Counted from the first letter of the stretch, positions 1 through 64,000 are shown. The stretch: 64,000 nt of DNA from Coleofasciculus sp. B1-GNL1-01 (GCA_040220235.1 JAVJTO010000088.1), one strand, 5' to 3'. Notes: generated by a model not told the origin, from the sequence alone. Numbers and translations are program-made.

Positions 1-685
1 ATTCGCGCAGTTGTTCGAGTTCATCCCCGAACCATTCCAAACGCACGGGTAATTCGGCAGCAACCGGGAAAATATCCACAATATCACCGCGCCGACTCCA
101 CTGACCTTCCATTTCCACCAGGGGGACTCGTTCATAACCCAAGCGTGCTAATTGTTTATCGATGTCTTTCGTATCCCAACTTACGCCTCGGTTGATTGTC
201 AGGCAGTAGGATGCAAAGGCGGCGACGGGTGGTAAATGGGGTTGGAGTGCCGCATGAGTAGCGACAATTGCCAGTTGTCCGTTGTGCTTTGTCTGTCCAT
301 TGTCCGTTGAAGTCCGTGGGTTACCCTGATCAGGACTGGACGAATGATCAATCACCAAATCGGCTAATACCTGCATTTGTCCCCAGGTCATTTCCGATTC
401 TGGGTCAAAAGGTTCGTAGGGTGACGCTTCTGAGGTGGGATAGAAATGAACCGTTTGCCAGTTCATGGCTTCCAGTTGCACTGCCCAGCGACTGGCTTCC
501 TCCAACGTGGCGCAGATAACCAAAAGATTGCGCCCTGCGGCTTGGGCGATGGCAGATGAGACTAATCCCTTCGGGAGACGGGCAATCCCATTCAGGTGCA
601 AAGACGACTGACGATTTAGTTTAGCAAGGAGTTCACCCGTCAGGGGCGATCGCTCCAGAGTCCGAATGATAGAAGAGAATGCCAT
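1..685 (-). CDS. mfd: Transcription-repair coupling factor, N-terminal part (runs off window start)
   Basis: Manual minus-strand translation from ATG 685: [20 protein letters not shown]...[13 protein letters not shown]...[26 protein letters not shown], the UvrB-homology module of cyanobacterial Mfd; absent from ORF track because it is truncated by the window edge. Confidence 0.9.
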
Positions 686-1091
686 GATTCACCGCACGTT
701 ATTAGAAATAGACAACCCAAGCCGCCATCCATCGACTTATCCTATTGTAGAAGCCTTGGTCGGGGCAGGTTCAGTTATAGCTAGGTCAAAAAGAAATAAT
801 AATCGTGAAACTTGCCCCTACACTAAATCCCCAACCTGATTCACCCCACAGTCAATCTACCGCTCAACCCCTCTGCGCCCCTCTGCGTTAAAAAAACTAA
901 GCTATCGCCCTCCTCAAACCTTGGTCAGGACAGGTTTCCTCCCCTAGATAGGAGTGAGTCAAAAGAACCCCCGACACCAAACCCCAGACGCTTCTCACAT
1001 CACCTCTGGAACAGTCAAAACCCAGAACTCAAGTCATGCTTGATACTAGAACCTGAGAATACATCCTCTCTCATTCCCAGCCATTACACTC

Positions 1092-1220
1092 ATGTCCTCT
1101 GTCTCTCGCGAAATTGTCTTTGTCCTCTTGCTAATCGGACTCAATGGTATCTTTAGCTATGTCAGAGATGGCGATTGTTGCCGCTCGCAAGGTACGCCTG
1201 CAACAGTTAGCCAATCAAGA
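1092..1220 (+). pseudogene. Hemolysin/CNNM (HlyC-CorC, DUF21) gene, 5' fragment
   Basis: MSSVSREIVFVLLLIGLNGIF / +1 frameshift (extra A near 1155) / AMSEMAIVAARKVRLQQLANQ, a typical DUF21 N-terminus; ends at the tnpB element. Confidence 0.8.
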
Positions 1221-1221
1221 G

Positions 1222-1250
1222 TTGACAACCAAGCATTCCCAAGGTAACAT
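1222..1250 (+). promoter_or_regulatory. Sigma70-type promoter of tnpB
   Basis: TTGACA (1222-1227), 17 bp spacer, TAACAT (1245-1250). Confidence 0.6.
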
Positions 1251-1253
1251 GAC

Positions 1254-2696
1254 ATGACATTTATCCACGCCAAGGTCGAAGCTGTGGTTAAGAAAAAAGC
1301 TAAAAAGCAATCTAAGCGAAAAAAGCCTCAAAAAGAGTCAAACATCAGAACCGATGTTTGGCAATTGGTTATGACGCAAGAGCAGCGCCGACTAGCCGTC
1401 TTGACCGTAGCGGAATACCGACATTTTCTGAAGCCATTAGTACTTATTAGCTATTGGAATTGGGGCAACCTGTCTGGGTTGAACAGTAATGAAAGAGTTA
1501 ATGCTCTAGAAAAGCTGGTTCACCAGACAGGGGATAATCCTAATCCTAAATACTATTGGTATTTCCAGAAAAGTATTGGTCGTTATCCTTCATTCCGGAA
1601 ATTTCCCAGTTATCTAAGACGTGCTGCTATTCAGGAAGCATTGGGTATTGTTAGCAGCTTCGTTACTCGCTGGGATGCTTGGAAGAGGGGAGAGCGAAAA
1701 CATCGTTACGACAAATCGCCCAGGTTAACCGTAATGTGCAATAGCTATCCAGCTTTGTACAAGGGTCAGCAAATCAAGTACCATTCCAACTTCAATGCAG
1801 TAGAGCTGAAAATATGGAATGGTGCTGATTGGGTTTGGATGCAAGGTGTTTCCATCAAAAAGCATGGAAAAAGTCGGCACACCAGAGAGGGAGCAAAACT
1901 GTTGTCTCCTGCTCTGGTTGCTAATAAGCGAAGTGTTCATCTTTCCATGGCCGTTGAGGTTAATCCTCAATCTCTACCTGATTCAGATTATGTTTGTGCT
2001 ATTGATATTGGCATAAACACAACAGCCACCTGCTCAATAGTTGGCTCATACGGTACTGTAAAAGCTAGGAAATTCCTCAATCCGGCTAGAGACATAGACC
2101 GTCGCGACCAACGTAAGCAGCGCATTGCGACTAAGTCCAAACTAACTCGGAAAATTACCAACCAGGATTTACCTAAAGGCTTCTGCCAAGGTTTGTATCG
2201 AAAGTCTAAAAACATCAACAAACATATTGCTCAAACGGTTTCTAGGCAGATTGTTGAGTTTGCACAAAAACATCAAGTTAACGTGATTGTGTTTGAGGAC
2301 TTATCGAATTGGAAAGCTAAGGGTGGGAAGCATGGGTCTTTGCAGAAACAGCGCTTTCACCAATGGTGCAAGGATAAATTAGTTGAGCTAACCATTCAGA
2401 AATTCTCTGAGTTGGGCGCAAAGGTATGTAAAGTCAACGCTAAATACACCAGTGCTTACGCCTTTGACGGTAGTGGGAAAATTAAGCGGAGTAACAAGAA
2501 GTATTCCCAAGCCGTATTCCCAAATGGCAAGCGCTACAACGCTGACCTATCCGCTTCCTACAACATCGGTGCCAGATATTGGTACGCGGTATTAACCAAT
2601 AGTAAATTCACTAGGGTCTGGGCAGGCAGAAGCTCCTCCCAGACGCTGCGAACGCCAGTGACGCTCAGTACTCTTTGGGAGCTGAGTAAAGCCTAG
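1254..2696 (+). CDS. tnpB: RNA-guided endonuclease TnpB (start may be GTG 1284)
   Basis: RuvC motifs AIDIG / VFEDL / NADLSASYNI; no CxxC zinc finger. Confidence 0.9.
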   Translation: MTFIHAKVEAVVKKKAKKQSKRKKPQKESNIRTDVWQLVMTQEQRRLAVLTVAEYRHFLKPLVLISYWNWGNLSGLNSNERVNALEKLVHQTGDNPNPKYYWYFQKSIGRYPSFRKFPSYLRRAAIQEALGIVSSFVTRWDAWKRGERKHRYDKSPRLTVMCNSYPALYKGQQIKYHSNFNAVELKIWNGADWVWMQGVSIKKHGKSRHTREGAKLLSPALVANKRSVHLSMAVEVNPQSLPDSDYVCAIDIGINTTATCSIVGSYGTVKARKFLNPARDIDRRDQRKQRIATKSKLTRKITNQDLPKGFCQGLYRKSKNINKHIAQTVSRQIVEFAQKHQVNVIVFEDLSNWKAKGGKHGSLQKQRFHQWCKDKLVELTIQKFSELGAKVCKVNAKYTSAYAFDGSGKIKRSNKKYSQAVFPNGKRYNADLSASYNIGARYWYAVLTNSKFTRVWAGRSSSQTLRTPVTLSTLWELSKA

Positions 2697-2744
2697 CATA
2701 AGAATCCCCTGCTAGAATTTTTAATTTAGCTGGGGTGCGTTCAA

Positions 2745-2834
2745 GTGATGGATATGGATGGCAATCGGGTGGATAAGATATTGGTGATCCCGTTGCACAA
2801 AGAGTATTATCAGCGTCCCAATGACGTGTATTAA
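2745..2834 (+). pseudogene. Hemolysin/CNNM gene, 3' fragment (end of CorC_HlyC domain)
   Basis: VMDMDGNRVDKILVIPLHKEYYQRPNDVY*, matching the conserved (FE)V.DMDG.RVDK.LV end of CorC_HlyC. Confidence 0.75.
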
Positions 2835-2893
2835 ATCCTTTTAGTAAAGACGTTCCGGCGGAACGTCTCTACTAATCGGGTCGCCCTATTGTT

Positions 2894-4282
2894 TTAAACG
2901 CTACCAACCATGGGTTTTTCGGGCAAGGATTGACGTAAACGATCGCCATATAAGGCTAACGCATTCCCGCCTAACAGCAGTCCCAGATGTTCCCGGTCAT
3001 AATCGGCAACAGTTGCAGCATCGTGGACACAGCCGTGCAGCACACCATCCCAGTGACCATAGTCCCCAGAGAAGCAGGTTAAATGCTTGCCAATTTCACC
3101 CATCGCCACAGGTAAATACGCAGGACCCGGATCATCGGATTCAAAGGAGGTAAAAATTTGACCCCGTTCAAAATACTCGAAGGGATCACGGTGACGCAGG
3201 TCATAATGTTCATACAAGCTAGCATCCTCAATCTTCGTCGGATCATGTGCCGCATTCCACAACAAATCAAACAGGTTTTTCGCCTGAGAGATAATGTTGA
3301 CATTATCCCGACCGCCTTTTTCCTGAATCATCAACTTGGTGAATTCCATCAAAGAGGGGCGATAGGGATGTTTCGGGTCAAAGTCACGAATCCGCTTTTC
3401 CCAATGTTCGTGGAACGCATGGGCTAAATCCGGTAGCCAACCACAACCGCCTTCTAAGAAGCCAACGCGCAGGGTGGGAAATTGTTCAAACGCCCCATCA
3501 AATACCATCCGGGCTAATGCCAATTGTTGCTGGTTGCGCTGGACAAAAATGTGGTTGAGGACAAAGGTTTCTAGATGATCCGCAATGCCGCCTACCATGT
3601 AGGAACCGGGTCCACCGTGAATTCCTAAACCAATATCCAAGTCTACCGCCGCCTGTAAAATCGGACGGAAGTCAGGATGGCTAATTGCCTTACAGGTGCG
3701 AATTTCGGGGAATGCATCGGGGGCTTTGGGATGGGGAATCGGCATATTAGGCGCAACCGCGACACTAATCATCCCCAGTTCGTTGACGCAGCGATACATT
3801 TCCTTGACCGCTTCATCGACATCCTGAAGACAAATAACCCCAATGGGTTTGAGGCGATTATCGTACCCTCGGCAATCATCCGCCATGTAACTGTTATAGG
3901 CGCGGCAGAGTGCGATCGCAAAGTCTTTATCCAGAATACTGGAAAAGATTAGATTCAGTGTGCCAAAGATAACATGGACATCAATCCCCTCTTGATCCAT
4001 GTGTTGAATCCGCACCCGATTGAACATCGCACCCAACGTGGTATCGGGATGCAGATTGCGAAAGCCGCCTTTGCCTAACCCTTGAGGTTGGGGAAACATC
4101 CGCAAAAAGTCATTTTTCCCGGTTTCTGGATTGAAGTCGATAATCTTTGCTCGTTGATCACCGAGACTATCAATTACCAAACCGACGCGATCGCGATACT
4201 CTGGTTCTAGATAATCCCGCATAATCATCGGATTCTCTAGCTTATGAGCATCCGCATCGATCACTAGCAAGTCTTGATACAT
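2894..4282 (-). CDS. Amidohydrolase_2 family metallo-hydrolase/decarboxylase
   Basis: IDADAH, IHGG, FLEGGCGW, FSGDYGHWD motifs; GAGGAG RBS before ATG 4282. Confidence 0.85.
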   Translation of the reverse strand: MYQDLLVIDADAHKLENPMIMRDYLEPEYRDRVGLVIDSLGDQRAKIIDFNPETGKNDFLRMFPQPQGLGKGGFRNLHPDTTLGAMFNRVRIQHMDQEGIDVHVIFGTLNLIFSSILDKDFAIALCRAYNSYMADDCRGYDNRLKPIGVICLQDVDEAVKEMYRCVNELGMISVAVAPNMPIPHPKAPDAFPEIRTCKAISHPDFRPILQAAVDLDIGLGIHGGPGSYMVGGIADHLETFVLNHIFVQRNQQQLALARMVFDGAFEQFPTLRVGFLEGGCGWLPDLAHAFHEHWEKRIRDFDPKHPYRPSLMEFTKLMIQEKGGRDNVNIISQAKNLFDLLWNAAHDPTKIEDASLYEHYDLRHRDPFEYFERGQIFTSFESDDPGPAYLPVAMGEIGKHLTCFSGDYGHWDGVLHGCVHDAATVADYDREHLGLLLGGNALALYGDRLRQSLPEKPMVGSV

Positions 4283-4310
4283 TCTCACTCCTCAATGTAT
4301 TGATGAAGGC

Positions 4311-4530
4311 GTGAAGTACCCCAACTTGCTTCGCTGAAGTTGGGGCTTCCAACTAGCAAGCAAGGACGGTCTTATTCGTCTTCGGGATTTCCCGTTTCAT
4401 CCGCCGACGCCTCCAAAAGTTACCTTTTATTGGTCTTACTCAGCGTCCACAGGCAGCCGTCCGCCTTCCGCAGACAGTAATATTATTGTTAGCCCGCTTG
4501 GTTAGAGCGGTTTATGGTTAGAATTCTAAC
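4311..4530 (-). ncRNA. Orphan IS200/IS605 right end / TnpB omega-RNA-like scaffold
   Basis: Minus strand GCCTGTGGA...GTAAGACC...GATGAAACGGGAA...GAAG-CCCCAACTT(cagcgaagc)AAGTTGGGG-TACTTCAC, a typical tnpB 3' end hairpin with TCAC terminus; no tnpB ORF upstream. Confidence 0.7.
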
Positions 4531-4638
4531 CGGATAATGGCTCGCCTGGGTAGAAGGAAAAAATGCCCAAGGGATTTGGTATTACCCATCTCCCCCATCT
4601 CCCAGACGTAGCATGCTACGTCTCTACACTATGCCCAA

Positions 4639-4938
4639 TCACCCCTTCCTGGCGGGACGCAACCCAAACCAGTTCTCGAATGACCAAGACAGGGATGCGA
4701 GGATGGTGATACCCGGATATTTGCGAAACGCGGGTTCATTCTTCTCAAAGAACGCATGTCCCCCTAACGCAAAGACTTGGGTAAGGATGACGCAAATCAA
4801 GGTCAACCGCCAATCATAGAATAGTAGGATAACGGCTGCGATCGCGAGTAGGTTGGTGAGGTGGTGCAGCCTCTGATTGATCGGATGCCGATGACTGGCG
4901 ATGAAATGGGCTTTGGCTTCTTGAAAGTTGTTCAACAA
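4639..4938 (-). CDS. Mpo1/DUF962-like small membrane protein
   Basis: SHRHPINQRLHH and GGHAFFEKNEPAF motifs with two hydrophobic helices. Confidence 0.75.
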   Translation of the reverse strand: MLNNFQEAKAHFIASHRHPINQRLHHLTNLLAIAAVILLFYDWRLTLICVILTQVFALGGHAFFEKNEPAFRKYPGITILASLSWSFENWFGLRPARKG

Positions 4939-5017
4939 TGGGACTCTCCTACAGTGACACTCAACTCAGCAAGTTTAAATTATTGTAGTCATAATACGCG
5001 GATGTGCTAAGCGCTAA

Positions 5018-5091
5018 AAGCAGGGGGAGCAGGGGGAGCAGGGGGAGCAGGGGGAGCAGGGGGAGCAGGGGAAGCAGGGGAAGCAGGGGGA
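5018..5091. repeat. AGCAGGGG(G/A) 9-mer tandem repeat
   Basis: About 8 tandem copies visible. Confidence 0.9.
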
Positions 5092-5190
5092 GATGAGTAA
5101 GTTAACTCAACACTCTACCTTACCTATTGCCCATTGCCTATTGCCTATTCCCTGTTCCCTGACACAGGACCAATGAGAAAGGACGAATGA

Positions 5191-6015
5191 CTAATTCCAC
5201 TCCAAAGGATCTAACTTATAATACTGTTTCAATTGCCGATAAAGTGCGGCATGTTTCCTTACCATTTGCTCAGGTTTTTCAAAGAACGTCTCTGTCGCTA
5301 CAGCAAAAAACTCAGCCGGATCAGTCGCACCGTATTTATTCATCACTGTTTTTCTACCGCGTTGAGCATCACGTTGTAATTGCTGATACTCTTGTGTAAA
5401 TACCTGCGCCCATGTCCGATAATCCGCCTGAGAGTTCAGCTTTGGTACACCATTAATCATCCCATCGGTTTGATCAAGCTGATGGGCAAATTCATGGAGA
5501 ACCACATTATGTCCATCCTGCCAATTCTGGATATCATATTCGATTTGCTGCCAAGATAGAACCAGTTGATCTCGCGTCCACGATTCCCCCAGTCTTACTT
5601 CATCTCTTTCTTCGATGATATAATCACTGATTCGCTTCGTGGGTTTGACTCGGTACGCGCTGGGATAAACCAGAATTGAAACTAAATTGGGGTAATAGTC
5701 ACCGCTATCATTCAGTAAAAGCAGACAGGCTTGAGCAGCAATCGCCAGTTTTATTTCTTCAGTAATCTGTACTCCTCTACAGCCAATAAACTGTTTTTCC
5801 GCTAAAAAAACAGCTATGTAACCCTGGAGTTTTCGTTGTCGGGATTGAGAGAGACAGTGATAAAATGGCAAAGTTTGTTTGATAACTGTTTGCCAATGCC
5901 GAGGAAACGGTTTATTTCGGATGCGGTTCCGTCGCCATTTAGTCAGAAGTGGACTTAATAGAACCCAAGCGCAAATCCCAACAATAATTACTAAAACAAT
6001 AATAGCTTCAACCAT
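5191..6015 (-). CDS. Zinc-dependent peptidase M90 (MtfA family)
   Basis: HEFAHQLD zinc motif, YGATDPAEFFAVATETFFEKP; N-terminal TM helix. Confidence 0.9.
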   Translation of the reverse strand: MVEAIIVLVIIVGICAWVLLSPLLTKWRRNRIRNKPFPRHWQTVIKQTLPFYHCLSQSRQRKLQGYIAVFLAEKQFIGCRGVQITEEIKLAIAAQACLLLLNDSGDYYPNLVSILVYPSAYRVKPTKRISDYIIEERDEVRLGESWTRDQLVLSWQQIEYDIQNWQDGHNVVLHEFAHQLDQTDGMINGVPKLNSQADYRTWAQVFTQEYQQLQRDAQRGRKTVMNKYGATDPAEFFAVATETFFEKPEQMVRKHAALYRQLKQYYKLDPLEWN

Positions 6016-6432
6016 ATAATTTATTTGAAGTTGTAGCCCTCACCGAATGCCCATCGCCTTTTTTAGATCCCCCTCCCGTCCCCCTTCAAAAGGGGGAAGC
6101 CAGCGGATGCTTCGCTTTTTGTTCCATGAGGGAGACCATTCAAAGCCTTCTCAAGAGCAGGAGAGAGGTTTGGAGAGAGGTTTTCCCAATCCCGTGAAAA
6201 GCAAGGTGGGCTGAGGCGGTAAAGTGACCTGCCGCGATGGACTTTGTACAATAGGATGGAGAAATGGGGATTATTTTTATGTCATTGAACAACCAATCGA
6301 TAATCCAGATCGTCCTGAAACAGCAGAGAGTTCAACAAGACTTATTGTCCGTAAAGCTTCTGAGGTAATCCTAGAAACGACAGGATTTCAATTTGTCTCT
6401 CCTTAGCCTTTGCCTAATCAAAATTATCTCCA

Positions 6433-6918
6433 TTACTCGTTAAATTCCTTACCTTTCAAACGTCCTTGCCGAACTTCAGCTTCCGAACTATCTGCATAAA
6501 TACTCGTCGTAATCACGCGATTCGTGACTTCCTCTAAATAAGACCGCAGTGTCTCATCTAGTTCCTGAAATTCGGGCCACAGGGTTTCATTCACAAAGCT
6601 AATGGGAACACGAGCCATTACTGTGGTATATTTTTGCCGATGATAGCGATATGGTTCAATCCCGTAGCGACGCAATAACGCTAAAAATAACTTCTTTGAC
6701 CACATATCCGTCAATGTGAATTTGTATTCCACTGGGGGATCAAGCTTTTGCACATCGGTGAGCTTTTCACGGATACGGTCTAGGGCGTTCGCCGCCGCCA
6801 CTTTTTCCCCCGTTGTGGTTGCACCTGCAAACAAGGCTTCAATGCGTTGTAGCTTTTCAATCAGCTTTTGTTCTTCTGTCAAGATGATTTCCTCTCGGCT
6901 TCCATTCAAATTGACCAC
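6433..6918 (-). CDS. Hypothetical protein
   Basis: 161-aa ORF with natural composition; no family recognised. Confidence 0.65.
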   Translation of the reverse strand: MVNLNGSREEIILTEEQKLIEKLQRIEALFAGATTTGEKVAAANALDRIREKLTDVQKLDPPVEYKFTLTDMWSKKLFLALLRRYGIEPYRYHRQKYTTVMARVPISFVNETLWPEFQELDETLRSYLEEVTNRVITTSIYADSSEAEVRQGRLKGKEFNE

Positions 6919-6993
6919 CGATTGTTAATATACCACTCTTGCTCCGCCTAAATAAAATCTAACGTTTCACGGCAAGTCTAGAAACTGTAGTAA

Positions 6994-7063
6994 CGTAGGG
7001 TGGGTTAGGCGGAATTTAAACCGAAGCAATAACCCTTTAATAGAGTATCCGCCGTAACCCACC
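6994..7063. repeat. REP-like dispersed palindrome GTAGGGTGGGTTAGGCGG...CCGCCGTAACCCACC
   Basis: Related copies at ~26294-26361, 29466-29534 and 31077-31145; degenerate copies inside the 19867-20765 array. Confidence 0.8.
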
Positions 7064-7239
7064 GATGTTAACTGAGCGGTGTATTCTTTAATCAATATTT
7101 CAGATAATGACTCTTAACTTTATTGAGTTTCCTGTGTTAACCCAACCTACAACTACTAAAATTAAGGAATAGACGGTATAGTTAAATTGGGCGCACGTCA
7201 GTGCGCCCCTACCGTTTTGTTTGCCTAATCCTAATTCAT

Positions 7240-8634
7240 TTATGCTGGTTGTTTCACAGGTAAATCGGCACTCTTCCAGGCACTCCATGAACCGGGAATA
7301 TTGATAACTTTCTCAAACCCATGCTTTTGCAGCAAACTGGCAGCAATAGATGCCCGATATCCACTCCCACAGTAGGTGGCTACGGTTTTAGTTTTGTCTA
7401 ACTTATCCAGTTTTTCTTCGAGATGGGGGACATAAATATGTTCAGCGCCAGGGATACAGCCACTGTGAAATTCTTTGTCGGTTCGCACATCTAACACCGT
7501 GAGTGCTGAGTCTTCCTTGTGCTGATTTAACTCATGTACCGTCCACTCACCAACGTGTTGCAAGGGTAGCCCCGCATTTTGCCAACTTTTCATCCCATCA
7601 TGGAGATAGCCAGCTAAGTTATCGTAACCCACGCGGAATAATTGTTCGGTAACAAGCGATAAATCCCGCGCACTTTCTACGACTAATAACAACGTTTTTT
7701 CAGGTGGAATCATCCAACCCATCCAGGTAGGAAAAGCAGATTGCAGGGCAATGTTAATCGCACCCGGAATATGTCCGCCGCCAAATGCTAGCATTGAACG
7801 GGTATCGATGACAAGGGTGTTTTCATCTGCCATCTTCTGTTGGAATTCTTGAGGAGATAAGGGTTGTAAGGTGGGTACACCCCCTTTAATCGGTGCGCCT
7901 TTAGCGTTCACTTTTTTTAAGCGGGAATAGTGAGTGGGGGCTTCTGGCATATCGCTCAGAATCCACTCGACAAATTCGGCTTCGGTTCGTTCTTTATAGG
8001 CGTCACTAAAAACCCGTTCATTGCCGATTGTACTCTGTCGGCGATCGCCTATGGATTTACCGCAGGCTGAACCCGCACCATGACAGGGATAAACTTCGAC
8101 GCGATCGCCTAATGGGACTAATTTGTCGAATAATGAGTGATACAGTTGCGCCGCCTGTTTTTTCTCGGTTCCTGTACCGACTAAATCGGGACGTCCAACA
8201 TCTAGATTAAACAGCGTGTCTCCTGTGAGTACGCCAAAGGGTTCTTTCCCCTGTTGAGCATCATGAATTAATACACAGATATGTTCGGGTGTATGTCCCG
8301 GCGTATGCAGGGTGCGGAGGGTAACTGTACCCAGTTGGAATTCGTCTCCTTCACTGAGTTGCTGTATCTGGAACTGATAATTTTCACTCTTCCCGCCGTA
8401 AATTGTGGCGCCAGTGCGGGCTTGAAGTTCCGATGAACCGGATACAAAGTCGGCGTGGATATGAGTTTCTAAGATATGGGTAATTCTCACACCCCGCGAT
8501 CGCGCGATTTGCAAATAGATATCGACGTCACGACGCGGATCAATAACGGCGGCTACACCTGCTTTATCATCCCCGACTATATAGGATAGCTGTGCCAATC
8601 CTTCGGTGTTAATTTGTTCTAAAACTAATGCCAT
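7240..8634 (-). CDS. MBL-fold persulfide dioxygenase fused to two rhodanese domains (CstB-like)
   Basis: THIHADF, TPGHTPEH, HGAGSACG; C-terminal rhodanese CGSGYR. Confidence 0.88.
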   Translation of the reverse strand: MALVLEQINTEGLAQLSYIVGDDKAGVAAVIDPRRDVDIYLQIARSRGVRITHILETHIHADFVSGSSELQARTGATIYGGKSENYQFQIQQLSEGDEFQLGTVTLRTLHTPGHTPEHICVLIHDAQQGKEPFGVLTGDTLFNLDVGRPDLVGTGTEKKQAAQLYHSLFDKLVPLGDRVEVYPCHGAGSACGKSIGDRRQSTIGNERVFSDAYKERTEAEFVEWILSDMPEAPTHYSRLKKVNAKGAPIKGGVPTLQPLSPQEFQQKMADENTLVIDTRSMLAFGGGHIPGAINIALQSAFPTWMGWMIPPEKTLLLVVESARDLSLVTEQLFRVGYDNLAGYLHDGMKSWQNAGLPLQHVGEWTVHELNQHKEDSALTVLDVRTDKEFHSGCIPGAEHIYVPHLEEKLDKLDKTKTVATYCGSGYRASIAASLLQKHGFEKVINIPGSWSAWKSADLPVKQPA

Positions 8635-8655
8635 GATTCTTGCTCCGGGTAACTA

Positions 8656-9108
8656 TTAACTCGCTGAGGAATGCTGTGAAATATAATTTTTGAAAAATTC
8701 TTTCATTTGAGGGGATTTTTCACAATCAAAACCCATGCTTTTGCCTTTTTCCATGGCTTGTTCGGCGGTCATTCCTTCGCGAGTTGCCACATACATTAAT
8801 GCCATCATCCCCGAACGTAACCCACTCTTGCAGTGAATTACGGCTGGCTTGGGCAGTTCCTCGATTTGTTGGAGAACTTGGCTTGCCAGTTCCTCGGTTA
8901 GGGCGTCGGGTTTAACGGGGATATTGACATAGTGCAATCCGGCGGCGGCGGCTTGCTGCTTTTCATCGCTAGCGAACCCCTCTTCCCCAGGCGATCGCAG
9001 ATTCAATACCGATTTTACCCCCTCTTGAGCCGCTTGTTGCAGTTGTTCCGGTGTCACCTGATTGGTGGCTACGGTTAAGGTATCGTTGATTTTTTTTGCG
9101 TTTTCCAT
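8656..9108 (-). CDS. DUF442 / PTP-like sulfurtransferase
   Basis: SVLNLRSPGE and HCKSGLR CX5R-like loop. Confidence 0.8.
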   Translation of the reverse strand: MENAKKINDTLTVATNQVTPEQLQQAAQEGVKSVLNLRSPGEEGFASDEKQQAAAAGLHYVNIPVKPDALTEELASQVLQQIEELPKPAVIHCKSGLRSGMMALMYVATREGMTAEQAMEKGKSMGFDCEKSPQMKEFFKNYISQHSSAS

Positions 9109-9669
9109 GAATGTCTAACTCCTTGTTAAAATGCCGATAGTGTAATTGAATTGGGTATAAATAAACACATTGATTCAGGATCGATATCCCCAAAGAACTT
9201 CTCGATCGGACTTGCAGAGATTTCATCCTAGGTGTCCCCATTCAATGTCACATTAGACACACCAATTTATTCTTAGGTCGGCTATTTATAGCCCATTCAT
9301 AGTCTTGGCTGAAAATTGGCACAATTCATCTAACCTGAGAATGAGATTTATTTCTGTCTAACGATAGTTGTAATTTTGAGATTAGGCTATTTTATTAGAC
9401 GCTTATGCTGTGAGTTAACAGGCGACTTCAGCTAAACGTTACCTCGCTCATAATACTAGCAGAAATTATTGTCAATAGAGTTATCTATTTTTTTCTTGAC
9501 GCGGAATTTAATGTATAAATTATCTGAAAGTGTTAGTCTGAAAAGAGAGGGTGTTTGAATTAACGCCAAACCCACACTTGAAGCGTGGCGGATATGTTCA
9601 TTTAAGCAATGACACCATAGAAACAGAACTTGTCAAATACCCTCTGAGCAGACTCAAGAGGATGAAACC

Positions 9670-10332
9670 ATGAATATCAACCTACCCAATAAAGCCGTTA
9701 TTGGAGCAGTAGTGATTGCGGGTTCAACCCTGTTGGCGCTGGGAACCAGTCCCTTGTGGGGAGAGAAATCGACAGAGGCATCGACTCTACTCTCTAACCA
9801 GAATGCTGGAATCAGAGCTAACACCAATCAAGAGATAGCCCAATCGCCTCCCGACACACCTAGAGGTCGAGGACGCTGGGGACATGGACATGGACAGGGA
9901 CATGGACAGGGACACCCAGGTCGAGGACGTTGGGGACAGGGACATGGACGAGGGCGACAGGAACACCCAGGTCGAAGACCCAGAGGTTTAGGTAACCGAA
10001 TGTATAACCCCGATAGCGTGGAAACTATCACGGGTGAAGTGATTAGTGTAGACCGATTCACCTCCAATCGCGGCAGGTCTGAGGGTATGCGTATGCAAAT
10101 GAGAACGGGTAATGAAACTGTTTCTGTCCATTTAGGTCCAGCCTGGTATTGGCAAAACCAAGGAATGACTATTGAACCCAATGATAGAATTCAGGTTCAA
10201 GGTTCCCGAGTCAATAGGGCAGGAAACCCCGCTATGATTGCGGCTCAAGTCCAAAAAGGAAACCAAGTCCTGAGGTTAAGGAATGAAAATGGGGTTCCGG
10301 TTTGGAGTCGGCGACAATTGCCCCAGAATTAA
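9670..10332 (+). CDS. Exported OB-fold-like protein with Gly/His/Arg low-complexity linker
   Basis: N-terminal hydrophobic segment; YNPDSVETITGEV...VHLGPAWY...VQGSRV domain; GH repeats at 9870-9985. Confidence 0.7.
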   Translation: MNINLPNKAVIGAVVIAGSTLLALGTSPLWGEKSTEASTLLSNQNAGIRANTNQEIAQSPPDTPRGRGRWGHGHGQGHGQGHPGRGRWGQGHGRGRQEHPGRRPRGLGNRMYNPDSVETITGEVISVDRFTSNRGRSEGMRMQMRTGNETVSVHLGPAWYWQNQGMTIEPNDRIQVQGSRVNRAGNPAMIAAQVQKGNQVLRLRNENGVPVWSRRQLPQN

Positions 10333-10440
10333 TGCCGAGTTGCAGTAAGGAAAGTCGGGGCGGGTTTAGTCACATCTGGGTAAAGCGATAGTTGTCAAAC
10401 CCGCCCCTAAATGGGCGCTATGATGTTCTGCGATTTGGCG

Positions 10441-11502
10441 TCAGTGTTTGTGTTGATTCCTCCGGGCTTTAGTGATTTTTTTCCACTTTTCCTTCTCGGC
10501 TAAGGAGGCTTTTTGGTCTTGTTTCCTGGCTAAATAGTCAAGTTCTTTTTGCAGTTTTTGATAATTCAGGAAACGCTGATCATCAAGGGTGCCATTTTCC
10601 AAGGCTTGTTGCACAGCACAACCGGGTTCGTCTTGGTGTTTACAATTACGAAAACGACAGTGCTGGGCTAAGGTGTCGATATCGGTAAAGGTATTGGCTA
10701 AACTTTCCTCGTCTGCCCAGATCTGAAGTTCCCGCATCCCTGGAGTATCGATCAGCAAACCTCCTGAAGGCAGGGGAATCAATTGGCGATGGGTAGTGGT
10801 ATGTCGCCCTTTACAATCGTCCGAACGAACTTCTCCAACCGCTTGCACGACTTGACCAATTAACTGGTTCACCAACGTCGATTTGCCGACGCCTGAGGAA
10901 CCCAGTAAAGCAACCGTTTGTCCGGGTTTTAGGTAAGGCGTTAGGGCTTCTAATCCCTGATTTTTGACCGCACTTAAAATAATCACCGGTACACCAAAAG
11001 CGATCGCTTCAACAGCCTCTCGCTTTTCAGCAATATCTTCGCCTAAATCCGCTTTATTGAGGACAATTACAGGATTCGCGCCGCTTTCCCACACCAGAAG
11101 CAGGTAGCGTTCAATGCGCCGCAGATTAAAATCCCCATCCAAACCAGAGACCAAAAATATCGTATCGATATTGGTGGCAATAATTTGGACTTCGGTTTTT
11201 GTGCCAACGGTTTTCCGCGAAAATTGACTTTTCCGGGGCAAAATGCTATGAATTATCGCCTGTTTACCTTCATTGGTGAGGCGAATCACCACCCAATCCC
11301 CTACAGCCGGAAAGTCTTGGCGTCCAGTTGCTTGGTATCGCAGTTTGCCGATAACCTTTGCTGAGAGTTCGCCTTGTTCGGTGTAGAGACGATAAGTATT
11401 TTTGTACTCTAGGGCAATTCGACCAATGGTGTAGCCTTCTTGCCATTGGGGATTGAGGCTGTTGGCAAAAAATTCACTCCAGCCTAATGAGTCTAAATTC
11501 AT
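10441..11502 (-). CDS. rsgA: Ribosome small subunit-dependent GTPase A
   Basis: [22 protein letters not shown] and [14 protein letters not shown] zinc site. Confidence 0.93.
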
Positions 11503-11718
11503 TGATTTCCTCAGTGTCTGTTGCTTGATTTGAGCAAGGCGCACAGAGGACTTTTGACGTTCGTTAGCCTGAGAAACGACGCGATCGCGTCAAATCCTCT
11601 GTGGTTGCCTTGAGTTGTCTTATGGGGATGGAAATGGTTACAAGCTCAGACATAGAGTTATCCTTCTGGGTATTTTCCAACAACAGATTTATCTATTATA
11701 CTACAAAAACACTACAGT

Positions 11719-11882
11719 TAAGTAGATGGACACAATTAACGTGAACGGTTGAGATTAGGGAACACCTCGGCTTACCTCGACTTCGCTCGGTAACACGCTC
11801 GGTGTGTCACAGGGAACAGTAAGGGTTTAAGGTTGATGTACAAAACTTAATACAGTACCGTTTTCTTTTGTCTGACTACTTA
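11719..11882. mobile_element. TA-flanked MITE (TIR TAAGTAG.TGGACA / TGTC.GACTACTTA)
   Basis: Terminal inverted repeats; related copies at 21396-21525 and 61238-61367. Confidence 0.75.
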
Positions 11883-11934
11883 TCTCAGATTTTGCACCTG
11901 ATCCAGCCGAGTAGAAACGGGTGAAATTACTAAG

Positions 11935-13262
11935 TCATAATGACTTAGTAACAGGTAGCTTAATTACAAACTCTGTTCCTTGAGGATGATGGGAATGACA
12001 TTGAAGCTGCCCCCCGTGTTTGTCTACAACAATCTGATAGCTAATTGATAATCCTAAACCGGTGCCTTGACCGACGGGTTTTGTCGTAAAGAACGGATCA
12101 AATATTCGGGATTGAACCTCTGCGTTGATGCCAGCACCGTTGTCAGCAATACGAATAATTATCCAGTTGGGTTCAACGAATTCCGTGTGAATCCGAATCA
12201 TCGGAGAAGGTTGAGGATGTGTTTTCGATGTGTCTTGAAAATCCCGCGTTTTTGTTGAAGGTAGTCCTGATAAATAGGCAGTATCATGAGCGTCGTCAAG
12301 GGCATCAAGGGCATTGCTCAGAATATTCATAAACACTTGATTTAGTTGACCGGGATAACATTTGACTAACGGCAGTTGACCATAGTCTTTAATCAGTTGA
12401 ATCGGAGGACGATTTCCCTTTTGGGTCAGTCGATGTTTTAAAATTAGTAGTGTGCTATCAATGCCTTGATGGAGATTCACCTGCTTACATTTGGCTTCAT
12501 CAAGTCGGGAAAAGTGGCGTTTGCTCTCGGTGATGTCGGAAAATGAGGTGACAACGGCGTAGGGTTGGCTGTCTCCGGGATTAAACAGAGGTTGAGAATT
12601 CATGCTAATCCAGGTGATTTCATGTCTTTGTTCCTGGCAACCTTGCTGCTTCTGTCGTAATTTCAGCCCTCCGCTTTTTGCTTTGTTTCCAGCAACAGGT
12701 GAGTCGTTCACTGGACAAGGTAGGAGTGATGCTTCAGGTGGGGAAATCCCCATAATTACTCTGACTTGGGGTTTTCCTGTGCGTAAGGTTACCATCGCGG
12801 GATGCTCTTGGCTGGGGAAGGGAGAACCATCTTCCTGAATGATTTGTCCCCCCCAGTTCATCCCGATTTGTCCGAGTATCTGTTGAGCAGAGCGTCCTAA
12901 AATGTTTTCAGCACTGAGATTACAAGCAATAATCTGACCGTCGGCTTGCTGGAGTATAATTCCCTCAGACATGGCGGTGACGACGGAACGGTATCGTTGT
13001 TCGCTGACTCGTAGTTCTTTCTCTATCCGTTGCCGCTCGATGAGTTCCGCCTGTACTCTAGAATAGAGTTCCGATTGTTGGAGTGCGATCGCGACTTGGG
13101 TGGCTAATTGCTGTAATAGCTCAATTTCGTAGGATTGCCAGTGCCGTTGACTACGACAGTGATGGACGATTAATAAACCCCAGAGTTTTTCTCCTAAAAT
13201 AATTGGCACGACTAAGTTGGCGATGACTTGGAAGGGTTTAAGTAACTGGAGATGACAAGGCT
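11935..13262 (-). pseudogene. Sensor kinase, 3' part (partial GAF, PAS, HATPase); HisKA missing
   Basis: PCHLQLLKPFQVIANLVVPI..LWGLL GAF end, PAS, then N/G1/F/G2 boxes; PAS end DITESKR joins directly to HFSRLDEA. Confidence 0.8.
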
Positions 13263-14730
13263 TTGACTTCTCCCCTGGTTAAAAACGCAGGGGATTCTAA
13301 GAGGATACTGCGGGACGGGCTAAAGCCGCGTCCCTCCGTTTCATCTTCTTAGAGTTCCAGAGGAAAACTCTGGATGGCGCAGTCAAAAACGCCCTACTGA
13401 CCCTGGCTAGATTGAGACCTAGCTGTATCTCTACTTTGCGGAGGATATTAGCAGCACCGTTAGCATCGGCGTTGACGAATTCTCCTTTAAGCGTGCGGTA
13501 CATTCCTCGTTTTACTCGCTTCCCACTAGCCTTCCACCCTTCCGGCTTGGAGCCGAATACAGGTAGAGTATCGTTGTCGAGAAAACTAGCTTTAGAGGTA
13601 TAACTTTCTTCAGTTTCTACGAACTGAATTCCATAGTGTTTGCACAGTTGCTCAATCCTATTTTTGAGACGGGCGGTAGGAATTTGAACAAACTCTTGAT
13701 TCGTCTTTTTCCCCAGCTCAATCCCATCTTTATTGTGTCGATTCCAACCGAAAACGACTCTTCCAATTCGATGTTGGAGGCAATGGTTGATAACGACACG
13801 AGCGGCTTTGTTAACCGCATCTCTTACTTGCCTATTGCGCCTTTCTGTGAGAAAGGCTAATTCTTCATTCCAAAATCCTTGAGCTTTCCCCAACTTAATG
13901 GTTGCCACCCGTTTGTTGTAGAGCTGATTAAGACTCTTTAATTTACGTCCATCAACAATAAAGCTGGTTCCTACATTAGAAACACAGGTCATCCAGTTGT
14001 TGAGTCCGGGGTCGATTCCTATTACCCGTGAGGAGTCTACATCTGCTGTTACAGAAGGCAGGAGGTAGACAAACTCAGCATAGAAGCAGCCGTTGCGGGG
14101 AAGGATTCTCAGCTCTTTGATGTCTTTGAAGGCAAGATTAGATGGCTTATGAATGAAGAAATCCGCTATCTTGAACCATGTCTTGACTAGCGTTCCTAGC
14201 GGTATTCTGATTTGACCATCTTTAATCTTCAAAGCTTGTTTAGGATAACTCACAACAGAAAGACCGCCCTTCTTTAAATACTTAGGTAGTCTAGGATTGT
14301 CCGCTATCTTTCCTTTTCTGAACGCCTTCATCAACCCATCAAACGACTTGAAAGATTCACTAACCGTTCTTAGCGCTTGTTGAGCTGCCTGAGAATAGAG
14401 AGCTTGGAAATGTTTGTTGTTTTTGTACTCCTTTTCTAAGTCATATTTGCCGATAATCCGCCGACACTTAAACCAGACTTGACGAGCATAATAAATACCG
14501 CAGTTCATTAAGTTATTCGCTTCGGTGCAAATAAACTCTAGAACGGCGGTTAGATCTTGATCTGGATTTAATAGTAATTGCTGACAACCGTACAAGAAAA
14601 TCACCTCCTTGTTTAGGGTTATATTATATCACTTGAAGAAATTATTGCGGGATAAATCCCGCTGTCTTTACGACTTGCTCGGTTTCATCCCCCGACGCTC
14701 AGTACGGGGGAGCCTGCACCATCGCTTATA
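13263..14730 (-). mobile_element. IS200/IS605-family tnpB-only (IS1341-type) element
   Basis: Left hairpin CCCCCG..TCGGGGG (~14688-14712); right end GAAT-CCCCTG..CAGGGG-AGAAG-TCAA ending at 13263; interrupts the kinase gene. Confidence 0.85.
13297..14595 (-). CDS. tnpB: RNA-guided endonuclease TnpB
   Basis: GIDPG, EESYTSKAS, NADANGAANI; AGGAGG RBS before TTG 14595. Confidence 0.9.
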   Translation of the reverse strand: MYGCQQLLLNPDQDLTAVLEFICTEANNLMNCGIYYARQVWFKCRRIIGKYDLEKEYKNNKHFQALYSQAAQQALRTVSESFKSFDGLMKAFRKGKIADNPRLPKYLKKGGLSVVSYPKQALKIKDGQIRIPLGTLVKTWFKIADFFIHKPSNLAFKDIKELRILPRNGCFYAEFVYLLPSVTADVDSSRVIGIDPGLNNWMTCVSNVGTSFIVDGRKLKSLNQLYNKRVATIKLGKAQGFWNEELAFLTERRNRQVRDAVNKAARVVINHCLQHRIGRVVFGWNRHNKDGIELGKKTNQEFVQIPTARLKNRIEQLCKHYGIQFVETEESYTSKASFLDNDTLPVFGSKPEGWKASGKRVKRGMYRTLKGEFVNADANGAANILRKVEIQLGLNLARVSRAFLTAPSRVFLWNSKKMKRRDAALARPAVSS

Positions 14731-15543
14731 CTGTAAGGCAATTGCCCCGAATAACCGTTCCCGTTGTTGCGCTGCGACGCGATCGCTGATATCTAGTAGA
14801 GTACCGAATAGTTTATGTACCTGACCCTGGGCATTGAAAATTGGTTCTCCTTGGGCGAAAAGATGGCGGATAAACCCATCAGGGCGCAGGATACGAAATT
14901 CTAGTTGGCAGGATTTCCCCCGAACAAGCTGGTGAACTGTTTTTTTCCAAGCCTTTCTATCATTGCCATGAATCGTTTGCCAATGTTCTCTTATGGTGGG
15001 TGTGGGTTGTCCTGGAGAGAGTCCATAAATGCGGAAGGTTTCATCGGACCAAGTAATGTTTTGGGTGGCTAAATCAAATTCCCAGCTTCCCACATGGGCA
15101 ACTTTTTGAGCTTGGGCAAGGTGGGTTTTTTCCTGCCAGAGTTCCGCTTGGGCTTTTTGACGTTCCTTGATTTCGGCTTCGAGTTGGGCGGTGCTGGGGA
15201 TTGTCAGGGCTTGGGGAAGTAGTCGGACGAGTTCTGCTGCGGTTACTACGGAAATCAGGGCAGTCGAGGCTTTTATCCAACCGGATAACCAGTAATTCGG
15301 ATGCCAAAGCGTCCAGATTTCCATAATATGGGTCGTACCACAGGCAATGATGAACCCACTAAATAACCAGAAAATCCAGTTAAATGGGACATCATTTCTC
15401 TTGGTGACAAAATAAGTTAGCGTTAGGGGAATGGAGTAATATGCCAATGCGGTGAGAAAATCAGAGATTAGGTGTAACCAAACTAATCCCGGCTTCCAGA
15501 GGTAGCAATGTCCGTGGGGAATGAAAAATTCTGCCAATACCAT
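14668..15543 (-). pseudogene. Sensor kinase, 5' part (ethylene-binding-type TM domain + PAS), reading into the IS left end
   Basis: SDFLTALAYYSIP...FIIACGTTH ETR1-like motif, PAS, then LFGAIALQ fused to IS-derived tail. Confidence 0.8.
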
Positions 15544-15737
15544 GGTGGTTATAAAAAATTCTTAAGAAAGAGTATTAAAATGGTAGATTCAATGATTATG
15601 CTGTTATTTATACTCTACTCTTTCTTTATCCGGCAAACGGGACAAATGATTACTGTTCCCTGTAACACACCGAGCGAAGTCGAGGTGTTCCCTGTTCCCT
15701 TTCCTCACCCCTATACTTATTCAGTCAGCCCTACTTC

Positions 15738-16568
15738 TTAAACGGCAAATGATAAGGGAAAAAATAACCGCAGATAAGCTGACAAAATAGCTTCTCCCAA
15801 AAAAACTGTCAATCCAGCACCTAATGCCAAAAATGGTCCAAAGGGCATCGGTTGTCGCCGATTTAGCCAACCCATTGCCATGGCACCTCCCCCAGCGAAT
15901 GCGCCGATTGCACAGGCTAAAAACCCAGCTAATAGTAAATACTTCCATCCCAACCAAGCCCCCATCATTGCGGCTAATTTGGCATCTCCTCCGCCCATGG
16001 CGGTTTGCCCAAAGAGGATAGAACCGACTAGGGTGATGATGTCAAATAACCAAATTCCCAACACTGCACCGCTTATTCCGGTCATGAGTTGAGCTGATAT
16101 ATCGGAAAGTTGAGTGGTTTGGAAAAAAGCGAATGCGCCTTGAAAGAGTATACCTGCAACTAATCCGGATTGGGTGAGGGAGTTGGGGAGTGTCATGGTA
16201 TCGAGGTCAATTAAGGATAGGGCTAATAACCAGCTTAAAAATGCCCAATAGCCAAAGGTTTCTAGGCTTAAGCTATAGTGTAAAAATACGAATAAAAATA
16301 ATAGTCCGGTGATGGCTTCGACTAGGGGATAACGCCAAGAGATGCGACTACGACAATGGCGACAGCGCCCTTTTAACCACAACCAACCGAGGATGGGAAT
16401 GTTCTCTCGTTTGCCGAGTTTGTGTAAGCAATGCGGACAACGGGAGGGGGGAAAAAGGATGGATAAGTTGGCGGGTAGGCGATAAACGACGACGTTGAGA
16501 AAGCTACCGATTGATGCGCCGAGGGCAAATACGATTAAAGAGGTGATGATGATAATTAAAGTATCCAT
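15738..16568 (-). CDS. pilD: Prepilin peptidase/N-methyltransferase
   Basis: GSFLNVV, two CxxC pairs, IDLD, GGGDAKL, PFGPFL. Confidence 0.93.
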   Translation of the reverse strand: MDTLIIIITSLIVFALGASIGSFLNVVVYRLPANLSILFPPSRCPHCLHKLGKRENIPILGWLWLKGRCRHCRSRISWRYPLVEAITGLLFLFVFLHYSLSLETFGYWAFLSWLLALSLIDLDTMTLPNSLTQSGLVAGILFQGAFAFFQTTQLSDISAQLMTGISGAVLGIWLFDIITLVGSILFGQTAMGGGDAKLAAMMGAWLGWKYLLLAGFLACAIGAFAGGGAMAMGWLNRRQPMPFGPFLALGAGLTVFLGEAILSAYLRLFFPLSFAV

Positions 16569-16746
16569 GGTGAATTATGTTGTAGGTTGGGTGGAGGAAC
16601 GACACCCAATGAGTTTGATGTTAGGTATTGTTTACTAGCCTTAAGTTGGTATGATTTAACTTATAATATTTTTTGGCTAGACTTTGAGGGAGTGAGGCAA
16701 AGGATTAGGGCGCTAAAGCGCAACTACAAGCGCAACTACAAACAAA

Positions 16747-18297
16747 CTATTCTACTCTCCATAACCAGGATTTGGAGTTGGGTTCTTCGGTTAGTTGATG
16801 ATTGGTTTGAATTCCTTGTTTCAAGGGTTCTGTGGGTCGATAGACAAAGATGGGAGAAAATGTATTTGGAATTTGGGGAATTCCAGGGGGTAGAACCATC
16901 TGGAGATGAACGTCTGGATTTAGGGAATGACTGAGAGAAAACATAATTCCCGGAATTTTATCACTAACCACTAGGGGATTTTTGGCTTGATTGACAATTT
17001 CAGCTACTTGGGGATTATATCGACTTTTACTATGACTTTTGTGCCACCACACCGGAAATTGGGCGCTGACGATACAGGAGACAATAGCACAGAACAAGAG
17101 TGCGATCGCGCCGTATTGCCAGCGCTTCAGATGCTTTGTCTTGCCGTTGATTGCCGTATTTTTGGCGGTGATTAAATAAGCGACTGCTATCTGAATTCCT
17201 AAATAACTGGGAACGGCGTATCGGGTAATACTAGAACGACGCCCCCCTAAAATGACATCGGGTCCAATCAGCGCAATTCCGGTAACACCAATTAAGGTGA
17301 TAATAAATACCCAAGCGTTGAGGGAGGCTTTGCGGTAAAGGTAGTATAGCGCATAGCCGGCTAATAACGCACTCAGATAATGCAGTGGACTAAATGGGCT
17401 GGTTCCTTGATTCACATCAAAGAAGATTCGACTCAGATTTAATCCCCAAAATAAGGGTAAAAATTCTTCTCGATTCAAGTTAACCGAGGCGGTATTGTCC
17501 ACGAATTTGGAAAAATGGGTGATGACAATCCCTAGCCAGGGTAAAAATAGGAGTACCCCGACTAGGGAGGATAATAAATATTTCGTTAGTTTGCGACTCC
17601 AGCGAAATCCTTCGGTGACTAAAACATAAATACCATGTCCAATAGACACGAAGGCGGAAAAGGGATGAGTATAAAGTCCCAGCGCCACAGTTACTCCGTA
17701 AATTCCCCAACTCGGTAAAGTTTTTAATCGCATGGCTCGCAATAATGCGGCACTTGATAATAAAATAGTCACTGTCCACAAACTATATTCTCGTGCTTCT
17801 TGGGCGTATAAGATATGGAACGGGGAAATCGCTAGAATAGCAACACCAACCCAACTTACTGTCGATAATCCGAAGAGTTCCCAACATAACCAGTACATAC
17901 AAGGAAATGCCAGAAAACTGATTAACACGGATAGGAAGCGAATGGTGACAACTGAATGACCAAAGCGTTGCAACCAGAACCGTGCCATTAGATAATAGAG
18001 GGGCGAATGTTCGGGATTTCCGGCTAAGGCGTTAATCGTGTCATTGAGATCTTTTTCTGGCGTGGGATACTGATACCGCTCTAAGAACGTTGCAACTGGA
18101 ATCACTTCACCGTCGAACGCCTGCTGGATAACTTCGGTTTGGGTATATCCAGAGATTCGCATCGAGGTCATTGTCTCATCGTACCAGTAAACCTTGCGAT
18201 CGAGGTTATAGACGCGGAAAACTATCCCCAGTACGATTACGGCAATCAGTAAATTTCGCCACCCGGTTGGACTTAACGGTAATTTTTTTAACATCAT
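16747..18297 (-). CDS. Glycosyltransferase family 39-like (PMT_2) membrane protein
   Basis: YWYDE, HSPLYY, YAQEAREYSL; multiple TM helices. Confidence 0.85.
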   Translation of the reverse strand: MMLKKLPLSPTGWRNLLIAVIVLGIVFRVYNLDRKVYWYDETMTSMRISGYTQTEVIQQAFDGEVIPVATFLERYQYPTPEKDLNDTINALAGNPEHSPLYYLMARFWLQRFGHSVVTIRFLSVLISFLAFPCMYWLCWELFGLSTVSWVGVAILAISPFHILYAQEAREYSLWTVTILLSSAALLRAMRLKTLPSWGIYGVTVALGLYTHPFSAFVSIGHGIYVLVTEGFRWSRKLTKYLLSSLVGVLLFLPWLGIVITHFSKFVDNTASVNLNREEFLPLFWGLNLSRIFFDVNQGTSPFSPLHYLSALLAGYALYYLYRKASLNAWVFIITLIGVTGIALIGPDVILGGRRSSITRYAVPSYLGIQIAVAYLITAKNTAINGKTKHLKRWQYGAIALLFCAIVSCIVSAQFPVWWHKSHSKSRYNPQVAEIVNQAKNPLVVSDKIPGIMFSLSHSLNPDVHLQMVLPPGIPQIPNTFSPIFVYRPTEPLKQGIQTNHQLTEEPNSKSWLWRVE

Positions 18298-19047
18298 TCA
18301 TTAATCTCACCCACGCGCCTTATTATAAGATTAATCAGGCGTGCAGTTTTCATCCCAGTCTGAAATTATTTCCTCATACCCTAACCTTAATTGGCATAAT
18401 TCATTTATTCAAAGAAAAATTTTATCAGATATTTGATAACACTGATTTCGCTGAGTAAGGAGCATAGGTAGTGGTGGGGACTTGGCAGGTTATTCCCACT
18501 GATTTCACAGAGGTGTTAGCTCTCAATGGGGCTAAGGATGAAAAGATGATTGTCCCCGGATAAAAAATGATTAGCTTGTGGGAGGACTATTTTCTCGTCT
18601 GTGTCAATCTGTGTGCTTCACTATTTGCTGTTCTATCTGTGCTATTCCATCTGTGCAATCTGTGTTTTTGTCAAGTCTTGGTCATGATTTTTATCGTAAG
18701 TTTAAAAAAATACATGCGTTCAAGGGAACATTAGCCGTGAGGCAAAAACTAGAAATTATACAAAGTTTTACGAGAATTCAAGGGTTTTAACGTTGTCTAG
18801 ATGATTGAAACTTACAAAAAACCCACCATAAATACTATACCTGAAAACTCCACATTTTTCTCACAATCGCCGTAACCCTTGAAAATTCGTAGATTATTCG
18901 GGAAAAGGGGTCAAAAACGAGCAATTATAACGTTTTGTTGAAACAAGACTCTAATTGGAAAATTTAAACTTTTTGGGGAGGAAGGAATAGTTTAAGTTAT
19001 CAAAACTTGACAAGTTGAGCTAAAACGATATTGAGTCAAGCTACAGA

Positions 19048-19200
19048 TATAGCACTACGCATTAGGGTTAGGACAAATGAAGAAAAATCCAAATTGCTCA
19101 ATCCCTTGATGAGTAAGCTTTTTTCTTCACTATTGCCTATGACACACCGAGCGAAGCCGAGGTGTTGCCTATTGCCTATTGCCTAGCGCGTAGCGCTATA
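19048..19200. mobile_element. TA-flanked MITE (TIR TATAGC.CTACGC)
   Basis: TATAGCACTACGC...GCGTAGCGCTATA; similar TATAGC-ended elements at ~39952-40056, 50772-50865 and 56174-56275. Confidence 0.65.
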
Positions 19201-19367
19201 TGTCAGTAGCGAAGGAGAAAGAGTAACGGGGTATGTTGTGAATCGTGGTTGTTGGCAACAGAGCGATCGCCTGTAGTCATATCATTTGAGGGGAATGGAA
19301 TTGCGGTGGTCATTTTGATATGATGAATTGTCTGTTCCCCTGTTACCTATTCCCTATTCCCTGAAAA

Positions 19368-19748
19368 ATGGAAATTGAACGCTTTAAACTCTCCAAATCA
19401 GCTAAAGACCAACTAACCAAACTCAAACGCTACACTAAAATTGATCAGTGGAATATTCTTTGCCGTTGGGCGTTTTGTCGTTCCCTGGCGGAACCGACTC
19501 AACCTTCACCTGTCCCGATTCCGGCTGACTCGAATGTGGAAATGACATGGCGGGTGTTTGGTGGCGATTTGGCTGATATTTTGTTAATGGCGCTGAAACA
19601 ACGCTGTCATAATGATGGTTTAGGGTGTGATAAGGATACTCTTACCAATCAATTTCGCCTTCATCTACATCGGGGGATTGGGTATTTAGCGGGTGATCCC
19701 ACGATTAGGAAAATTGAAGATTTTATCGAAATTGCCAATAAGCAATAA
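19368..19748 (+). CDS. dndE: DNA sulfur modification protein DndE
   Basis: LKRYTKIDQWNILCRWAFCRSL and FRLHLHRGIGYL motifs, 126 aa. Confidence 0.9.
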   Translation: MEIERFKLSKSAKDQLTKLKRYTKIDQWNILCRWAFCRSLAEPTQPSPVPIPADSNVEMTWRVFGGDLADILLMALKQRCHNDGLGCDKDTLTNQFRLHLHRGIGYLAGDPTIRKIEDFIEIANKQ

Positions 19749-19866
19749 ATGTTCTTGGTTATTCACCTCTCTACACCCTTCCATCATGCATGTCTGGTTA
19801 TTTTCGATGACATTATGTGTGATGTGTTCTGTGTTTGTTAACTCTGTAGGGGCGAGTTAGGGGTTA

Positions 19867-20765
19867 CGGTTAATAGGGGTCTACAGGTCGGCACATTTTC
19901 CCATGATGAAATAGTACCTAAAATGCGCGATCGCGTCAAGTCCTAATCTTTATTTCTTTCGAGGCGATTATCCCTTTATTTGCCATGTTCACCTGCATAT
20001 CTGAAGAGGTTCATCTGTGAACAAAGGAGATGGAGACAGGGGATGTTGGTGGATTACGGTGGATAGCGAATATAAAGGATTAGTTAGGTCAATTGATTCC
20101 TACCTAACCCACCCCACAGGTTCCGGTGAATAGGGGTCTATAGGTCGGCACATTTTCCCATGATGAAATAGTACCTAAACTTGGCGATCGCGTCAACCCC
20201 TAATCTTTTTTCTTTCAGGACAATTATCCCTTTGATGTGCCATGTTCACCTGCATATCTGAAGGATTCATCTGTGAACAAAGGAGATGAAGCCAGGATTT
20301 TGGTGAGTTACTGTGGATAGCGAATATAAAGGATTGGTTTGGTCAATTGATTACCACCTAACCCACCCCACAGGTTTCGGTGAATGGGGGTCTACAGGTC
20401 GGCACATTTTCCCATGATGAAATAGTACCTAACATTCGCGATCGCGTCAACCCCTAATTCTTATTTCTTTTGGGGCGATTATCCCTTTGATGTGCCATGT
20501 TCACCTGCATATCTGAAGAGGTTCATCTGTGAACAAAGGGGATGAAGACAGGGGATTTTGGTGGATTACTGTGGATAGCGAATATAAAGGATTAGTTGGG
20601 TCAATTGATTACCATCTAGCCCACCCCACAGGTTCTGGTGAATGGGGGTCTATAGGTCGGCACATTTTCCCATGATGAAATAGTACCTAAAATGCGCGAT
20701 CGCGTCAACCCCTAATCCTTATTTCTTTCGAGGCGATTATCCCTTTAATGTGCCATGTTCACCTG
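19867..20765 (-). repeat. Tandem array of 3.5 x ~257-bp units, each with a minus-strand promoter
   Basis: Periods 257, 254 and 258 bp; invariant 37-bp core AGGTCGGCACATTTTCCCATGATGAAATAGTACCTAA in all four copies. Confidence 0.95.
19911..19939 (-). promoter_or_regulatory. Sigma70-type promoter, array copy 1 (others at 20168-20196, 20422-20450, 20680-20708)
   Basis: TTGACG-N17-TACTAT on the minus strand in all four copies. Confidence 0.7.
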
Positions 20766-21395
20766 AACATAGGTATGATTGAGGATTTTTCCTATTCCCC
20801 TATCAAATTACGACTTGTCTTCCTCTTGAATTAACTTTTAATAAAGAATAAATTATTAGTTAACGGTTGAGATGAGAGAACCGGAAATCGGGAACCGGAA
20901 AGAGTAATAAATTGACTTTCGTTAACATTTATTTATACAACAGACATAATTTATGTCCGGGTACTTAAAGTTACCATAAACTTGTAGGCAATCGCCATTG
21001 TGGTTGTTTAGAATATCGGTTGACTAGATTATCGGCGAGTAGAGAATTCTCCGCTCTACTAGCATGATCACTAGATCCGGATTCTAGCGAAGAAAGACGT
21101 TGCCGTGTCTTGATTCCAGGCTGGCTGATTGAGTTACGGTGAAATGATTTATTCTTTTAGCCAAGAAATAAGACGGCAAAGGGAACCGCATCTTCTCAAC
21201 AGGTGTAAGACAGATCTACCTCAAAAATCCGGACAGGTATAACAGGTTTGGGTAAGTAATAGCGTATCACTGTCAATGGCACGATAGGTCTATTCCTGTT
21301 TTCTGACTTTAGCTTAACCCTCAAAAAACCTGTCAAAAAAGAATTATTAACTTAGGGAAATCTACAACGGTGATCACAGCTTACCGTTCAATTTA

Positions 21396-21525
21396 TAAGT
21401 AGTCAGATAAAAGAAAACGGCACGGTATTAAGTTTTGCAAATAAGCCTCAAACCCTTACATAAACGAATGACGAAGGACAAAGGACGGTCCCCACCGCCA
21501 GACTGTAATTGTGTCCACCTACTTA
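21396..21525. mobile_element. TA-flanked MITE
   Basis: TAAGTAGTCAGA...TGTCCACCTACTTA; inverted homolog of 11719-11882. Confidence 0.7.
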
Positions 21526-21619
21526 GCGCTAAAACCCAAGCCTAGTGGTTAATCGCAAGCCGCAACTGGAATATCCTCTACTTGTTCAGGACGTCGCTCA
21601 CCCCCCTATAGAGAAACCT

Positions 21620-24600
21620 ATGACACAAAAATCATTGCTAGAAATCTTTGAATATATTTCCTTGGCTGGCTCTGCTGTCGGAACTGTCGTAGCGGCGACA
21701 TCTCAGCAGGTGGCTTACGCCGCAACGCCGTTAACGGTGGCGCTGGCGCTGAATCTGTTGAACCGACGTAACATAATACAGCAGACACAGGATAGCACCA
21801 GAAGTGCGATCGGGGAAACCTATCAACTGATTCAATCCCTACATCAACAAGTCCAAGCTATCCCCACGCTGAATAATCAACTCAATAGCTTAGACCAACA
21901 ATTTAATGCTCGACCCGAAAAAACGGCAATTGAGGACTTAAAAGCCTCCCTAAGTGAATTAACAGAACAATTCACCCAACTGAGTCAAACCTTTAATACT
22001 CGCCCGGAACTACAAACCATTGAACAGTTGCAAACCACTGTTGCACAATTGACCGAACAGTTTAATAGCCTTAGCACTCAGTTCGAGCAGCTACCGACTG
22101 AGCCAGAGGTAGACTTAAGTAGCATTGAACAAGCCGTTTTTGAACTAACGGAGCAATTTAGCCAACTCTATCAACAATTCCATAGTCGTCCCGAACTTGA
22201 GGATATTGAGCAAACTCAGGCGGCGATCGCCCAACTCCATGAACAACTCGGTACTATTACGGTTCGCCTGGATCACTTACCTGCATCATCCGAGGTAGAC
22301 TTAAGTATGCTCGAAGGCGCGATCGCCGAAATTACTAGCCAAGTTGACACCTTAACCACGCAAGTTAACACCCTACCCAGCACCAGCGACACTGATCTCA
22401 CCGGAGTAGACGCCGCACTTTCAGAACTCACCGAGGAATTTAGCCAACTCCAAGAACAGTTCCAGACTCGTCCAGAACTGCAAACCATCGCCCAACTTAG
22501 AGATCACCTTGCAACCTTGACTCATCGCTTAGATGAGTTACCCACCGCACCCCTAACCGACTTAATTAGCGTCGAAAGTGCGATCGCCGAAATTACCAGT
22601 CAAGTTGACACCTTAACCACTCAGGTTAACACCCTACCCAGCGCCAGCGACACTGATCTCACCGGAGTAGACGCCGCACTCTCAGAACTTACCGAGGAAT
22701 TTAGCCAACTCCAAGAACAGTTCCAGACTCGCCCAGAATTACAAATCATTACTGATCTGAGTGAACAACTCGAAACCCTCAGCACTCGCCTGGATCAACT
22801 TCCCACCGCACCAGCGGCTAACTTAAACGGTTTAGAACCCGTTATTGCTCAGATTACCAGTCAAATCGAAACCTTAACCGCACGAGTCAATACCCTTCCC
22901 CTCTCCGGCGAAACCGATTTCACCGAAATTGAAGAAGCGATCGTCCAAATCCATGGTCAAATTAACACGATTCAGCAGCAATTCCAGAATCGCCCTGAAC
23001 TGCAAATTATTGAGCAATCCCAACGTGCGATCGCAGACCTAAGCGAACAACTCGAAACCCTTAGCCAGCGCCTGGATCAGCTTCCCACCGTACCCGGCGA
23101 AGAGTCAACCGCGATCGCCGAAATTACCCATCAACTAGACAGCTTAACCACTCAGGTAAACACCCTCTCCCCCGTTTCTGACACCGATTTGCGCGGGATA
23201 GAAGGTGCGATCGCGGATATCAGCGAACAACTGGAGACATTAAGCGCACGAGTTGATCATCTCCCCTTAACCGCCACCCCCGAAGCCACCGACTTCAGTG
23301 AAATCGAAGCCGCGATCATTGATTTTAATCAACAACTGGGTCAACTCCATCAACAATTTACCACCAGACCCGAACTAGAAACCATTGAGCGATCGCAAAC
23401 CGAAATTAGCCAGCTTACGGAACAATTTGCCATCCTCAATAGCCGCCTTGACCAACTCCCAACGACATCAGAGGAAGGCGTGGAACAGGTGATTGGCGAG
23501 ATTCGGGGTCAAATTGAAACCCTCAGCCAACGAGTTGACCAGCTTTCCCCAGTTTCCCCAACCGATGTCAGTCAGTTAGAACAAGCCATTACTGACATTA
23601 CCGCACAAATCGACAACTTAACCCAGCAAGTCAACACCCTCTCTACTCCTTCAGACACCGATCTATTTGACGCAGAAGACACCCTGGCTCAAATTCAAAG
23701 TCAGATTAACACCCTGAATCGACAGTTCCAGACTCGACCAGAACTTCCAGAACTTGAGCAAACACAAACCGCGATCGCCCAACTGACGGAGGAACTGGAA
23801 ACTCTTAGCAACCGCCTGGATCAGTTATCCACAGCACCAGAGGGTGATGGTAATGTCACCGAACAAACCATTACTGAGATCACCGATCAGATTGAAACCT
23901 TAACCGAACGGGTAAATACCCTATCCACTCCCCCAGACACCGATGTGAGTGGAATCGAAACCGCACTGTCAGAACTCACTGACCAATTTAGCCAATTCCA
24001 GCAACAATTCCAGACTCGTCCAGAACTAGAGGAAATCCAGCAATCTCAAACCGCGATCGCCCAACTGAGTCAGCAACTGGAAACCCTTACCACGCGCCTG
24101 GATCAGTTGTCAACCACACCAGAGGGTGAGGATAGTCTCACTGAACAAACCCTGGTTGAGATTACCCGTCAAATTGACAGCCTAACCACACAGGTAAATA
24201 CCCTATCCACCCCTACCGAAACCGATGTCAGTGGCGTTGAAACCGCGCTGTCAGAACTCACTGACCAATTTAGCCAATTCCAACAACAGTTCCAGACTCG
24301 TCCAGAACTAGAGGAAATCCAGCAATCTCAGAATGCGATCGCGGATCTAACTGAACAACTGGACACCCTGAGTACCCGCCTAACTCAGGTATCGACGACA
24401 CCAGAGGTAGATCTGAGTGGGATTGAACAAACCATTGCCGAAATTGCGGGTCAAATTGACACCCTAACTCAACGAGTGAATACCCTCTCCACTCCCACCG
24501 AAACCGATTTGAGTGGGGTAGAAGACTCCCTATCTCAACTAGCGGAACAATTTAGCCAACTCCAGCACCAGTTCCAGGAACGTCCAGAACTAGAGGAAAT

Positions 24601-26245
24601 CCAGCAATCCCAAACCGCGATCGCGGATCTAACGCAGCGACTGGAAACCCTGAATATTCGCCTGAATCAGTTACCTATTGTTCCCGAAGTCGATCTGAGT
24701 GGGATTGAACAAACCATTGGCGAAATTACGGGTCAAGTTGAAACCTTAACCGAACGGGTGAATACCCTCTCCACTCCCACCGAAACCGATTTGAGTAGCG
24801 TCGAAGCGGCGCTGTTTGATTTAACTGAACAAGTCAGTCAACTTCAGCAACAATTCCAGGAACGTCCAGAACTAGAGGAAATCCAGCAATCCCAACGTGC
24901 GATCGCGGATCTGACTCAACAACTGGACACCCTGAGTACCCGCCTAACTCAGTTACCGACAACGCCAGACGTCGATCGGAGTGCGACGGAACAAACCATT
25001 GCCGAGATTACCGATCAGATTGAAACCTTAACCGAACGGGTAAATACATTATCCACTCCCACAGCACCCGATCAAAGCGGAATCGAAGCTGCACTTTCGG
25101 AACTCGCGGAACAATTAAGCCAACTCCAGCAACAGTTCCAGAATCGTCCGGAACTCCAGGAGATGGAACAGTCGCAAATCATGATTAGTCAACTGGCTGA
25201 ACAACTGGAGATACTGACGAATCAGCTTGATCAAACCTCAGCGACGCCGGGAGTCGATTTGATGGAAATCGGATCAGCGATCGTTGATGTTCATGATCGC
25301 CTGGATCAACTAACGGCGCGTTTCGAGCAATTTCCGGGGACACCCGACACCGAACCCGCACCGATTCAACCCACCCTTACCGATTTAGTCGAAGAGGAGG
25401 TTGTTGCACCTCCGCCTCCCATCCCCACAATCCCCGCACTGGAACAAATTCAGCAACTTCCCGAAAATGAGGCGATCGCACCGCTTACGGATAAGCTAAA
25501 ATCCCTGAACGAACAGTTTCACAATCAGCCTGCGACTCAAGCGGTTGAGGGATTAAAAATGACGCTGATTCAGTTAACGGATCACGTCAACATAATCACA
25601 TCTCGTTTGGGAGGTTTACCGACAACGCCAGACCTAGATCTGAGTGGGTTAGAACAAGCGATTACCGAGGTTCACACCCAACTCGACGCCTTCAATCAAC
25701 AGTTTAATGCACGACCGGAAGTTCAAGCCATTGAGCAATTGCAAGAGGCGATCAATCAGCTAGGTGAGCAGATTTATACCACCCTGGTGCAATTTACTGA
25801 AGACTCGGAATCAATGTCCAAGAAGGAAAAAGATGACGCCCTCAAGGATATCGATTTCCAGTTAGATGCGATGGAGTTGTGTCTAGAGAACCTACCCATG
25901 CTGGCTGACTTAGACTTCAGTGGGGTGGAAGGAGCGATCGCCGCGATCGACGAACAGCTTGACAATCTAACTCAAACCATCGCCGAGAATCAAGCTGCAC
26001 TCTTTGAAGTGGATCTCAGCGGTGGAGAGGAGGCGATCGAAGACATTAATCGTCAGATTGAGGCGCTCAATCAAAAAATCAGTTCCCAATTAGATAAAGC
26101 GACGATAAAACAATTGGAAGACGCGATCGTTCATCTGAAAAAACAGCTTAATGCGGTTACGTTTACTTTAGAAACACTACCCGTGGCGTCCGATGATATG
26201 GACTTCGGTGGAGAAGAACCAGACATCGCTGATTTACAGTGGTGA
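21620..26245 (+). CDS. Very large acidic coiled-coil repeat protein with N-terminal hydrophobic hairpin
   Basis: Repeats such as FQTRPELEEIQQSQ with 282-bp (94-aa) period at 24017/24299/24581/24863; likely ATG at 21620. Confidence 0.85.
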   Translation: MTQKSLLEIFEYISLAGSAVGTVVAATSQQVAYAATPLTVALALNLLNRRNIIQQTQDSTRSAIGETYQLIQSLHQQVQAIPTLNNQLNSLDQQFNARPEKTAIEDLKASLSELTEQFTQLSQTFNTRPELQTIEQLQTTVAQLTEQFNSLSTQFEQLPTEPEVDLSSIEQAVFELTEQFSQLYQQFHSRPELEDIEQTQAAIAQLHEQLGTITVRLDHLPASSEVDLSMLEGAIAEITSQVDTLTTQVNTLPSTSDTDLTGVDAALSELTEEFSQLQEQFQTRPELQTIAQLRDHLATLTHRLDELPTAPLTDLISVESAIAEITSQVDTLTTQVNTLPSASDTDLTGVDAALSELTEEFSQLQEQFQTRPELQIITDLSEQLETLSTRLDQLPTAPAANLNGLEPVIAQITSQIETLTARVNTLPLSGETDFTEIEEAIVQIHGQINTIQQQFQNRPELQIIEQSQRAIADLSEQLETLSQRLDQLPTVPGEESTAIAEITHQLDSLTTQVNTLSPVSDTDLRGIEGAIADISEQLETLSARVDHLPLTATPEATDFSEIEAAIIDFNQQLGQLHQQFTTRPELETIERSQTEISQLTEQFAILNSRLDQLPTTSEEGVEQVIGEIRGQIETLSQRVDQLSPVSPTDVSQLEQAITDITAQIDNLTQQVNTLSTPSDTDLFDAEDTLAQIQSQINTLNRQFQTRPELPELEQTQTAIAQLTEELETLSNRLDQLSTAPEGDGNVTEQTITEITDQIETLTERVNTLSTPPDTDVSGIETALSELTDQFSQFQQQFQTRPELEEIQQSQTAIAQLSQQLETLTTRLDQLSTTPEGEDSLTEQTLVEITRQIDSLTTQVNTLSTPTETDVSGVETALSELTDQFSQFQQQFQTRPELEEIQQSQNAIADLTEQLDTLSTRLTQVSTTPEVDLSGIEQTIAEIAGQIDTLTQRVNTLSTPTETDLSGVEDSLSQLAEQFSQLQHQFQERPELEEIQQSQTAIADLTQRLETLNIRLNQLPIVPEVDLSGIEQTIGEITGQVETLTERVNTLSTPTETDLSSVEAALFDLTEQVSQLQQQFQERPELEEIQQSQRAIADLTQQLDTLSTRLTQLPTTPDVDRSATEQTIAEITDQIETLTERVNTLSTPTAPDQSGIEAALSELAEQLSQLQQQFQNRPELQEMEQSQIMISQLAEQLEILTNQLDQTSATPGVDLMEIGSAIVDVHDRLDQLTARFEQFPGTPDTEPAPIQPTLTDLVEEEVVAPPPPIPTIPALEQIQQLPENEAIAPLTDKLKSLNEQFHNQPATQAVEGLKMTLIQLTDHVNIITSRLGGLPTTPDLDLSGLEQAITEVHTQLDAFNQQFNARPEVQAIEQLQEAINQLGEQIYTTLVQFTEDSESMSKKEKDDALKDIDFQLDAMELCLENLPMLADLDFSGVEGAIAAIDEQLDNLTQTIAENQAALFEVDLSGGEEAIEDINRQIEALNQKISSQLDKATIKQLEDAIVHLKKQLNAVTFTLETLPVASDDMDFGGEEPDIADLQW

Positions 26246-26787
26246 TTGGTCATTGGTCATTGGTCTTATGTCCTTTGTAAGAACCGTATAATCGTAGGGT
26301 GCGTTAGGCGGAACAACTCATATTTATGATCCTGTTAATAGGAATGTCGCCGTAACGCACCATGATTTGCAATGTTAATCAACAACTGATTACCGAAGAT
26401 ATTACGCTCTATTTAATTCCTATTTTCTGATTCACTCTTGCATTTTTCCACAATCATGAGATTCTACGTCCAACCAATTTCTCGCACCAATGGTGCGAGT
26501 TTTTCAAATAGCTTCAGGCGTATGTTAATCGGGGCGGGTTTAATTACTTATAAGTGCAACCGAAAAGATAGTAGTGAAACCCGCCCCTACACAGTTTGTC
26601 GGTTGGGTTGAGTGAAGTCGAGGTAAGCCCTCACCGTCGAAGCCTCACGCGGCTCGACTGAGCTTCGCCGAACGTCCGAAGTCCGAGGTGTTGCCTATTG
26701 CCTATTGCCACTATCGTGAGTTTCACATCTCAAAGGTAAACACTATTATAGTGAGGAAAGGAAACGCTGCGATCGCTTAACTCCTAT

Positions 26788-28035
26788 TCAAAAAAATTCA
26801 GTTAGCCATGCATGAATGAGAATATTCAAGATGAACTCAAGTAGTCGCAGAGAAATATTAACAATTGGTATGGACATGAGAGCAAAGGCAGGAGCTACAA
26901 CGGGAATCCATCCGTATTGAGTAAAGATGAAAAAGCCAATGCCAAACACTACAATTAGCGCACCGATTGTACTCAAACCCAAAACCAGGGGATGACGTAT
27001 TTTCCAGGTCAAACTCCCCCCAACTAGCGCCCATCCTAAAATCCATAAAATCTCCTCCCATTCTGACCAAAACCCAAGCAGGGGTCGCCCATCTAGTACC
27101 GTACTCAACAGTTGACTGACGATATGCCCATGGACAACTACTCCTGGCATTTTTTGAAGAACTTCCCCTTGGGAACTGTAGGGCGTGGAGAACAGATCAT
27201 TTGCTGCCGGAGCAGAAATCCCAATCAGGACAATGCGGTCTTTAACTAAGCTCGGATCAACACGATCTTCGAGAACGTCTGTCAGGGTCACACTATCGGC
27301 TAACTTTTGGCCAGTGCGGTAATTCAACAAAATTTGATAGCCACCAGTATCCGCTTGTTGGTAACCCCCCGATGTGGGAGATAGGGGTTTAAAGACGATA
27401 TCACCCCATTTTAGATACTCCTTTCCGTTTTGCTGAATAGTTTGTGGCTCAATTCCTTTTTGTTCGAGGTAGTACCGGGCAAGTTGAAAGTTAAAAGAAA
27501 AACGGGTGGTACAACCTTCAGGAATGTCGGAATTGTGAAACAATAACGCCCGACGCACGACACCCTCTTCATCGATTGGTAAATCCGAAAAGCCAACTTG
27601 ATCCTGAGACACCCCTTCGGGTGGGGGAGTCCCTCGCCTGGTTTCGTTACCTAACCTACAAATGGGAATAATATTATCGCTGTTTTTAAATAGTTGGGTT
27701 AATTGGGAGTTACCCGGAGGGATGGGAATATCTCGATACATATCCAAACCAACCACCGTGGGTTGATGCTGCTTTAGCTGAGAGAGGAGTTGATGCATCA
27801 GAGCATCGGTCATGGGCCACTGCTCTAGTGATTGAATATCATTCTCAGTCACTTCGACTACCAACAAACGGGGGTCTGGTGGTAAACTCGGTCGCAACTG
27901 CATCATTATATCAAAAACATTTAGTTCCCAAGGTTCTAGTCTTTCAAACTGCCGTGTTCCAAACAGTAAAACTATCAGCGCTATGCCAGTCAATATAGTT
28001 CCTTTAAGATCTGAAATAGTTAAGTATAAGCGCAT
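26788..28035 (-). CDS. CHASE2 domain protein without output domain
   Basis: PDPRLLVV, GLDMYRD, GFSD, PGVVVH followed by 3 TM helices and stop. Confidence 0.8.
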   Translation of the reverse strand: MRLYLTISDLKGTILTGIALIVLLFGTRQFERLEPWELNVFDIMMQLRPSLPPDPRLLVVEVTENDIQSLEQWPMTDALMHQLLSQLKQHQPTVVGLDMYRDIPIPPGNSQLTQLFKNSDNIIPICRLGNETRRGTPPPEGVSQDQVGFSDLPIDEEGVVRRALLFHNSDIPEGCTTRFSFNFQLARYYLEQKGIEPQTIQQNGKEYLKWGDIVFKPLSPTSGGYQQADTGGYQILLNYRTGQKLADSVTLTDVLEDRVDPSLVKDRIVLIGISAPAANDLFSTPYSSQGEVLQKMPGVVVHGHIVSQLLSTVLDGRPLLGFWSEWEEILWILGWALVGGSLTWKIRHPLVLGLSTIGALIVVFGIGFFIFTQYGWIPVVAPAFALMSIPIVNISLRLLEFILNILIHAWLTEFF

Positions 28036-28319
28036 AAGGGAAGCCTGAAAATATACAATAAACTTTACAGTGACTCAGATAGCAAAACCTGTGAGAAATG
28101 CGGCTCCAGCCCTGACAGGTTTAGTTTTTTTATTTTAGGGGGGACTAGACAAGGAGGACAAGGAAGGAAAGAAGACAAGGGGAAATTGTGAGTCCCTACA
28201 AAAGGGTTGGTTTAGCGACATTAATTTGACAAAATATATTATACCAAATCAGAGTTAGCAACCTCTGTGATAACCCAGTCCGCGTAGGCGGACTACCCTT
28301 CGGGAAGGCTTCGCATACA

Positions 28320-28664
28320 TCTGATGAACTCAATGTCTCCACATCAATCCACGGCGTCACCCCCCGCCGAAACCAACCCATTACCGTCACCGATTCACCC
28401 ACTAAATCACTGGGGCAAGTTCCCAGAGGGAGTAAGTTACCCAGAGAACCTAAAATTGAAAAGTAATGCAATTTAACTAAACCACTATCGGTTTCAATAA
28501 TTAAATCCACGCCTAACCAATTCTGCAATCCTCGCCGCCCTAAAAGTTTACCTGTAAATTCCACAAGTTGATGGGTAGAGGGTAACGCATTCGGATCAGC
28601 TAGCATTTGTTCTAAGCTGGGTTGGTGACGAATCGCCGCAGGTTTGATATCGGGAAAGTTACCG
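28320..28664 (-). pseudogene. Probable C-terminal fragment of a cyanobacterial M48/HtpX-like protease
   Basis: FPDIKP...GKLLGRRGLQNWLG.DL...GLVKLH...GWFRRGVTPWIDVETL; both ends replaced by repeat-derived sequence. Confidence 0.55.
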
Positions 28665-28723
28665 TAGGGTGGGCAAGGGTTATAAACCTTCAAATGCTTA
28701 TTGGTGGGTTACTCTTGCCCACC

Positions 28724-29413
28724 CTACATAAAATCAGAGGAGAATTGTTCAATTATTTGCTGTATATATTCATAACCCTCTGTGTCACCTTGTTGCTGAA
28801 CAAGAGTGGCAGCTTGGCGAAAATCCTCAAGGGCTTTTGGTTTATCTCCTAAGTTACGGTAGGCAAAACCCCGGTTGTAGTATGCCAAAGCATCGTCAGG
28901 ATTAAGTTGAATGGCTTGAGTGAAATCCGCGATCGCTCCTTGATAGTCTTCTAGCTTAAAGCGGGCAAGACCCCGGTTGTAGTATGCCAAATCATCGTTA
29001 GGATTAAGTTGAAGCACTTGATTGTAATCCTCTATCGCCCCTTGGTAGTCTTCTAGCTTAAAGCGGGCATTACCCCGGTTTCCGTAAGCAAAAGCATCTT
29101 CAGGATTAATTTGAATGGCTTGAGTGAAATCCGCGATCGCCCCTTGGTAATTTTCTAGCTGATAGTAAGCATTCGCCCGTCGATGGTAAGACTCTGCATT
29201 GTTGGGACTTAGTTGTAGTGCTTGAGTTAAATCAGCAATAGCCCCCTGATAATCTCCTTTCTCTGCTTTGATTCTTGCCGAGTTAATCAGGTTTTGAACT
29301 GTCGGTTGTTGGGCGACAACAAGATTCGTCAAAGCGACGGCAAACTGAGGCTGTACCCACACAATCGCTGTACCGATGAGGGCGGCTGGTATGTGATTGG
29401 GAAACTTGATCAT
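28724..29413 (-). CDS. TPR protein with signal-like N-terminus
   Basis: 34-aa AYxNRG...DYQGAIADF TPR repeats. Confidence 0.9.
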   Translation of the reverse strand: MIKFPNHIPAALIGTAIVWVQPQFAVALTNLVVAQQPTVQNLINSARIKAEKGDYQGAIADLTQALQLSPNNAESYHRRANAYYQLENYQGAIADFTQAIQINPEDAFAYGNRGNARFKLEDYQGAIEDYNQVLQLNPNDDLAYYNRGLARFKLEDYQGAIADFTQAIQLNPDDALAYYNRGFAYRNLGDKPKALEDFRQAATLVQQQGDTEGYEYIQQIIEQFSSDFM

Positions 29414-29639
29414 TGTCTCGACTACTCCGCAGATTAAACGAATAATGTATTCTCCCGTTAATATTGGTGGGTTACGGCGGATACTTCATTAAATGGTTAT
29501 CACTTCGATTTAGATACCGCCTAACCCACCCTACGTTACTATTTGGTATTTCCAGTTTAAGGGAGCAACAATGTTGGCTGAGGATAAGACAGATCGGGGT
29601 ATTTATACCGGAAAGGAGCCGGAAAATAATTTAAGGTCA

Positions 29640-30524
29640 TTACTGCTCAAGCCGTCTAATTATTTGCTGTGTATATTGATATTTCTCTGTGTCACCTTGT
29701 TGCTGAAAAAGAGTGGCAGCTTGGCGAAAATCTTCAAGGGCTTTTGGTTTATCTCCTAAGTTAAGATAGGCAATACCCCGACCGGTGTAGGCACCAACAT
29801 AATCAGGATTAAGTTGAATCGCTTGATTGTAATCCTCTATCGCTCCTTGGTAGTCTCCTAAGTCAGAGCGGGCAAAACCTCGGTTGTAGTATGCCAAAGC
29901 ATCGTTAGGATTAAGTTGAAGCACTTGATTGTAATCCTCTATCGCCCCTTGGTAGTCTCCTAGGTTAGAGCGGGCATTACCCCGGTTGCCGTAGGCACCA
30001 GCATAGTCAGGATTAAGTTTAATCGCTTGAGTGTAATCGGCGATCGCTCCTTGGTAGTCTTCTAGGTTAGAGCGAGCAATACCCCGGTTGCCGTAGGCAA
30101 TAGCATCCTCAGGATTAAGTTTAATCGCTTGAGTGTAATCGGCGATCGCTCCTTGGTAGTCTCCTAAGTCAGAGCGGGCATTACCTCGACCGATGTAGGC
30201 GTAGGCAAAGTCAGGATTAAGTTGAAGCACTTGAGTGAAATCCGCGATCGCCCCTTGGTAATTTTCTAGCTGATAGTAAGCATTTGCCCGCAGATAGTAA
30301 GCCTCTAAATTGTTGGGATTCAGTTGTAGTGCTTGAGTTAAATCAGCAATAGCCCCCTGATAGTCTCCTTTCTCTGCTTTGATTCTTGCCGAGTTAATCA
30401 GGTTTTGAACTGTCGGCTGTTGGGCGACAACAAGATTCGTCAAAGCGACGGCAAACTGAGGCTGTACCAACACAATCGCCGTACCGATGAGGGCAGCTGG
30501 TATGTGATCGGAAAACTTGATCAT
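29640..30524 (-). CDS. TPR protein, paralog with two additional repeats
   Basis: Near-identical N-terminus to 28724-29413; more TPR units. Confidence 0.9.
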   Translation of the reverse strand: MIKFSDHIPAALIGTAIVLVQPQFAVALTNLVVAQQPTVQNLINSARIKAEKGDYQGAIADLTQALQLNPNNLEAYYLRANAYYQLENYQGAIADFTQVLQLNPDFAYAYIGRGNARSDLGDYQGAIADYTQAIKLNPEDAIAYGNRGIARSNLEDYQGAIADYTQAIKLNPDYAGAYGNRGNARSNLGDYQGAIEDYNQVLQLNPNDALAYYNRGFARSDLGDYQGAIEDYNQAIQLNPDYVGAYTGRGIAYLNLGDKPKALEDFRQAATLFQQQGDTEKYQYTQQIIRRLEQ

Positions 30525-30562
30525 CGTCTCGACTACTCCGCAGATTAATTTGGCTGATTCAA

Positions 30563-30690
30563 TAAACTGTTCGGCATTTAAACCTTAATATCAATAACGG
30601 CGAAAGCCTTGTAGTGCGTTTAGCGAAGCCATGCCGAAGGCTTTGCATCTTGCTCGCTACTAATACCCAATTTAAATGCATGACAGCTTA
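30563..30690. mobile_element. TA-flanked MITE (TIR TAAGCTGT...GCATTTAAA)
   Basis: Homolog at 37021-37123 with the same TIRs. Confidence 0.75.
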
Positions 30691-31272
30691 CGACAGAGAA
30701 CAGAAGGTTGTCAGGTTTTTTGTATTTACTTTATCACGAGAGCTGGACAACCTCTCTCCAAACGAAGAATGGCGTGAGTTTGACGCCTGTTGTATCAAAC
30801 AAATGGTAGGGGCGCACTGACGTGCGCCCGATTTAACCCTTCGACCCTTCGGCACACTCAGGGCATCGCTTCGCGGCAATTGAGCGTTCGACTGAGCGCT
30901 CACGCGGCTCGACTGAGCATCGCCGAACGTCCGAAGTCCTGTCGAAATTCAGGGTTAACCGTGTAATCTATTGCTTAATTTTAGGAGTTGTCGGTTGGGT
31001 TGACGCAGGAAACCCAACCAAGTTTAGGATTATTGTCTGAAATATTGATTGAATAATATTTTCTCCCGTTAATATCGGTGGGTTACGGCGGATACTTCAT
31101 TAAATGGTTATCACTTCGATTTAGATACCGCCTAACCCACCCTACGTTTTTTGATTCAAGTATTTTTCCCCTGGCTCTTTTTTTGAGAGAAAGGGGTTTT
31201 AATTTTGCTTATTATGTTATAACATTATTACAAGTAAACAGTACACTAATATAACACAAGGAAAAGAAGCTC

Positions 31273-32208
31273 ATGAAACCTTTACCGCCTCACTTCGACA
31301 CCAGCCATACCGCTGAAACCTCTGCCCAGCAAGCGTTAACAGAATTTGGGATTACCCAACTCCTGTCTCTACTCAAGCACTACCGCGATATTGATTTTGA
31401 TGCGTCGCAAATGCACCTCACGGATACTGAAGTCCATGCGATCGCCCAGCTATTTATCCAGCAGTTGACCGAAAGCCTCAACGGTAAACTGATTGCTGGC
31501 GCGTTAAATACCCTGCGTCATAGTGAGGAGATAGAGAAACAGGGGAAGCCAAGGAAGCAAGGGGAGAATTTTTACAATCGCCCTCTCTCCACGCCTACCC
31601 CTCGCTATACAGAAGGCGATCGCGTTCAGTGGAAAACGAATCAGACAGACTGGGGTGTGATTGTAGGGCGCTTCTATGAATACCATCACCATCAATGGAT
31701 GGTTTATTACATCATCCAACTCGCTTCTGATTCTCCTAGTGCAGCTTGGGTAACGACAGATACGGCGGCTGAAGCGGATGTGGAAAAAATACCTGATACG
31801 GTTGAATTGAATGAAGAGAATGGCAATTCTTATCGTTATCCCACCCATTCTCGCCGTGGGATACCGCCCCTATCTCTGCATTGCCCGACGGGACGTTATA
31901 ATCCTCGACGACGCCACAATCTGCGCCCGATTACTCAGCGTGAACAATACATTATTGACCTTTATTGTTATTGTGAATTAGGGATGACGCCAAAGCAGTT
32001 TTATGCTAAATGGGATGTCACATACGAACAACTTTCTCATATCTGTTCCCGTTCCCTGGGGACAGTGCAGAATTGGTTCAACCGAGGTCAAGGATATTAT
32101 CCGCCTAAACCTAGGGATTTGCGCCATCTAGCAATTATGGATTTTTTGTTAGAACATTTTGAAGAGATACCCCAATCCCTGATGGATCTGCTGTGTTCGT
32201 CTCGATAG
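31273..32208 (+). CDS. Multi-domain protein with C-terminal helix-turn-helix
   Basis: MTPKQFYAKWDVTYEQLSHICSRSLGTVQNWF HTH-like segment; central beta-rich domain. Confidence 0.7.
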   Translation: MKPLPPHFDTSHTAETSAQQALTEFGITQLLSLLKHYRDIDFDASQMHLTDTEVHAIAQLFIQQLTESLNGKLIAGALNTLRHSEEIEKQGKPRKQGENFYNRPLSTPTPRYTEGDRVQWKTNQTDWGVIVGRFYEYHHHQWMVYYIIQLASDSPSAAWVTTDTAAEADVEKIPDTVELNEENGNSYRYPTHSRRGIPPLSLHCPTGRYNPRRRHNLRPITQREQYIIDLYCYCELGMTPKQFYAKWDVTYEQLSHICSRSLGTVQNWFNRGQGYYPPKPRDLRHLAIMDFLLEHFEEIPQSLMDLLCSSR

Positions 32209-32265
32209 GTGGATGTTAGGGCGTTTGCTATAGCAACCGCTATAGCGGTTAGGACAGATTATTTG

Positions 32266-32293
32266 GTAGAGACGCGCCATGGCGCGTCTCTAC
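32266..32293. repeat. REP-like palindrome GTAGAGACG.GCCATGGC.CGTCTCTAC
   Basis: Copies at 46484-46511, 47183-47210 and 37995-38018; variant at ~2844-2871. Confidence 0.85.
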
Positions 32294-32459
32294 AATGGTG
32301 TCTTATTTCAGTGGGCTTGGAAACCAAGCCCCTACGGTTCCTGTTTCATCCCGGTTCACCCTTCTGTCACTACCTGGGTAATAAATCTCTCCACCAATGG
32401 AACTCCGGTGTCTTGATCGATACCCTAGGGTACGGAAGGTCAGTTCAACGAAAATTGTA

Positions 32460-32669
32460 TCACCTGATTTTATTGTGTGTCAGAAACACAGGCAATACAA
32501 CTTTAACTAATCCTGTAAGCGATCCAACTAAAATTGCAATGGCTAGAATAATCTCTGCTGGGCTGTTCCCATCTTTCATCCAGCTTGCCGGACTATGGAG
32601 TACAGGTTGGGCTGGCGTAACCACTGCAATAGAATTGGACGGCGTGATGTTAGTTGTCGAGTTGGTCAT
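32460..32669 (-). CDS. Small single-TM protein
   Basis: SPAEIILAIAILVGSLTGLV hydrophobic helix; divergent from the NB-ARC gene. Confidence 0.55.
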   Translation of the reverse strand: MTNSTTNITPSNSIAVVTPAQPVLHSPASWMKDGNSPAEIILAIAILVGSLTGLVKVVLPVFLTHNKIR

Positions 32670-32858
32670 TGTTTGAACTTTATTTCAATTGGTGTTGAAA
32701 CTAGGTTCGCTTTGGGGTTGTAATCAAAAGCAAGTGCTGTTGAGGAATTGATGAAAGCAAATAAAATTCAAGGCTAGAGTAAGGTTAGGGTAGGATCTTC
32801 ATTTAGGATAGTGCTACCCCAACCCTAAACTTTTTGCGAAAATCTCTCATTGATAACG

Positions 32859-35800
32859 ATGCCGAGAGCTACCTATGGATCTGAAGTTCAAGCTAGAGCG
32901 CTGCGCCTGTTTGAGGCTTTGCTTTCGTTTGTTAATCACGAATTAGAAGATGGCGATGATTTGGACATCAAATCTAATTGGCGTGAGCAAGATTCAGCTA
33001 AACCCAAGCTGCTTGTAGAGACAAAGCTCAGGGTTTTAGCGGAATTGACTCGCAAGGACAAGCATCAAGGTGGCTTAACCAAGCCTCACATTCGGGAAGC
33101 TCTTCATCGGATGAAAGATTTTCTGAAAATTCTGGAAGATAATCGGGTGCAGAAGAAGGGTAAAGAAGAATGGCGTTTCACCCTAACTCTGTGGTCAAAA
33201 GATAAAGCCGAAAATCTCAAGTGGTTTGACCAAGAGTGGGAACGTTTACGACCACCTAAGTCTAAGCAACAAGCAGGGGCTATTGCAACTGCACCCCAAA
33301 CGGTTAGATGTAAGCCCCCGATGAGAGGTATTCCCCCCTTACCTCCTTATTTTGTAGAGCGCCCAGAAACGAGTCAAAAGCTAAAGCAATACCTACTTTC
33401 TGAGAAAACTGCCCGGATAGGAACCTTAGTAGTGTATGCGATTTACGGTTTGGGGGGTATTGGTAAATCTACCCTTGCGGCGGCTTTGACTTATGACCCA
33501 GAGATACAGGATTATTTTCCCGATGGCGTTTTATGGGTAACTTTAGGTCAACAGCCAGACTTGCTTTCACATCTGAGTCGCTGGATACAGGAGTTAGGGG
33601 ATTATGACTTTAAACCTACCACAATAGATACAGCTTCAATGCATTTGCAAAGACTGTTGTACGATAAAGCTGTGCTGTTGGTAGTTGATGATGTTTGGAG
33701 TTTAGACCATTTTGAACCCTTTCGGTTTTGGGGTACAAAATGTCGGCTGCTAGTGACAACTCGTGAAAATCTAATTATTGACGCAATCCGCTACGAGCTA
33801 GATGTAATGACACAAGAGCAGTCATTAACACTGCTAGAAAATAGCGTGGGGAAACTATCGAAAACGGAGCGTCAGCAGGCAAAAGATTTAGCTAAGACAG
33901 TGGGTTACTTGCCCTTAGCGCTGGAGTTAGCGGCTGCTCAAATTGCTAATTATCAAGTGTCTTGGGCTGAATTACTAGCTGACTTGCGCCAGGAAATCGC
34001 TAGCTTGGAAGCCTTAGATTTCCCAGGTGCAGAAGGAATAGAAAGTGAAGCGATAAAGAAGCGTTATAGCTTATTGGCATCTTTTAACTTAAGCCTGAAA
34101 CGATTGTCGCCAGACTATTTACAAAAGTTTGCCTGGTTGGGTGTCTTACCAGAAGATGCCACGATTACTTCGGCAATGATAGTCACGCTTTGGCAGTTAA
34201 ATCAGGGGAAGGCAAAAAAAACGTTACGCGATTTCCAAGCTAGGGCTTTACTATTCTCCGGCAGTCCTCTTGCGGATGAAACTTCAACTTATCGCCTGCA
34301 TGACTTATGGCACGATATGGCGCGTCACTTGCTCACTCGCTCTTCAGCAGTGGAGACAGATACTATACCAGGTTTGGGTTTAACCCTCCCACAAGCTCAC
34401 GCTACCCTGTTGGAACACTATCGGGCAAAAACTGAAAATAATTTATGGTACACACTGCCTGATGATGGTTATATTCATGCTCATCTGACATGGCATTTGG
34501 AGAAAGCGGGCTGGATTGATGAACTGCATAAACTGCTGCAAGAGGAGACTGCACAGGGATATAACGGTTGGTATCAAGCTTGCGATCACCTAGGGCAGTT
34601 GGGGAGCTATGTGAAAGATGTGGCAAGGGCTTGGCAGTTAGCAGAAGAGGCATTTGAGTCTTGCCCTTCCCAATCCCTTGGTTGGCAATATCGCTATGCG
34701 CTGATCATAACTTCTCTCAAAAGCTTAGGAGAAAAAACTCCACCTGAACTAATAGCGGCATTGGTAAACAAGCAGATATGGACTCCTGCTCAAGGTTTAG
34801 CTTATGCTCAGCAGATACCGTACTCTGGTAATAGGGCAGAAGCCATCAAAAAACTAGCTCCTCATTTACCGGAGGCGTTACTTCCACAAGCCCTAAAGAT
34901 AGCACGAGAGATTCAAGTGGAGAATGACCGTACTCTAGCGATGGTTTACCTTGCCACTCATTTTTCGCAACTCCTCCCAGAAGCATTGGAGGCAGTACGG
35001 AAGATGCACAATGAGGCTTTACCTCTCTACCCGTTAAGTCTCCTCATCCCTCATTTACCGTCTGATTTGCTCACACTCGCTTTGGCGGAGGCAAGGAAGA
35101 TACAAGATCCAAATTATCGTGCCTACGCTCTAGCTTACCTAGCTTCCCATTTGCCACAAATTCGGCAAGAAGCCTTAGAAGCAGTACAAGCAATTCCCAA
35201 CGAGTGGTATCGCGACCATTTTTTAAGCACCAATCCTCTAATTGACCTTGCCCCTAATTGGTCAGAAATCTTGCCAGAAGCGTTAGCTGCAGCACGTTCT
35301 CTGGGTGGATCTTTTCGCGCCCATAAATTGAGCTATCTGGCTATTAATTTTCCGCAAATCTTCCCAGAAGTTTTGGAAGCGATAGAGGCAATCCCAGATG
35401 AGAATAACCGTGCTTTAGCCTTAAGTAACATTGCTCCTGATTTGCCTTCTGATTTGCTTGAACCCGCCTTCAATGTGGCACGCAAAATTCAGAATCAGAA
35501 TTATCAAGCTCTAGCCCTGAGTAATATTGCCCCCCGTTTACCAGACATTTTCTCATTCTCAGAAATTCTGAATATGGTAAGAGCGCTTCCAGATGAATGG
35601 CAGTCTTATTGGGATGAGATGCAGTATGAGTCGTATTATCTTAGAGCTTTAAGCAACCTTGCCCTCCATTCACCGGACATTTTGCCAGCAGTTTTAGAGA
35701 AAGTCTTCCAGACGCGGTTTAGTCGTGACGATACACTATGTAAACTTATACCCCATTTGCCCCCTAATTTGCTCAAACAAGCCCTTAAGTTAACACAGGC

Positions 35801-36881
35801 AACCCAGGATGAATTGAGTAGGGCTTATGCTTTGACACATCTTGCTTCCTACTTGCCAGAACTCTTCCCAGAAGCCTTAAAGATAGCACGATTAATTCAG
35901 GATCAATGGTCTCGTGCCAAAGCCCTAATTCACCTATCGTCTTATTTTCCGGAAATCCGGGAAGAAGCCCTTACTGCATCACGGTTAATTCAGAATGAAT
36001 ATTCCCGTGCTATGTCCCTAGGTGAACTGGTTCCTCATTTTCCGGAGATTTGCCCAGAAGCCTTTGAAGTGGCACAAGCCATTCCAGTGGAGTATCACCG
36101 TGCAATCGCCTTGGAAATTCTTGCCCCCCATTTGCCCCCGATTCTTCTCAAACAAGCTATTGAGGTAGCTCAAGGGCTGCATGAAAAGGATGCTCGTGCG
36201 ATCGCTTTGAGTTGCCTCGCTCCCTACCTCCCCGAATCCTTGCCACAAGCTCTTGATGCAGCAATTAACGCTGAATCTCGGTTGTGTACCGATGCTCTGT
36301 GTCAGCTAATTCCTTATTTGCCCTCTAATATGCTGATACGAACATTGGAAACAGCACGGTTGATGCAGAATCAGTGTGACTGTGTTAAGGTTCTGAGTCA
36401 TCTGGCTTGCCGTTTACCCGATATTTTCTCAGAAGCCCTTGAGGTAACACAAGCCATTCCGGATGAGAATGGTCGTGCTTTAGCACTCAGTTATCTTGTT
36501 CCTAATTTACCTGAACATCGGCTCGAATCTGCTCTGGAAATAGCACGAGCAATTCAGGATGAGAATCACCGTGTCTTCGCCCTTAGAACCCTTGCGTCCC
36601 GTATGCCACAAATCATACCGCAAGCTTTGGATTCGCTAAGGTTGATTCAGGATGAGTTATCTCGCGCTCGTGCCTTAAGCGAACTCACACCCTATTTAAA
36701 ACTGTTTTCGGTAAATGTCTCTCTTTGGCAAGAAATTCTTCACATTTTGGCTCATCTTCCTCGTCATAATTTTTTAGAGAATCTAGTGTCTTTAAGTCCT
36801 ATTCTTGTAGAGCTAGGTGGCTCCGAAGCTTTAAAGGAAACCGCCCAGGCAATCCAGGATGTTGGCAGATGGTGGTCTTGA
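32859..36881 (+). CDS. NB-ARC STAND ATPase with helical-repeat C-terminus (NLR/APAF1-like)
   Basis: GLGGIGKS, LLVVDDVW, LVTTR, GYLPLAL, RLHDL; repeats of the A..IQDE..RA.AL..LA type. Confidence 0.9.
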   Translation: MPRATYGSEVQARALRLFEALLSFVNHELEDGDDLDIKSNWREQDSAKPKLLVETKLRVLAELTRKDKHQGGLTKPHIREALHRMKDFLKILEDNRVQKKGKEEWRFTLTLWSKDKAENLKWFDQEWERLRPPKSKQQAGAIATAPQTVRCKPPMRGIPPLPPYFVERPETSQKLKQYLLSEKTARIGTLVVYAIYGLGGIGKSTLAAALTYDPEIQDYFPDGVLWVTLGQQPDLLSHLSRWIQELGDYDFKPTTIDTASMHLQRLLYDKAVLLVVDDVWSLDHFEPFRFWGTKCRLLVTTRENLIIDAIRYELDVMTQEQSLTLLENSVGKLSKTERQQAKDLAKTVGYLPLALELAAAQIANYQVSWAELLADLRQEIASLEALDFPGAEGIESEAIKKRYSLLASFNLSLKRLSPDYLQKFAWLGVLPEDATITSAMIVTLWQLNQGKAKKTLRDFQARALLFSGSPLADETSTYRLHDLWHDMARHLLTRSSAVETDTIPGLGLTLPQAHATLLEHYRAKTENNLWYTLPDDGYIHAHLTWHLEKAGWIDELHKLLQEETAQGYNGWYQACDHLGQLGSYVKDVARAWQLAEEAFESCPSQSLGWQYRYALIITSLKSLGEKTPPELIAALVNKQIWTPAQGLAYAQQIPYSGNRAEAIKKLAPHLPEALLPQALKIAREIQVENDRTLAMVYLATHFSQLLPEALEAVRKMHNEALPLYPLSLLIPHLPSDLLTLALAEARKIQDPNYRAYALAYLASHLPQIRQEALEAVQAIPNEWYRDHFLSTNPLIDLAPNWSEILPEALAAARSLGGSFRAHKLSYLAINFPQIFPEVLEAIEAIPDENNRALALSNIAPDLPSDLLEPAFNVARKIQNQNYQALALSNIAPRLPDIFSFSEILNMVRALPDEWQSYWDEMQYESYYLRALSNLALHSPDILPAVLEKVFQTRFSRDDTLCKLIPHLPPNLLKQALKLTQATQDELSRAYALTHLASYLPELFPEALKIARLIQDQWSRAKALIHLSSYFPEIREEALTASRLIQNEYSRAMSLGELVPHFPEICPEAFEVAQAIPVEYHRAIALEILAPHLPPILLKQAIEVAQGLHEKDARAIALSCLAPYLPESLPQALDAAINAESRLCTDALCQLIPYLPSNMLIRTLETARLMQNQCDCVKVLSHLACRLPDIFSEALEVTQAIPDENGRALALSYLVPNLPEHRLESALEIARAIQDENHRVFALRTLASRMPQIIPQALDSLRLIQDELSRARALSELTPYLKLFSVNVSLWQEILHILAHLPRHNFLENLVSLSPILVELGGSEALKETAQAIQDVGRWWS

Positions 36882-37020
36882 AAACCAACCCTCATAGGTA
36901 AATATTGGGACGGTTTTGAGGATGAACCCGATGAAATTATTTATGACTTTCTGGAGTATCAATAATTTGTTTGCCTCTCTGCTTGCTCCCTTCGTCCAAG
37001 AATGCTTAAAATCAAGCGTA

Positions 37021-37123
37021 TAAGCTGTTCGGCATTTAAACCTTAATATCAATAGTGGCGTAATCCTTGTAGTGCGAGCATCTTGCTCGCTACTAATACC
37101 CAATTTAAATGCATGACAGCTTA
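37021..37123. mobile_element. TA-flanked MITE
   Basis: TAAGCTGTTCGGCATTTAAA...TTTAAATGCATGACAGCTTA. Confidence 0.75.
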
Positions 37124-37383
37124 CCTCAATTCCTGAACAACAGGGAACGGGGAATACCTAATTTATACCAAATCTGGGTTGATTATCCCCTTGATAGACT
37201 CCTTCATTCCCCCTTGCACTTCTCCACAATCACGAGATTATTCGTCCAATCAGTTTCTTGCACCATTGGTGCGAGTTTTTGATTATGGCGGTAAGGGTGG
37301 TGAATCGGGGCGGGTTTAGTCACTGATGGGTGCAACCGAAAAGATAGTAGTGAAACTGTAACCAATTTTATCAAGGCATAGAT

Positions 37384-38709
37384 TTATTGAGTGGAGTACG
37401 CTAGCTGGAGAATCGCTAACGCCGCGCGATCGCATACTCCGACTTCCCCTAATAGTTGACGCATTTGTTGATAATTTTCCAGGGTTTGTTGACGGTTCTG
37501 GGGATTAAATAACAGTTCCATTGCTTCTCGAACTAAATTTTCTGGAGTCGCATTTTCTTGAAGTAACTCTGGCACAATTGAACGCATCACGACTAAATTT
37601 GGGGGTGACATGAAGGGAATGGAAAACTTAAGGAAATTACGGGCAATCCAGTAGGTTAATGAACTCACCCGATAAAAGACAACCTGGGGAACATTGAGCA
37701 GCACTAATTCCAAATTCACTGTACCTGATTTGGTAATCGCTAAATCAGCGGCGGCGAGTACCTCCTGAGTCTTTTCTGTTACTAATGTTGCCTGAAGTCC
37801 ATAGTCTTCTATTGCCTTTTCAATCGGTTGGCGATAGGCTTGATGAGATAAGGGAATCCAAAAGATTGGGGATTGGGAAAGTTTTGACTTTTGAATAAGG
37901 GCGGGTTTTGTTGATAAGTTATCAGTGACAAGCTTATCTGAGTGGCTAAACCCGCCCCTACAATTGACTGTTGACTTATCTCCCCCTGCTTCCCAGACGT
38001 GCCATGGCACGTCTCTACAAGTCGATAACTTCTCCTGAAGCTGCTGGGCGGCGGAAAAGATAATCGGCATCATGTATTTGATTTCTTGATGTCTGGAGGC
38101 GGGTAAAAGCGCGATCGCGGTTTGATCGGGTTTAATCCCTAGCGCTGTTCTAGCTTGCTCCCGACTGGGATAAGATGGGATACGATCAACCAGGGGATGA
38201 CCTACCCAATGAACGGATGCGCCTTTTTCTGCAAAATAACGCGCTTCTTCGGGAAATATAGCTAACAGTTTGTGTGTCATTTCCACAATTGTGGCGGTAT
38301 TGCGGGGAGACAGTGACCAAACCCACTCTTGAGGGGCGATGTAATAGACGACAGGAACTTTGGGAAGCTGACGCTGAATAAACTTGCCAATACCGAGATT
38401 GGGTCCCATATAGTCAATGAGAACAACGACATCTGGAGGATTATTCTGAAGGTATTGTTTGGCGCGACGCTGAATGGTTAAGGTTGGCAGAACAAATGGC
38501 AAAGATTCTAATAGTCCGACTGAGCCAATACCCGTCGTATTTCCTAATAATGTGGCACCAGAAAGCGCCATTTTTTCGCCCCCTAATGCCACAATCGTTA
38601 ACTCGATTCCTTGTTGGGTAGCTTGTTTTTTCAGGGCATCAATAAGCATTGCACCCTGTAAATCACCGGAGACTTCACCCGTACTGATAAAAATTGTTTT
38701 TTTGGTCAT
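37384..38709 (-). CDS. lpxB: Lipid-A-disaccharide synthase
   Basis: GEVSGD, YYIAPQEW, VGHPL, LLPASR, KSGTVNLE; carries a repeat-derived insertion. Confidence 0.95.
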   Translation of the reverse strand: MTKKTIFISTGEVSGDLQGAMLIDALKKQATQQGIELTIVALGGEKMALSGATLLGNTTGIGSVGLLESLPFVLPTLTIQRRAKQYLQNNPPDVVVLIDYMGPNLGIGKFIQRQLPKVPVVYYIAPQEWVWSLSPRNTATIVEMTHKLLAIFPEEARYFAEKGASVHWVGHPLVDRIPSYPSREQARTALGIKPDQTAIALLPASRHQEIKYMMPIIFSAAQQLQEKLSTCRDVPWHVWEAGGDKSTVNCRGGFSHSDKLVTDNLSTKPALIQKSKLSQSPIFWIPLSHQAYRQPIEKAIEDYGLQATLVTEKTQEVLAAADLAITKSGTVNLELVLLNVPQVVFYRVSSLTYWIARNFLKFSIPFMSPPNLVVMRSIVPELLQENATPENLVREAMELLFNPQNRQQTLENYQQMRQLLGEVGVCDRAALAILQLAYSTQ

Positions 38710-38902
38710 TCGTCAAAACACTGATTTCACGGATTTATGGGAGAGAGTGGGGGAGGGAAGTGAGAGGTTAGTTACACTGATTACAAAGATGCTTCGCTTT
38801 TGTTGTATGGAAGGGGGAGAATTCAAAGCCTCTCTCCTTGCAGTAGAGAGGTTTGGAGAGAGGTTTTTCCGATTCCATGAAAAGTAAGGTCATTCAGTTG
38901 GG

Positions 38903-39730
38903 TTAACACTTCTCCGTGTCTTGACTATGATGAAAACGACGCCCTGGAATCGAACCACGCCGCCCAGGTAATTGCGATCGCTCTAAGAATAGGCGTAGGT
39001 GCTGTACCTGTTCATGCTCAGAGATTAGATGGAGTTGTTCTACGGCTTGATTGAAGGTGTAATCAGAGCGATAGAGTGTCTGAAATGCCTTTTTTAAGTC
39101 TCCTAGGGACTCGCCGTTGATTCCCGCTCTTTTGAGACCCACTAAATTGAGCGATCGCACTCGTGCAGGATTGCCTTCAACTAACATATAAGGGGGTACA
39201 TCTCGATCAATTCGACTCATTCCCCCCACCATCGCTAGACGCCCAATGTGGACAAATTGATGAATGCCTAAAACGCCGCCAATGGTGGCTTTTGATTCAA
39301 TATGAACATGTCCGGCTAAAGCGACTCCATTAGCAATCACGACAGAGTTTTCCAACAGGCAATTGTGAGCAACGTGGACATAAGCCATCAACAGGTTATT
39401 ATTGCCAATAACTGTCGCTTCTCCCGCACCCGTTGCTCGGTTAATCGTGACATATTCCCGAATCCGATTATCATCACCAATTCTGACCCAACTGGGTGCC
39501 CCATCATATTTTAAGTCTTGCGGTTCTAAGCCAATCGCTGCCCCAGGAAATATTTGGTTTCTCTCACCAATTTCCGTCGGTCCTTCTAGAACCGCATGAG
39601 CGCCAATCTTCGTCTGTGAACCCACTTTTACATTATCGCCAATGACCGCATAAGCACCAATTTGAACTGTCGGATGGAGTTGGGCGCCAGGGTGGATTAC
39701 AGCAGTAGGATGAATCAGTGTTGTTGCCAT
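38903..39730 (-). CDS. lpxA: UDP-N-acetylglucosamine acyltransferase
   Basis: Hexapeptide repeats, PQDLKY, HVAHNC, HQFV. Confidence 0.97.
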   Translation of the reverse strand: MATTLIHPTAVIHPGAQLHPTVQIGAYAVIGDNVKVGSQTKIGAHAVLEGPTEIGERNQIFPGAAIGLEPQDLKYDGAPSWVRIGDDNRIREYVTINRATGAGEATVIGNNNLLMAYVHVAHNCLLENSVVIANGVALAGHVHIESKATIGGVLGIHQFVHIGRLAMVGGMSRIDRDVPPYMLVEGNPARVRSLNLVGLKRAGINGESLGDLKKAFQTLYRSDYTFNQAVEQLHLISEHEQVQHLRLFLERSQLPGRRGSIPGRRFHHSQDTEKC

Positions 39731-40149
39731 ATAGCGATCCTATTTGAGTGGTGAACAGGGTGAGTTTGTCATTCGTCATTCGTCATTGGTCATTTGTGAG
39801 GGTTTGAGGGTTATTTACATCACTTAATTAATATAGTTGAGTTTATTTCCACCAACCTACTTACGTTAAAGGAAGGTTGAACAGGGGACATACTAAATTT
39901 GGGTGAGCTGTAGGATTGAATGTTAGGTTAAGCGATCGCAGAAATTTTAGGTATAGCAAGTCGCTCTGGTGTATTTACAACTCCCTTCTCTGAAGCTGAG
40001 TCCAGATGGGATGTTCGTACAAACAAAGTGTAACTAGACCAGCGCGAAGCGCTATATAATCATTTATACCGACGCCTCAAGAGATTCAAGTGTGACAGGA
40101 TGAAGAATCCGGGAGCGCTAACCCGAATTTGGGATAGCGCCAGTAAGAG

Positions 40150-40662
40150 TTATTCAACTAGAGAAAACATCAATTCCCCTTCAGCAACTCGCTGATCGTC
40201 AACGACTGCACGAGCTTGCATCTTTCCAAAACGACGGCGCTTCACCGATACGAGTTCCGTTGTCATGATCAGTTGATCACCCGGTACAACAGGACGACGA
40301 AAGCGAACTTTATCAATTCCGGCAAAAACAAATAAGGCGTCATCCATATCAGCCATTTGCTTTAAGACAATGCCACCAACTTGAGCCATGGCTTCTACAA
40401 TCATCACCCCCGGCATCATCGGGCGTCCTGGAAAATGTCCTTGAAAATAGGGTTCATTAAACGTGACATTCTTAATGCCAACCGCTAGCTTTCCCGGAAC
40501 ATATTCAATAATGCGGTCAACTAAAGCAAAAGGATAGCGATGGGGCAGGATCTTATGAATGTCTTCAACTGTGAAAACTGTTTTGGTGGATGATTCAGAC
40601 TGAGTGGGGTTGGCATTATCAGTGGAATCATCGTGAGTGTTAACGTCAATCAAGGTAGACAT
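40150..40662 (-). CDS. fabZ: 3-hydroxyacyl-ACP dehydratase
   Basis: LPHRYPF, GHFP, PGV.IVEAMAQ. Confidence 0.97.
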
Positions 40663-40827
40663 GAGTAAATTAGGATAAAAACGAGTACCAATGAGCAGCG
40701 TTCAGTGACCAGGTGAGTGACTCTGTAAACGTATCCAAACTGTAAGCGGATTAGAATGCTGGTCACTTAGTTTTGCGTCCGCTACACAAGGAACATGGAT
40801 GAGTAAGCGTTTAGGTGCCAGTAGTGA

Positions 40828-41733
40828 TCAATTGCCAATGACGGCTGATGATTGACCACTGACATCCCCAGCGCCGATTTGTTGAGCCAGTAATCTCGCT
40901 AATTGAATATGCAGAGTGTGACTGGCTTTGTAGGCGAGGACATGAGCGACAGGAAATTTCCCCAATAAACTCAAATCCCCTACTAAATCTAAAAGTTTAT
41001 GACGCACTGGCTCATTTGAAAATCGCAAGGGCGGATTCAACCAGCCGTGATCGCCGCAAACTAAGGCATTTTCCAAGCTACCGCCTTTAATTAAACCGCG
41101 ATCGCGTAATTGGTCAACTTGGTTGGCTAAACCAAAGGTTCGCGCAGGTGCGATCGCCTTAGCAAAATGCTCCTGTTCCGGTGTCCAGCTATGCCATTGA
41201 TTGCCAATCGCTGGGTTCTCAAAATCAATGCCGTAGGTAAATCGCGTCATCGGTGCGGGTAAGGCGGCGACAAAGGCATCCTCTTGATTCACCCAAATGG
41301 GTTCCTTAACCACCAGTGGAGACGACAGGGAAGGTTGACTCTCAACCATCCCCACCTCCTGAATTGCTTTGATCCAAACCAATGCCGAACCGTCTAACAG
41401 GGGAACTTCTGATCCGTCAATTTCAATACAAGCATCGTCCACGCCACTCCCGGCGAGGGCGGCGAGGAGGTGTTCGACTGTTCTCACTGTCACCTCGTAA
41501 TCGAAGGAAGAGGCAGAAGTCTCACCATTTTCCGCCCTCAACTGAGTCGAAAGCATCGTAGTAGAGACAGCCTCCACTCGCGCTGGAATCACAGGTTTTC
41601 CTGGCAAGTCAACGCGGACAAAATAACGTCCCGTTCCAGCTGCAGCGGGCAAGACGCGAACCGTGGTAGTGATCCCACTGTGCAATCCGACCCCTGATTG
41701 TTCAAAAGCAGCACCCAAAGTGTAGTTTGTCAT
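40828..41733 (-). CDS. lpxC: UDP-3-O-acyl-GlcNAc deacetylase
   Basis: [26 protein letters not shown]. Confidence 0.96.
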
Positions 41734-41822
41734 TGGTCATTGGTCATTGGTCATTGGTCATTGGTTATTGGTCATTGGTCATTGGTCATTGGTCATTGGT
41801 CATTGGTCATTGGTCATTGGTC
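41729..41822. repeat. STRR heptamer (CATTGGT)n, about 13 copies
   Basis: Direct tandem repeat abutting the lpxC start. Confidence 0.95.
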
Positions 41823-41943
41823 TTATGTCAGAGAACACCTCGCTCAACCCTTCGGACAAAAGAAAACAGCACGCTCACTAAGTTTTGTAACTGGTACTCA
41901 AATCCTTACAAAGGACAAAGGACGAATGACGAATGACGATCTC

Positions 41944-44616
41944 CTAAAAACGCTCTCCAATACCGAAATGGAGGCGGCTTTCTCCCTCATCATTAAACCC
42001 ATAATCCACACGAATCGGACCCAGGGGAGATTGGACTCGGATACCAATCCCGTAGCCAAAGCCGGTGCCAGGTTTATCGCGAACGATCGCAGGTTCACCA
42101 GGTACATCATCACCGGTACCGAGATCGGTGCCGAAGTCCAAAAATAAAGCACCGCCCACCACCGAGATAATCGGAAAACGGTATTCTGCTGTAGCTTGGA
42201 TAAAGCTGCGACCTGAACCCACTTCTCCCTCATCGTAACCGCGCACTGAGTTACTCCCACCGAGAGAAAAGGCTTCGTAGGGGGGTAAGTCTCCTATCGC
42301 GGTTCCGGCTTGCACGTTAAAGGCGAGGGCTTCGGCTCCTTCACTGAAATTGGTAAATTCTACAGGGAGATAGTAACTGTAGCTACCGCGCAGGCGACTG
42401 AGAAAGATACTCCCTTGACCAATCGGAATCGTCTGTTCAACGCCGAATCTGAGCAGAGAACCACTCGTGGGTCGCAGGGGATTATTGCGGCGATCGCGCA
42501 CCGCCCCTAGTTGCAGGGTAAACAGGTCATCTTCACCCTCTCCACTGAAGCTTAAATCGTTTCCGAGTTCATCCTCTGGACTCAAATCACCATCTGAATC
42601 CCGAATCGACACATTTTGAAATTCTAATCCGGCTGAGGCGGTCCATTCAGAACGGCTATAGAGATCGCGGGATAAGGGACGAGTAAAATTAATTCCACCC
42701 CCGGTACGCACCACACGAGGGCGGTCACCATTGGGGAGTTCGACTTCAGGATCACCCCCGTCGAAAATCAGGGAAATCGAGCGGCGGCGGAAAGCATTCA
42801 CGGTATAGGAGGTGCGGAAGGGATCGCCAGCAATCCAAGGGTCGGTAAAGCGCAGGTCAAACAGCAAGGCGCGTTCTCCCACCTGGAATTCTGCCCCTAG
42901 GGTTTGATTATTGCCACCGAGGTTTTGCTGCTGATAGCTCACTGTACCAAATAAGCCACTGGCAGAGCTAATTCCCGCCCCAGCCGCCAAGGAGCCTGTA
43001 TTTTTCTCAATCACATCCACCACCACCACAACTCGACGGGGGTCAGTTCCCGGAGCAAAGGAGAGGCGCACGTCATCAAAAAGTCCTAGACCAAAAACTC
43101 GTCGCAAATCCCGTTCAGCAATTTGGCGGTTAAATACATCCCCTTCATCGAGTTGCATTTCTCTGGTGATGATAAAGGGACGGGTACGCCCACCAATGGG
43201 TTCATCCTCCTCTGTGAGTAAGCGAATTGGCTCACCTTCGTCATTCAGGATGGGTTCTCCCTCTTCATCAAGATAGCGGACGGCAATCTCTTCAATCACA
43301 CCTTCTGCCACAGTCACGGTGACAATGCCATCATCATTCACATCTGAGGCATCAACCACTTGAGCCAGGTCGTATCCCTGTTCTTGATACCAGTCGTTTA
43401 ACCGTTGAATGCCTTGTTGGAGGTCATTCAGGTTAAGAATTTCACCATATTGCTCTTGGAAAATCTGATCAACCACCTCCTGAGGTAGAACCCGCGCTTC
43501 GGCTTCTGGGGGAACTGTATTCACCGCCACCTGACGCAGTACAGGGTTCGGTTCGACCACAAAGGTAATCCGCACGCCCAGGGGAGTATCTTCGGGTACA
43601 ACGTCTACACTTCTGAAGAAACCTGTGGCAAAGACAGCATTCACATCTTGCTGTAACTGAGAGCGTGTGGTTGCCAATCCGGGTCGGGTGCTAATGGCTC
43701 GAAAAATCTCGTTTTCCAGTTGCTCTTGGGGTCCGGTGTAATCCTGAAAGTCAATGACGACTTCTGAGACCAAGACTCGTGGTTCTGGCTGATTGGCGGG
43801 TGGCGTTGGTGCGTCAGTTGGCGGAACTTGAACTTGGGAAATTAGGGGCGGCGTTGGCGTCACCGTTGGCGTTGCTATGGCATGAAGGGCTAGATGATTT
43901 AGGGTTGTGGGGTTAATTGTTGATTGGGTCGAATTGACCTGAATCGGCGGGGAGGTTGATTCTGCCTCATTTCTAGGCTTATCTTTTGCCAATTCGCTGG
44001 TTTCTGTTGTCGTTTCGTCCATAACTTGAGCGAATCGAGGAGAAGAAATACCCTGGTGATGAACTCCCCCCTGATGTGTCGGTGTGACTGATGGTAATGG
44101 CGTTGAATCCACCTCAATTTGATGAATCGCTGGATTATCCTGAATCGGCTGGGAAATCGATTCTACCTCACCTCTAGGACTGTCTGTTGTCGATTCGCTG
44201 GTTTCTATAGAGGGTTTGTCAATAACTTGAGCGAACTGAGGAGAAGCAACATCATGGTGATGAATTCGCCTCTGATGTGTTGGTTGAACCGATGGTAATG
44301 GCGTTGAATCCACCTCAATTTGATGAATCGCTGGATTGTCCTGAATCGGCTGGGAAATCGATTCTACCTCACCTCTAGGATTGTTTGTTGTCGATTCGCT
44401 GGTTTCATTAACGGCTTCATTCAGCCAATGTTGAGCCGTTGTTGCTTCGGGGTAGTCTGGCATCCCCATTTTCTCATGGTCTTTTAACCCATCCCGTTGA
44501 CTAGGTTCAAAGTCGCGGATAGGTTGGTCTGTTGTTTGCCCATGGCTAGGGGAGTTTGATAAACCGATGCTAGCCGTTACCGCGAGAATTGCCGTTAATA
44601 AAGGAGATAAGCGCAT
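41944..44616 (-). CDS. bamA: Omp85/BamA outer membrane assembly factor
   Basis: POTRA region, VRGY motif, C-terminal FGIGERF; start taken as ATG 44616. Confidence 0.92.
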   Translation of the reverse strand: MRLSPLLTAILAVTASIGLSNSPSHGQTTDQPIRDFEPSQRDGLKDHEKMGMPDYPEATTAQHWLNEAVNETSESTTNNPRGEVESISQPIQDNPAIHQIEVDSTPLPSVQPTHQRRIHHHDVASPQFAQVIDKPSIETSESTTDSPRGEVESISQPIQDNPAIHQIEVDSTPLPSVTPTHQGGVHHQGISSPRFAQVMDETTTETSELAKDKPRNEAESTSPPIQVNSTQSTINPTTLNHLALHAIATPTVTPTPPLISQVQVPPTDAPTPPANQPEPRVLVSEVVIDFQDYTGPQEQLENEIFRAISTRPGLATTRSQLQQDVNAVFATGFFRSVDVVPEDTPLGVRITFVVEPNPVLRQVAVNTVPPEAEARVLPQEVVDQIFQEQYGEILNLNDLQQGIQRLNDWYQEQGYDLAQVVDASDVNDDGIVTVTVAEGVIEEIAVRYLDEEGEPILNDEGEPIRLLTEEDEPIGGRTRPFIITREMQLDEGDVFNRQIAERDLRRVFGLGLFDDVRLSFAPGTDPRRVVVVVDVIEKNTGSLAAGAGISSASGLFGTVSYQQQNLGGNNQTLGAEFQVGERALLFDLRFTDPWIAGDPFRTSYTVNAFRRRSISLIFDGGDPEVELPNGDRPRVVRTGGGINFTRPLSRDLYSRSEWTASAGLEFQNVSIRDSDGDLSPEDELGNDLSFSGEGEDDLFTLQLGAVRDRRNNPLRPTSGSLLRFGVEQTIPIGQGSIFLSRLRGSYSYYLPVEFTNFSEGAEALAFNVQAGTAIGDLPPYEAFSLGGSNSVRGYDEGEVGSGRSFIQATAEYRFPIISVVGGALFLDFGTDLGTGDDVPGEPAIVRDKPGTGFGYGIGIRVQSPLGPIRVDYGFNDEGESRLHFGIGERF

Positions 44617-44946
44617 GATCCTCAGATTTTTTGACACGTCCACACACCACGTTGATTGCAAGGGTTGCGATCAGCTTTTATCCGTTGTTCACTGCTTGTT
44701 AGTCAGTTGAGCGATCGCCTACTGAACAAGCTTGATTAAGTTGACTTAGGATCTGACCTCGAGTTGCTTTAAACTTAAGATGTCATCATTTAACTGATAA
44801 AGGACAAAATACCAGGATTTTCATCACCTCGCTTACTCTGAAGCCATTAAGTTCCCCTAGCACGGCTTGGCTACCCATGCCTACCCGTTAACAAGCACAG
44901 AAAAAAGCAGACCTCATAAACTTTACAGCTTTGTGTCCTCTGCCTT

Positions 44947-45681
44947 CTACTTTCTGCTGTCTTGGGCTAGCACTCGCTCTAGAACTTGCTGATAGGCTTG
45001 TTCGACTTGTCCGAGATCCCGACGAAAGCGGTCTTTGTCCATGACGCGCTGTTGGGGATCAGTTTCTGCTTGGTTCCACAGACGACAGGTATCGGGGCTA
45101 ATTTCATCGGCTAAGAGTAACTGTTGGTTGGTATCAATGCCGAATTCTAGCTTAAAGTCCACCAGGGTAATGCCGCAGCTTTGGAAAAAGGTGGTGAGAC
45201 TCTGGTTGACTTGTAATGCCAGTTGGTCTAACTGGTTAAGTTGGTCAGGTGTTGCCAGGTCTAGGAGTAATAAGCGATCGCGAGTGAGCAAGGGATCTCC
45301 TAATTCGTCCTTCTTATAGTAGAATTCCACCAAGGGTTGGGGCAGGATTTTGCCCAGAGGTAATCCAGTTTGTTGACACAGACTCCCTGCGGCAATGTTC
45401 CTCACCACAACTTCCACGGGCAAGATTGTCACCCGCTTGACCCGCATCTGGTTGGAGGTGGGACAGTCAATAAAATGGGTGCGAATCCCTTGAGATTCCA
45501 GAAACTTAAACAAGTGAGCCGCGATCGCACAATTCATTTCCCCTTTACCGACGATTTGACCTCGCTTTTGGGCATTAAAGGCAGTTGCATCATCTTTGTA
45601 GACGGTGAGGAGTATCTCTGGATCTTCAGTCGGATAAAGGATTTTGGCTTTGCCTTCGTATAGTTTTTGCGGTTGAGACAT
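44947..45681 (-). CDS. purC: SAICAR synthetase
   Basis: LYEGKAK, VDFKLEFG, LADEISPDTCRLW, DKDRFR. Confidence 0.97.
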   Translation of the reverse strand: MSQPQKLYEGKAKILYPTEDPEILLTVYKDDATAFNAQKRGQIVGKGEMNCAIAAHLFKFLESQGIRTHFIDCPTSNQMRVKRVTILPVEVVVRNIAAGSLCQQTGLPLGKILPQPLVEFYYKKDELGDPLLTRDRLLLLDLATPDQLNQLDQLALQVNQSLTTFFQSCGITLVDFKLEFGIDTNQQLLLADEISPDTCRLWNQAETDPQQRVMDKDRFRRDLGQVEQAYQQVLERVLAQDSRK

Positions 45682-46154
45682 GATCAGAGTAGGCTCGATA
45701 GATTCATTGAATCAGGATAGTGCAGTAGGGGTTGGGTCACCAAACCCCTGTCCCCCAAAGCGGCGCTGGGTTATTCACGCCAGATTCACTACAATGGTAG
45801 ATGGTGGGAGTCTAAAAAATTTGTACCATTAATTATTCTGAGTCAGATAGGATGGCAAACCTCTTAGACGCTGTCCTTGTAGTTTTGTCTTGGCTACAGA
45901 GGATCGGACTAGACCGAGTACCCATCCGTGAGGCGTTGACTTCTGAGTAGTGATTTGTGATCCACTTCGCTGATGGGAAACTTGCGCCACGTTAGTTTAG
46001 GCACTGCTTCTGGTGGGGATGTCACCGTTCAACCAAGTTAATTCTCGTCAATGGACTAAGGAAAAGATGCCATCAATATTATTAAATTTCTTGAGAAATA
46101 GGGGGGAATTAGATTCCAGTTGATCGACAATAGCTTTTATCAAAGGAGATCCAA

Positions 46155-46412
46155 ATGACCGATAGAGATGAGTTTTTATATCCACGCAGTCGCTATTACG
46201 GCGATGTCAAGCCAGAAAATTTAGTGTTTAATGCCAATTTACAGGAATTCGCGCAAAAGGTAAACTATATTTGCAACTTAGAAACCGCAGGTAAAGTTGA
46301 ACCCGAAGCTGCCTATAAACAAATTAAAGAGTTGTGGCATAATTTGAGACAGAGTAAACAAGAACTGGCAGTTGGTCAGCATCCTTTCCGTCGGGATGAT
46401 AGGGAGAACTAA
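46155..46412 (+). CDS. Small conserved cyanobacterial hypothetical protein
   Basis: PENLVFNANLQEFAQKV..IC.LET.GK motif; AAGGAG RBS. Confidence 0.8.
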   Translation: MTDRDEFLYPRSRYYGDVKPENLVFNANLQEFAQKVNYICNLETAGKVEPEAAYKQIKELWHNLRQSKQELAVGQHPFRRDDREN

Positions 46413-46520
46413 TACCAAATCCGGGGAACGCTACCCCCGTTATATGAAATATGGGAAGGTCGGATAAAGCCCACCCGACAAGGGTAGAGACGTGCCATGG
46501 CACGTCTCTACGTCTTCGCT

Positions 46521-47153
46521 TTAAAACAGCGTCAGGATGTACAGCAGGGTAAACAGAATAATCCAGATGATATCGACAAAGTGCCAATAAATTTCTGCCA
46601 TTTCAATGCCAACGTGCTTGGTTTCACCGTAATGTCCGGGACGACGCGATCGCCATAAGACGCCGAGAATCAGTAAAACCCCGACGGTAACGTGCAACCC
46701 GTGGAATCCAGTCATCAGATAAAAGCAGTTAGCAAACACATTCGTGGTCAGACCATACCCCAATGTGAGATATTCATACACCTGACCGCCTAAGAAAATG
46801 ACGCCCATAATCGCGGTAATGATATACCACAACCGCATCCCGGAGACATTATTCTTTTTAATCGCCACATCTCCGTTATGGATGACAAAACTACTCGACA
46901 CCAGAATAATTGTGTTAATTGCCGGAACTAAGAGTTCCACTTCTGTGCCTTCGGGGGGCCAGGTTGTGGATACCCCTCGATAGATTAAATACGAGGCAAA
47001 CATCCCACCAAACATCAGGGATTCAGAGGCAAGAAAGACGATTAGCCCCAAAACCCGATAATCGGGATGTTCCTCATGTTCCGCCACCGCCCCTTCAGCC
47101 GAGGCTTCGGGGGTAGAGGAGACTTGATATTCGTCAATCGTTGAACCTTGCAT
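46521..47153 (-). CDS. coxC: Cytochrome c oxidase subunit III
   Basis: TGFHGLHV, YWHFVD. Confidence 0.95.
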   Translation of the reverse strand: MQGSTIDEYQVSSTPEASAEGAVAEHEEHPDYRVLGLIVFLASESLMFGGMFASYLIYRGVSTTWPPEGTEVELLVPAINTIILVSSSFVIHNGDVAIKKNNVSGMRLWYIITAIMGVIFLGGQVYEYLTLGYGLTTNVFANCFYLMTGFHGLHVTVGVLLILGVLWRSRRPGHYGETKHVGIEMAEIYWHFVDIIWIILFTLLYILTLF

Positions 47154-47225
47154 AATTTTCGTTTACCTATCGCCATCTACACGTAGAGACGCGCCATGGC
47201 ACGTCTCTACAGTCATAAATTAACC

Positions 47226-48911
47226 TTACTTCGCTTCAACAGCAGGTTCCCCCGATGCTGGCGCACTGGGATTGAGACCTTTACCATTGCGACCATTCAT
47301 GCCATACGCATAGGGACCATGGGTTAATACGGGTAAGACTTCCCAATTTTCGATTTCAGGTGGTGAACTGGTTGTCCATTCCAGGCTCAAGGCATCCCAG
47401 GGATTATCACCCACCTTGGGTCCTGCAATCCAACTCCAAATTAAATTAATCGCGAAGGGCACCACCGAGAACCCTAATAGAATCGCACCGAAGGTACAAA
47501 GCTGATTAATTGCCGTGAATTGGGGGTCATACATCGCTACCCGGCGAGGCATTCCTTGCAAACCCAAGGAATGCATAGGGAGGAAGGTGAGATTCGCGCC
47601 AATAAAGGTGAGAATAAAGTGAACCCGCCCCCAAGTTTCGTTGTACATCCGACCCGTAATTTTGGGGAACCAGTGATACATGCCAGCATAAAGACCAAAC
47701 ACCGAACCACCAAAGAGAACATAGTGGAAGTGCGCCACAATGTAGTAGGTATCGTGGACATGAATATCAAAGGGTGCCGTTCCCAGGGTTACGCCACTCA
47801 GTCCGCCCAAGACAAACATGCCTAACAAACCGATCGCAAACAGCATTGCCGAGGTGTAGCGGATTTTTCCCTGCCAGAGTGTCGCCACCCAGCTAAAGAT
47901 TTTCACACCCGTCGGGACTGCCACAATCAGCGTGGAGATGGTGAAGAACATCCGCATCCAAGGGGGGGTGCCACTGGTAAACATGTGGTGTACCCAAACG
48001 AATAGACCGACGATACAGATGGCTAGGGATGAATAGGCGATCGCCTTATAGCCAAAGATCGGTTTACGGGCATGAACCGGAACCACTTCCGACATAATCC
48101 CGAAAATCGGCAGAATCATCAGATACACCGCCGGGTGGGAGTAGAACCAGAACAGGTGTTGATACACCACCACATTCCCCCCAGCATCGGGGCGGAAGAA
48201 GCTAGTGCCGAAGTTGATATCAAATAACAGCAGGGTTAATCCAGCCGCTAACACGGGCGTGGAAAACAGGGCTAATATCGATGTGGCTAAAATCGCCCAA
48301 CAGAACAACGGCATCTGATCCCAGCGCATACTAGGAACGCGCATTTTGAAGATGGTGATGATAAAGTTCACCGAACCCAAAATTGAGGAGGTTCCCACCA
48401 AGATAATGCTGAGAATCCACATCGATTGAGCAGTATTGGCAGTAATCAGGCTCAACGGGGGGTAGGATGTCCACCCGGATTGAGCGCCGCCGAAAAAGAA
48501 ACTGCCTAACAGCAGCGCCCCCGCTGGAGGAACCAGCCAAAAGGCGATCGCATTCAGTTTCGGGAATGCCATATCTCTGGCACCAATCATCAACGGGATC
48601 AGGTAGTTACCAAACCCGCCAATAGCTGCCGGAACGACCCAGAAAAAGATCATGATCGTGCCGTGATTGGTCAGAAAAGCATTATAAAGATTGGGATCAA
48701 GTAAATCGGCATCGGGGGTATACAGTTCAGCCCGCATAGCGACTGCCATTAATCCCCCGATCAAATAAAACACGAACGAGGTAACTAGGTATTGAATGCC
48801 AATGACCTTATGGTCAACATTAAACGTGAAATAGTCATACCACTTCCATGCCGTTGGATGGGAACTGTGGGAAGTGGCTTGAGATTGAGGTGCAGTTTCG
48901 GTTTGGGTCAT
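47226..48911 (-). CDS. coxA: Cytochrome c oxidase subunit I
   Basis: DHKVIG, YSHPAVY, VWVHH, AHFHY. Confidence 0.97.
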   Translation of the reverse strand: MTQTETAPQSQATSHSSHPTAWKWYDYFTFNVDHKVIGIQYLVTSFVFYLIGGLMAVAMRAELYTPDADLLDPNLYNAFLTNHGTIMIFFWVVPAAIGGFGNYLIPLMIGARDMAFPKLNAIAFWLVPPAGALLLGSFFFGGAQSGWTSYPPLSLITANTAQSMWILSIILVGTSSILGSVNFIITIFKMRVPSMRWDQMPLFCWAILATSILALFSTPVLAAGLTLLLFDINFGTSFFRPDAGGNVVVYQHLFWFYSHPAVYLMILPIFGIMSEVVPVHARKPIFGYKAIAYSSLAICIVGLFVWVHHMFTSGTPPWMRMFFTISTLIVAVPTGVKIFSWVATLWQGKIRYTSAMLFAIGLLGMFVLGGLSGVTLGTAPFDIHVHDTYYIVAHFHYVLFGGSVFGLYAGMYHWFPKITGRMYNETWGRVHFILTFIGANLTFLPMHSLGLQGMPRRVAMYDPQFTAINQLCTFGAILLGFSVVPFAINLIWSWIAGPKVGDNPWDALSLEWTTSSPPEIENWEVLPVLTHGPYAYGMNGRNGKGLNPSAPASGEPAVEAK

Positions 48912-48977
48912 CAGAATTTCTTGTGACAACTAAAGCAGCCTGTCCAGATGGACAACTGGAGTGTGATGGGCTTCTGT

Positions 48978-49991
48978 TTAGGATTCATGCATTGAGTGTA
49001 ACTGGGTTAACGTTTTTTCATCAACGCCCAACTTAGTCGTGTAGGGTTCCAGAAACTCGGACTCGGATAGATCCGCCGGATTCACCGCCACGGTTTGATT
49101 CGGGTTTTGCTGCTGGGCAACTTGATTTTCCTTGAACCAAGCCTCATACTCCTCTTGGGTATGAACAATAAGCTGTGTCCGCATCGCACCGTGGTAACCC
49201 CCACAGAGTTCAGCGCAAACCACGGGATAGGTTCCAGGTTTTGTCGCAACAAACCGCAGTTCCGTTTCTTGACCCGGAATGGCGTCTTGTTTGAGGCGGA
49301 ACTGAGGTACCCAGAAAGAGTGAATCACATCTTGGGCGGAGATATTCAGTTGCACGTCTTTGCCAACCGGAACGTGTAATTCACCAGCAACAACGCCACT
49401 ATCGGCATAGTTAAAGATCCAAGCAAACTGTAAACCCGTGACATTCACCACTAAGTCAGCCGTCTGTCCTTGCCGTTTAGGTGCGGCGCCAAAGCCGTAT
49501 TTAGCGCCCTTGGGTGCGGCTTCATCCGACTCCATCCCCTCCGCATCAGCCACTAAGGGGGCGGCGATCGCACTTCCGGGCATACTCGCCATCTGCGCGG
49601 GGGTATCGGATTTAACCAAGTTCGGTTCAAAACCACCCATGTCTCGATAAACTTCGACGCTGTAAATTCCTAGTCCAATCACGATAATGGCAGGAATGGC
49701 TGTCCAAAAGGCTTCTAAGGGCAAATTACCGATGATGGGTTCAGCATCCGTATCATCCCCCTCGCGTCGCCGAAATCGAATCATGGCAATCACAATCGCC
49801 CCTTCGACGACTAAAAACAGGGCAGTGCCGATAGTCATCATCACGTCAAAAAACTCATCGACTAACGGCGCTTGTTCTGATGCCTGTTCTGGCATCAAGC
49901 CGTGGTTTTGACCAACCCACAAACTGACCAGGGTGATAACGACACCGGCGGTCAGCGTGATAATAGTAGTTGGTACTTTTTCGTTTTCCAT
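48978..49991 (-). CDS. coxB: Cytochrome c oxidase subunit II
   Basis: DVIHSFW, CAELCGGYHGAM CuA site. Confidence 0.96.
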   Translation of the reverse strand: MENEKVPTTIITLTAGVVITLVSLWVGQNHGLMPEQASEQAPLVDEFFDVMMTIGTALFLVVEGAIVIAMIRFRRREGDDTDAEPIIGNLPLEAFWTAIPAIIVIGLGIYSVEVYRDMGGFEPNLVKSDTPAQMASMPGSAIAAPLVADAEGMESDEAAPKGAKYGFGAAPKRQGQTADLVVNVTGLQFAWIFNYADSGVVAGELHVPVGKDVQLNISAQDVIHSFWVPQFRLKQDAIPGQETELRFVATKPGTYPVVCAELCGGYHGAMRTQLIVHTQEEYEAWFKENQVAQQQNPNQTVAVNPADLSESEFLEPYTTKLGVDEKTLTQLHSMHES

Positions 49992-50231
49992 AGCTTATCT
50001 CCTCGGCAGCAGCAGATCTCCACCCAGGTTGGGTGAAGTCGCTGTCTGATTCTATCTTGACTATCATCGATCCTAATTCACATTTCTTTATAGCGCTTGT
50101 TTGGAGAAGACAAGGGATTCCGGTGCAGGGGTGCAGAGGTGCAGGGGTGCGGGGGTGCTGAGGTGCTGAGGTGCAGGGGTGCAGAGTCCAAATTAGATGT
50201 AGGGGCGGGTTTAGGGAATCAATTCAGATAT

Positions 50232-50430
50232 CCACCAATAACGGAACAACAAAACCCGCCCTCCCCACCGATAACGGAACAACAAAACCCGCCCTCCCCA
50301 CCGATAACGGAACAACAAAACCCGCCCTCCCCACCAATAACGGAACAACAAAACCCGCCCTCCCCACCAATAACGGAACAACAAAACCCGCCCTCCTCAC
50401 CAATAACGGAACAACAAAACCCTCCCACTC
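50232..50430. repeat. 33-bp tandem repeat x6
   Basis: CCACC(A/G)ATAACGGAACAACAAAACCCGCCCTCC head-to-tail with no spacers. Confidence 0.95.
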
Positions 50431-50948
50431 CCCCAGCGAAAGGCAATCAATTAATCCAAAACCGGACAACAAAACCGATTAGATTCCCAACCGCGATCGC
50501 ACATAAACAATATCGGGGTGAAAGGGTGGGGCAGGGCGGGTTTTGTACAAAGGTTATTGGTTACTCCATTAATTTTGTCCCTAAACCCGCCCGTACACAG
50601 ATTTCTAGACTTAATAGAGTTAGGTTTATATCCATCCACCTAACTAGGGGCTGCTGAATAAGTGTTGTGGTGAGGGGAAGCTGGGGGAGCAAAGGACGAA
50701 TGACGTAGCTTGCTTCTCGCGAAGCGAGTATGACGAATGACGATCCCCACGTAACCTTCTATCGTGGATGGTATAGCAGTCGCCAGGGTCATTAGGACAT
50801 CAGATGAATGCCGCTTATTGTGTCAATGTATGTTTAGTGTCCTAACCGTTGTGGCGGTTGCTATAACTTTACCGATCTAATGGCACGATAAAACAAACCA
50901 GGGTGGATTAAACCGTTGCGTTAAAGAATTTTTTAGGAAAAGAAGACT

Positions 50949-53900
50949 GTGTTGGAATCATTACAGACTATTTTATCCTCCCGTAGCTATATGCCCCACG
51001 GGAACTGTTACCTGTGGCAAACTCCCCTAGTGGGATTACATGTTGTCAGTGATGCACTGATTGCGATCGCGTATTTCTCGATTCCGGCAATGCTGATTTA
51101 CTTTGTCCGCCAACGCCGGGATATTCCTTTCTCTAGAGTATTTATTTTATTCGGGGCGTTTATTATTTTCTGTGGCATCGGACATCTGTTTGATATTTGG
51201 ACACTGTGGTATGCCGATTACTGGATATCCGGAATTGAACGCGCTTTAACCGCCCTGATATCTTGTTATACAGCGCTACGATTAATCGATTTACTGCCCC
51301 AATTCCTCGCCCTACGCACCCCGGAACAGTTGGAAGCGATTAACCGGGAATTACAGCAGCAAGTGGTACAACGACGCCAAACCGAAGAAACCCTACGCGC
51401 CATTGTTGCGGGTACAGCCTCGGTTACGGGAGAAGACTTTTTTGCCGCCTTGGTGCAGAATTTGGCAAAATCCTTACATGTTCCCTCTGTCGTCGTCGCT
51501 GAGAAAATCTGCGATCGCGAACCGGGATGGCGTAACCTTGCTTGTTGTTGCATCACATCCTGTCAGGTGTCCCAGTTACAGCCTACCTCCTGTGAAATTA
51601 TTCCCCAAACTCAACCGAGTGGTAACGAAGCTGACAATTGGCAGCAACTTTTCCCCGATACAAAGGATACCGAACATTGCGTGGAGATTCCCTTACTCGA
51701 CGGAAATCAACAGGTAATTGGGATGCTGGGTATTTGTGATATCAAACCCTTGTGCATCACCAATTTAGATCAAGCGATGATGAACGTATTTGCCGCCCGC
51801 GCCGCCACAGAATTGCAACGGAAATGGGCAGAAGACGAAAAACATCGCGCCTACGAAGCCTTAGAATTTCGGGTTGAGGAACGCACCGCAGAATTAATGG
51901 CAACCAACGCCACCTTAGAAACTGAAATTCAAGAACGGATTGCCGCCGAAGCCGCGATCAAATTGATGGCACAGCGGGAAAAAGCAATTAACCGCGTCAT
52001 CCAGCAAATGCGCCAAAGTTTAGATTTAGACACCATCTTTAAGGCGACAACGGCTGAATTACGACAAGCCATTGAGTGCGATCGCGTTCTGATTTATGAG
52101 TTTAACTCCGATTGGAGTGGGACAATCGTTGCTGAATCCGTTGCCCCCGGTTGGCAGGCTTTACTTCGTGACGGTAAAAAAGCCTCTACCTTTGCCCAAA
52201 CCACAACGGTTAATCCCCAGTGTCTTGCCACTCAATTAACCGATGCAGATGGATTGGTTCAAGACACGTATCTGCAAGAACGACAGGGTGGAATCTATCG
52301 ACAAAAGAACACCTATTGCTGCGTCTTTGATGTTGAACAAGCTAACTTTTCCGAATGCTATCTCAACTTGCTCAAAGGAATGCAAGCCCAAGCCTATATC
52401 ATCGCCCCCATTTTTTGCGGTCAGCAACTATGGGGACTCTTAGGGGTGTATCAAAACAGTAATCCTCGACAATGGCAACCCGCAGAAGTCCAAATTGTTA
52501 CCCAAATTGGTAATCAACTGGGTGTTGCCGTTCAACAGGCTGAACTCTTTGCCCAAACCCAAAACCAAGCCATTGAACTTCAACAGGCAAAAGAAGCAGC
52601 GGATGCGGCAAACCGGGCAAAAAGTGAGTTTTTATCTAATATGAGTCACGAACTCCGCACGCCCATGAATGCGATTTTAGGATTTACGCAACTCATGCAG
52701 CGCGATCAATCCTTACCCGCCCAGCATCAAGGGTACATGGAAATTATTAATCACAGTGGTGAACATTTACTGGAGTTGATTAATGATGTCTTAGAGATGT
52801 CAAAAATTGAAGCGGGGCGGATAACCTTAGAGGAAAGTGACTGTAATTTACATCAACTCTTGCGCCGTCTGGAATCCATGTTCCAACTCAAGGCAAAGTC
52901 TAAAGGATTACGCTTAAGGGTTCAGCGAGACGATACTGTTCCCCAATGGATTAGAACCGATGAACATAAATTACGCCAAGTCTTAATCAACTTGCTGAGT
53001 AATGCGATTAAATTCACAGAAAACGGTCAAGTTACCCTAGAGGTATCGAGGGTTAGTCAGGGTAAAACCGTCAACCTGGGATTTGAAGTAGCTGACACCG
53101 GACCCGGAATTGCCAAAGAAGACAGGGATGAGCTATTTCAAGCCTTTAAGCAGACCAAACTTGGGCAAAATACCGACGAAGGAACCGGGTTAGGATTAAA
53201 GATTTCTCAGAAATTTGTGCAATTGATGGGCGGTGAAATTACTGTCACAAGTGAATTGGGACAAGGAAGTTGTTTTAAATTCCAAATTCAGGTAGAATTA
53301 ACAGAATCTATCCCCGATACTCCAGCCTCTGATTTCCAGGAGGTGACGGAATTAGCCCCCGGACAACCCGCCTATCGAATTTTAGTCGTTGAAGATCATC
53401 TGGTAAACCGCCAGCTATTGGTAACGCTGTTAAAGGAGGTGGGTTTTCAGGTTAAATCGGCAGAGAATGGACAAGCCGCGATCGCGCTGTGGCAACAATG
53501 GCAACCTGAACTGATTTTCATGGATATGCACATGCCGATTATGGATGGTTATCAAGCCACTCGACAGATTAAACAGTCGAATTTTGCCACGATTCCGCCG
53601 ATTATTGCGATTACCGCCAGTGCGTTTGCCCATAAGCGAAATGAATGTTTAACCGCCGGATGTGATGCGTTTATCAGCAAGCCGTTTCAGCGGGAGGAAA
53701 TTCTAGAAATTGTCAGTCAATATTTAGGGGTGGAGTATTCCCAGAACACAACAGGCGAAACGGTGTCTGATGCTACTGATGCCAGCGTATCTCCATCGGA
53801 TTATACTCTAGATGCCAATGATCTGACGATTATGTCATCCGAATGGATTGAGCAACTCCACTACGCGGCAAGTTCTTGTAACGATGCCCTATGTTTAAGC

Positions 53901-54017
53901 TTAATTGATCAAATTCCTGAGGAACAATCTCAACTTATAGAGGTGCTAAGTGAGTTAGTGAAAACCTATCAATTTGATCAACTGATAAACTTGACTATCT
54001 CTCCAATAAATCCGTGA
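50949..54017 (+). CDS. Hybrid histidine kinase: ethylene-binding TM domain, GAF, CBCR-like GAF, HisKA, HATPase, REC
   Basis: [13 protein letters not shown]...FCGIGH; DTYLQ...SECYL GAF; SHELRTP; FMDMHMP. Confidence 0.9.
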
Positions 54018-54090
54018 AATTAGTGTCACTAACCTTTCACTTCCCCACCCAAATCTTTCCAATAAATCCGTGAAATCAGTGTTTTGACAA

Positions 54091-56061
54091 ATGACAAACG
54101 ACAACACATTCATCGCCGATATTCTCATTGTTGACGACCAACCCCACAATATTAAATTTTTATCGGATTTCTTATCAGACTACAACTATCAAATCCGCAA
54201 AGCCATTAATGGTGAAATGGCATTAAATGCAGCTCGGCTGCTTCCCCCAGACTTAATTCTCCTGGATATCAATATGCCCGGATTAGATGGCTATGAAGTC
54301 TGTGAACAACTCAAAGCTGATCCGAAAACAAGTTCTATTCCAATTATTTTCCTGAGTGCGTTTTCGGATACTGAGACAAAGGTGCAGGCATTTCAGTATG
54401 GCGGTGTTGATTATATCACCAAACCCTTTCAATTTGAAGAAGTTTTAGCCAGAATCCAAACCCAATTAAACCTTAAACGCCTGCAAAGTGAACTCGAACA
54501 TCGCAATAAAAAGCTGGAAAAAACTGTAGACGTATTACAAAAAACTAAAACCGCTTTAACCACATCAGAAGCAGAACTTCGCACCTTATTCAACGCCATG
54601 ACTGAACTGGTGTTAGTTTTGGATTCCCAGGGGCGCTATCTAAAAATCGCCACACCCAACCATGAGTTGGTCTCTCAATCTCCCCAACTCGCCCAGGGAA
54701 ACACAGTCCATGAAAGTTTACCCCAATCCCAAGCCGATTTGTTACAAAGTACGATTCAAAACGTATTAGAACGCCAGGAAACGATTGAAATTGAATATAG
54801 TCTTCAGTTAGAAAACGGCAGAATAGACTTCTCTGCCAAGATTTCTCCTCTATCCCAGGATAGCGTTATAGCGGTGATGCGGGACATTAGCGATCGCAAA
54901 CGCCGTGAAGAAGCCTTACAATTAATTGTTGAGGGAACCGCCACCAAAACAGGGCGCGAGTTTTTCAACGCTTGTGTTCGCCAACTTGCCGAAATTTTGT
55001 CAGTTCGTTATGCGTTTGTTACCGAATGTCTAGATTTTAAACAAAAACGAGTCCGGACATTAGCCTTTTGGCTGGACGAGAAATTTGTCAAAAATATTGA
55101 ATATGACTTGCTGGGAACACCCTGTAAGGAAGTGATTCAAAATAACAAATATTATTGCTATTCTGACAATATTATCGCGAGTTTCCCTGATGATCAAGAC
55201 TTAGTGGACTTAAAAGCCGAAAGCTATGCGGGAATTCCTTTAACTGATTCCATGGGGAATGTCATTGGTCATATTGCTGTTCTAGACACTCAACCCATGC
55301 TCAAGGATGAAACCCGCGAATTGGTCTTAAAAATATTCGCCGCTAGAGCCGGAGCGGAATTAGAGCGTCAAATTACGGATATTGCCCTGAAAAAAAGTCA
55401 AGAGCGTTCTGAAGAATTATTACTGAATATTTTACCCGCTCCGATTGTTGAACGCCTGAAAAAAGAGAAAACAGCGATTGCCGAACAATTCGCTGATGTG
55501 ACGATTTTGTTTGCGGATATTGTCGGCTTTACCCCATTATCGACAAAGATAAACCCCACGGAAATGGTTGACTTACTCAATGAAATCTTCTCAATTTTTG
55601 ATCAATTAACTGAGCAACATGGGTTAGAAAAAATCAAAACCATTGGTGATGCGTATATGGTTGTCGGTGGATTACCCGTTCCCAAAGCCAATCATGCTCA
55701 AGCCGTAGCGCAAATGGCGCTAGATATGCGAGACGCGATCGCCCGTTTTCAAGAGAGCTATGGTGAACAGCTACAAATCCGCATTGGTGTAAACAGGGGT
55801 TCAGTTGTCGCAGGTGTGATTGGCACCAAGAAATTCATCTATGATTTATGGGGAGATGCGGTTAATGTTGCCTCTCGCATGGAATCATTAAGTTTACCGG
55901 GTAAAATTCAAGTCACTGAAGCAACCTATACCTGTTTAAAAGAGCAATATCGCTTTGAACAACGGGGGAAAATTGCCGTTAAAGGAAAAGGAGAAATGAT
56001 GACGTATTGGTTAGTCGAGTCATTAACGAAAAATCCTCCATTACCCAATCCAGTGGTTTGA
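54091..56061 (+). CDS. REC-PAS-GAF class III adenylate cyclase
   Basis: LLDINMP receiver; FADIVGFT, KIKTIGDAY, YDLWGDAVNVASRMES (K/D pair typical of ATP specificity). Confidence 0.92.
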   Translation: MTNDNTFIADILIVDDQPHNIKFLSDFLSDYNYQIRKAINGEMALNAARLLPPDLILLDINMPGLDGYEVCEQLKADPKTSSIPIIFLSAFSDTETKVQAFQYGGVDYITKPFQFEEVLARIQTQLNLKRLQSELEHRNKKLEKTVDVLQKTKTALTTSEAELRTLFNAMTELVLVLDSQGRYLKIATPNHELVSQSPQLAQGNTVHESLPQSQADLLQSTIQNVLERQETIEIEYSLQLENGRIDFSAKISPLSQDSVIAVMRDISDRKRREEALQLIVEGTATKTGREFFNACVRQLAEILSVRYAFVTECLDFKQKRVRTLAFWLDEKFVKNIEYDLLGTPCKEVIQNNKYYCYSDNIIASFPDDQDLVDLKAESYAGIPLTDSMGNVIGHIAVLDTQPMLKDETRELVLKIFAARAGAELERQITDIALKKSQERSEELLLNILPAPIVERLKKEKTAIAEQFADVTILFADIVGFTPLSTKINPTEMVDLLNEIFSIFDQLTEQHGLEKIKTIGDAYMVVGGLPVPKANHAQAVAQMALDMRDAIARFQESYGEQLQIRIGVNRGSVVAGVIGTKKFIYDLWGDAVNVASRMESLSLPGKIQVTEATYTCLKEQYRFEQRGKIAVKGKGEMMTYWLVESLTKNPPLPNPVV

Positions 56062-56391
56062 GCTGTAGGGACACAGCATTACCCATTTGTGTCAACTTCA
56101 GGTGAAAAGCACAACTGGCAAGTATTTCACCCTCATCCCCTAACCTCTTCTCCCATCAAGGGAGAAGGGGAACTATAGCAATCCTCAATAGGATGCAGCA
56201 AGTGTACGGCTTGAAATCCAGGTATAGCAAGGGTTTCAGTTTTGAAAATTGCCACAACCTAAATAGGATTGCTATATCACATAAAGACGCTTCCAAAGTA
56301 CCTTTGGAACACCGCTTGCTTCTTGCTCCCCTCTCCCCAGGGTGGGAGAGGGGCTGGGGGTGAGGGGTTGAGAATGGGCAATACCGTACCC

Positions 56392-58008
56392 TTACAATGC
56401 TCCTTTCACCTCTGGCGCTGTTGCCACTTGATAAACTAGGGTGACTTGACGTTTAGAGTAGGGCGCGAGGGTCAATTTCCAGGTACAAAATCCATCATTA
56501 TCGGGTTGAACTCCATTGGTTGTTTTTTTCGTCAAAACCTTGACCTTGACTTGCTCTAATTCTGACACTGGAACCCGCTCTGTTATTGTAATCTCTCTCG
56601 GTTCAGCGGCAATATTAGAGAGAAATAACTGGGTTTGCGTAATCACTCGTTTCCACTGGGTTAGATGGTCTTTTTCTTGTTTTTTCGTTTGGCTACGCTG
56701 CACCCGCATGGCTTCATCAGACCCCCATCCTAAGGCAAATTTTTCTCCGGGGGCGATGAATCCAATGGCAGTTTTGCCGACAAATTCGGATGAACGTACT
56801 AAGTCCACAGGTCCAGCTAGAATGGGACAGGTTGATGAATTAATTTGTTCGCTTTTGAGAACAACCTGACAGGAGACTTCTGGCATTAAGATATACTCAA
56901 TTTCAGCCTTAGACTCAAAGGAAAAAATTGGCACCCGATAGGGACGACCATCAGAGGGAATTGTTGCTTTTTGGCTAGGGCGAAGCGTCCGGACTTCGCC
57001 GCCATCATCAACACCAGGTAAGTTTACTGAATTAGTCGTTTCTCTCTGAGGAACTGTTCCACCTGCACCCAGTCCAGTGGTTTGAATTTGCTGATTTCGA
57101 GTTTCAACAATAATTTGTTTGGATTTTTCTTTGACATTTAATTTGTCATCGCTTAAAAGAGGGGGTTCAGTTCCTAGAGATGTGCGGGCGGTGGAAAAGA
57201 CTAAATCAACATTCGTCCAGTCTTCTCCTGTATTTTGCCAGACACACCCATCCATCCGAAATGATAGAGTAGCTGGTGATGAAGACCCATTAGTTGGGAC
57301 TAGCAGACGGGCTTGATGCCAAGGACGCCATAAGGCATTGGGAACAACGTAATCGAAGGTAATTTCATAGTCTCCAGCGTCAGAAATCATTAAATCGGAT
57401 TCAATTTTGGCGGTGTAAATTGTATCTGGACTGGATAGGGATTGGAGGTGAGTGGTTATGTCATCAATTTGCCGTCTGAGTTGTGCTTGATGTTCACCAC
57501 TGCTTAATATTTCTGTCCGTAATTCACGGAGTTGTTTAAACAGGGTTTGCAATTGTTCCCGCCAGGTTTTGGGGTCAATTTGTCCCCAAACGGCATCAAT
57601 GGGTAATTCTTGTAAGGCTTTGGTTAAGATGGTATTGACTTGTTTAAAGCAATACTTCTGATGTTGAGAGTCTTCTGAAACTATGGCGAGGTGATGCTGG
57701 TGCGATCGCAACTCGTTATGCAAGGGCTGAATGTCTTCGGGTCGTTCTTCGTCTTTGACGATTATCTGGCGACGAACGCGGACATCATTGATTTTGGCGT
57801 TGTTATAGTTTTCTGCAAATTCTGCCCGCAGGGATTTATCGGAAAGTACGGGGGCGACATTTTCTACAGTGATGCGCCATAATCCTGATGTTAGGTTGGC
57901 TTTGCCACGGCGTTGCACTAAGGCGCGGTCTTCGAGTAGGGTAACGAGGGTGACGGGTGCGTCGAGGGTTAAGGATTGAATGTCTTGTTGGGGTGTAATT
58001 GATGGCAT
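56392..58008 (-). CDS. DUF4140/DUF4139 (MuiA-like) protein
   Basis: VTLLEDRALV N-terminus, WQNTGEDWTNVDLVFSTA, ITERVPVS. Confidence 0.85.
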   Translation of the reverse strand: MPSITPQQDIQSLTLDAPVTLVTLLEDRALVQRRGKANLTSGLWRITVENVAPVLSDKSLRAEFAENYNNAKINDVRVRRQIIVKDEERPEDIQPLHNELRSHQHHLAIVSEDSQHQKYCFKQVNTILTKALQELPIDAVWGQIDPKTWREQLQTLFKQLRELRTEILSSGEHQAQLRRQIDDITTHLQSLSSPDTIYTAKIESDLMISDAGDYEITFDYVVPNALWRPWHQARLLVPTNGSSSPATLSFRMDGCVWQNTGEDWTNVDLVFSTARTSLGTEPPLLSDDKLNVKEKSKQIIVETRNQQIQTTGLGAGGTVPQRETTNSVNLPGVDDGGEVRTLRPSQKATIPSDGRPYRVPIFSFESKAEIEYILMPEVSCQVVLKSEQINSSTCPILAGPVDLVRSSEFVGKTAIGFIAPGEKFALGWGSDEAMRVQRSQTKKQEKDHLTQWKRVITQTQLFLSNIAAEPREITITERVPVSELEQVKVKVLTKKTTNGVQPDNDGFCTWKLTLAPYSKRQVTLVYQVATAPEVKGAL

Positions 58009-58205
58009 AATTGACCTCGGTGAGTTATAGGGTAATGTCGGAAGTTTTTTGGGCTGTTTAATGGGGGAATCTATGGATAATTTTTCAACGCAGAGGTACG
58101 CAGAGGTTTTCGCAGAGGGGCGCAGAGGGGGTTAAATGATGGGGATGCATAAGATTTAACACTTAATACTTAACCCCATCGCCAGATTTATTTAGCTGCG
58201 CCTAA

Positions 58206-61169
58206 CTATTCCCGTCGATTTCCACCGATTACTTCACTATCGGCGTAGGTTTTAATTGTGTACTGTGCTGATAATTTTGCCTGTTGTTGACCGGGTATTT
58301 TTATCCGCCAGCGATAGCCGCCTTGAATGGGTTTTCCGCGTTCTTCTTGTTCGTATTTATGCCATTGCGGGGAAACTTTACCAAGTTCTACATCAACTTT
58401 TTCTCCTTCCTGGGGGACGGGAATCCGTTCTCGAATTTCAATCCGTGCTTCGTTGGCTAAACGGTTAGCAATATCAATTTTAAGGTGGTGACGGAGTTCG
58501 TTGAATGCGACTAATAAATGACTGGAACGTTTTTCCTGATACGTCGTGTTTCGAGCCACTTTTATTCCTTGTTCGACGCCTAAACCTAATTCAACTTGTC
58601 CCTTGGCGGGTACGGTTGGTAATGTCGTAGATAAAATATACTCTCCATCAACATAAACATCAGCTGAACCACTTAAAAGTGGGGCATCTAGGGGATTACA
58701 AAGTTGAACAATTCGGAAAACATTTGTATCTTCACGGGGAACGACAACATAGCGCAGGTTGACATCGGTACTTTGGCTAGTTAGTGCTACGGAATGAAAT
58801 TGTCCATCTGACGGAACATCCACCCGTCCATCAGCAGAGTAAGCATAATCAAAGGAACCTGCGGCGTCACGTACTGATATTCCACCAAATGGTAATGGGG
58901 TAGACAGACATTGTTGGGAAGTTGATATAGCCTGGTTGACGATTTCTAGGACATTAAAATTTACCACAAATTGCTGTTGCTTGAGGATTGCTAGATAAAC
59001 ATCCTGCTGGTTTTGACGTAGTAATTTCCCTCGCTTATTGGGGTCATCTGCGCCGGGAAGTCGCATCAGATTGTAAGTCATTAGGTCATTGTTAATCCAC
59101 CCAGTTGAGAAACCAAAGGCTGTTTTTTGTACCCTAATATAAATATTTTCCCCATACCTAGCCGGGATGATTTCGACGAATAAATCAACCATACGTCCCT
59201 GAAATAGACGCTGAAACTGACCACTTTGCAATAGACATTTGTTGATGTCTAAATCTGCCATGATTTTGACACGATTAGCTACGGCATTTTTAATCTTTCT
59301 TGGTAAGGGCTCGAAGGCTGGCCGCAGTACGCCATCTTTACGGAAGCGAACATATAAAAATGGATCATGGGGTTCGATGTGAATGTCAGAGACTCCCTCT
59401 TGGAGGGCTTTGGCGAGGATGCGATTCACCAAGTTAATCACCGGGGCATCACCCGCGTCATTCAAGGCTTCGCCTAAGTCGCATTCTGTTTCTTCTGGTG
59501 CATTGGACAGGGTGTCAAGATTCTCCAGATCCTTACTGATGCCTATATGCTTGGCAGCTTCCTGTTCCTTCTCTTGTGCCAACTTTTGATCCCGATATTG
59601 ATTAATCAGATGCTGATAATCTTCCTGGGTAATAACCATCCGCCGTAGTCCAATTCCTTGAGGGCGGAGAATCCGGTTGAGATCATCTTGGGCATCCAGA
59701 TTATCCGGATCAACCATTGCCACCAGAACGAATGGGGGTTGACCATCATTTTTGAATAACGGGACTAAACGATAACGACTACAGATTTCAAGGGGAATGA
59801 GGCTTTCAATTAGTTCCTTGACTTGGTGCCCGGAAATTTCACTAAGTTCTGGATCAAGAGATTCAACACCATAAATTGTTTTGAGTTCAAACAGTTGCTG
59901 TTTCTTGTAATGGCGGATTAAGTCGGGTGACAACTGACGCCCGGTAATTGATTCAATAATATCGGTCAGAGGTCGTCCTGACTTACGGCTTTCTATCCGC
60001 GCTTGTTCTATCTGCTGTTTATCAGCATAATCTAACTGTAATAATCGATTGTAGAATGAACTTTTGATTCTACTCGCTGGTTGTGTAAAGGCTCTTGGTG
60101 TTGAGGTTCTATTCTTTTGTAGATTTTCTCTTACAGTCTGTTTACCTCCTAAGTTGAACTCTTGTACTGATGACACATCAATTGAAGATGATTCCAGGTT
60201 TTGGAACTGTTCAGATACCGTGACTAACTGCGGCTTCTGGCGGTCATAATCGGCAAACAGCATTGTTGCACCAACGGGAGGTAAACGCCAACCGGATTTT
60301 CTAGGGACAGGCTGAGTACGCCCTAATCGCAGTGAGGGTAATTCTGGTAACTCACACCACGTCATTGGGTTAGCTGTTGAGAGTTCCAAGCGAACCCCAG
60401 ACCAATCTTCTCCTGTACGCTGACACAAAAAAGCCCGAACTGCGATCGCGGCGGTATTCGTGCTACTCTCTAAACGGCATAAATAGGTGGGTGTCCAGCG
60501 TGCGCCAGGAACGAAATACTCGACAATTAACTGTTGCTGGGAAACTGTCACCTGTGCCGGATAACTTAAGCTGATAATCACCGTTTTCCTCAATTCGTGG
60601 GGTTTCACCTGTTGGGCAGTTGACGCCAGTTTCTGTTTGTGTAATAACTCGTCTAAGTGGGTTTTTGCCTCCTTTAAGCTGTTTTGGGTTTCCCGTCGTT
60701 CCTGAATGCGACTACGGATTTGCTCATCTTGAAAATTTGCGATCGCTAATCGGGCGGCTAGGGGTGAAGGGGGGGGTGCTTTTCCGGGTTCTGCTTTCGG
60801 TTGATTGGGTACATGAAGCTTTTTCAGGACAGAGATTTCGTTATCAATTAGGGCAATCGTCTCTTGAATTCGCCTTACTTCGGCTTTGGCTTGGCGCAGT
60901 TGTTCCTCAGCGGGGGAGTTGGGGAGTTCTGGGTGAGAAGGAACCGCAAGACTGATGCGAATATCGGTAGGAATCACCAAATTGGCATTTCCCTCAACTT
61001 GTACTCGCACACTGCTATCATCTAGCGCCAGGGGAAGTCCTGAAATTTCGACTTGTTCTGGCGTTTCTCCATTCTCTAGGTGCAAATCGGCGATACGGCT
61101 AACGGTTGCACCAGCCGCATAGACTTTTACCTTGTCTATTTTCGAGGCGAGTTGGATGATGTTCGGCAT
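58206..61169 (-). CDS. DUF4140/DUF4139 protein with internal PilB N-terminal insert
   Basis: CQRTGEDWSGVRLELSTA, IRERIP; insert contains APVINLVNRILAKALQEGVSDIHIEP...RFRKDGVL. Confidence 0.88.
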   Translation of the reverse strand: MPNIIQLASKIDKVKVYAAGATVSRIADLHLENGETPEQVEISGLPLALDDSSVRVQVEGNANLVIPTDIRISLAVPSHPELPNSPAEEQLRQAKAEVRRIQETIALIDNEISVLKKLHVPNQPKAEPGKAPPPSPLAARLAIANFQDEQIRSRIQERRETQNSLKEAKTHLDELLHKQKLASTAQQVKPHELRKTVIISLSYPAQVTVSQQQLIVEYFVPGARWTPTYLCRLESSTNTAAIAVRAFLCQRTGEDWSGVRLELSTANPMTWCELPELPSLRLGRTQPVPRKSGWRLPPVGATMLFADYDRQKPQLVTVSEQFQNLESSSIDVSSVQEFNLGGKQTVRENLQKNRTSTPRAFTQPASRIKSSFYNRLLQLDYADKQQIEQARIESRKSGRPLTDIIESITGRQLSPDLIRHYKKQQLFELKTIYGVESLDPELSEISGHQVKELIESLIPLEICSRYRLVPLFKNDGQPPFVLVAMVDPDNLDAQDDLNRILRPQGIGLRRMVITQEDYQHLINQYRDQKLAQEKEQEAAKHIGISKDLENLDTLSNAPEETECDLGEALNDAGDAPVINLVNRILAKALQEGVSDIHIEPHDPFLYVRFRKDGVLRPAFEPLPRKIKNAVANRVKIMADLDINKCLLQSGQFQRLFQGRMVDLFVEIIPARYGENIYIRVQKTAFGFSTGWINNDLMTYNLMRLPGADDPNKRGKLLRQNQQDVYLAILKQQQFVVNFNVLEIVNQAISTSQQCLSTPLPFGGISVRDAAGSFDYAYSADGRVDVPSDGQFHSVALTSQSTDVNLRYVVVPREDTNVFRIVQLCNPLDAPLLSGSADVYVDGEYILSTTLPTVPAKGQVELGLGVEQGIKVARNTTYQEKRSSHLLVAFNELRHHLKIDIANRLANEARIEIRERIPVPQEGEKVDVELGKVSPQWHKYEQEERGKPIQGGYRWRIKIPGQQQAKLSAQYTIKTYADSEVIGGNRRE

Positions 61170-61237
61170 CGGATTATCCTATGGCTGATCCCAGGTACAT
61201 TGTTCTATATCTCTGGGTGATTACCAGGATATGCACT

Positions 61238-61367
61238 TAAGTAGGTGGACATAATTAACGTGAACGGTGAAGATCGTCATTCGTCATTCGTCATTCGTCA
61301 TTTGTAAGGGTTTGAGGATTGTTTACAAAATTTCATACAGTGCCGTTTTCTTTTGTCCGACTACTTA
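61238..61367. mobile_element. TA-flanked MITE
   Basis: TAAGTAGGTGGACA...TGTCCGACTACTTA. Confidence 0.75.
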
Positions 61368-61443
61368 GCTTAGTTGGTAGTCAGCACGAAGAGTGCTATA
61401 AGATTTAGCTGGAGAGGGCTGAGGTTCCCTCACTACGGACGAA

Positions 61444-63627
61444 CTATTCTCGTCGATTCCCACCGATTACTTCACTATCGGCGTAGGTTTTAATGGTGTA
61501 CTGTGCTGATAATTTTGCCTGTTGTTGACTGGGTACTTGTATCCGCCAGCAATATCCACCTTGAATAGGTTGTCCGCGTTCTTCTTGTTCGTATTTATGC
61601 CATTGCGGGGAAACTTGACCAAGTTCTACATCAACTTTTTCTCCTTCCTGGGGTACAGGAATCCGTTCTCGGATCTCAATCCGTGCTTCGTTGGCTAAAC
61701 GATTAGCAATGTCAATTGTAAGGTGGTGATGGAGTTCGTTGAATGCGACTAATAACTGACTGGAACGCACCTCCCGATACGTCGTGTTTCGAGCGACTTT
61801 TATCCCTTGCTCGACGCCTAAACCCAATTCAACTTGTCCCTTGGCGGGTACGGTGGGTAATGTCGTGGATAAGATATACTCACCATCAACATAAACATCA
61901 GCTGAACCGCTTAGAAGTGGGGCGTCTAAAGGATTGCAAAGTTGGGCGATTCGGAAGACATTGGTATCTTCACGGGGAACGACAATATAGCGCAGGTTGA
62001 CATCGGTACTTTGGCTAGTTAGTGCTACGGAATGAAATTGTCCATCTGACGGAACATCCACCCGTCCATCGGCAAGATAAGCATAATCAAAGGAACCTGC
62101 GGCGTCACGTACTGATATCCCACCAGGCGGTAATGGGGTAGACAAACATTGGTGGGATTTTGATATAGCCTGCTTGACGATTTCTAGAACATTGAAGGTT
62201 ACCACAAACTGCTGTTGCTTAAAGAGTTCTAGATAGACTTGCTGCTGGTTTTGAAGCAGTAATTTCCCTCGCTTATCGGGGTCATCTGCGCCGGGAAGTC
62301 GCATTAAATTGTAAGTCAGGTTCACCAAGTTAATCACCGGGTTACTGCTAGCTTTATTCAAGGTTTCACCTAAGTTGCAGTCTGTTTCTTCCAGTAAATT
62401 ATAGAGAGTTTTATCTAAGTCGCATTCTGTTTCTTCGGGTTCATCAGACAGGGAACGTTCAAGGTCAGCAAACTCGTCTCCTGATTCATCGGACAGGTTA
62501 TGAAACTCCATAGCCTTATCGGCATTGGACAGGAGGCATTCAAGCTCCATATCCAGATCGTCTTGTGCTTTCTTCTGTGTCAGTTTTTGATCCCGATGTT
62601 GATTAATCAGATTCAGTTCCAGATTGTAGGATGAACTGTTGAGTGTACTCGCTGGTTGTGTAAAGGCTCTTTGTCCAGTGACCACCTGCGGCTTCTGACG
62701 GTCATAATCGGCAAACAGCATTGTTGCACCAAGGGGAGGTAAACGCCAACCGGATTTTCTAGGGATAGGCTGGGTACGTCCTAACCGCAGTGAGGGTAAT
62801 TCTGGTAACTCACACCACGTCATCGGGTTAGCTGTTGATAGTTCTAAGCGAACTCCAGACCAATCTTCTCCTGTGCGCTGACACAAAAAAGCCCGAACCG
62901 CGATCGCGGCGGTATTTGTGCTACTCTCTAAACGGCATAAATAGGTGGGTGTCCAGCGTGCGCCAGGAACGAAATACTCGACAATTAACCGTTGCGGGGA
63001 AACTGTCACCTCCCCCGGATAACTTAAGCTGATAATCACCATTTTCCGCAATTCGTGCGGTTTCACCTGTTGGGCGGTTGACGCCAGTTTCTGTTTGTGT
63101 AATAACTCGTCTAAGTGGGTGTTTGCTTCCTTTAAGCTGTTCTGGATTTCCCGTCGTTCCTGAATACGGCTACGAATTTGTTCATCTTGAAAATTCGCGA
63201 TCGCTAATCGGGCGGCTAGGGGTGAAGGGGGTGGTGCTTTTCCCGGTTCTGCTTTCGGTTGATTGGGTACATGAAGCTGTTTTAGCACAGAGATTTCGTT
63301 ATCAATTAGGGCAATCGTCTCTTGAATGCGCCTTACTTCGGCTTCGGCTTGGCGCAGTTGTTCCTCAGCAGGGGAGTTGGGGAGTTCTGGGTGAGAAGGA
63401 ACCGCAAGACTGATGCGAATATCGGTAGGAATCACCAGATTGGCATTTCCCTCAACTTGCACTCGCACACTGCTATCATCTAGCGCCAGGGGAAGTCCCG
63501 AAATTTCTATTTGTTCTGGCGTTTCTCCATTCTCTAGGTGCAAGTCGGCGATACGGCTAACGGTTGCACCAGCCGCATAGACTTTAACTTTGTCTATTTT
63601 CGAGGCAAGTTGGGTGATGTTCGGCAT
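61444..63627 (-). CDS. DUF4140/DUF4139 paralog with short acidic central region
   Basis: N- and C-terminal blocks nearly identical to 58206-61169. Confidence 0.88.
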   Translation of the reverse strand: MPNITQLASKIDKVKVYAAGATVSRIADLHLENGETPEQIEISGLPLALDDSSVRVQVEGNANLVIPTDIRISLAVPSHPELPNSPAEEQLRQAEAEVRRIQETIALIDNEISVLKQLHVPNQPKAEPGKAPPPSPLAARLAIANFQDEQIRSRIQERREIQNSLKEANTHLDELLHKQKLASTAQQVKPHELRKMVIISLSYPGEVTVSPQRLIVEYFVPGARWTPTYLCRLESSTNTAAIAVRAFLCQRTGEDWSGVRLELSTANPMTWCELPELPSLRLGRTQPIPRKSGWRLPPLGATMLFADYDRQKPQVVTGQRAFTQPASTLNSSSYNLELNLINQHRDQKLTQKKAQDDLDMELECLLSNADKAMEFHNLSDESGDEFADLERSLSDEPEETECDLDKTLYNLLEETDCNLGETLNKASSNPVINLVNLTYNLMRLPGADDPDKRGKLLLQNQQQVYLELFKQQQFVVTFNVLEIVKQAISKSHQCLSTPLPPGGISVRDAAGSFDYAYLADGRVDVPSDGQFHSVALTSQSTDVNLRYIVVPREDTNVFRIAQLCNPLDAPLLSGSADVYVDGEYILSTTLPTVPAKGQVELGLGVEQGIKVARNTTYREVRSSQLLVAFNELHHHLTIDIANRLANEARIEIRERIPVPQEGEKVDVELGQVSPQWHKYEQEERGQPIQGGYCWRIQVPSQQQAKLSAQYTIKTYADSEVIGGNRRE

Positions 63628-64000
63628 CGGATTATCCTATGGCTGATCCCAGGTACATTGTTCTATATCTCTGGGTGATTACCGGGATATGCACTTATAG
63701 CGCTAGGCAATAGGCAATAGGCAATGGGCAATAGTGAAGAAAAAAGCTTACCCTCCAAGGGATTGAGTCATGTTGTTCTACGTAGGGTGGGCATTGCCCA
63801 CCTACCCCTAAGTAGGGCTTGCTGCATAAGTGTGTAAGGTAGACTAGATAGGGGTTTCCAGCCATTTTCCGACCCAACAAGTGCAAGGTTTTTACACTAT
63901 AACCGTCTTGCATCCTGGAATTTTTGCCGACCTCAGCGCCGAATTCTCCCTCGACAGAGGGTTGAAACCATTGCAAGAAAAATCAGGTAATATCCGGAAA

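Follow-up and report, generated by a model that had tools for sequence, protein, structure and literature searches.

What is a tandem array of promoters doing immediately downstream of a dndE gene, and does it serve that gene or belong to something wider? The question is raised by a 64-kb window (the whole stretch of DNA analysed here, C88:95830-159829 of an 8.66-Mb Coleofasciculus genome designated G000), in which dndE (19368-19748, plus strand; Pfam DndE, E 1.5e-43) is convergent with a repeat array at 19862-20765 whose predicted transcription, on the minus strand, runs toward the gene. An earlier note on this DNA had read the array as a set of self-contained small-RNA units, possibly coupled to DndE and phosphorothioation as an antisense, guide-like, or antitoxin-like RNA.

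Anatomy of the tandem array

The array begins 114 bp past the dndE stop codon and consists of 3.5 units of 254-258 bp, as seen both with TRF, which reports a single array (period 258, 90% matches, score 1491), and in an alignment of the four copies (A1). Each unit has a sigma-70-type promoter on the minus strand, TTGACG-17-TACTAT, and the promoter scan returns exactly four such sites, located at 19911-19939 in the dndE-proximal unit, at 20168-20196 in unit 2, at 20422-20450 in unit 3, and at 20680-20708 in the distal unit 4. The predicted start is in every unit the A of ATGGG, at positions 19904, 20161, 20415, and 20673, and from these bases extend the 26-nt predicted 5' ends, termed cores 1 to 4 (19879-19904, 20136-20161, 20390-20415, and 20648-20673, respectively, all on the minus strand). 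The alignment contains an uninterrupted invariant run of 37 columns that spans the -10 box and the predicted start, while the spacer bases and the remainder of the unit vary, with small indels and a mean column identity of 81%. Thus, the repeat structure, the one promoter per repeat, the invariant block, and the four starts described in the earlier note are all recovered. In the surrounding 2.6-kb region, nine promoter-like sites are present, compared with 6.7 +/- 2.4 in shuffled sequences; the four promoters of the array are copies of one another and therefore count as one event, not as four.

Behind cores 2, 3, and 4, nhmmer detects a dispersed hairpin repeat on the minus strand: a diverged copy of a ~70-nt family at 20047-20117 (C88:115876-115946), 44 nt behind core 2, and further copies at 20301-20371 (C88:116130-116200) behind core 3 and at 20559-20629 (C88:116388-116458) behind core 4. 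Also, an inverted repeat, TGTTCAC...GTGAACA, to which no strand is assigned, can be read from the sequence of unit 2 at 19986-20023, where it forms a local hairpin in the fold prediction; its other copies are at 20243-20279 and 20498-20535, with the left arm alone near 20756-20762. Core 1 is oriented toward dndE with its predicted start 156 nt past the stop codon, and both hairpins are absent behind it, in agreement with the previous description of a final copy that lacks the 3' part and is aimed at the gene.

The site scan finds no terminator-like site on either strand within 19862-20765, and the predicted fold of one unit is no more stable than those of shuffled sequences (z +0.96 for the sense strand and +0.64 for the antisense strand). 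For these two reasons, discrete small RNAs are not predicted, and because of the missing terminators, the units cannot be called self-contained, as they had been. No ORF of 60 aa or more is present in the array, the only frame listed there being a 48-aa GTG frame at 20529-20675, and the array is predicted from its sequence to yield non-coding RNA. A search of 18500-22000 against Rfam (cmscan, E up to 10) gives chance matches only, to snR75 (E 0.3) and RcsR1 (E 7.6), consistent with the statement that it matches no recognized RNA. Eight sets of metatranscriptome contigs from related strains, each containing 12-18% of the sampled words, match the region 19000-21600 in short pieces with 90-99% identity that are pooled over family copies and strains; some of these pieces include promoter sequence, and the contigs are uninformative on starts, strand, and level.

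The array unit combines two separate modules

A search of the genome with one array unit gives 44 matches, which split into two separate modules. The first is the sigma-70-type promoter together with the first 26 predicted transcribed bases, ATGGGAAAATGTGCCNNCCTATAGAC, referred to as the tag. In its own genome, this module has 26 copies at up to 5 substitutions and 33 matches to R1, a sequence-only model of positions -16 to +30 built from a second alignment (A2), and the promoter with its 5' sequence is found at about 25 places besides the array, adjoining unrelated genes.

The second module, called a REP-like palindrome in the earlier note, is a diverged copy of a 70-nt dispersed hairpin repeat with 97 nhmmer matches, corresponding to about 90 distinct copies, in the same genome. 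This repeat has sharp ends and the form (C/T/A)GTAGGGTGGGTTAGGCGG...TCCGCCGTAACCCACC with a variable middle, and six copies have a compensatory G/C arm variant, GGGTGCGTTA...TAACGCACC. Examples within the window are located at 6994-7063, 26293-26362, 29465-29535, and 31077-31146, and the repeat is sometimes found in tandem, with three in a row at C75:19284-19557. REP-, REPIN-, and MITE-type elements are dispersed hairpins, and the 70-nt repeat resembles them in its dispersal, copy number, sharp ends, and compensatory arm variant, being distinguished by the 10 of its 97 matches, and only these, that lie behind a core at a fixed distance of 43-52 nt. REPIN and Correia elements are among those named in a survey of putative mobile promoters (PMC3575422).

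Other dispersed repeats, with 11 to 125 copies each, crowd the spacers that flank dndE and the array. A ~600-bp element at 18420-19020 has 11-13 copies in the genome, the short repeats at 19020-19230 have 50-113, and those at 21366-21545, just before the neighboring gene, have 36-125. This gene, the neighbor of the array opposite to dndE, is a 1566-aa ORF (21545-26245, plus strand) for a coiled-coil repeat protein; it contains tandem repeats of 261 bp, or 87 aa (TRF rows 22298-22925), and has many weak coiled-coil-type Pfam matches, including DUF2730 and spectrin-like repeats. Elsewhere in the window, a 291-aa protein with an ETR1_N ethylene-receptor-type N-terminal domain (E 9e-44) and a PAS domain is encoded at 14668-15543 on the minus strand, adjoining a prepilin peptidase gene (15738-16568).

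Promoter geometry and conservation of the tag

A comparison of 114 distinct copies of the promoter-plus-leader module, taken from its own genome and from named Coleofasciculus records, reveals how closely the tag is tied to the promoter. The script recognized a promoter in 95 of these copies. In 78, a TTGACA-like -35 box lies 16-18 nt before a TAnnnT -10 box, with a gap of 6-7 nt to the tag, and in 17, an extended -10 box (TGnTAnnnT) without a -35 box is followed by the tag after 9 nt. Regarding the remaining 19 copies, inspection by eye places TTGACA before a weaker -10-like hexamer in 16, and the last three, which come from one orthologous locus, have no -35 box. The first base of the tag is always A or G, as expected of a transcription start. 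Hence, in three promoter designs, the -10 box is found 6-9 nt before the tag, which puts the first base of the tag at the expected start of transcription.

Moreover, 24 of the 26 tag positions are fixed across subfamilies with unrelated flanks, whereas beyond about +28, nothing is common to copies of different subfamilies. The tag is conserved as two blocks parted by two free bases (NN), and its first 13 nt are fixed across genera, where the -35 box, the -10 box, and the downstream sequence all diverge. When 17 array units from seven genomes are compared, hardly any variation is seen from column -36 to column +26, and the rest drifts, which argues that the promoter and the tag of each copy are kept by selection or by conversion. 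The conservation inside the motif is in part a matter of ascertainment, since the copies were found by searching for the motif itself.

Conservation of this type could also be expected if a repressor bound the DNA from +1 to +26 of many promoters, with the arrays acting as clusters of decoy operators. Many protein sites are likewise conserved in sequence without covariation, in two blocks with free bases between them, and in the present case, the conservation reaches upstream of the predicted start, to an A at -3. However, by eye, the element is neither a dyad nor a direct repeat, no candidate regulator was identified, and the gap to the -10 box is nearly fixed (6-7 nt in 78 and 9 nt in 17 of 95 copies), which fits the 5' end of a transcript better than an operator. 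We regard this explanation as unlikely.

The tag could also be a leaderless mini-gene of seven codons, M-G/E-K-C/Y-A-x-L/I-stop (MGKCAx(L/I)), whose 5'-terminal AUG or GUG would control the RNA in cis. The start codon does coincide with the predicted +1, the variants retain start and stop (ATG to GTG, TAG to TAA, CTA to CTG), a stop at codon 8 recurs in many other genera as ATA TAA or ATA TAG (by eye), and codon 5 uses all four alanine codons across genera. Nonetheless, in codons 2-4, the synonymous positions are no less fixed than the others, and codon 6, variable at positions 1 and 2, has C at its third position throughout. In several genera, codon 8 is not a stop, the frame being open for 10-57 codons, and the stop is inseparable from the conserved TATA(A/G) block. 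On this evidence, a coding function for the tag is highly improbable.

Neither a binding factor nor a pairing partner of the tag was found. A complementary partner RNA, with G-U pairs allowed, was sought with 2297 degenerate matches and no pattern as the outcome, searches with the sub-blocks added merely a few degenerate copies of the family, and no consistent covariation of the two free bases with the downstream sequence is apparent by eye; a local GCCGGC...GCCGGC pairing is seen in genus g190. Rfam searches with 14 other family loci of the own genome (E up to 1) and with 20 loci from other genera returned nothing relevant.

Two further candidates were set aside. By eye, the tag does not fit the consensus operators of NtcA, CRP, LexA, or HLR1. 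Also, AAATGTGCCNNCCTATAG resembles the promoter of a T7-like single-subunit RNA polymerase in its -17 to +1 layout; this idea was dropped, and the upstream sigma-70 promoter explains the data better. The corresponding polymerase family, PF00940, has no match in the G000 genome, but the control genomes are equally silent.

Genes adjoining the module

In the G000 genome, the module is found in the sense orientation at the head of several genes: BrnT with a partner gene, a PIN (VapC) gene with an upstream partner, an antitoxin with a ParE-like toxin, UPF0175 with a PIN-like gene, and also genes for DUF29, PDDEXK_2 (Rpn-type), and a methyltransferase, besides a 634-aa ORF. The leaders from the module to the start codon measure 98-530 nt. 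Other copies are convergent with their neighbors, namely dndE, a GDSL lipase gene (facing an array), the genes for a pentapeptide-repeat protein and an amidohydrolase, alaS, and a PIN gene; these copies start 108-250 nt past the stop codon, or 362 nt in the case of the PIN gene. In other genera, with the genes named by eye, the module heads a helicase-like gene, ParE-like and MazF-like pairs, an antiporter gene, and an acetyl-CoA-synthetase-like gene. With the same module beside so many unrelated genes, dndE is not singled out.

A cassette-like run is located at the beginning of another contig (L113, G000:C91:1-6000), with four cores 915-1217 bp apart in one orientation. Three of them head a PIN pair, a ParE-like pair, and a methyltransferase gene, the first faces a convergent PIN pair, and every core is bounded by HIP1 (GCGATCGC) sites. 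At least 11 cores are arranged as in L113 over 9 kb of a contig from a second genome of the genus (G003:C47).

Relation of the array to dndE

The dndE gene of the window is the sole dndE match in the genome. Its earlier designation as an orphan holds for its position, being unlinked, and does not hold for the gene content, given that dndC (C105:5563-6894) and dndD (C105:7401-9380), both passing the NCBIfam cut-offs, are present on another contig. A core faces dndE in eight of the nine Coleofasciculus genomes, at 156-166 nt from the stop codon in the seven where this codon was located and at about 240 nt in G008, in which a different member of the family occupies the site. The number of copies beside the gene is four in G000, at least six in G006, at least three in G002, and one in G004; for G001, G005, and G007, the count is at least one each, as the contig ends there. 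The units of G002 measure 233 bp, with a 24-nt recombinational deletion. In G003, dndE is present without a core, and the sequence past the gene is unrelated. The single copy of G004 has no hairpin, and the most likely origin of the array is therefore that the hairpin repeat was inserted first and unequal recombination came after.

The dndE genes of the genus are 94-96% identical, and these genomes are therefore close relatives, in which the link between core and gene represents synteny and not independent evidence of a coupling.

An RNA made by the array for DndE or phosphorothioation, whether antisense, guide-like, or antitoxin-like, would be in line with the core that faces dndE in most of the genus and with the absence of a terminator-like site between the proximal start and the gene. 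However, many genes unrelated to dndE are headed or faced by this module, a second array is aimed at the GDSL lipase gene, the dndE of G003 has no core, and that of G008 has a different one. Neither dndE sequence nor a variable, spacer-like segment of the kind a guide would need is present in the units, and no toxin gene adjoins the array, which speaks against the guide-like and the antitoxin-like variants in turn. A regulator specific for dndE is thus very unlikely, and the array is probably not a device for this gene, while the proximal copy may act on it in antisense. Nor is the array a chance duplication.

Distribution of the module

At up to 2 mismatches, the module is present in all nine Coleofasciculus genomes, including G000, with 15-30 copies in each (24, 26, 22, 30, 29, 15, 30, 20, and 20 for G000 to G008), and in none of 32 other genera; the reversed-pattern control gives 0. 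When 185,579 species, each represented by one genome, were scanned with the exact pattern, 81 stretches matched, and all but one are in Coleofasciculus records; the exception, in a 374-bp contig of a Marinobacter-labelled metagenome-assembled genome, is probably a binning error. Viral contigs have 0 matches to either the genus pattern or the general pattern, and a plasmid collection has no match to a 56-nt homologue used as the query.

A looser pattern finds single look-alikes with the same promoter geometry in other genera, and R1, at E <= 0.001 per genome, has matches in 26 of 148 genomes that belong to the order but not to the genus, and in 0 of 142 from other orders of the class. The training of R1 included three sequences from outside the genus (G028, G200, and G075), so the matches in these three genomes are there by construction. 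The homologues of other genera read TTGACA-17/18-TAnnnT-6 nt-(A/G)TGGGAAAATGTG, and their consensus is TTGAC(A/T)-17/18-TAnnnT-6 nt-(A/G)TGGGAAAATGTGC(C/G)NNNC(A/C)TATA(A/T/G). By R1, several genera are rich in copies, such as g190, with 13-15, and g32, with 5-14. Tandem arrangements are also found beyond dndE: G000 has a second array on contig C15 (3.3 x 276 bp), the one aimed at the GDSL lipase gene, the arrays of its relatives have units of 254 bp, 233 bp, 274-285 bp, and 325 bp, and tandem pairs 215-243 nt apart are present at four loci of g190 and in G415. On sequence grounds, the family spans the order, with diverged homologues beyond the genus.

At one locus of another genus (L173, G409:C4:217500-219300, 726-779), the second half of the tag is stuttered, the 15-nt unit GTGCCGGCATATAAG being repeated 3.5 times in tandem immediately behind the promoter.

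A selfish or neutral mobile repeat that carries a promoter, with the dndE array as a by-product of unequal crossing-over and no role of its own, could account for much of this distribution, and we consider it a possible although rather less than probable explanation. The expansion of the module is genus-specific, the unit is a mosaic of a core and a roughly 90-copy hairpin repeat, some of the subfamilies are bounded by HIP1 sites (by eye), and the spacers around dndE are crowded with other dispersed repeats. The copy number beside the gene (0, 1, at least 3, 4, or at least 6) is as would be expected of unstable repeats, the G002 units have their recombinational deletion, and both a fold signal and a terminator are absent. 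Nonetheless, neither a transposase nor inverted ends or target duplications were observed, copies within a cluster all share one orientation, and the tag is fixed at 24 of 26 positions despite the unrelated flanks of the subfamilies. The constancy of its first 13 nt across genera, with the rest diverged, argues for selection on the tag, though selection for mobility fits too.

Comparison with known systems

The TRF repeats, the four promoter-like sites, and the lack of an ORF of 60 aa or more support an NsiR1-like array with one promoter per repeat. According to PMC6596454, NsiR1 of heterocyst-forming cyanobacteria is composed of tandem direct repeats beside a protein gene, with a promoter for each repeat and a non-coding transcript, a layout shared by the present array as far as it is predicted. 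However, the array has no match to the NsiR1 covariance model (Rfam, E up to 10), its promoter is of the ordinary TTGACG/TACTAT type, its unit of about 255 nt has no terminator, and the conserved part is confined to the first 26 nt, which are predicted to be common to mRNAs and antisense RNAs elsewhere.

The Yfr2 family offers a second comparison. These cyanobacterial sRNAs are described in PMC2662882 and PMC6596454 as having 1-9 copies and a conserved 5' motif without synteny; in the latter, the term actuaton is used for a Yfr2 that is either free-standing or forms the start that an sRNA has in common with the mRNA downstream of it, and PMC6778093 reports that the 5' motif pairs with Yfr1. 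The module described here is likewise one conserved 5' element in many copies, free-standing or before unrelated genes. Nevertheless, the Yfr2 motif, as read from the primers in PMC2662882, is GGUGUGUGAGGA-like, in contrast to AUGGGAAAAUGUGCC in the tag, from which a Yfr2 motif of the GUGUGAGGA type is absent and for which Rfam gives no match. Also, the copy number of the module is far higher (15-40 per Coleofasciculus genome), and tandem arrays occur.

The closest structural analogue in print, likened by its description, appears to be an array of Trichodesmium erythraeum, a marine, filamentous, and non-heterocystous species. In that report (PMC4143802), seven tandem repeats of 736-973 bp are described on the opposite strand to the neighboring gene, and every repeat has a start that was mapped and an ncRNA of roughly 260 nt whose function is unknown. 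The repeats include duplicated 3' parts of the neighboring gene, and for the remainder, the authors report no similarity elsewhere. The motif strings are absent from two supplementary files of the report, which may not contain sequences.

Putative mobile promoters, which are closely similar promoter regions before unrelated genes of one genome, are reported in PMC3575422, some of them common to several genera or orders and most without an Rfam match. The module similarly places like promoter sequences before non-homologous genes of one genome. In contrast to those elements, its conserved part is the predicted start of the transcript, flanked by diverged promoters, and it additionally forms gene-less tandem arrays and antisense units. 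The survey set minimum values of 80% identity and 50 nt for matches in the region -150 to -50 from start codons, and with 98-530 nt between the module and the start codons, most copies would be outside this range.

Two other types of repeat array were considered and discarded. Neither ToxI-type antitoxin repeats nor CRISPR-like guide arrays correspond to a period of 254-258 bp with units about 90% alike and no spacers, and for the former, the neighbors of the array are dndE and the gene of the 1566-aa coiled-coil repeat protein, with no toxin gene. A literature search for the motif strings found no paper, no copies were present in the supplements of three transcriptome papers, which may not list sequences, and the literature on small RNAs of Coleofasciculus yielded unrelated work only. 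Accordingly, no earlier description of the promoter-plus-leader family was found.

A proposed shared tag at the 5' end of many transcripts

Taking these observations together, we give about an even chance to the explanation that the array is a tandem-amplified promoter-plus-leader module, whose shared 5' RNA tag is read by one factor. Each unit would start a non-coding RNA at the first purine of the tag, from a sigma-70 promoter. The tag would be the working part, as suggested by the conservation of its sequence without covariation and by its tie to the start, which holds for three promoter designs and in different genera. Most likely, one shared factor, either a protein or an RNA, would read the tag at the 5' end, and all transcripts headed by it could thereby be handled together, the gene-less tandem arrays being a high-dose source or a decoy of the tag. 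Given that the units have no terminator, transcription may read through from one unit to the next and then continue antisense through dndE, in which case convergent transcription or pairing of the antisense RNA would dampen this gene, as a side effect limited to the locus.

A more far-reaching version, which we put forward tentatively and with considerable doubt, is that the order possesses an undescribed system of 5'-terminal RNA tags read by a dedicated factor. In such a system, dozens of unrelated transcripts, comprising toxin-antitoxin operons, nuclease genes, and antisense RNAs, would begin with one invariant 5' sequence, and the gene-less arrays would be tag sponges that set the amount of free factor.

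Implications

If the module is merely a mobile promoter, it would be a clear case of promoter spread that rewires many genes and gives rise to antisense transcription of others, dndE and alaS among them. If instead the tag is functional, as the preferred explanation holds, a regulon-like set of 15-40 transcripts per genome would exist in a major mat-building cyanobacterium, with smaller sets in other genera. Toxin-antitoxin genes and further accessory genes would make up many of its members, and the link between all of them would be the first 26 bases of the transcript and not an upstream operator. Such a family would be the third multi-copy non-coding family of cyanobacteria, beside Yfr2 and NsiR1, and a 30-nt bait would provide a concrete handle on the factor that reads it.
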